32,000 nt of DNA from Halomicronema hongdechloris C2206 (GTDB taxonomy: Bacteria; Cyanobacteriota; Cyanobacteriia; Phormidesmidales; Phormidesmidaceae). Position 1 is the stretch's first letter, and the number at the start of each line of letters is the position of its first letter. A program made the translations under genes and the position numbers. A model generated the notes under the pieces. That model made no database searches. It was not told the origin of the DNA and saw only the letters and a list, made by a program, of their open reading frames with translations. Where the stretch lies: NCBI RefSeq assembly GCF_002075285.3, contig NZ_CP021983.2, forward strand, positions 3,000,001-3,032,000, written 5' to 3'. Shown piece after piece: positions 1 through 32,000 of this stretch.

Positions 1-2485
1 CAATGCCAAAGACCTTGAGGGAGACTCCACAGGATATCTCGATAATGAAGAAGAAGGGATTGAACTGAAACAGGGCGTCAAAGCCGCAATGGCCTTCAAG
101 ATTAAAGACCTTAAAGCCAAAGAACAATTCTGCTCTGGCCCCCAATTGCACCGTATTAGAGGTGATGGCAAAGTAATTCATCACCCGAATCCGACCCCAG
201 GATTCGTTCAGGATATTGAGGGAAACCCGCTTGGGAGTGGGGAAGGGCAGCGGTGGCGGTGTGAACTGCGGGTGGAAGCCCCCCACACTAACCACGAAGT
301 TGCTGTCATTGCCCCAGGCAATGAGTAGCCCCATCTCTCCTTCAAGGGTGATAAAGAGGATCCGTGACTCAAAGAGACTGGCAAAGAAGTAGGCCCGCTG
401 CTTGTCAAACTCAAGGACACCAATGAAAAGAACCTTAAGTACGAGTAGGGGAACTCTTTCGTCTGGCAGCGCCACCTTGAGAATGCCCAAAATGGCAATG
501 TTGCCTGGAATCTCAAAGATGATACCAAGGGTAAAAGTAATCAGAGCCGGGGTTCCCCAACCCAGTTTGACCATGGGGCCAATCAGGAAGATTCCCTCTT
601 CTGGTGGGAAGAACTGCCGTAGATCACTGATAATCCTGGGTGCATTGACGATCACATTCCGTGGGAACATGATGCTCTCAGTTGCTCCGGTTCGAATGCC
701 TTCGGTTAAGGGTTCGGGCTTCATGGTGCGATTCAGCCCCAACAGACCCCCAACTCCCAGCAAGACAAAACCATACCCGAGCTGAAACCCTGAGCCAAAT
801 TCAGCAGAAAGGATCAGTAATAAGGAAAAGCCCTTAGAACCATCTGGCAGGCGCGTGGTGATCAGGCCAATTGCCGTAACGCTGACGATGCCAATCAGCT
901 CAAGGGATAGAATGCCATCGTACTGTTCTTTCTCGGGGTAAAAACGGAGGAAGCCGCCGCCTCTTATCACACCTGCATCTACTGCTAGCCCAACACCCTT
1001 AGGGGGGTTGAATCCAATATCTAAATCAACGGGACCAAGATTTCCATTCTGGTTCGCAGGGAAACTGAGATCTGCCCGCATGCCAATTTGTTCGATCGCC
1101 GCGATTAGAGGGCCAAAATTGGCATTGATATCAGCACTCAGGCTAATAGGAATCTCACTGGCATCAATCCCCACGCCAATAGTGATCGCCTTAACTTTGA
1201 CGACCCCAAGGTCAATATGAGCTGGCAATTGGACCAGTAAAGAACTGCTGCCATAGAAGAAAATGCCGTCTGGACCAGAAAAGCCAAAACCAAGATCAAA
1301 ATTGGATTCCAGTTTGATGTTCGACAAGATCCTAGTTAGGAAACCATCTCCTTGACTGAAATCAATGAGGAGTTTTCCGCCCTTAACTTCCCCGCCGATT
1401 GTGAAATCACCTATCGCTCGGTTTGCAGACGGATCCCAGGCAAAACCTATTCCTGCTCTCATGGACAGTTGTGTCGCTTCTAGGCGACTACCACCGGGTC
1501 GCCCCAAAATCAGGTAAGGATCACCGTTCTTATCGCCACCAATCCACTCTAAAAATGACTCCCCTTTGAGTTGTCCCGATGGAGGAATAAATGCAACCTT
1601 TCCATCAGGTTGGATGATTATTTCAACACCCGGCACCAGATCAGTATTTGAGATAAAGCGAATTATCCAGTCATCAAGTCCATACTCTTCACTGTCTACG
1701 ATGATCCGATCGAGCAAGGATAACTCTAATCCTTTAGGATTGATATTCGTTTCTGGTTTTGCTTCCAGATAAATTAAATCTAAGACGGGGGTGGCAGCTG
1801 TCTGATCGAAGATGGCAGGCACACCACTACGGTTCAATAATTTTTCGAGGGTGCTCAATAAACGAATGCCATCAAAAGAAGAACGACCCCAATCATAGAG
1901 GTTTTCAAGGTGTTCTCCGGGCCGACTAATAAAATGAGTGAATTGATTGAGCTTTATTTTTCGGCTGGTATAGGTGAAATCGCCAGATATATTTTCCTGC
2001 CGCTCAATGGCGTCTATAAATTCGAAGATCTCCGCCATTCCTGGCGTACCCTCTAAAGTTTTGATCACCAAATAGTCAAATATATTTTGGGGCAATTCAT
2101 TTGCAAATGCGTTTAATTCTGCCGCAGAAATTCCCGGCAGACTACCTCCTAAATTCTTGAGTTCGTCTGCAATACTTTGGAAGCTTTCAACCAGCGACTT
2201 GATTGTGCCAAACAAGTCAACGCCTAGGTTGGTAATTTTGGATAGATCTTCAGCCTCTATCGCTTGAATCAGGTCTGTGACCTGTCTAGGCAGCTGGGCT
2301 GCTCTAGTGACGGCTTTACCCAATACCCTCGTGAAGGCCGCTTTGGTTTCTAGCTCAGGTGGGAACTCCATCCCCAACTCTGCAAAGAAGAACCGTATTC
2401 TTCCCACTTGGAGTTCTTCTTGGAGTGGTTGGAATAATTTCGCCAACCATATGGCAATTGATTCTAGAGTTCCTGGAGTAGCCAT
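1..2485 (-). CDS. Giant beta-rich hypothetical protein (828 codons in window, C-terminal part continues beyond the left edge); resembles DUF6603-type proteins
   Basis: It is absent from the supplied ORF track because it has no stop inside the window. Hand translation of the minus strand from ATG 2485-2483 (MATPGTLESIAIWLAKLFQPLQEELQVGRIRFFFAELGMEFPPELETKAAFTRVLGKAVTRAAQLPRQVTDLIQAIEAEDLSK...) stays open to the window edge. I re-derived it codon by codon at 2278-2221 (TDLIQAIEAEDLSKITNLG), 1318-1201 (IKLESNFDLGFGFSGPDGIFFYGSSSLLVQLPAHIDLGV) and 118-2 (GFKVFNLEGHCGFDALFQFNPFFFIIEISCGVSLKVFGI). A helical N-terminus is followed by Gly/hydrophobic beta-rich modules (VDAGVIRGGGFLRFYPEKEQYDGILSLELIGIVSVTAIGL; VSVGGFHPQFTPPPLPFP). 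The DUF6603 label is recalled from similar annotated proteins, not from a search. Confidence 0.8.
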   Translation of the reverse strand, partial: MATPGTLESIAIWLAKLFQPLQEELQVGRIRFFFAELGMEFPPELETKAAFTRVLGKAVTRAAQLPRQVTDLIQAIEAEDLSKITNLGVDLFGTIKSLVESFQSIADELKNLGGSLPGISAAELNAFANELPQNIFDYLVIKTLEGTPGMAEIFEFIDAIERQENISGDFTYTSRKIKLNQFTHFISRPGEHLENLYDWGRSSFDGIRLLSTLEKLLNRSGVPAIFDQTAATPVLDLIYLEAKPETNINPKGLELSLLDRIIVDSEEYGLDDWIIRFISNTDLVPGVEIIIQPDGKVAFIPPSGQLKGESFLEWIGGDKNGDPYLILGRPGGSRLEATQLSMRAGIGFAWDPSANRAIGDFTIGGEVKGGKLLIDFSQGDGFLTRILSNIKLESNFDLGFGFSGPDGIFFYGSSSLLVQLPAHIDLGVVKVKAITIGVGIDASEIPISLSADINANFGPLIAAIEQIGMRADLSFPANQNGNLGPVDLDIGFNPPKGVGLAVDAGVIRGGGFLRFYPEKEQYDGILSLELIGIVSVTAIGLITTRLPDGSKGFSLLLILSAEFGSGFQLGYGFVLLGVGGLLGLNRTMKPEPLTEGIRTGATESIMFPRNVIVNAPRIISDLRQFFPPEEGIFLIGPMVKLGWGTPALITFTLGIIFEIPGNIAILGILKVALPDERVPLLVLKVLFIGVLEFDKQRAYFFASLFESRILFITLEGEMGLLIAWGNDSNFVVSVGGFHPQFTPPPLPFPTPKRVSLNILNESWGRIRVMNYFAITSNTVQLGARAELFFGFKVFNLEGHCGFDALFQFNPFFFIIEISCGVSLKVFGI

Positions 2486-2487
2486 GA

Positions 2488-3951
2488 TCAGTTCGTGAGT
2501 ATAGATGATTGCTGAATCTTCGCCTCAGCATCTAACTGCTCAATAACGTTGAGAAAATCTTCGGCAGTGCTGCAACGTTTGGTAACTTGAATGGCCTCTA
2601 AGGCATATTTTTGGATGTCTTCTCGCAGGGCTTCACTGCCATGCTCTTCTAACACAGCAGCCATACTCATTAGCAGGTTTTGCAATGAGACTCGATTGAT
2701 TTCAGAAGGGATGACATATTCCGGATTCTTCAGGCTGCGGCTCAATGCTGCCACAAAGGCTGGACCCTGTTTGCGCTGCCAGGTCACCATGACAGGACGA
2801 TGCTTATTCACTAACCTCAAGACTTCTTCTTGATGCGCATCAATAATTTTTTTGATTCTCTGGCCAGCCTGTGTTTCTTCTAACCGCTCTTCTATATATT
2901 CGAGCCAGATCTCATTTAGACCGTTTGAGCTAGCGTTAGGTGGTAAATCAGCTGAAGAGATTGAGATGGGAACTCTGCCAGGTATCGAGCTAGTTGTATT
3001 AATCGTAATCCCCAAGCTTATTTGAACTAGTTCTATATCGTTTGCGAAAGCTTGAGAATAATTGTTGGAAACCGCATATAGCAATGCAATAACTTCATTA
3101 TTATCATTAACGACTACAGAGCCCGAATCACCATGATACGCAAAAATATTGACTCCACTGACATAGTTGGTGCATCCCCCAGGATTGTCTGCAGGTCCCC
3201 CATTTGGATTGGGACGAATAGTAATTTCTGAAGTACCTGGATCAATGTAGCTTATTTCTCCAGATGTAAGACCTGTCGTTGAACCTCTTTTTCTTACACG
3301 TTCCCCAGAAACTGGCGAAGCTACTCCTGGAATCACTCCAGTACCTTGTATATTGCCTATTTCCAGAATTATATTTTTAAGTGAGATATCATCTTTGACT
3401 TTTGCGATCGCAGCATCTCGGATTTTGTCTTTATCGAAATTCTCAGCAATGACATTGGTTTTGCAGCACCAAGAGCACCCTACTAAAGGCTGTCCTATTT
3501 CATCCCCATCTTGCCCATATAAAACATGGTGGCAGCTAAGAATTACCCAGCTATCATCAGCATCAAGTTTGGCAAGGCAGCCTAATGTTCCGCCCCCACC
3601 AACCCCAGTATTTCTAAAGTTATTAATCCTAATTCCGCCCTTGATTGGGCGATAATTTCCTTCATCTTCAGCGCAAACTGCCAAGAGTATTTTGTTTTCC
3701 TGAATGACTATATCGGTTTTAATCCCCTCTACTTCTTTGGGAATTACCGCGTTCGATTCAAGATCAGCTTCGCTTTTCTTTTCTCTTACAATTATCTTGA
3801 TACATCCTTCCTCAGTCAATTGACCATCTATTTCCTTGATTCCTATTCCTACATTAACTACGTTAGGATAGCCTGCCAATACATCTTTGACTTTTTCATG
3901 TACTTTGAGAAGTTGTTCGTGTTGTCTAATCAGCTCTTCACGACTTTTCAT
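2488..3951 (-). CDS. Chymotrypsin-fold (S1 family) serine protease with N-terminal pro-region-like domain and ~150-aa helical C-terminal extension; no signal peptide
   Basis: 487-aa ORF with catalytic-triad contexts GTLGCLAKL...VILSCHHVL (His), IRDAAIAKV (Asp) and FAYHGDSGSVVV (GDSGS Ser), plus RKRGSTTGLTSGEI. The N-terminus MKSREELIRQHEQLLKVHEKV is hydrophilic with no export signal. The stop TGA (2490-2488) lies 2 nt before the ATG of the downstream giant ORF. Confidence 0.85.
   Translation of the reverse strand: MKSREELIRQHEQLLKVHEKVKDVLAGYPNVVNVGIGIKEIDGQLTEEGCIKIIVREKKSEADLESNAVIPKEVEGIKTDIVIQENKILLAVCAEDEGNYRPIKGGIRINNFRNTGVGGGGTLGCLAKLDADDSWVILSCHHVLYGQDGDEIGQPLVGCSWCCKTNVIAENFDKDKIRDAAIAKVKDDISLKNIILEIGNIQGTGVIPGVASPVSGERVRKRGSTTGLTSGEISYIDPGTSEITIRPNPNGGPADNPGGCTNYVSGVNIFAYHGDSGSVVVNDNNEVIALLYAVSNNYSQAFANDIELVQISLGITINTTSSIPGRVPISISSADLPPNASSNGLNEIWLEYIEERLEETQAGQRIKKIIDAHQEEVLRLVNKHRPVMVTWQRKQGPAFVAALSRSLKNPEYVIPSEINRVSLQNLLMSMAAVLEEHGSEALREDIQKYALEAIQVTKRCSTAEDFLNVIEQLDAEAKIQQSSILTN
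3404..3411. repeat. HIP1 octamer GCGATCGC (one example of many copies)
   Basis: Exact copies were located by eye at 3404, 4153, 5656, 6057, 10024, 11245, 12177, 19010, 21977, 22396, 26230, 26434, 27126 and 27416, with many more in 28-32 kb. The list is incomplete. HIP1 over-representation is a known cyanobacterial hallmark. Confidence 0.85.
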
Positions 3952-4016
3952 AATCAGTTTTATCCTTTACTAAAACTCCATTAGGAAAATTCATGATGAA
4001 GTCACTACCAGGCAAA

Positions 4017-4247
4017 TCACGAGTTTGTTTCCACTTTGAATTCAGACCTGGTTGCATCGATGTCTGAAATACTCTCATTCAGCATCCATTGGGGAGGAGC
4101 CGGCTTTTCGATCGCAAGGATGTTGGGAAAGTTGGTGCGGGTAGGAAGGTTGGCGATCGCAATTTCCCCAATCACGATATTGCCAGCCTGACCTGTGGGG
4201 AAATCCCAGATTCTTAGGGGATTTAAAGCCGTCTTAAAACCGAGCAT
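4017..4247 (-). CDS. Hypothetical small protein (76 aa), weakly supported
   Basis: ATG-initiated ORF on the same strand as the protease, 65 nt upstream of it, in an AT-rich region where long open frames are uncommon. It has no recognisable motif and no clear Shine-Dalgarno sequence. Confidence 0.25.
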   Translation of the reverse strand: MLGFKTALNPLRIWDFPTGQAGNIVIGEIAIANLPTRTNFPNILAIEKPAPPQWMLNESISDIDATRSEFKVETNS

Positions 4248-4946
4248 TAAACATCAATAGCTCAGGTTATGGAATCCCCTCCATCGACTCAGTTATCTCT
4301 CCTGAAGCAGTGAAGTTCCTTGTAGATTAATACCTAATTTTTCTAGAGAGATTAAACTCCTTGTAGCCAACCTTTTACTCAAGAGTATATTGAGCCTGGG
4401 AAATGATTTTTCTATAGAATACTCCTCAGCTTTAAAGAGTGAGATGTCGAAATTTAAAGGAATAGAAGATATCTCGAGACATCCCCAAAAAGTCACCTTC
4501 CGGATATGAAAGAATAGACTACTCTGCTCTGAAAATGATCTATTTTCAGAAAATTGCTATAATTGCATATATTGAATATATGCACATGCCTAAATGTAAT
4601 TTAGTTAGCAATTTTTGCTTCGCCTAAGGGCAATAAAGAAATAAAGATTCGTATATTTTCTCATTTGTTTATAAAACCCAAACCATCCTATCTTGTGGCC
4701 AGATTAATCGCCCTCTGAATCCCCCAGCCGCACCAGCCATGAGGAGATGCCTACGGTCTATCAGCAGTCGTTGGATCCCTGGTGTATTGTTCTGCTACTG
4801 ATCGTTAATTGCTGGGGCGACTGCGGCATTGGGTTGTACCCACAGATCGACACCGCCTCCAAGGCTCCGGCGAAGCCTCGCGCGGATGTCAGCACTGAGA
4901 GAACAGCCCAACTCGACATTCAGCCCCGTGAGCTCAAAGCTCTTAA

Positions 4947-7586
4947 TCACCCTAAGGCCTGCTGCAGCTGTTGCTTCGCTGCCGCCAGGGCCTCGGGCAG
5001 CTTGGCCGGATCGCGGCCCCCGGCCTGGGCCAGATTAGGCCGACCGCCGCCGCCGCCGCCACAGCGCTTAGCGATGCCGCCGATAAACTTACCGGCCTGC
5101 AGCTTGTGTTCAATCACCGCCGGGCTGAAGGCGGCCACCAGGCTCACCTTGCCCGCCTCGGGCACCGAGCCCAGCACCACCGCTGCCTCACCCAGCTTTT
5201 GTTGCAATCGCTCTGCCGCCGTCTTCAGGGCATCGGCACCGACCCCGGGTAACTCGGCGACTAACAGCTTCAGATTACCGACAGTCTCGGCCTGCTGCAG
5301 CAGCTGATCTGACTTCACCAGGGCCAATTCTGACCGCAGGCTATCTAGTTGTTTCTGGGCCGCCTTCAGGTCGTTCTGCAGGGTGGTGATGCGCTCTGGC
5401 AGCTCTTCTGGCTTGGCCTTGAAGCGCTCTGAGAGATCGCGCACCACCGCTTCCCGCAGGTTCAGGTATTCCAGCACCGCTGGACCTGCCACCGCTTCGA
5501 TGCGGCGAATGCCAGAAGCCACCCCGGTCTCGGAGATGATCTTGAACAGCCCGATCTCGGCGGTGTTGCCCACATGGGTGCCACCACACAGCTCCATGGA
5601 GACGCCAGGAAAATCGATCACCCGCACCTCGGCACTGTATTTCTCGCCGAACATTGCGATCGCACCCTTGGCCTTAGCGGTATCCAGGGGCATGATCGCC
5701 ACGTCGGCCTGGTGGCCCTCGGCGATCCAGGTATTCACCTGTTCCTCCACTTGCTGTAATTCCTCCGGCGTCAGGGGCCGCGGGCAATTGAAATCAAACC
5801 GCAGCCGATCGAAGGCCACCAAGGAACCCGCCTGGGAAATACTGTCATCCACGATCTTCTTCAGAGCCGCCTGCAGCAGATGGGTGGCCGTGTGATTAGC
5901 CTGGGCCCGCCGCCGGCAAGCCCGGTCGATCTGGGCCGTCACCCGGGCACCGGGAGTCGCGGTGCCCCGCTCCACCCGGCCCACATGCACGAAGATGTCC
6001 CCATCCTTCTGCACATCGTCGATGCGGATCACCAGCCCCTCGCCAGAGAGGTAGCCGCGATCGCCGATCTGCCCCCCAGACTCGGCATAGAACGGCGTCT
6101 GATCTAGAATCACCTGGACATCAGTGCCTGCTTCGGCTGCCTGGGCCAGCTCCCCCTGCACCAGCACCGCCACCACCTGGCTATAACTGCTGGCGTCGGT
6201 GTAGCCCAAGAAGTCAGTAGAGTGCACCTGTTCCGCCAACTTGTCTAGACTGCCCTGCACCGTCAGGTCGATGGTCTCGTGGGCCTGCTTGGAGCGCTGC
6301 CGCTGTTGCGCCATCTCGGCCTCGAAGCCCTCCATATCCACGGCGAGGCCGTGCTCGGCGGCAATCTCCTGGGTCAACTCCAGGGGAAAGCCATAGGTGT
6401 CGTAGAGCACGAAGGCATCTTGCCCCGAGATCTGCTGGCTGCGCCGCTGCAGGATCTCGGCCAATAGTTTCTCGCCCCGCTCCAGGGTCTCCAAAAAGCG
6501 GGCTTCTTCCCGAGTTAGCTCTGCCTCAATCACAGATTGTCGTTGACGCACAGCCGGATAGGCTTCCTCCGCCAGCCGAATCGCCGTCTCCACCACCTGG
6601 GTAATGAAGGCGCCTTCAATGCCGATCAGGCGGCCATGGCGCACCACCCGCCGGATTAACCGCCGCAGCACATAGCCTCGCCCCACATTGCTGGCAGTGA
6701 TACCATCGCCGATCATGTGCATCACGGCTCGGCTATGATCGCCGATCACCTTCAGCGACACCTTAGTCTTGTCGTCGCAGTCATGGTATTTGAGCCCAGC
6801 GATGGCTGCGGCTTTTTCGATAATCGGCAGGATCAGGTCGGTCTCGTAGTTATTGGGTACCTGCTGCAGGATCTGGGCCATGCGTTCTAACCCCAGCCCC
6901 GTATCGATGTTCTGATTCTGCAATGGCGTCAGCGTGCCCTCGGCATCCCGGTTGTACTGCATGAACACCAGGTTATAGAACTCGATGAAGCGGGAGTCGT
7001 CGTCTAGATCGATGGCCTCATCCCCCCGTTCCGGATGGAAATCGTAGTAGATCTCAGAACAGGGGCCGCAGGGACCGGTAGGGCCAGAACTCCAGAAGTT
7101 ATCGGCTTCCCCCATGCGGATGATGCGGTGGGGCGGCACTCCAATCTGGTCCCGCCAGATGGCAAAGGCGTCGTCGTCTTCCCGGAACACACTCACCACC
7201 AGACGCTCTGGGGGCAAGCCGAAGACCTCGGTGGAGAGTTCCCAGGCCCAGGCAATAGCTTCCTCTTTGAAGTAGTCCCCGAAGCTGAAGTTGCCCAACA
7301 TTTCAAAGAAGGTGTGGTGCCGGGCAGTGCGACCCACATTCTCGATGTCGTTGGTGCGAATGCATTTCTGGGAGGTGGTGGCTCGTGGCACCTCCGCTTC
7401 CCGCTGCCCCAGGAAGATCGGCTTAAATTGCAGCATGCCGGCAATGGTCAACAGCACCGTCGGATCCTCTGGCACCAGGGAGGCACTGGGCAGGATGCGA
7501 TGGCCCTTCTGCTCGTAAAAGGTTAGGAATGTCTGGCGAATGGAATCCCCGGTTTTAGCAACGGGTTGAGACGAAGGCATAGACAT
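4947..7586 (-). CDS. alaS: Alanine--tRNA ligase
   Basis: 879-aa ORF with AlaRS hallmarks: N-terminal [24 protein letters not shown] and [18 protein letters not shown], editing-domain [11 protein letters not shown] and MELCGGTHV, and a C-terminal [19 protein letters not shown]1-type tail. Confidence 0.98.
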
Positions 7587-7625
7587 GGAGCTTCTGGAGC
7601 AGACTGCAACTCTAGGGTGACTATA

Positions 7626-7653
7626 GCAACCGCCACACGCTTTGTGCGGTTGC
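7626..7653 (-). promoter_or_regulatory. Stem-loop in the probable alaS 5' leader
   Basis: gcaaccgc (7626-7633) pairs with gcggttgc (7646-7653), extendable by cac/gtg with one bulge. It lies about 40 nt upstream of the alaS start codon on the transcribed strand. A second 8-bp inverted repeat cagtcagc...gctgactg follows at ~7659-7714. Function unknown. Confidence 0.25.
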
Positions 7654-8185
7654 CAGCCAGTCAGCCCTTTAGGGGGGCATGGATTCCAGGCTCAGCTGCA
7701 TCCGGAGCTGACTGGCCAATGCAACATATTAACAGTATTGACGTTTCTTTCCATTTTGCCCGATGGCCGGGTGATCTGACTGCCAGCCTCGGCATTCTTC
7801 TAAGGAATCCCCGCAATTTTACGGAGGACATTAGGGGAGGCTACCTAGTGTTAAGCTCCACGGCTCAGGCAAATTGACGGGACTCTTGGTATTTTCCCCG
7901 ATAAGGTCCTTAGACATCCCCAAACTTCTACGTAGATAGTCTGTAAAAATATCACATCCTGATTTCGGCAACTCCGCTGTGTTCAGCCACCCCCAGAGTT
8001 AGTACAACAGGGGTAGAAGGCTACGATAAAGTATCCGCATATTCACGGGACAGGCGTTGATCGTGATAACTACCGGCATCTTCGAGGTGGTTGTGCGCCG
8101 GATAGCTCCTGGGTGTGCCCCTCTCACCCGTTCATGATGCTATCTGCTGTCGATCGATTGGCTGGCTCACGGTTCCCTAAGTGGA

Positions 8186-9265
8186 GTGCCTGCGGTATCT
8201 ATTCAGTCTCCTACCGGTCTAGAACCATCGCCGCTGGATTTAGCCGGTTCAACGGAAATGTCGGCAACGCCGGCCAGGGTTGCCGGATTACCCATCTCTG
8301 CAATGACCTTATCGACGCTATTGGTTGGGGAGTCACAGTTTATCCAGCAATGGATGAATCGATTGCCACGACTGGCGTCTCTCCTGCCTGAGGCAGCCTC
8401 CAGTATGAGTGGCGCCCAGGCGACAATGCAGACCACCCCGCCAGATTTAGTGATTTTGCAAGGCAGCTGGCCCCAAACGCTCTGCCTGTGTGACTGGATT
8501 AAACAGCAGTCATCCCCCGGCCAGAACTACTGCTTGGTGTTGGATGATCGGCCCTGTGAGGTAGGAGTTGATGGCTGCGAGGCTCTGCAGTGCTACCGGC
8601 AATCCCTAGCTGCCGCCCTGGCTGCCCATGCCGATGCTTATCTGTGGATTCCCGAGGGGGAGATGACGCAGGACTTAGAGATGCTGCTGCGGTTACAGCT
8701 CCAGGCAGGTCTAGATCAGATCGATGCTCACCGTAAACTGACGCGAGCCAATGATTTACTCTCGGCCATCGCCCTGGTGGATGCCTTGACCCAATTGCAG
8801 AATCGGCGGGCCTTTGATTGGGAATTGTCGCGCCAGGTTGAGCAGGCTCGGCAACAACAGCTGCCATTGAGTCTGCTGATGTTGGATCTCGATCACTTCA
8901 AGGCGGTGAATGATGGCTATGGTCATCTGGTCGGGGATCAGGTGCTGCAGATGGTGGCCCAACGCCTGCGCCATGGACTGCGCTTTCACGAAATGCCCTA
9001 TCGCTACGGCGGTGAGGAGTTCGTGATCATCCTCAAGGAGACTAACAGTGAGGCAGCGCTAATCGTGGCTCAGCGGTTGTGCAATCGCATCGGCCAGCAT
9101 CCCCTCATCCTCAACGACGATGGCCTGGAAATTCCCCTAACGATCAGCATCGGCGTGGCCAGTCTTAGCAGTGAGGACGATGCCCAGGGCACGAGTCTGC
9201 TGGAGCGGGCCGATGACAATTTGCTGCGGGCTAAGGCCGCCGGTCGCAACCGGGTGGTGGCCTAG
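8186..9265 (+). CDS. Diguanylate cyclase (GGDEF domain, GGEEF active site) with N-terminal degenerate receiver-like domain; start uncertain (GTG 8186, ATG 8258 or ATG 8303)
   Basis: The C-terminal half has the GGDEF-domain pattern DALTQLQNRRAF...LSLLMLDLDHFKAVNDGYGHLVGDQVL...YRYGGEEFVIIL...SIGVA...ADDNLLRAKAAGRNRV. The N-terminal region MTLSTLLVGES...PDLVILQGSWP looks receiver-like, but the usual phospho-acceptor Asp position reads Gln. Confidence 0.88.
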   Translation: MPAVSIQSPTGLEPSPLDLAGSTEMSATPARVAGLPISAMTLSTLLVGESQFIQQWMNRLPRLASLLPEAASSMSGAQATMQTTPPDLVILQGSWPQTLCLCDWIKQQSSPGQNYCLVLDDRPCEVGVDGCEALQCYRQSLAAALAAHADAYLWIPEGEMTQDLEMLLRLQLQAGLDQIDAHRKLTRANDLLSAIALVDALTQLQNRRAFDWELSRQVEQARQQQLPLSLLMLDLDHFKAVNDGYGHLVGDQVLQMVAQRLRHGLRFHEMPYRYGGEEFVIILKETNSEAALIVAQRLCNRIGQHPLILNDDGLEIPLTISIGVASLSSEDDAQGTSLLERADDNLLRAKAAGRNRVVA

Positions 9266-9356
9266 GACGCTGGGGCAGACATAATATTTCTTATTGACTA
9301 GCGCAGCAAGACTAAAACTTATCAAGATTTCCCTGTCTGCCTTCTGCCTTGGCCGA

Positions 9357-10187
9357 CTAGGTCGTCTGGTCCTGGCCGCAGGCCAGATGGGATTGCATAC
9401 ACTGATAGCAGTCGGCCACCGATGCCTTTTGATCCATGGCCGCCACCAGAGCCTGGTAAGCCTCAGGGTGCCGTTCCAGCAGGGAGCGGGCTTGCAGGGC
9501 GGCCCAGCGTTGGCTCATCGGCACTTCCCGGGCCGGACGCCGCAGCTGCTGCCAGAGCAGTTGAAACTTCTGTCGATCGTCCTGGCCGCCGCTGGCCTGG
9601 CCGTAGACCCATTGTTCGGCGGCGATGCCGGCCATCCACAGGGTGCAGTAGCGGTTGATCTGCTGACGGCTGATGCGCCCCTGCTCTAGATCGGCCATCA
9701 GGGCCTGGTCATCGAAGACCACCCCCCCTTGACCAGGCAGGCCCCGGCGCCAGGCATCCCAGGCGTTGAGGCTGTAGTCCACCACCGGCACCTGCAACAG
9801 GGCGGCCACCAGAAAGTGTCCCGCTTCGTGGTGCAGCACCCGCTGGCGATAGTCGGCGGAGGTGCGGGCTAGCCCGTCCATGGCGATCTGGCCCAGGCTG
9901 CCGTTGAGCCCCAGTTGATCCACCGTGACCAGTCCCAAGAGCCCCGCCGTGGCCAGGGCTGGTACGACGGGGGAGAGATTTACCAGAGGACCTAGCAGAC
10001 TGGTGAGGGTGACCAGAAAAATTGCGATCGCAAGGGTATTGAAGGTGGTCTCACGCATGGGGATCTGGGCCGAGGCTTCGACGGTGATGGACATTACATT
10101 GGCAGTGTAGCGGTTCTGGGCAACGGGATGCTGAATAGACGCCAACTGAGCTTGGAGTTTAACCTTAGAGGGAATTCCAGAACTCAT
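9357..10187 (-). CDS. Membrane-associated zinc metallopeptidase-like protein (HEXXH)
   Basis: 276-aa ORF with a hydrophobic N-terminal segment (FNTLAIAIFLVTLTSLLGPLV...ATAGLLGLVTV) and the motif VLHHEAGHFLVAALL (HEAGH). It resembles stand-alone M41/FtsH-peptidase-like proteins conserved in cyanobacteria and plastids. Confidence 0.75.
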   Translation of the reverse strand: MSSGIPSKVKLQAQLASIQHPVAQNRYTANVMSITVEASAQIPMRETTFNTLAIAIFLVTLTSLLGPLVNLSPVVPALATAGLLGLVTVDQLGLNGSLGQIAMDGLARTSADYRQRVLHHEAGHFLVAALLQVPVVDYSLNAWDAWRRGLPGQGGVVFDDQALMADLEQGRISRQQINRYCTLWMAGIAAEQWVYGQASGGQDDRQKFQLLWQQLRRPAREVPMSQRWAALQARSLLERHPEAYQALVAAMDQKASVADCYQCMQSHLACGQDQTT

Positions 10188-10224
10188 ATGAAATCCGGTT
10201 AATTCACCTAGGAAAACAGTTCTC

Positions 10225-10348
10225 TGTCATTCCCGCGTTTCGCGAAGCGAGGTCGGAGGCCTTAAGGCGGGAATCCAGAGCGTCAATCTCAGCTACGCCC
10301 AAAGCGCTCTGCCTGGATTCCGGGTCGCGCTGCGCTTGCCCGGAATGA
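10225..10348. repeat. Nested palindromic (REP/MITE-like) element
   Basis: Hairpin A pairs attcccgc (10227-10234) with gcgggaat (10267-10274). Hairpin B pairs attccggg (10316-10323) with cccggaat (10338-10345). The outer arms are gtcattcc (10225-10232) and ggaatgac (10341-10348). A middle inverted repeat pairs ggaatccagagcg (10270-10282) with cgctctgcctggattcc (10304-10320). The element is intergenic, between the metallopeptidase start and a pseudogene. Confidence 0.6.
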
Positions 10349-10447
10349 CGGATTGCAGTTGTGATACATCATCGTAATGTTGCCTGTCTTAGCGGATTTG
10401 ATATCAAATGGGACTCGGACGAGGCATAGTCTGGACCCAGATACGAT

Positions 10448-11318
10448 TTACTCTTCAAACATCCAATCTATAGAGAAGTAAATGCCGTTTTCCTGCAGCG
10501 TGTCTTCATCCTGATCTGGATCAATAAGGGGGTAGCCATAGTCCAGACGAATTCTGAAACTTGGGTCCACCTGCCAGCGTAAGCCAACGCCAATACTGGC
10601 AAGTCCTTCTACAGATGTCTCCTCGTTCCAGCCAAATCCCCCTTCTACAAAGGGAGTCAGCTGTAACTCTCCAGGAGCAGCCGATAGAGGGAAGCGCAAT
10701 TCTAAGGAGCCGGTGAATCCATTGTCGGTGACCAGTTGATTCTCACGATATCCTCGGCACTGGTCTGCCAAAGGAGGATGTCTAGAATAAAGGTGTCGTG
10801 AGCTATTTACCGATGCAGTGCCCCCATTGCCAAAGCGAAACCGTCGTCAAAAATGGGACCTGTCGTCTCTGAGACCATCAAATCGTACAGTATTATCGCT
10901 GCCGAGAGTGTCATCGGAACTTTAATGAGCGCACCGGTACCCCCATGGTCCGTCTCCGCACCCCGTCAAGCATGGTTGAATTTGCTTTGAATGGTCGTAC
11001 GGAAGGGATGGGGGTGTGGGCCACCAAGCGAGTGTACAAGAAGTCCCACGCCGCGATTCTGCGGTGGGAACAACGCTTGGCAGATCAGGTTGAATCCTGG
11101 TCACCACCCGCTTCTGAGGGCAGTGAGATCACCTTAAAAGGTGACGAGATAGCCGCTGATGCCTGAAAAGGTGACTCGCCCGCCATCTGCTGTCCGCACG
11201 ATGGTGCTACTAGGCGTACCTAAATCAATTTCGGCATGGAGACGGCGATCGCCATGAATGGGGTGGGTGCGATAGCCAAAATTGCTGGTGCTACTGTTGC
11301 TGTGGCTGCCCTGTCCTA
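10448..11318 (-). pseudogene. Omp85-superfamily (ShlB/FhaC/TpsB-like) outer-membrane beta-barrel gene, C-terminal fragments only, split by an IS remnant
   Basis: Piece 10448-10771 reads ...CRGYRENQLVTDNGFTGSLELRFPLS...TPFVEGGFGWN...GVGLRWQVDPSFRIRLDYGYPL..., the RGY...ELRFPL pattern of TpsB/Omp85 barrels. Piece ~11134-11318 (minus strand) reads ...SNFGYRTHPIHGDRRLHAEIDLGTPSSTIVRTADGGRVTFSGISGY and would abut it. The ~375 bp between them is the IS1-like fragment. There is no N-terminal POTRA part and no proper start. Confidence 0.5.
10813..11148 (+). mobile_element. IS1-family-like transposase remnant (N-terminal third, in-frame TGA, 3'-truncated)
   Basis: Reads MQCPHCQSETVVKNGTCRL, then stop (TGA 10870-10872), then DHQIVQYYRCRECHRNFNERTGTPMVRLRTPSSMVEFALNGRTEGMGVWATKRVYKKSHAAILRWEQRLADQV...ITLKGDE. 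That is a CxxC...CxxC zinc finger plus HTH region typical of IS1-type transposases. It ends right at the GDE that normally carries the first catalytic Asp. No catalytic core follows. Confidence 0.5.
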
Positions 11319-11322
11319 GGAG

Positions 11323-11520
11323 TTGATGTGGCGGAGCCAGGAGTGCTTTGCGATCATCCTGCTGGATATCAAGCGTCGCTTATTGAGACTACAGGTGGTG
11401 ACGATCGGCACGGCCACAGAGACGTTGGCCCATCCCCACGATGTGTTTCGAGCGGTAATTCACCGAGAAGCAACCCGAATCATCCCCATGGCGAGAGCAA
11501 CCTCAAGATTGAGTCCTTAA
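11323..11520 (+). pseudogene. RadC-like JAB/MPN domain remnant
   Basis: [49 protein letters not shown] matches the RadC pattern (E.F.vl.Ld.k.rl......G....t.v.pR.vf..al...A..ii). The following HNHPSG metal site is missing and the frame decays. Confidence 0.5.
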
Positions 11521-11644
11521 TACCAGGGGACATATTTTGGGTGGAAAACCAGGAGGCACATGGTTAATGATGGAAGAAGGCTGATCCAGCCGCCGCCGTT
11601 AACGGCTAATCAAACTTTACCAATAGATTAAGGAGGTGAGTAGT

Positions 11645-11893
11645 ATGACCCACATCAACACGCTAGAAATCCCGGATGAGCTATTTACCCAAATTCAAGG
11701 GATGGCGCTTGCTCAAGCCTGCTCGATCAATGAGCAAATTGTGGTGCTATTGCAGCAAGCTTTAGAGACAGAGATGCAAAGACAGACTCAAACTAAGGTG
11801 CTTCAAGAGATTCATCAAGCCCGCTGGACACCCCCACAAACCGTACCGGACAGCGTTGCGATCTTGAGAGAAATTCGAGGCTACGATGAATAG
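11645..11893 (+). CDS. Type II antitoxin (VapB-like)
   Basis: Small ORF preceded by AAGGAGG (11629-11635) 9 nt upstream of ATG 11645; the track lists an in-frame GTG at 11636. It reads MTHINTLEIPDELFTQIQGMALAQACSINEQIVVLLQQALE. Its 3' end overlaps the PIN toxin gene by 8 nt. Confidence 0.75.
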   Translation: MTHINTLEIPDELFTQIQGMALAQACSINEQIVVLLQQALETEMQRQTQTKVLQEIHQARWTPPQTVPDSVAILREIRGYDE

Positions 11894-12344
11894 CCCTGTG
11901 CGCTGTGTCGTTGATGCGAGTGTTGCGATTAAGCTCTTCATTGAGCAGGAGGGGTCTGAGCAAGCAGAGGTGCTGTTCGCCAAACTCAGTACAGGACCCG
12001 ACACTGAGCTGTATGTACCAGAGCTGTTTTATGCGGAATGTGCCAATGTGCTTTGGCAATATGTGCGACGGGCAAATTATCCGGCTACTGATGCTAAAGC
12101 CAGCCTGGTGAGGCTTAAAGCCCTGGCGCTTCAGAGGGTTGCGATTCCAGAACTGGTGAATGAAGCGTTGGATATTGCGATCGCGCACAACATTTCGGCC
12201 TATGATGCCTGTTATGTTGAACTCTCGGAGCGGCTGAAGGTGCCGTTAGTGACTGCTGACAGTAAGCTCATCCGAGCGCTAGAGGGAACAAATTACCAAG
12301 TCCTTTCCCTCACAACGTTTCCACCCTTAAATTCAAACGGATAA
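11886..12344 (+). CDS. vapC: PIN-domain ribonuclease toxin (VapC family)
   Basis: 152-aa ORF with PIN acidic residues in context: RCVVDASVAIKLFIEQEGS, ELFYAECANVLW, ISAYDACYVELSERLKVPLVTADSKL. It overlaps the upstream antitoxin gene. Confidence 0.88.
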   Translation: MNSPVRCVVDASVAIKLFIEQEGSEQAEVLFAKLSTGPDTELYVPELFYAECANVLWQYVRRANYPATDAKASLVRLKALALQRVAIPELVNEALDIAIAHNISAYDACYVELSERLKVPLVTADSKLIRALEGTNYQVLSLTTFPPLNSNG

Positions 12345-12436
12345 AGGCTTCTTGTTAGAACTGACTGATATGGCAAGGTATCCAGACATTGTGATCGCGA
12401 AGCTTAATGAACTACTGAAAGAGGTTTCCGACGGGC

Positions 12437-12464
12437 TTGAGCTGAAATAGTACATCAGTATAAT
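12437..12464 (+). promoter_or_regulatory. Candidate sigma70-type promoter for the small ORF and pAgo gene
   Basis: TTGAGC (12437-12442), a 16-nt spacer, then TATAAT (12459-12464), about 45 nt upstream of the 12510 ORF. Pattern match only. Confidence 0.3.
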
Positions 12465-12509
12465 TTAGATGTTATATTCAAAGTTCTTGACAAGAGGGAC
12501 GAGCAGTGT

Positions 12510-12821
12510 ATGAGTTCTTCGAGATATGGAAACCAAAAATCATATCGTTCTGCTACTCCCAGCAGACAACTGACGCTCAATTTTGCACCTCTCCTACTCC
12601 TAACACAGGTGCAAACTGACCAGACATCAAAAGTGATCGAGCGCATCGTTAACAACATTGATGAGATTGTTCGTTTGCTCAGTTTTCCCGACTGGCAGCA
12701 AACCTGTGCAAGTGAGCGGGAAGTGAAATGGGCATTACGGAAAACGCTCTTCAAGCATCAGCTCCATCAGGATACGAAGCTGTTTGAAAAGGCGTATGGC
12801 TATATCCGGCAGTACTGCTGA
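12510..12821 (+). CDS. Small ORF whose C-terminal ~65 aa resembles the C-terminal helical domain of type I restriction HsdR subunits; either a remnant or a pAgo accessory
   Basis: TSKVIERIVNNIDEIVRLLSFPDWQQTCASEREVKWALRKTLFKHQLHQDTKLFEKAYGYIRQY fits my memory of the HsdR C-terminal pattern (..DW......r..lr..l...L.k.......). The stop at 12819-12821 overlaps the AGGAGG that precedes the pAgo ATG 17 nt downstream. The first ~30 codons look non-homologous. Confidence 0.4.
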   Translation: MSSSRYGNQKSYRSATPSRQLTLNFAPLLLLTQVQTDQTSKVIERIVNNIDEIVRLLSFPDWQQTCASEREVKWALRKTLFKHQLHQDTKLFEKAYGYIRQYC

Positions 12822-12838
12822 GGAGGATTTGCTTACTG

Positions 12839-15800
12839 ATGTCACGTCCGTCACCTCGTGAACTATTCGATACCCCCCTATCTGGATGGGACTTTCTCAC
12901 CCAGTCAAAAGATGATGACTTTGAAGGACAGCATTTTGATCGCAAAGAAGCTGGTCGGTCACAAGGAAATTCAAGCATTTCTAAAAATGAACTTAATGGG
13001 CTTAAAGATCATGTGATCAAGACAGTGTCTGCTTTCGCGAATAGTAATCGTGAAGGAGGCTTGTTGGTTCTTGGCATATCATCTGCTGGTAAGATAGTTG
13101 GTGTCGATCATCTAAGTGAACCAAACTGTAATGCCCTTACCGACTTAAATACCCTACTTCGTGCTTATGCTGCAGAGGTTAAGTTTTACCCTTGCCAAGA
13201 CATAAACGGAGAGGAGAAAACTCTTTGTCTGATCTACTCAGGGTATCTCTCAAGCGCGATATGTGAGACACCTGAGAAAACTCCAAGAGCATGGGTCAGA
13301 CATGGGCCTCAGTCTCTTCCAATGAATCAGGACGTAAGGGAGAGCGTTCGTTTACAGAAGGGGTTGCTTGATATAGAGGGGAAACCCTGGTGTCCGTTTT
13401 CGGAAGAGGATATTGATGCTGAAGTTCTTAAGGAATTCCGACGTGTGTTTCATCCTGAGTCTACTCGTGACTTCTCAGATGAGCACCTTCTCTACCAGGC
13501 TGGAGCGATAGTCAAAAAGGAAAACGAATACTGGTTTACCTTACCTGGTCTTTTGTTTTTTGCGTCAAATCCACAACGAGTGTTACCACATGCCTACCTT
13601 CGTCTTCTGAAGTTCGTTGTACCTTCAAGTCAGTTCCGTAATCGAGGTTTGCCCTCATTTGATAAAGACATTCGAGGCCCTGTCACAAAGCAAATCCGTG
13701 CTGCCCGGACATTTCTTCGGGAAGCGGCCTTTTTTGAGAGATTACAATATCGGAGACCTGAGGGAGGCTTTGAAGAGCAGGCAGAGCTTCCATCAATTGC
13801 GGTAGATGAAGCCATTGTCAATGCAGTTGCCCATCGCGATTATCAGACAAGAAATCCTATCTGTTGCGAACACTACACCGATGCATTTGTGGTTAAGAAT
13901 CCTGGTCGTGTTCAACAGCAAAATATTGACTTGCCTGACAGATTTCGACTCGATGCAACAGTTCTCGATTCAATGCCGCGTAATCGAAAGCTCATCGAAT
14001 GGCTTCGTCTCATGAAAGACCCTGAAGGCAGAGCATTTGTTCAAGCTCTCAGTGAGGGAACACAGCGAATGGCACGAGAAATGATGCTGCTGAAATTACC
14101 CCCGCCATCATTTTTTCTCCGTGAGAATGAGACAATTCTGAAGCTAGAAAGTGAGGCTGAAAAGCGTAAGGCAGCGTTTCTGGCCAGCATCCAGGTTCCA
14201 AAGACAGAGTTTATGAACATCTACCCGTTGAATATATTCAAGGGGGATGGATATGCAACAAGAGATGAAATCCATATTCGGTTAGGCGATCTAACCAAAG
14301 CCTTGCGAGATACTTTGTCTGCTCATAACTGGCATATTGACCGCTTTGCCTATAGCCGAATAGTTGCTCATAGGAGAGGTGTAGATTTACCAATACCGAC
14401 TAATGTAAAGTCTGTAGTCCGATTTTATCCCGCCTATTGTCTTCAAGTTCATGAGCTTCTGGGGAATGTTTACCTCTCAGTGGATTATACTTGCCAAGTT
14501 TTGAATGTGCTGAAAGTACACGAAGTAGTACAGCATCTTTCATGTGGAGTGCTGATCGGAAAACGTTGTAATGCCTATTCAGAGTCCTGGCAAAGTAGAA
14601 AGATTGTATCTTTAGATACGGAATGGGCGATCATCTATTTTTTTGATAGCAATGAGGAAAAACAAGTTCAGCTAGATAAAGTAATTCCGAACCTATCCCT
14701 AACAGAAATAGAAGCTATTCTTCAAAGTCGAAATACTTCCTTTGACCTACACAGGGCGATAAAAACACATAGTCTTGCCGATTCAACTGGGGCATCGCGA
14801 AAGCGAGCCGAAAAGATACAAGCGACCGCAACCCAACTATTTTCTGGCATATTTCCGCTTCTGTTTGGAGAGTTCAGGGTTCAAATGGGTGCAGATGCCG
14901 TATCGCTATCAGAGGTTGACTCTAACTCAGCGTCAACATTTCGCATTGAGCGTATTAGTGAGCCCGCTGTAGAGTTCAGAGACCGCCATAAGTTGCCAGA
15001 CGTACGGGAGGGAATTACTAAATATGGCTCTTATGACAACGACCCACATAGGATTGAACTCATACCTATTTGCCTTGAGTCACAAAGGCAGCAAATGAAT
15101 TCTTTAATCGAGAGATTGAAGAGCGGTAAGTATAAATATCGTGGAGCAGAGCGTACATTTTCGACTCGGTTCACCTATCCAACAATTATTACGGCTAGTC
15201 ATATAGAAGGAATAGATGGTGAGGTTCAACGTCTTCTTTCGGAACATCCTGATTGGTATGGGAATGCAGATCTCAATCGTTTGTTTCTAATTCATACGCC
15301 TAAACGAGGGTATTCAATAGATGACGAAAATTCGCCTTACTTTGTCCTAAAGAGGAGGTTGTTAGAAGCAGGAATTCCCTGTCAAATGGTAGACACAGGT
15401 ACGATTAATAATCCTGACTGGAAGGATTTAAATCTTTCACTGAATATCATTTCTAAGTGTGGTGTAACTCCCTGGGTGCTTCCTGAGAATATTCCAGATG
15501 CTGACTTCTTTGTGGGTCTTTCATATACACAATCAAGGAGCGGCCAAAAAATACTTGGTTTTGCGAATGTTTTTAATAGCTATGGTAAGTGGGAATTTTA
15601 TGCTGGTAACACGACAGCATTTGATGTTCAGAAGCGGAGCGAATATCTATCGCAGCTAGCCAAATCAGCTCTTGAACGTCTTAAGCGTGAGCAGTCGCTA
15701 CCAGCTGGGGCAAGTTTAGTATTTCATCATTCGGTGCGGATCTCCAAAGAAGACTACAACGCTGTTCTTCTTGGTGTGAGAGAGGTTGCGCCAGATGCTT

Positions 15801-16219
15801 CAGTGTCGTTTGTGTGGGTGAATAGTCATAACAACTTCCGACTTTTTGACTCAAAGGTAGAAACAGATGGAAGTATACAGCGAGGTAGTTTTGTCTCCAT
15901 CTCTCGTCGTCGATTACTACTCTCGACCACTGGAACTAATGTCTATCGAAAGTCATTAGGAACCCCTCGACCTCTTGAGATTTCCGTAGATCATTATCGG
16001 CCCGGTAGTATTGAGCCAGAGAAATGTGATTTGAGGTCTTTAGCACTTCAGGTGCTCAGTTTGACGAAACTGAATTGGGCTTCGACCGATTCTTTCACAT
16101 CTGAGCCAATCACGACTAAATACGCAGGAAATATTGCATATCTGACTGCTGCATTTCTGCGACAAAGCGAGCCATTTAAATTACACCCAGTCTTAGAGCG
16201 TACTCCGTGGTTCGTGTAG
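12839..16219 (+). CDS. Fusion protein: N-terminal Schlafen/AlbA_2 domain plus HATPase_c_4 (RecG-C-like) module (COG2865-type), a linker (APAZ- or N/L1/L2-like), then MID and catalytically inactive PIWI (prokaryotic Argonaute)
   Basis: 1126-aa ORF with AGGAGG at 12821-12826. aa 28-90, EGQHFDRKEAG...VIKTVSAFANSNREGGLLVLGISSAGKIVGVD, is the AlbA_2/Schlafen signature (AFAN..GG.L..G....G.IVGV). aa 320-415, AVDEAIVNAVAHRDYQTRNPI..FVVKNPGRV...MPRNRKLIEWLRLM...ALSEGTQRM, is the HATPase_c_4 pattern (NA..HRDY...i.NPG...RN..i......E..G.G..r). The MID 5'-phosphate pocket is Y834 (15338-15340), K838 (15350-15352), Q849 (15383-15385) and K873 (15455-15457), in SPYFVLKRRLLEAGIPCQMV...NIISKCGVTPWVL. The PIWI DEDX positions are substituted: FFVGLSYT (Ser895 for Asp), VFHHSVRIS in place of h-h-R-D-G, and KYAGNIAYL (Gly for His/Asp). 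Confidence 0.9.
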   Translation: MSRPSPRELFDTPLSGWDFLTQSKDDDFEGQHFDRKEAGRSQGNSSISKNELNGLKDHVIKTVSAFANSNREGGLLVLGISSAGKIVGVDHLSEPNCNALTDLNTLLRAYAAEVKFYPCQDINGEEKTLCLIYSGYLSSAICETPEKTPRAWVRHGPQSLPMNQDVRESVRLQKGLLDIEGKPWCPFSEEDIDAEVLKEFRRVFHPESTRDFSDEHLLYQAGAIVKKENEYWFTLPGLLFFASNPQRVLPHAYLRLLKFVVPSSQFRNRGLPSFDKDIRGPVTKQIRAARTFLREAAFFERLQYRRPEGGFEEQAELPSIAVDEAIVNAVAHRDYQTRNPICCEHYTDAFVVKNPGRVQQQNIDLPDRFRLDATVLDSMPRNRKLIEWLRLMKDPEGRAFVQALSEGTQRMAREMMLLKLPPPSFFLRENETILKLESEAEKRKAAFLASIQVPKTEFMNIYPLNIFKGDGYATRDEIHIRLGDLTKALRDTLSAHNWHIDRFAYSRIVAHRRGVDLPIPTNVKSVVRFYPAYCLQVHELLGNVYLSVDYTCQVLNVLKVHEVVQHLSCGVLIGKRCNAYSESWQSRKIVSLDTEWAIIYFFDSNEEKQVQLDKVIPNLSLTEIEAILQSRNTSFDLHRAIKTHSLADSTGASRKRAEKIQATATQLFSGIFPLLFGEFRVQMGADAVSLSEVDSNSASTFRIERISEPAVEFRDRHKLPDVREGITKYGSYDNDPHRIELIPICLESQRQQMNSLIERLKSGKYKYRGAERTFSTRFTYPTIITASHIEGIDGEVQRLLSEHPDWYGNADLNRLFLIHTPKRGYSIDDENSPYFVLKRRLLEAGIPCQMVDTGTINNPDWKDLNLSLNIISKCGVTPWVLPENIPDADFFVGLSYTQSRSGQKILGFANVFNSYGKWEFYAGNTTAFDVQKRSEYLSQLAKSALERLKREQSLPAGASLVFHHSVRISKEDYNAVLLGVREVAPDASVSFVWVNSHNNFRLFDSKVETDGSIQRGSFVSISRRRLLLSTTGTNVYRKSLGTPRPLEISVDHYRPGSIEPEKCDLRSLALQVLSLTKLNWASTDSFTSEPITTKYAGNIAYLTAAFLRQSEPFKLHPVLERTPWFV
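12920..13243 (+). other. AlbA_2 / Schlafen-type domain of the pAgo fusion (aa ~28-135)
   Basis: See the motifs EGQHFDRKEAG and VIKTVSAFANSNREGGLLVLGISSAGKIVGVD. Boundaries are approximate. Confidence 0.75.
13781..14128 (+). other. HATPase_c_4 / RecG-C-terminal-like module with probable wHTH (aa ~315-430)
   Basis: AVDEAIVNAVAHRDYQTRNPICCEHYTDAFVVKNPGRV...DSMPRNRKLIEWLRLMKDPEGRAFVQALSEGTQRMAREM. Boundaries are approximate. Confidence 0.7.
14984..15478 (+). other. MID domain of the pAgo fusion (aa ~716-880) with YKQK 5'-end binding pocket
   Basis: Rossmann-like pattern IELIPICLES...LFLIHTPKR...SPYFVLKRRLLEAGIPCQMV...LNIISKCGVTPW. Boundaries are approximate. Confidence 0.75.
15479..16216 (+). 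other. PIWI domain, catalytic tetrad lost (aa ~881-1126)
   Basis: ADFFVGLSYTQSRSGQKILGFANVF...ASLVFHHSVRISKEDY...SFVWVNSHNNFRLF...GTPRPLEISV...EPITTKYAGNIAYLTAAFL aligns by eye to the Ago motifs G.DV / hRDG / P.P..YA(H/D). Confidence 0.8.
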
Positions 16220-16382
16220 TAGATTTTCATGTCTGGGTATTGTCAAAACCAGCTACTTTTGCAGGAAATCGAAACTCAACGGCAATAGAAATAAGCTCTT
16301 CTCTACTAACTTTTATCTTACATAACTCCTCTTTATGTCATATAGTCCTGAGGAGAAAAACTGAGCCAATTCCGGCGTTTCT

Positions 16383-16663
16383 TTGTATGTGATGAGCCTA
16401 CTTGCCAATCCTCAAAATAATTCGGCTACTCTTGCCCTCGTTCATGGTTCCGAGCTATCGCTGCCAAGCCTGATTACGAATGCTGGCCCTGAAACGGCTC
16501 GCCGCTTCGTTGAATTTTTCTCGTCAACATCCGCAACCCCAATACCCGAGAAGCCCACGCTCGGGCTATCAAGCAGTTCCTTTTAGAAGGTGTGCTCATG
16601 AACCGGGACGCCATGGGAAGACAACTTACAGGCCGAGAAGGCTCAGCGTGTGGAATCCTGTAA
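16383..16663 (+). pseudogene. Tyrosine recombinase (phage-integrase family) N-terminal remnant, frameshifted and truncated
   Basis: Frame 1 reads ...SELSLPSLITNAGPETARRFVEFF. A shifted frame then continues LVNIRNPNTREAHARAIKQFL. Together they match the N-terminal pattern P.LI..AGE.A..RF.EFF.ANIRN.NTRRAY.RA...F of a family of integrases. No catalytic domain follows. Confidence 0.45.
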
Positions 16664-16768
16664 GGCTTAGAGAACTGGGCAGTGCGAAGTTCTCTAGGCA
16701 ATCAGCGTTATCTGAAAAAAGAACATTCCTGAGGCATTTAAGCCCGGAATGTTCGACACTGGCTGAAA

Positions 16769-18193
16769 TTGCAATCATCAGCCAAGTTCATTATGGAGTT
16801 ATGTCAACGTTGGGAGCAAATCCTGTGCGCGTTGCGCCCGGTATTCAAGCGTGAAAAGACCTTCGACTGGTTTGTCCTGCTGATGTGGGGGGTGCTGTTG
16901 AGTACCGCCCCACCTGCGGTGACCAGCTACGTCAATGGCCTTGGCCTGGGTGAACGGTACTATGCTCAAGTTCTGCACTGGTTCCACGCCACGGCCTTCA
17001 GTGTCGAAGTGCTGTGTGCTCATTGGAGTAACTGGCTGCAAGCACATCCCCATTGTTTACGGCTGCGAGGACAGCGGGTATATATCGGCGATGGCATCAA
17101 GGTGAACAAGGAGGGTCGTCGGATGCCGGGGGTAAAGCAACTGCATCAGGAGTCGGCGAATGTGGGCAAGCCGGAGTGGATTCGCGGGCATTACTTCAGT
17201 GCCTTGGGCCTGCTGTTAGGGCGAGGTGCGGCGCTGTTTGTGGTGCCCCTGAGGCTGCAACTTCACGATGGGATTGAGGCCGATGAGTTGGCTCAATCCC
17301 CCAGCCTAGTGGATAAGATGGCGACGCTATGTGTGACGCTGATGGAAAGCGGCAGCACCGCTATTCTGGATGCTTACTACGCTTCGGGTAAGGTGTTGCA
17401 AGCCTTCCGGGCACAGGGATTACACCTCATTACGCGGGTGCGTCTGTCCACGGTCGCCCCTGCCCCCTCTTCCCCCTTGCCCGGTCAACGGCAACCGGGA
17501 CGACCGCGCAAATGGGGGGCTTCGGTGCGGTTACGGGAATTATTTGCCCCGTTGGAAGACTGTCCCCAAGCAGCGGTCTGGCTCTATGGCCGCTATGTCA
17601 CCGTCGCTTATCAGTGTTTTGAACTTTATTGGGATAGCTCCGATGCCCCCGTTTTGTTTGTCCTGACTCAATTGCCGGGGGGCAAACCCTTCATTTTGCT
17701 TGCCAGTGATGTCACCCTCAGTGGTCCCGAAGTCATTGAAGCCTATGGCTGGCGCTTCAAAATCGAGGTCACTTTTCGCACCCTGGTTCACCTGTTGGGC
17801 GGCTTTGGCTACCGCTTTTGGCTCAAGGCCATGACCGCCACACCCACTTGGCCCCAAACCTTAATCCTGGCTCACCTCGATGAACCCTTACAACATCAGG
17901 TCAAACGCAAAGTTGAAGCCTTTGAACGGTTTCTCAACCTCAACGCCATCGTTTTAGGCATCCTGCAAGTCCTCGCCTTAGAGATGCCTCACGACGTTTG
18001 GACTCACTCACCAAGATGGTTTCGCACACGCCCCAAACACGGCTTGCCCACCGCTCAATTCGTTCAGCTGGCGCTTCAACATCAATGGCAGCATCATTTA
18101 ATGGAAAGTAGACAGGCCCTACTTCTCGCTAAATTACTGGCCGCTAAAAGACTATCCCCTCAAACGCCGACGCTGACATCCTTGCCTCTTTAG
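16769..18193 (+). CDS. DDE transposase, IS4/IS701-like insertion sequence
   Basis: 474-aa ORF with candidate DDE residues in YIGDGIKVNKEGRRMPGV and AILDAYYASGKVL, and the Y-x2-R-x3-E signature in EAYGWRFKIEVTFRTL. It also has GRPRKWG. The terminal inverted repeats of the element were not identified. Confidence 0.8.
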   Translation: MQSSAKFIMELCQRWEQILCALRPVFKREKTFDWFVLLMWGVLLSTAPPAVTSYVNGLGLGERYYAQVLHWFHATAFSVEVLCAHWSNWLQAHPHCLRLRGQRVYIGDGIKVNKEGRRMPGVKQLHQESANVGKPEWIRGHYFSALGLLLGRGAALFVVPLRLQLHDGIEADELAQSPSLVDKMATLCVTLMESGSTAILDAYYASGKVLQAFRAQGLHLITRVRLSTVAPAPSSPLPGQRQPGRPRKWGASVRLRELFAPLEDCPQAAVWLYGRYVTVAYQCFELYWDSSDAPVLFVLTQLPGGKPFILLASDVTLSGPEVIEAYGWRFKIEVTFRTLVHLLGGFGYRFWLKAMTATPTWPQTLILAHLDEPLQHQVKRKVEAFERFLNLNAIVLGILQVLALEMPHDVWTHSPRWFRTRPKHGLPTAQFVQLALQHQWQHHLMESRQALLLAKLLAAKRLSPQTPTLTSLPL

Positions 18194-18429
18194 CGAACAC
18201 AGCGCAAACTTATGACTGTCCAGTGTCCTGCTTGACGACTTCTATCACTAAAGCAGGAGGTAGCATGTCCATATTCACTAATTCATGGCGCCGATCACTG
18301 TTATCCTTACAGGCCAAATCCTCCGCTAAGGTAAAATGGCGGGTGGTCCTAACCAGACGGCCCAATGCTCGTGAGATATCGTGAGTCGATTTTAACGTCC
18401 AGAGCATGGATGTTACTCAGAGGGATTGA

Positions 18430-19713
18430 TTAAGAGCCCTCTTGGCCATTGCCGACGATCAGCTCTAGCCGCCGTTGAGACTCCTGCAGGGCCTGGCGAG
18501 GATCCTGCCCCAGCAGAGCCGCTTCGATGGCGCGGCCGAAGTTTTCAGACAGGTAGGGATAGCGGGGGGCAATGGGTCGGGATTGGGCCCAGTCCATCTG
18601 GTCTAGAAACACCTGCAGGGTAGGGTTCTCGGCCACAAAGGCTTGATAGGTCTCACTGCGGCGCACCTGACGATTGATCGGCAGATAGCCGGTGCCTAGG
18701 GCCCAATCCAGCTGAAAGTCGGCGCTCAAGACATATTCCAGAAAGGTCTTAGCGGCTTCGGTCTTCTCCGGGCTGGTCTGGCAGAGAAAGAAGTTTTCGC
18801 CCCCCAGCACCGCCGCCGGTTCTTCGGCCACGGGAAAGGGAAAGACATCGAAGTCGATGCCGGCGTCCTTCATCTGGGTCAGGGTCCAGGGACCGGTCAC
18901 CTGCATGGCCACCTTACCGGCCAAAAAGTCATTGATCTCATAGCCCCGCTCTGGGGCCGATAGCAAGGCCGAGTCACTCTCCACCAGGTCTTGGCCCAAC
19001 TGCAGCGCTGCGATCGCACCGTCATTGACCAGGTCCGGCTGCCCCTGCCGGCTCAGCCAGCCGCCGGCACTATAGACAAAGGGCAGCCAGACAAACACCG
19101 TCCACTCGCCCTTGCCCAGGGACAGCATCATGCCATGCTGATCGAGGCGGCCATCGCCATCGCTGTCCCGGCTCAGCCGCTGAGCCGCCTGCCGTAACTC
19201 CGGCCAAGTGAGGGGAACCTGCTCAATGCCCGCCGCCTGGAATAAGCTGGGCCGGTAAAAAACGGCGGCGTTGTTGGTGGCGAAGGGAACCGACCACAGG
19301 TGCCCCTCCAGTTCCATGGTGGAAAACAAGGCCGGATCTAGTTGCTCGGCTAGAGGGAGTTGCCGCAGCCAGTCCTCCAGGGGTTGAATCGCCTGCAACT
19401 CCACCAGTTGCCCCGTCAATGTAGGCACATACCAGAGAATATCCGGCGCCGCATCCCCCACCACCGCCGTCAAGATCTTGGGAATTTGCTGGTCCGGCTG
19501 CCCCACATAGAGGGCCTTCACCCGAATCTCGGGATGGCGTTGGTTAAACGTGTCTACCAACTCCTGAAATACGTCCCGATTCGGCGGTGGGCTGATGCCA
19601 TGCCATAGGGTCAGCTGCACCACCCCAGGCGGCGGCGCCGGGGCCTGACAGCCCCCCAGTCCCAGCATTACCAGGCTCAACAACAGTGCCCAAAGCCAGC
19701 GATAGCCTGCCAC
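18430..19713 (-). CDS. ABC transporter substrate-binding lipoprotein (sugar / family-1 solute-binding protein)
   Basis: 427-aa ORF with a GTG start. The lipoprotein signal is WLWALLLSLVMLGLGGCQAP. The family-1 SBP pattern is LTLWHG...VKALYVG...PDILWY...WSVPF..NNAAVFYRPSLF.... Confidence 0.88.
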   Translation of the reverse strand: MAGYRWLWALLLSLVMLGLGGCQAPAPPPGVVQLTLWHGISPPPNRDVFQELVDTFNQRHPEIRVKALYVGQPDQQIPKILTAVVGDAAPDILWYVPTLTGQLVELQAIQPLEDWLRQLPLAEQLDPALFSTMELEGHLWSVPFATNNAAVFYRPSLFQAAGIEQVPLTWPELRQAAQRLSRDSDGDGRLDQHGMMLSLGKGEWTVFVWLPFVYSAGGWLSRQGQPDLVNDGAIAALQLGQDLVESDSALLSAPERGYEINDFLAGKVAMQVTGPWTLTQMKDAGIDFDVFPFPVAEEPAAVLGGENFFLCQTSPEKTEAAKTFLEYVLSADFQLDWALGTGYLPINRQVRRSETYQAFVAENPTLQVFLDQMDWAQSRPIAPRYPYLSENFGRAIEAALLGQDPRQALQESQRRLELIVGNGQEGS

Positions 19714-19882
19714 AGATCGATCTCCTACAGGATTCTCCTGAACCTTACCATTGCCCCTAGGGAAGAATCACCGGGGACAGCACAGTAGGCGATAGTCCCA
19801 TTTGGCGGTACCCTACGAAACATCCTCCCGGCTGAGTTGGCGTACCAATTTAGCTGTTCCCTTGCCGTCTATCGCCTGTGCC

Positions 19883-20941
19883 ATGACCACCTATTCCCGC
19901 CTGCGGCAGCTGCCTCTCCCCTTGCAACCGGCCCATGCCCACGGTCGCTACGACCTCTCAGCGGTGCGCTGCGATGCCGACGGCTATCTCTGGCTGGGCA
20001 GCGATGAGGCGGCCGGGTTAGAACGCTTGACCCTAGATGGGGACACCATCGGCGAGCACCAGCATCTTGATCTCGGGGATTATCTGGACTTGCCCGACGG
20101 CAAAGACGAAGAGATCGACATCGAAGGGTTGGCCTATGCCGACTACTACCTCTGGGTGGCGGGCTCCCATAGCCTCAAACGCAAAAAGCCCCAGCCCGAC
20201 AACAGCAGTGACGAGAACATGGAGCGCTTGGCCACCCTCTCTCGAGACGAGAACCGCTATCTCTTGGGCCGCATTCCCTTGGTCAACGGCCAACTGCATC
20301 ATCAGTGCTTGCACCCGGAACGTCCGGAGCAGGTGCTGACCGCGGCCCAACTGCAACGGAAGCGCCATGGCAATCAGCTCACGAAGGTCTTAAAGAAAGA
20401 TCCCCATTTGCGGCCCTTTCTGAAGGCGGATATTCCCGGTAAAGACAACGGCTTTGACATCGAAGGGCTAGCTGTGGCCGAGGACCGCCTGTTTGTAGGC
20501 CTGCGGGGCCCCGTACTGCGGGGCTGGGCCATCCTCTTAGAACTGCAGGTGAAGGAAAAGACATCGGAGCGGCTGCGGTTGCGGCAGCGGGAAGACGGGC
20601 ATCGCTACCGCAAATACTTTCTGGATTTGGCGGGCATGGGCATTCGCGATCTCTGCTGGCAGGGCGCCGATCTGCTGATCTTGGCCGGTCCCACCATGGC
20701 CTTGAACGGGGCGATCGGGGTCTTTCGCTTAGCCGATGCCTTAGACCTGTCGCCGTCTCAGTGTCTAACACCAGACCATCTCTTCGAGATTCCCCATGGT
20801 CATGACACGGACCGGGCCGAAGGCATCACCCTCTGCCCCGATCCCTCTTCTAACCTGCTGGTGGTTTACGATGCTCCCGCCCCCCATCGCCTCAATGCCG
20901 AGACCCACAGCGTCTTGGCCGATGTGTTTGCATTGGAGTAG
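19883..20941 (+). CDS. Conserved hypothetical protein, DUF3616-like (repeated DIEGLA motifs)
   Basis: The track ORF starts at a TTG (19802); the in-frame ATG at 19883 (MTTYSRLRQLPL) is the more likely start. It has repeated EIDIEGLAYAD, GFDIEGLAVAEDRLFVGLRGPVLRGWA and RAEGITL motifs. The family name is recalled from memory. Confidence 0.7.
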   Translation: MTTYSRLRQLPLPLQPAHAHGRYDLSAVRCDADGYLWLGSDEAAGLERLTLDGDTIGEHQHLDLGDYLDLPDGKDEEIDIEGLAYADYYLWVAGSHSLKRKKPQPDNSSDENMERLATLSRDENRYLLGRIPLVNGQLHHQCLHPERPEQVLTAAQLQRKRHGNQLTKVLKKDPHLRPFLKADIPGKDNGFDIEGLAVAEDRLFVGLRGPVLRGWAILLELQVKEKTSERLRLRQREDGHRYRKYFLDLAGMGIRDLCWQGADLLILAGPTMALNGAIGVFRLADALDLSPSQCLTPDHLFEIPHGHDTDRAEGITLCPDPSSNLLVVYDAPAPHRLNAETHSVLADVFALE

Positions 20942-21119
20942 CCATCCCTTGCCGTTGCCGGGGCAACCACGATGCCGAGGGTGGCGACGGTGAGTAGAGA
21001 AAGGGCGATGGGTTGGGCGGCGCGGCGAGCCGGGGTAGCTGCAGCTACAAAACCACTAGCCTGGCTCTGATAGGCTAAGGTGCAGTTTGGCCAGTCGCGT
21101 GATTTAGCGATATCTCTCA

Positions 21120-21905
21120 ATGCCGGTGGGCCCTGTTTCTATTCAAATTGCTGAAAGCAATCCTCATCTACGCTCGCTACTGGGTTGGCATCTGCAGCAG
21201 GCCCAGTACAGAGTTCACCAATCTGCTAACTTAGCCCGGGCCCGCGAGGTGTTCCAGTCGTTCAGTCCGGCATTAGTCATCCTAGATTCCCAATTTCCAG
21301 ACGGGGATGGCTTAGAGCTGTGCCGCTGGATCTACCAGCAGGGGCAGCCGCTGATTTTAATTCTGTCGGCTCGGGATACGGAGGCCGATATCGTGGCGGG
21401 GTTACGGGCCGGAGCCGATGACTATCTCACCAAGCCCTTCGGCATGCAGGAATTTTTAGCCCGGGTGGATGCTCTGGTCAGGCGGATTCGTCGCACAACC
21501 ATGGCCCCGGCCAGTCTCACCTACGGAGACCTCAACATCGACTTGGTGCAACGGCGGGTGCGTTGCCGTGGGATCGATATCGATCTCACCCCCCAGGAGT
21601 TTAGCTTGCTGTATGTGCTGACCCAGGCCGGGGGGGCTCCCCTGAGTCGCTCAGATCTGCTGCGCCGGGCCTGGCCCGATGCCATCGATAATCCTCGCAC
21701 TGTGGATACTCATATTCTGTCCTTGCGTAAGAAAATTGAGCCGGATCCTCGCCACCCCAATATTATTCAGACGGTGCGCAATGTGGGCTATTGCTTTAAT
21801 GCCACCGAGGCCATGGTTGAGCCCATTATCCCCAATGGGGCGGCACCGCCGGAGCGGGCTGCGGCGGTGGAAGCGGTCCCCCGCCAGATGTCTTCAGGGT
21901 CTTAG
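21120..21905 (+). CDS. OmpR/PhoB-family response regulator (receiver plus winged-helix DNA-binding domain)
   Basis: Receiver motifs are ALVILDSQFPDGDGLELC (phospho-acceptor Asp), LILSARD and GADDYLTKPF. The output domain reads LTPQEFSLLYVL...VDTHILSLRKKIE...IQTVRNVGYCF. No adjacent histidine kinase gene is present. Confidence 0.92.
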   Translation: MPVGPVSIQIAESNPHLRSLLGWHLQQAQYRVHQSANLARAREVFQSFSPALVILDSQFPDGDGLELCRWIYQQGQPLILILSARDTEADIVAGLRAGADDYLTKPFGMQEFLARVDALVRRIRRTTMAPASLTYGDLNIDLVQRRVRCRGIDIDLTPQEFSLLYVLTQAGGAPLSRSDLLRRAWPDAIDNPRTVDTHILSLRKKIEPDPRHPNIIQTVRNVGYCFNATEAMVEPIIPNGAAPPERAAAVEAVPRQMSSGS

Positions 21906-21927
21906 CTGCAGCGATAGCCCCAATGGC

Positions 21928-23195
<1,268 letters not shown>

Positions 23196-23199
<4 letters not shown>

Positions 23200-25754
23200 G
23201 ATGGAGAATGACGGGTGGTTGCAGCCCCAGCCGAGGCAGAAGTCTGATCCTCATTATCGGCGAGCGCTGCCATGGTGACCGTGGCAATGGTTTCACCCCG
23301 GGCCGGTTTCAGCATCCGCTGGCCGGGATGGTTGCGTCCCTGTAGGGGAATATCAACCAGGGGAATCTGGGCCATCCGCTCGGCGGTGGTCAAGATGGTG
23401 ACCGTCGTATCGGCCACGGCCGCCGTCATCGCCACGAGTCGGTCGCTCTTGTGGCTAAATTGAAAGGCTTGGGTGCCGATGGCACCCCGGCTGGCCAGGG
23501 GTAACGCCGCCACTGGCAGACGCTTAGCATAGCCCATGGCCGACATCAACAACACCCAATCGGTATCTGCAGCGGCTGCCACACAGCCCACTAGCGTCTC
23601 CTGCTTCCGCATCCGCAGCCCCTGAGGCCCCTGGGCATTGCGTCCCAACACCGGCAAATTCTCATCATCAATGGGAAAGCGCAGCAGCCGCCCCCCCGAG
23701 GTGCCCAATACCAGATTATCCCCCTGCCGAGCCAGGGCAATGCGGGCCAGTTCATCCCCTGTCTTCAGCTTCAATGCCGTGAGGCCGCGCCCGGTGAGGT
23801 TAGTGAAGTCCTGCAGCGGCACCCGCTTGATCTTGCCTTGACGGGTCACCAGCAAGAGGTCTTGGGCCAGCATGGCATCCGTTAAGACCAATTGCGAGAC
23901 CACAATCTCCGCATCGCCAGTGACCGAATCTGGCAGTAAGCTGACCAGGGGGACGCCGCGGGACTGGCGTTGGGCCACCGGAATATCGCCGACGGTGATG
24001 GTGTAGGCCTTGCCAGCTCGAGTCAAGACCAGGAGCTCCTGGGTGGTTAAGGCCGATTCCGTCTGCAGCACCGGATCCTCAACCTCCTGTAGGGCCTGGC
24101 TATCCTCGCTGTCGAGTCGAGCCTGTCGCCGTTGGAAGGCCCGCGGCGATGAGCGCCGCACATAGCCCTTCTGGGTGAACTCCAGAATCACCGCCTCTTC
24201 TTCGTCTTCCGCCAGGATTTCCGCCAGGTGCTGATGCTCCTCCTGGCGTTCGGCCTCGGTTTGAATGCGGGTGCGGCGCGGATCGCCAAATTTCTTCTTC
24301 AGGGCCCGCAGTTCCTTCTTCAGGGCCTTCAGCAACTCATGGCGGTCTGAGAGTAACCGCTGCAACGTGGTGCGGGTTTGCTGCAGTTCAGTCCGCTCCG
24401 TCTCCAAGTTTTGCCGTTCCATGGCCGTGAGCCGCCGCAGGGGCATAGCCAAGATGGCATCGGCTTGCCGCTCAGACAGGGCAAATTGCCGTTGAAACTC
24501 CACCTTGGCGGTGGTGCCATCGGGGGCATGGCGCAAGATATCGATGACGGCATCGAGATTGTCCAGGGCACTCAAGAGCCCGTCCACTAGATGCAAGCGG
24601 GCTTCCGTGCGTTCTAACTGATGCCGATACTGGCGAGTTAGGGTCTCTTCGCGGAAATTCAGGAACGCCGACAACAGCTCCCGCAGAGACATCTGTCGGG
24701 GTTGCCCCCGATCTAAGGCCAGCAGGATGGCCCCAAAATTCGTCTGCAGGGGCGTCAACCGATAGAGTTCATTTAGCACTCGCTGGGGCTGGGTTTCCCG
24801 CTTCAGTTCAATCACCACCCGCATGCCCTCGCGGTCACTCTCATCGCGGATATCGGCGATGCCGTCGAGGCGATTGTTATTGACCAGGTCAGCCACCTTC
24901 TCGATCCAAGCCGCCTTATTCACCTGAAAGGGTAATTCGGTGATGACGATGGCGTTGCGCCGCTGCCGGCCTCGACCGGGACGAATTTCTTCGAACTGGC
25001 AGACACCGCGCATGGGAATGCTGCCGCGGCCGCTGCGATAGGCATCGTGGATGCCCTCAGTGCTAATAATCTCTCCGCCTGTCGGGAAATCAGGACCGGG
25101 AATCAATCGAAACAGCTCCTCATCGCCGAGGCTGGGGCGATCGATTAGGGCAATCAGCCCATCGATGAGCTCCCCCAGGTTGTGGGGAGGAATGTTGGTG
25201 GCCATGCCCACGGCAATGCCAGAACTGCCGTTGAGTAGCAGGTTGGGCACCTGAGCCGGCAGCACAATCGGTTCCTGCTGGGAACTGTCGAAGTTATCGA
25301 TGAAGTCGACTAGGGCTTCACTGATGTCGCCCAAGAGGGCCTCATGGCCGATGGCAGCCAAGCGAGTTTCGGTGTATCGCATCGCCGCCGGCGGATCATT
25401 GTCCACCGAGCCAAAGTTGCCGTGGCCATCCAGCAGGGGATAGCGGCTGGAGAAGGCCTGCACCATGCGCACCAGGGCATCGTAAACGGCCTGGTCCCCA
25501 TGGGGATGATATTTACCCAGCACATCGCCAACTACACGGGCGCATTTGCGATAGGGCCGATCTGGAGTCAAGCCCAATTCGTGCATGGCATAGAGGATGC
25601 GCCGATGCACGGGCTTGAGGCCGTCGCGCACATCGGGCAAGGCGCGACCGACGATGACGCTCATGGCGTATTCCAAATAGGACCGCTGCACCTCGGTGTG
25701 GAGTGCTGTGGGCACTACCTGTCCGGCTGAGAGGATGTTTAATTGGTCTGCCAT
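23196..25754 (-). CDS. gyrA: Type IIA topoisomerase subunit A (DNA gyrase subunit A family; GyrA box degenerate)
   Basis: 852-aa ORF with [41 protein letters not shown], the active-site Tyr in PPAAMRYTE, and a C-terminal beta-pinwheel region. At the position of the GyrA box (QRRGGKG) the sequence reads QRRQARL (24114-24134). Confidence 0.9.
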
Positions 25755-26186
25755 GGGCCGCGGTTCCTTGGTGAAATATTAAACGATGCAGATGACTAGG
25801 GTGGGATACGTTTCGCTCCGTATCGATGGCCAGCTCTGGCGGGTGACTGGGGGCAAGCTCTAGAGCTGGAGCTGGACGTCAGGAGGGCATAAACAGCCTT
25901 CGACCCGGATCAAAGACAGCCTATGGAGAGGATTCGGCAGTGGCCATGCTTGCCTGGCAAGGCCTGTTGCCCCGGATACAACACCTCAGTCAACAGACCG
26001 ATGCCTGGTTTTTACCTCTCTAGGGAAATCTAGCCTCAGATTTACACCTCGGCAACTAGATCCCTGACAACAGAGCCTAACACCTGTTGTACTATTATCT
26101 GTACTTCTAGAACATTAAGTGACGGCTAACTATTGCTGGTAGCCGCCGCTGGCCCCGGTCATTGCTGTGATAGCTGCCTAGGTTTT

Positions 26187-26404
26187 ATGGCAACTGCGGC
26201 CAGCCGCCTGGACACGATAGCAAGCGGGTGCGATCGCATAGGGGAAACAGTCCCAGGTAGGCTAAATCTGTCTCACCCATGACCCGGATGCTGATTGATA
26301 CCGATATTTTGATCGATTCGGCTCGGTCGATTGAGAACGCGACTACCGCTTCATCCAAAACCTCAGTCTCCCACCCTATCCTTTTTAGCCCGATCGCACG
26401 ATAG
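26187..26404 (+). pseudogene. Toxin-antitoxin remnant: 31-codon ORF overlapping (ATGA) a decayed PIN-domain toxin N-terminus
   Basis: ATG 26279 reads MTRMLIDTDILIDSARS, the classic PIN N-terminal strand with the first Asp. The frame then degenerates and stops at 26402-26404. The upstream small ORF 26187-26282 ends in an ATGA overlap. Confidence 0.35.
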
Positions 26405-26605
26405 ATATAGCTCAAACTAGGAGACCAGAGGATGCGATCGCAACCTGACGACACTATCATTCGGTGCCATTGGGGTATAGGGTGGAGAGGGCCCGAGCCA
26501 GTTGCCAGAACCTTTGGTCTTGGCCAATACCTTCTTTGACCCCACGGGTGTGGGGTCACTCAAACTGCTCATCACTTAAGCTCATCCGGGAGCACAGGGG
26601 CGTTC

Positions 26606-26731
26606 CTACTGCATCGAGGGCAACTGCGGTTGGCTTTGCCACTGCCATTCAAACAGCTGGCAGAAGTCGTCGACTTCCCAAAAGATCTGGGTAACATCGA
26701 GACGCGAAACTTCGGTTAGAGTAGTGTCCAT
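26606..26731 (-). mobile_element. IS982-family transposase N-terminal remnant
   Basis: Reads MDTTLTEVSRLDVTQIFWEVDDFCQLFEWQWQSQ then stop. The L..lF..VDDFCQ.F...W motif is characteristic of IS982 transposase N-termini. Downstream shifted frames give SRMSLSDEQ (compare RLS.SE). No DDE core is present. Confidence 0.45.
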
Positions 26732-26801
26732 AGCTGAGCCGGAGAATTCTTCAAATCCAGTCTCAGCTTTTTTCTTGCCGATTTCTGTTCATCGAACTCA
26801 C

Positions 26802-27030
26802 GTTGCGTACAAGACCATAAAAGGCAAAAGTGAATGCTAACCCCAAGGCAATCCATGGGATGGCCCAAACTGCCAGACAAAGTACCCGACCCCGATCGCG
26901 GCTAGCCCCACTGCGATTTGCTGCCCACGTCGGAGCCATTCCTGCAGCACTAAAAAGCCCAGCAAAACACTGACCAGAGGGTTAATAAAGTAACCCAGGC
27001 TGGCCTCAATGACTTGATCGGAATTCACCT
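26802..27030 (-). pseudogene. rarD: rarD-like EamA/DMT transporter remnant (5'-truncated, frameshifted)
   Basis: [48 protein letters not shown] matches the RarD core ([11 protein letters not shown]). After a frameshift near 26850 the next frame reads [20 protein letters not shown], as in RarD. The upstream two-thirds of the gene is absent. Confidence 0.55.
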
Positions 27031-27286
27031 TTGGGGTGAAAACAAGATTCATTTCAAGGAAGAGGTGAGTCTCTTCCAACTCCTCAGCCTGACTCACAGC
27101 CGCACACTCAGGGTTCAGGCCAGACGCGATCGCCTTTATAAACAAATAAAACATTTGTCATGGACAAAATCCGATAGCGGCCTTTAAGCGTATTGCTAAG
27201 GAAGTCGGGGGAGACCAGTAAACATACGGACGTATGGCTGGCATCACGGCAATCATCCCAACGATTTAATTAAGGCAAGCAAAAGT

Positions 27287-28034
27287 ATGCGAATAAAACC
27301 AATCGACCTCAAGGGGGTCGCTGTTCTGTCAGGCTTAGCTGCCCTATTGACAGCAGCTCCTGCCGGAGCCGCTACCTTCACAGAAGCAAGCGATGCCGGT
27401 GAGACGCTCGGTGAGGCGATCGCCGTCACGACGGAGACGATGTCGCCCTTAGAATCCATTGCGGGCTCACTTGCAGGCGATGCCGATCTGTTCCAACTCT
27501 TTCTGACAGGGGGGCAACAGTTTTCAGCGACCACGATCAATACGGACTCGCTGATCGGCATTCCTATTGACGACACCCTGGGTAGTCCTAGCGACTTACT
27601 GGGAGATCCACAGTTGTTTTTATTTGATGCGATGGGCAATGGCGTTTACGCCAATGACGACGGATTCACCTCCGTCCAAGCCACCTTGCCATCCTCTTTT
27701 AGTCTCACGCCAGCGGAGTCTGGCATTTATTTCTTAGGCATCTCCAGCGCTGATTTTGATCCGGTCAGTGCCGATGGCGAGATTTTTCCCGATACCCCTG
27801 TGAATGGCGTTGTGGGGTCCCACCGGCCCTGGTGGCGGAGCCCCCCTGACCGGATTCGCCGGGGTTAGCAATACCAGCGGGAACTACACCATCACGCTGA
27901 CGGGGGCGCAAACGATCGCTGCCCCAGCGGCAAGTGTTCCCGAACCTAGCGTCGTCATGGGCGTGTTGGCACTAGCTGGCATAGGCTTCGTAGCCCGCAC
28001 TCGTAACGCAATAACAGAACTGACAAAACGATAG
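27287..28034 (+). pseudogene. Secreted PEP-CTERM protein (DVUA0089-like pre-peptidase-type domain), frameshifted as sequenced
   Basis: Frame A (27287-27868) has the signal peptide MRIKPIDLKGVAVLSGLAALLTAAPAGAA and GDADLFQLFL...DPQLFLFDAMGNGVYANDDG. Frame B (27804-28034) reads GPTGPGGGAPLTGFAGVSNTSGNYTITLTGA and ends in the PEP-CTERM sorting signal VPEPSVVMGVLALAGIGFVARTR. The switch must occur at about 27811-27821 (tgtggggtccc). Confidence 0.75.
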
Positions 28035-28043
28035 GAACTCAAA

Positions 28044-29282
28044 ATGATGTGGAATATATTGAAGCGGCTCACTGCTTGGCAGAAGCCCATTGGTTTAGCT
28101 GGCGTATTGTTAGGATTAACCCTCGTAGCAGGTGCTGGCGCTGTCTACGTGCAGGCTTCCGACCATGATGATGGCGAAACCGACATCAAGGGACGCAATC
28201 TCAACCTGACCGATTTGTACGTGTTTCGCGAACGGGATCAGAATCCCAATGCTGCCGCTGGGAATTTGGTCTTCATTATGAACACCAACCCGCGATCGCT
28301 GGCACGACAGCAATACTATTTCAGCACGCGGGCTCAGTATGAATTTAAGGTGACACAGGTCGCTGATGTGGATGATGCCCCTACGGGTGTTGCAGACGTC
28401 ACCCTGCGATTCCAATTTCAGCCGCCTGACCAGAACAATCAGCAAACCTTTACGGTGACGGCGCTCAAAAACGGCCAGACCTTTACTGGGCAGGGGCAGA
28501 CAACGCCGATTACCAATACCCCAGAGGTGAACACAGTCTCCCTGGGGGGCACCAACCTGAAAGTATTTGCTGGTCTGCGAGAAGATCCGTTCTTCTTTGA
28601 TGTGGAGCAATATTTCCGGGTGCGCGCCGGAGCCTTGGATATCGGCCCCGCTGTCGGCTTCCGTGACCCCAGCACCGCAGTGGACTTTGCGGCTGGCTAC
28701 AACGTCAACGCGATCGCAGTTCAGGTACCCATTTCCTTCTTACAGGGCTCGTCGCAGGCCAGCACCTTCGATGTGTGGGAAACCATCTCTGTTCCAGCGG
28801 CTGGCGGCAAATTCAACCAGGTCGAGCGGTTGGCACGTCCTGCTATCAACGAGGGCTTGATCGTCACGAATGACCTGCTCAATACCCTCAACAGCGTTGG
28901 CCCCGACTTTGAAGCCGCTGCTCTAGCTGGACAACAGCCTGCTGCGAATGCAGCGGCGCCGATTGTCAACGAAGCGACGCAGACCTTACTGGCGATCGGC
29001 AATAGTGACGATCGTGCCGATGCATTGCTGGGGGCCTTTTTACCTGATGTGATGCGGATTGACACCACTGGCCCTAGTGGCTACGCCAACGCGCTCAATG
29101 CCCAAGGGAGTCCCGTGCGCGGTCGCTTATTGAAGGATGACGTGGTGGATATCACCCTCTCCGTGTTGACCAACGGTACCATCACCACTGACAACGTCTC
29201 CTACGACGGTACACCGGGGAATCCAGCGCAAGGACACCAACCGCTGGTGCCTGCCTTCCCGTATCTGGCACCGCCGAACTAG
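28044..29282 (+). CDS. DUF4331 family secreted protein
   Basis: 412-aa ORF with an N-terminal signal/anchor (GLAGVLLGLTLVAGAGAVYVQA) followed by SDHDDGETDIKGRNLNLTDLYVFRE and GLREDPFFFD, the pattern I associate with DUF4331. Confidence 0.8.
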   Translation: MMWNILKRLTAWQKPIGLAGVLLGLTLVAGAGAVYVQASDHDDGETDIKGRNLNLTDLYVFRERDQNPNAAAGNLVFIMNTNPRSLARQQYYFSTRAQYEFKVTQVADVDDAPTGVADVTLRFQFQPPDQNNQQTFTVTALKNGQTFTGQGQTTPITNTPEVNTVSLGGTNLKVFAGLREDPFFFDVEQYFRVRAGALDIGPAVGFRDPSTAVDFAAGYNVNAIAVQVPISFLQGSSQASTFDVWETISVPAAGGKFNQVERLARPAINEGLIVTNDLLNTLNSVGPDFEAAALAGQQPAANAAAPIVNEATQTLLAIGNSDDRADALLGAFLPDVMRIDTTGPSGYANALNAQGSPVRGRLLKDDVVDITLSVLTNGTITTDNVSYDGTPGNPAQGHQPLVPAFPYLAPPN

Positions 29283-29357
29283 GCGTTTGTCAGCCCTAAA
29301 AATGGGGTGAGCGTAGGTTGGGTGAAACGACGTGAACCCCAACAGTAGCCAGGGTTT

Positions 29358-29387
29358 GGTGGGGTGACGCTGGCGCTTCACCCCACC
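29358..29387 (+). other. GC-rich stem-loop in the DUF4331-TPR intergenic region
   Basis: ggtggggtga (29358-29367) pairs with tcaccccacc (29378-29387) around a 10-nt loop, with no following T tract. It is preceded at 29317-29343 by the imperfect palindrome gttgggtgaaacgacgtgaaccccaac. Confidence 0.4.
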
Positions 29388-29447
29388 GACAACGGCAAGC
29401 TTGCCTGAAACCCTCCCCTGGGAGATGTCATTCACCAGACGCCAATT

Positions 29448-30782
29448 ATGTTGACGCTAAAGTCGAATCAGACACCTGCTCAGCGCGTGCAACTTTCAAA
29501 GTCTACGATCGCGCTTGGGGCAGTCCTGACGGTGCTGCTGGCAGCCCCGACCGGATGGTATGTCCGGCACACTCTGGAGCAATCAGAAAGTCCCCATCCG
29601 TATCCCTTCTCGCTGACTGAGGGGACACGGGGGGAAGCGACGATCGAACGCAAAATTGCCTTTTATGAAGGGCGGATTCAGCGCAATCCTGGAGATGGGT
29701 TGGACCGCGCTGCTCTGGCCAGTGCCTACCTGGAGATGGCGCATGCCACCGGGGACGATCGCTGGTATCTGCTGGCCGAACAATCGGCCCAGCAATCACT
29801 GGCTAACCTTCCCTTTAGCAATGACGGAGCAGTGTTGGTGTTAGCCGAAATTGCCGAGGCTAAGCATGACTTTGCTGAGGCGATTCGCCTGGCGGAACAA
29901 GCATCGGGCGAGGACGCGCTGGCCCTCATCGTGACAGCCAAGTTGGCGATGGGAGAGGTTGCGGCAGCCAATGCCACTGCTGAGACCCTGGTGAATCTTA
30001 CCCCTTCGCTGGGGAGCCTGACTCTACGAGCCTTAACACGAGTGGCTCAGGGCGATCGCGAGGGCGCGTTACGAGATTTTCAACAAGCGATCGCGGCAGA
30101 AGAACCGGCTGACCCCAGTGGCTCTGCTTGGGCCAGAACCCTGCTGGGCCGGTTCTACGCTCAGCAAGGTGATCACGATCTGGCCGAACCGCTGTACCGC
30201 GAAGCTTTGGTGATTGATCCCAATAACACGCTGGCCCGCCTTCAACTGGCCGTGCTGAAAACCCGACTGGGCCACTATCGCGCGGCTGAACGCCACTATG
30301 CCCAGGTCAATGATCCGGTAGCGCTGCATGGATTGGCCCGGGTGCGATCGCTGCGCGGCGTGGCGACAACCGATGCCTGGGACACCGCTGAATCCGCCCT
30401 GCGCGAACACATCGACGAGAATGCCCTGGGGCACCGTCGCGACCTGGCTCATCTGCTGCTGGAACGCGGCCATGGTGAAGATGTGCCTGAAGCGATCGCG
30501 CTCCTGCAAACTGAGGTCCAAAATCGCCGCGATGCCGCAACGCTGGACCTGCTCGCCTGGGCTTTGACGCGGGGCGATCGCTGGCAAGAAGCTCAACAAG
30601 TCATTCAAGAGGCGCTGGATCACGGCATTCGAGACGCTGGTATCTTTTACCGAGCCGGCGTGATTGAGGCGGCTCTGAAGCATCCCCAGCAAGCGGAGCG
30701 CTATTTTCAGCAAGCCCAAGAGGCCGATCCGACGTTTGATGATCAGGTCCGCCACAGACTTGGTCTCGTTGCCCATCCTTAA
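29448..30782 (+). CDS. Tetratricopeptide-repeat protein with N-terminal membrane anchor
   Basis: 444-aa ORF with the TM segment IALGAVLTVLLAAPTGWYV and repeated Ala/Leu-rich TPR-like units (AALASAYLEMA, LLGRFYAQQGDHDLAEPLYREALVIDPNN, AERYFQQAQEADP). Confidence 0.82.
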   Translation: MLTLKSNQTPAQRVQLSKSTIALGAVLTVLLAAPTGWYVRHTLEQSESPHPYPFSLTEGTRGEATIERKIAFYEGRIQRNPGDGLDRAALASAYLEMAHATGDDRWYLLAEQSAQQSLANLPFSNDGAVLVLAEIAEAKHDFAEAIRLAEQASGEDALALIVTAKLAMGEVAAANATAETLVNLTPSLGSLTLRALTRVAQGDREGALRDFQQAIAAEEPADPSGSAWARTLLGRFYAQQGDHDLAEPLYREALVIDPNNTLARLQLAVLKTRLGHYRAAERHYAQVNDPVALHGLARVRSLRGVATTDAWDTAESALREHIDENALGHRRDLAHLLLERGHGEDVPEAIALLQTEVQNRRDAATLDLLAWALTRGDRWQEAQQVIQEALDHGIRDAGIFYRAGVIEAALKHPQQAERYFQQAQEADPTFDDQVRHRLGLVAHP

Positions 30783-30792
30783 ATCTGTCGCC

Positions 30793-32000
30793 ATGCTGCC
30801 AAAACGCCACCGATACAGTTTGCTCAGTCTCTTGGCTGGGATGATCGCGATTGGGCTGAGTCTCGTCACGACGAGTCCGAGCCTGGCTCACTGGGACGAT
30901 TTGGCTGCCGCCAAGCTGGTTGTGGGGGACACTGAGGTGCAGATGACCCTGACCTACCCCACCCGGTTGACCGCTTTTGCCGATGATGATGGCAATGGGC
31001 AACTCGCAGTTGCTGAGATTGACCGCCATCAGACTGCCTTGCAAGCGTTTTTGGGCGATCGCATTGCCTTAAAGGATGGCCTGAATCGTCTCGGCAGTCT
31101 GCAGGTGCAATCGGGAGAGGCGTTTGCCTCACCCATGTTGTCGGCGGCACCAGACAGCCATTCCACTTTGCAGCTTACCTATCGCTGGCCGGATGCGATG
31201 CAGGGCTTGGTGATGAACTACACCCTGTTTGTCCCCAATGCGCCAGAGGCCAGTTGTCTCGCCACCCTTGTCCAAGGGAATGAGTTGACGACCCATGTCT
31301 TTACGCCTCAGCAACCGACCTTCGCGTTGATGCCCGGGGGATTAAGATTCGGCGCAGGCACGTGGCTGTTGCCGTTGATCGGAGCCTTTGTTTGGGGGGC
31401 GGTGCATTCGCTGTCACCCGGGCACGGCAAAACCTTGATTGGTGCTTACCTGGTGGGCGAACGGGCCACGCCGTTACACGCGATTTTTCTGGCGATGACG
31501 ACCACTGTCACCCATACGCTTGGGGTGATTGCACTGGGCTTAGTGACGTTGTTGGCGGCACGCTATATTCTGCCCGAGCAGCTTTATCCCTGGCTGAGTT
31601 TGATCTCAGGGAGCTTAGTGATCGCGATCGGGCTCAATCTGCTTTGGCAACGGCGACGGCGGACGACGGCTGTGATAAGCGGACAGGTCCATTCCCATGG
31701 ACACGATCATGCTCATGCGCCGCATGCGCAGACTCATCCTCACGATCCCGGACATGTCCACCATCATTGCCACGATGCCGGCGGCGATCGCCATCATCAC
31801 CCCAGCCATTCCCATGCTCACCACCCCGCTGATCACGTCCACACCCACAGTAGGCATACCCATTCCCATCTACCGCTGACGACGGACAGCACGCCGGTAA
31901 CCTGGCGCAATTTACTCATGCTCGGATTCTCAGGCGGATTAGTGCCCTGTCCCGCTGCGCTGGTGCTGCTGTTGGGGGCGATCGCCCTGGGCAATACCCT
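30793..32000 (+). CDS. Nickel/cobalt transporter, RcnA/NicO family, with periplasmic N-terminal domain and His-rich loop; 3' end beyond the window
   Basis: It is absent from the ORF track because it has no stop in the window. Hand translation from ATG 30793 reads MLPKRHRYSLLSLLAGMIAIGLSLVTTSPSLAHWDD...AFVWGAVHSLSPGHGKTLIGAYLVGERATPLHAIFLAMTTTVTHTLGV...HSHGHDHAHAPHAQTHPHDPGHVHHHCHDAGGDRHHHPSHSHAHHPADHVHTHSRHTHSH...LMLGFSGGLVPCPAALVLLLGAIALGN. H..SPGHGK and GG.VPCP.A are NicO/RcnA signatures. The frame was verified against the ORF-track stops. Confidence 0.85.
   Translation, partial: MLPKRHRYSLLSLLAGMIAIGLSLVTTSPSLAHWDDLAAAKLVVGDTEVQMTLTYPTRLTAFADDDGNGQLAVAEIDRHQTALQAFLGDRIALKDGLNRLGSLQVQSGEAFASPMLSAAPDSHSTLQLTYRWPDAMQGLVMNYTLFVPNAPEASCLATLVQGNELTTHVFTPQQPTFALMPGGLRFGAGTWLLPLIGAFVWGAVHSLSPGHGKTLIGAYLVGERATPLHAIFLAMTTTVTHTLGVIALGLVTLLAARYILPEQLYPWLSLISGSLVIAIGLNLLWQRRRRTTAVISGQVHSHGHDHAHAPHAQTHPHDPGHVHHHCHDAGGDRHHHPSHSHAHHPADHVHTHSRHTHSHLPLTTDSTPVTWRNLLMLGFSGGLVPCPAALVLLLGAIALGNT

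Follow-up and report, generated by a model that had tools for sequence, protein, structure and literature searches.

The SLFN-pAgo gene and its genomic context

Positions 12839..16219 (+) of the window, by which we mean the whole 32,000-nucleotide stretch of Halomicronema hongdechloris C2206 analysed here, hold an SLFN-pAgo gene, a single uninterrupted ORF of 1126 aa plus stop codon whose product is 100% identical to XM38_028560 / WP_080807610.1 of this strain. The reading frame is intact over all 3378 nt, and all family-invariant residues that were checked are retained (conservation counts here and below are across 33 family members). The protein aligns from aa 3-1126 to positions 1-1121 of the 1121 positions of the PADLOC model PDLC02394 (1854 bits), and PADLOC (2023) covers the whole SLFN-pAgo architecture by this kind of single full-length model. 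As the N-terminus MxRPSPR... is conserved in homologues, the annotated start codon is correct, and a Shine-Dalgarno-like GGAGGA lies 11 nt 5' of the ATG. Promoter-like sites around the gene were no more numerous than in shuffled sequence, and the gene region gave no significant signal for either a promoter or a terminator. The homologue census returned >120 near-full-length relatives of 53-79% identity, mostly metagenomic, and genomic loci were collected for 78 relatives, so the ORF is not an assembly chimera, a doubt that the first-pass annotation had raised itself. The census is also an indication that SLFN-pAgos are much commoner in metagenomes than the published count of 78 nr proteins (10.64898/2026.05.29.728809) would suggest.

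The GC content is 0.42-0.46 over 12-16 kb vs 0.56-0.63 in the housekeeping flanks, and the HIP1 element (GCGATCGC), which occurs 24 times in the whole window, has no site between 12178 and 19009. Upstream of the gene lies a toxin-antitoxin-like pair (11636..12344, +) made up of an 85-aa ORF (11636..11893) and a 152-aa PIN-domain, VapC-like ORF (11886..12344, +; PIN profile E 1.4e-12), which overlap by 8 nt as is typical for antitoxin genes. Where the low-GC island borders on its right flank lies an IS701-family transposase of 474 aa (16769..18193, +) that matches NF049999 with E 3.2e-38, below the equivalog cut-off, and DDE_Tnp_1 weakly. Both the pair and the transposase are context and not parts of the system. 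The island also holds an Omp85 fragment and a RadC fragment. The island was described correctly at first as to its low GC, its lack of HIP1, the PIN gene and the IS, but neither the supposed integrase remnant (16383..16586) nor the putative VapB, the 85-aa ORF, had a profile match. The Halomicronema copy clearly resides in a horizontally acquired island, and because this island carries gene fragments and an IS as well, expression of the SLFN-pAgo gene cannot be assumed.

Around the 78 related loci each neighbouring gene family is present at 8 loci at most, and none of the neighbours in the window, including the toxin-antitoxin-like pair, recurs beside the relatives. The SLFN-pAgo is a stand-alone gene without a conserved partner, as these 78 loci support. 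The nearest relatives adjoin Gabija-like genes, a type I restriction-modification system and a large reverse transcriptase.

The N-terminal Schlafen and ATPase module

The AlbA_2/Schlafen signature that had been read from the single ORF corresponds to a Schlafen/AlbA_2 nuclease domain at aa 29-163 (12923..13327, +), where Pfam SLFN_AlbA_2 (PF04326) reaches 36.8 bits (cut-off 25.3). The domain has the nuclease motif E29-x4-D34-x-K36 (EGQHFDRK, aa 29-36), with E29 and K36 each present in 32/33 members and position 34 occupied by D in 29 of them and by E in the other 4. Equally well kept is the SAFAN box of aa 64-68, in which S-A-F-A (64-67) is invariant in the 33 members and N68 is present in 32/33. 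In the fold search this domain matched the nuclease domains of human SLFN14/11/12/13/5 with E 8e-6 to 8e-4.

A GHKL (Bergerat-fold) ATPase domain follows at aa ~280-450 (13676..14188, +). It had been annotated as a RecG-C-like HATPase_c_4, and in WP_080807610.1 itself this profile (PF13749) reaches 18 bits on aa 343-432, under the cut-off of 26, with a further weak match to HATPase_c_2 on aa 287-334. Despite the sub-cut-off score the domain is real, because HATPase_c_4 passes the cut-off in homologues (27.3 and 34.5 bits), because E324 and N328, which lie within DEAIVNAVAHRDY, are invariant in the 33 members, and because the folds of PDB 3LMM and of histidine kinases match. The predicted model of the N-terminal 455 aa (pLDDT 88.9) found in order 3LMM, a protein composed of AlbA_2 and HATPase_c_4, over ~450 columns (E 7e-20), the human SLFN nuclease domains, and the ATP-binding (CA) domains of histidine kinases (E 0.02-0.1). 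Schlafen domain and GHKL ATPase together make up a 'Schlatpase' module of aa 1-~450.

The Argonaute part

The stretch after this module had been taken for a ~260-aa linker leading to a MID-PIWI Argonaute. This view has to be abandoned, as aa ~450-710 are the best-predicted stretch of the model (pLDDT 80-93) and form a folded L1-PAZ-L2 lobe (14189..15025, +). The top fold match of the full model is the long-B prototype RsAgo (5AWH), with ~800 aligned columns, E 4.8e-26 and a TM of 0.64 on the target. Since the supposed linker is this confidently folded lobe, WP_080807610.1 is a long-B and not a short pAgo, and the short MID-PIWI class was rejected on the same lobe and on the absence of a conserved neighbour gene. 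Ryazansky et al. 2018 already tabulated the protein as longB, placing a 'small' PAZ at 556-628 (nt 14504-14722, +), MID at 730-878 and PIWI at 879-1104 and recording no catalytic tetrad. The ~105 residues before the PAZ (aa 451-555) are compatible with L1 only, and a lack of the canonical N domain in SLFN-pAgos has been reported for RzAgo, the prototype of the family (10.64898/2026.05.29.728809).

The MID domain (aa 730-878; 15026..15472, +), classed as 'YK-putative' in the 2018 table, has the 5'-phosphate pocket Y834, K838, Q849 and K873, and the earlier reading of an intact YKQK pocket was borne out by the invariance of all four residues in the 33 members. Y1095, invariant or nearly so across the family, is probably the counterpart of RzAgo Y1086, the residue that contacts the 5'-adenine. 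Pfam Piwi matches aa 833-1105 with 37.3 bits (cut-off 28.9), so that the Piwi and AlbA_2 profiles both lie above their Pfam cut-offs, and the fold comparison likewise agreed with the annotated domains through RsAgo, 3LMM and the SLFN nucleases.

The PIWI domain (aa 879-1126; 15473..16216, +) is catalytically inactive, as had been proposed. In an alignment with CpAgo, in which the third catalytic position is marked by a D-to-A mutant entry, the tetrad positions fall on S895, V930, S965 and G1097. None of the 33 sequences has an acidic residue at any of the Asp positions (895, 965 and 1097). Aligned position 930 is never acidic in the family and 931 and 932 are often Glu, and the mapping of the Glu finger to V930 is the least certain among the four.

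Relationship to RzAgo and proposed mechanism

The fusion is real and intact, but it is already known. It had been put forward as a candidate new pAgo architecture, and this novelty fails because the identical architecture has been functionally characterised: the protein is listed in the 2018 census, PADLOC models it at full length, and a preprint of May 2026 describes function and structure of the family. In that work SLFN-pAgos were characterised through RzAgo of Runella zeae, WP_028663822.1 (Kuzmenko et al., bioRxiv 10.64898/2026.05.29.728809, 30 May 2026). The family, a monophyletic clade that includes RzAgo, comprises proteins of 1071-1187 aa, a range that includes the 1126 aa found here, is enriched in Cyanobacteria and contains two distinct SLFN-domain clades (10.64898/2026.05.29.728809). 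RzAgo uses RNA guides against DNA targets, forms guide-induced filaments that keep it inactive, assembles into tetramers with ATP, cleaves tRNA and protects against phage (10.64898/2026.05.29.728809). The mutation D32A abolishes tRNA cleavage and E314A, in the GHKL pair E314/N318, abolishes ATP hydrolysis, and phage defence is greatly reduced in both (10.64898/2026.05.29.728809). The bacterial Schlafen domain is equivalent to only the C-lobe of the mammalian nuclease domains, the bilobed shape being restored by dimerisation (10.64898/2026.05.29.728809). The exchange Y828A/K832A in the RzAgo MID domain leads to loss of guide binding.

RzAgo and the Halomicronema protein share the domain order Schlafen/AlbA_2, GHKL ATPase and L1-PAZ-L2-MID-PIWI, and both are long-B (Ryazansky et al. 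2018), having a small PAZ and a YK-type MID and lacking the catalytic tetrad. They differ in length (1126 aa in Halomicronema vs 1111 aa in RzAgo) and in host, a cyanobacterium vs a member of Bacteroidota. PAZ, MID and PIWI are collinear at 556-628 / 730-878 / 879-1104 in Halomicronema and 545-617 / 724-872 / 873-1087 in RzAgo. The functional residues of RzAgo have their equivalents here, D32 in the D34 motif, E314/N318 in E324/N328 and Y828/K832 in Y834/K838, and by sequence all residues essential in RzAgo are conserved in WP_080807610.1 and invariant or nearly so across the family. Both RzAgo family and Halomicronema-type relatives are single-gene systems in defence islands. Sequence identity to RzAgo, measured on the PAZ fragment alone while the other domains were compared by published coordinates, is ~25% by hand count on the published alignment and 33% over 46 residues by BLASTP, and none of the 78 related loci comes near RzAgo in PAZ (identity <=44%). 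On these sequence comparisons WP_080807610.1 is a distant relative of RzAgo, and the two may differ in such details as the preference for a 5'-adenine, the geometry of the filaments and the specificity for tRNA.

Architecture, folds, residue conservation, the absence of any conserved partner gene and a defence- or mobile-island context are all observed in the Halomicronema gene, and the locus very probably encodes an SLFN-pAgo, an 'extra-long' long-B pAgo that acts as a stand-alone single-polypeptide abortive-infection system by the mechanism of RzAgo. The inactive L1-PAZ-L2-MID-PIWI core would load small 5'-phosphorylated RNA guides through the YKQK pocket of MID, and the guide-loaded protein would be kept as inactive helical filaments. 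The filaments would dissolve once the guide pairs with DNA of the invader, whereupon the N-terminal Schlafen domains could pair into an active nuclease that would cut tRNA and shut down translation in the infected cell. The type of guide and target, storage in filaments, tRNA as the substrate and protection from phage are predicted for Halomicronema by homology to RzAgo, for which a single preprint not yet peer reviewed (10.64898/2026.05.29.728809) supplies the mechanism. The idea of a guide-dependent sensor that switches on a Schlafen RNase in cis, already contained in the first-pass annotation, has been demonstrated experimentally for this prototype.

The protein could also belong to a cyanobacterial subclade of the same family with another specificity, such as DNA guides, RNA targets, an rRNA, mRNA or DNA substrate, or no storage in filaments, so that the RzAgo mechanism would carry over in outline only. 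The low PAZ identity to RzAgo, the two SLFN-domain clades, and the use of L1, PAZ and L2, the least conserved parts of the family, for the filament contacts (10.64898/2026.05.29.728809) all point in this direction. However, the guide-anchoring residues Y834, K838, Q849, K873 and Y1095 are kept together with the nuclease and ATPase residues, and the top structural match, RsAgo, is RNA-guided and DNA-targeting, which makes such a shift of specificity unlikely; there is likewise only a slight chance that the Halomicronema-type subclade, made up of the >120 relatives, is a mechanistic variant lacking filament storage or having another guide biogenesis or RNA substrate. A gene that is silent or in decay, carried along in a degraded mobile island with no present function in its host, would agree with the Omp85 and RadC fragments, the IS701 transposase and the lack of a significant promoter or terminator signal, but is very improbable in view of the intact frame, the retained invariant residues and the Shine-Dalgarno-like site. 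Hardly credible is a Schlafen/AlbA_2 and HATPase_c_4 module that is nucleic-acid-binding or regulatory, in a protein that merely binds or silences targets like RsAgo, as the older labels 'DNA-binding domain' (Ryazansky 2018) and, from JGI, 'predicted HTH transcriptional regulator' and the frequent C-terminal HTH of related COG2865-type proteins would have it, since the family keeps both the SAFAN box and the metal-binding motif E-x4-(D/E)-x-K, the fold is that of SLFN RNase domains, and RzAgo D32A loses tRNA cleavage and most of its defence.

Read as an SLFN-pAgo working like RzAgo, the protein joins two ancient immune families, Argonaute and Schlafen, in one polypeptide, a link that others have already made and mechanistically resolved. 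The Halomicronema gene adds a well-preserved cyanobacterial example in a horizontally acquired island, and its sequence, fold and 78 related loci independently confirm a stand-alone single-gene family. The published mechanism could be tested a second time on this divergent protein.

Comparison with other known systems

RsAgo of Rhodobacter sphaeroides resembles the Halomicronema protein in its inactive PIWI and is itself RNA-guided against DNA, but unlike SLFN-pAgos it has no Schlafen or GHKL module and possesses a canonical N domain. SPARTA, SPARSA and SPARDA follow the same logic of an inactive pAgo sensor, target-dependent oligomerisation, a toxic effector and abortive infection; they have, however, just MID and PIWI, work with an APAZ partner and use TIR, SIR2 or DREN effectors in trans or cis. 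Filaments or oligomers activate these three systems, whereas in SLFN-pAgo the filaments store the protein in an inactive state and a Schlafen domain that cleaves tRNA is the effector. The stand-alone 'Schlatpase' DIP2311 (PDB 3LMM) resembles the N-terminal 450 aa along the full extent of these residues. In bacteria, Schlafen defence proteins act as tRNases that are activated by phage and have variable sensor domains fused to them (Perez Taboada et al. 2026, PMC13056530), and Argonaute or Piwi fusions are absent from the main text of that study. The sensor here is an Argonaute, unlike in the stand-alone Schlatpases or the described bacterial Schlafen defence proteins. The nuclease domains of mammalian SLFN11/12/13/14, which cleave tRNA or rRNA in antiviral defence (10.64898/2026.05.29.728809), share the fold and the E-x4-(D/E)-x-K and SAFAN-type motifs, whereas the ATPase is of the GHKL type in SLFN-pAgo and an SF1 helicase in the mammalian proteins.

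Architecture and class of the Schlafen-Argonaute fusion

The fusion of a Schlafen module to an Argonaute encoded in the window is already known, having been catalogued down to the window protein itself, modelled in a defence-system database and characterised functionally and structurally. Ryazansky et al. 2018 (PMC6299218) noted that several long-B pAgos carry a fused Schlafen domain (PF04326), and they tabulated WP_080807610.1 as an H. hongdechloris protein of 1126 aa, longB, with small PAZ, YK-type MID and no tetrad. The PADLOC profile PDLC02394 ('pAgo', 1121 positions) covered aa 3-1126 end to end with 1854 bits, and a whole-architecture profile was therefore already in existence in 2023. 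'SLFN-pAgos' were then described by Kuzmenko et al. (bioRxiv 10.64898/2026.05.29.728809, 30 May 2026) as 78 long-B proteins of 1071-1187 aa that form one monophyletic group and begin with a Schlafen and a GHKL domain (together 'Schlatpase'). Cyanobacteria and Bacteroidota are over-represented among their hosts, and the genes occur in defence islands without a conserved partner gene. The SLFN-pAgo mechanism rests on this one preprint, 'Halomicronema' is absent from its main text and the family names were not found in any other paper of the literature searched; a study of bacterial Schlafens in Nature Microbiology (2026) says nothing of Argonaute fusions in its main text. The first-pass annotation had proposed a new pAgo architecture, which these sources supersede. 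Its inference of guide-dependent activation of a Schlafen-like RNase in cis was a good one, this being the family mechanism characterised for the Runella zeae prototype RzAgo, and its sequence observation was largely correct apart from the reading of a linker and a MID-PIWI Argonaute.

The gene is a single unbroken ORF of 1126 aa (12839..16219, + strand), as had been read from the sequence, and its product matches 'hypothetical protein XM38_028560' from H. hongdechloris C2206 at 100% identity, an entry with the UniRef name 'Protein argonaute'. The N-terminal MxRPSPR was kept in homologues across an alignment of 33 family members, so the start codon is correct. At least 120 near-full-length homologues at 53-79% identity were recovered in a metagenome-scale search and 78 distinct loci over many phyla in a scan of one genome per species, which together exclude an assembly chimera. 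The metagenome-scale search gave 562 matches at E <= 1e-5, the best 120 of which were all near-full-length (978-1193 aa), as against the 78 unique proteins counted in nr by Kuzmenko et al. Judged by these figures, the family appears to have considerably more members in environmental data, although some of the 562 may be other pAgos or Schlatpase proteins.

Pfam placed SLFN_AlbA_2 at aa 29-163 (36.8 bits, cut-off 25.3), bearing out the AlbA_2/Schlafen signature noticed earlier, and Piwi at aa 833-1105 (37.3 bits, cut-off 28.9). In the full-length AlphaFold2 model, built with 33 sequences, residues ~450-710 had the highest confidence (pLDDT 80-93), and the best PDB match was RsAgo (E 4.8e-26, ~800 aligned columns, TM 0.64 on the target). 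RsAgo is the long-B prototype, an RNA-guided, DNA-targeting and catalytically inactive protein. An alignment of ~800 columns is roughly double the length that MID and PIWI alone could account for. The Ryazansky 2018 supplementary table likewise annotates WP_080807610.1 with a 'small' PAZ at 556-628, MID at 730-878 and PIWI at 879-1104 (PMC6299218). Model confidence, the RsAgo match and this annotation together place the protein among the long-B pAgos rather than the short MID-PIWI ones, the supposed ~260-aa linker being a confidently folded L1-PAZ-L2 lobe.

The N-terminal 450 aa had pLDDT < 50 in the full-length model, but a separate model of aa 1-455 built from 77 sequences reached a mean pLDDT of 88.9 and a pTM of 0.80. 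The top Foldseek match of this module was 3LMM (DIP2311), a stand-alone AlbA_2 and HATPase_c_4 protein, over ~450 columns (E 6.6e-20), followed by the nuclease domains of human SLFN14, SLFN11, SLFN12, SLFN13 and SLFN5 (E 8e-6 to 8e-4) and by histidine-kinase ATP-binding (Bergerat-fold) domains (E 0.02-0.1). The HATPase_c_4 signature proposed earlier thus stands by its fold and by two homologues of related loci that pass the Pfam cut-off (27.3 and 34.5 bits), but in the window protein itself the profile (aa 343-432) reached only 18 bits, under the cut-off of 26.

In five related loci, hosted by Stigonema, Nostoc, an uncultured cyanobacterium, Scytonematopsis and an Acidobacteriaceae MAG (L043, L044, L045, L047 and L068), the alignment to the query began only at aa ~161. 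Loss of the Schlafen domain was rejected for these loci as the L044 protein (1179 aa) has PF04326; their Schlafen domain is therefore of a divergent type, probably the 'Clade II' of Kuzmenko et al. that is common to NACHT proteins.

Conservation of functional residues

Residue conservation was counted over 33 family members, with the N-terminal half recounted over 77. The Schlafen domain carries an E-x4-(D/E)-x-K motif (EGQHFDRK in the window protein) made up of E29 (32/33), position 34 (D in 29, E in 4) and K36 (32/33), and a SAFAN box at aa 64-68 in which S-A-F-A was present in all 33 and N68 in 32. E324 and N328 (DEAIVNAVAHRDY) were invariant in the family alignment, as were all four residues of the 5'-phosphate pocket, Y834, K838, Q849 and K873, which had rightly been called intact, and Y1095.

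The closest sequence among PDB entries was CpAgo, through PIWI alone. PIWI catalytic positions were placed via the CpAgo alignment, wild-type and D-to-A mutant PDB entries marking one catalytic Asp, and the tetrad positions mapped to S895, V930, S965 and G1097. None of the 33 members has an acidic residue at any of the three Asp positions, which agrees with the substituted PIWI site noticed earlier; among these alignment-based mappings, that of the putative Glu-finger position to V930 is the least certain.

Genomic context

The gene lies in an island of ~10.2-18.4 kb between housekeeping genes (alaS, a GGDEF protein, a sugar-binding protein, an ABC ATPase and gyrA). GC content was 0.42-0.46 over 12-16 kb vs 0.56-0.63 in the flanks, and none of the 24 HIP1 sites of the window fell between 12178 and 19009, confirming the AT-rich, HIP1-free island of the first-pass annotation. 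Truncated Omp85/ShlB-type (C-terminal fragment, 10448-10771, - strand) and RadC JAB-domain (11323-11520, + strand) pieces at the left border are consistent with repeated insertion and decay. The island also holds an 85-aa ORF that shares 8 nt with a PIN-domain gene, and an IS701-family transposase (Pfam/NCBIfam), while the supposed 'integrase remnant' (16383..16586) had no Pfam or NCBIfam match and a search for repeats marking IS ends or island borders over 10-19 kb yielded short, chance-like matches only. An orphan 103-aa ORF (12510-12821, + strand), which ends 18 nt short of the pAgo start codon, had no Pfam or NCBIfam match and no homologue near 80 related loci, and may not be a gene. The sole strong promoter-like site, TTGAGC-16-TATAAT (12437..12464, 10/12), lies upstream of this ORF, promoter-like sites being no more numerous than in shuffled sequence, and GGAGGA is found 11 nt 5' of the pAgo ATG. 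Upstream of alaS, a second low-GC stretch (1001-5000, 0.40-0.45) is possibly another acquired segment; its 487-aa ORF (2488-3951, - strand) had a weak Trypsin_2 match only.

When the 1283 ORFs lying up to 4 kb from the gene at 78 loci were clustered, the largest neighbour family occurred in at most 8 loci, and no counterpart of the upstream 103-aa ORF, the vapBC-like pair, the transposase or the RadC fragment was found near any relative; a two-gene system was therefore rejected. The two nearest relatives on long contigs both lie in defence islands (L079 9408-13026; L080 1-5095 and 9424-13239). One adjoins an OLD-TOPRIM ATPase and a UvrD helicase, a Gabija-like pair, and the second has a type I restriction-modification system to one side and a reverse-transcriptase (RVT_1) protein of 1271 aa to the other.

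In two further loci (L051 10001-14975 and L071 10001-14973) the stretch aligning to the 1126-aa protein is ~4.97 kb long instead of the ~3.37 kb expected, which suggests that the gene is interrupted by an insertion such as an IS, intron or additional domain. A thaumarchaeal family member, 46% identical to the query, was encoded on a Nitrososphaera MAG contig (L038, DATLXY010000317.1, match 1502-4711); the contig is just 4.7 kb and mis-binning is possible. The one archaeal SLFN-pAgo of Kuzmenko et al. is from Heimdallarchaeota (10.64898/2026.05.29.728809). Elsewhere in the H. hongdechloris genome, the portion of the Ryazansky 2018 table at hand (PMC6299218) places at least one short pAgo, WP_080810445.1 (500 aa), and a further pAgo, WP_080811274.1 (487 aa), and on these entries the organism carries several Argonaute systems.

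Comparison with the characterised SLFN-pAgo

RzAgo uses ~21-nt RNA guides starting with 5'-A and targets DNA. Guide binding, which is lost in Y828A/K832A, induces helical filaments that hold the Schlafen domains apart; ATP binding drives tetramerisation via the GHKL domain, where E314 and N318 coordinate the gamma-phosphate and Mg; target DNA triggers tRNA cleavage, which is abolished by D32A, and the phage protection conferred by RzAgo is severely diminished in D32A and E314A (10.64898/2026.05.29.728809). RzAgo was compared with the window protein solely through its 73-aa PAZ fragment (Ryazansky supplement), over which identity was about 25% by hand count in the Ryazansky alignment and 33% over 46 residues by BLASTP, so the Halomicronema protein is a distant family member. 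The related loci never exceeded 44% identity to this fragment, a search with it found no candidate, and RzAgo was absent from the PDB sequences searched, from the best 120 of the 562 homologues and from the loci of the genome scan.

RzAgo (WP_028663822.1, 1111 aa; PAZ 545-617, MID 724-872, PIWI 873-1087; PMC6299218) has a domain map collinear with that of the window protein, and equivalents of its functional residues are all present there at near-identical positions (D34, E324/N328, Y834/K838 and Y1095). Guide preference, filament storage and substrate choice of the window protein would, by homology, be those of RzAgo, and the membership of the window protein in the SLFN-pAgo family and its overall mechanism are well supported.
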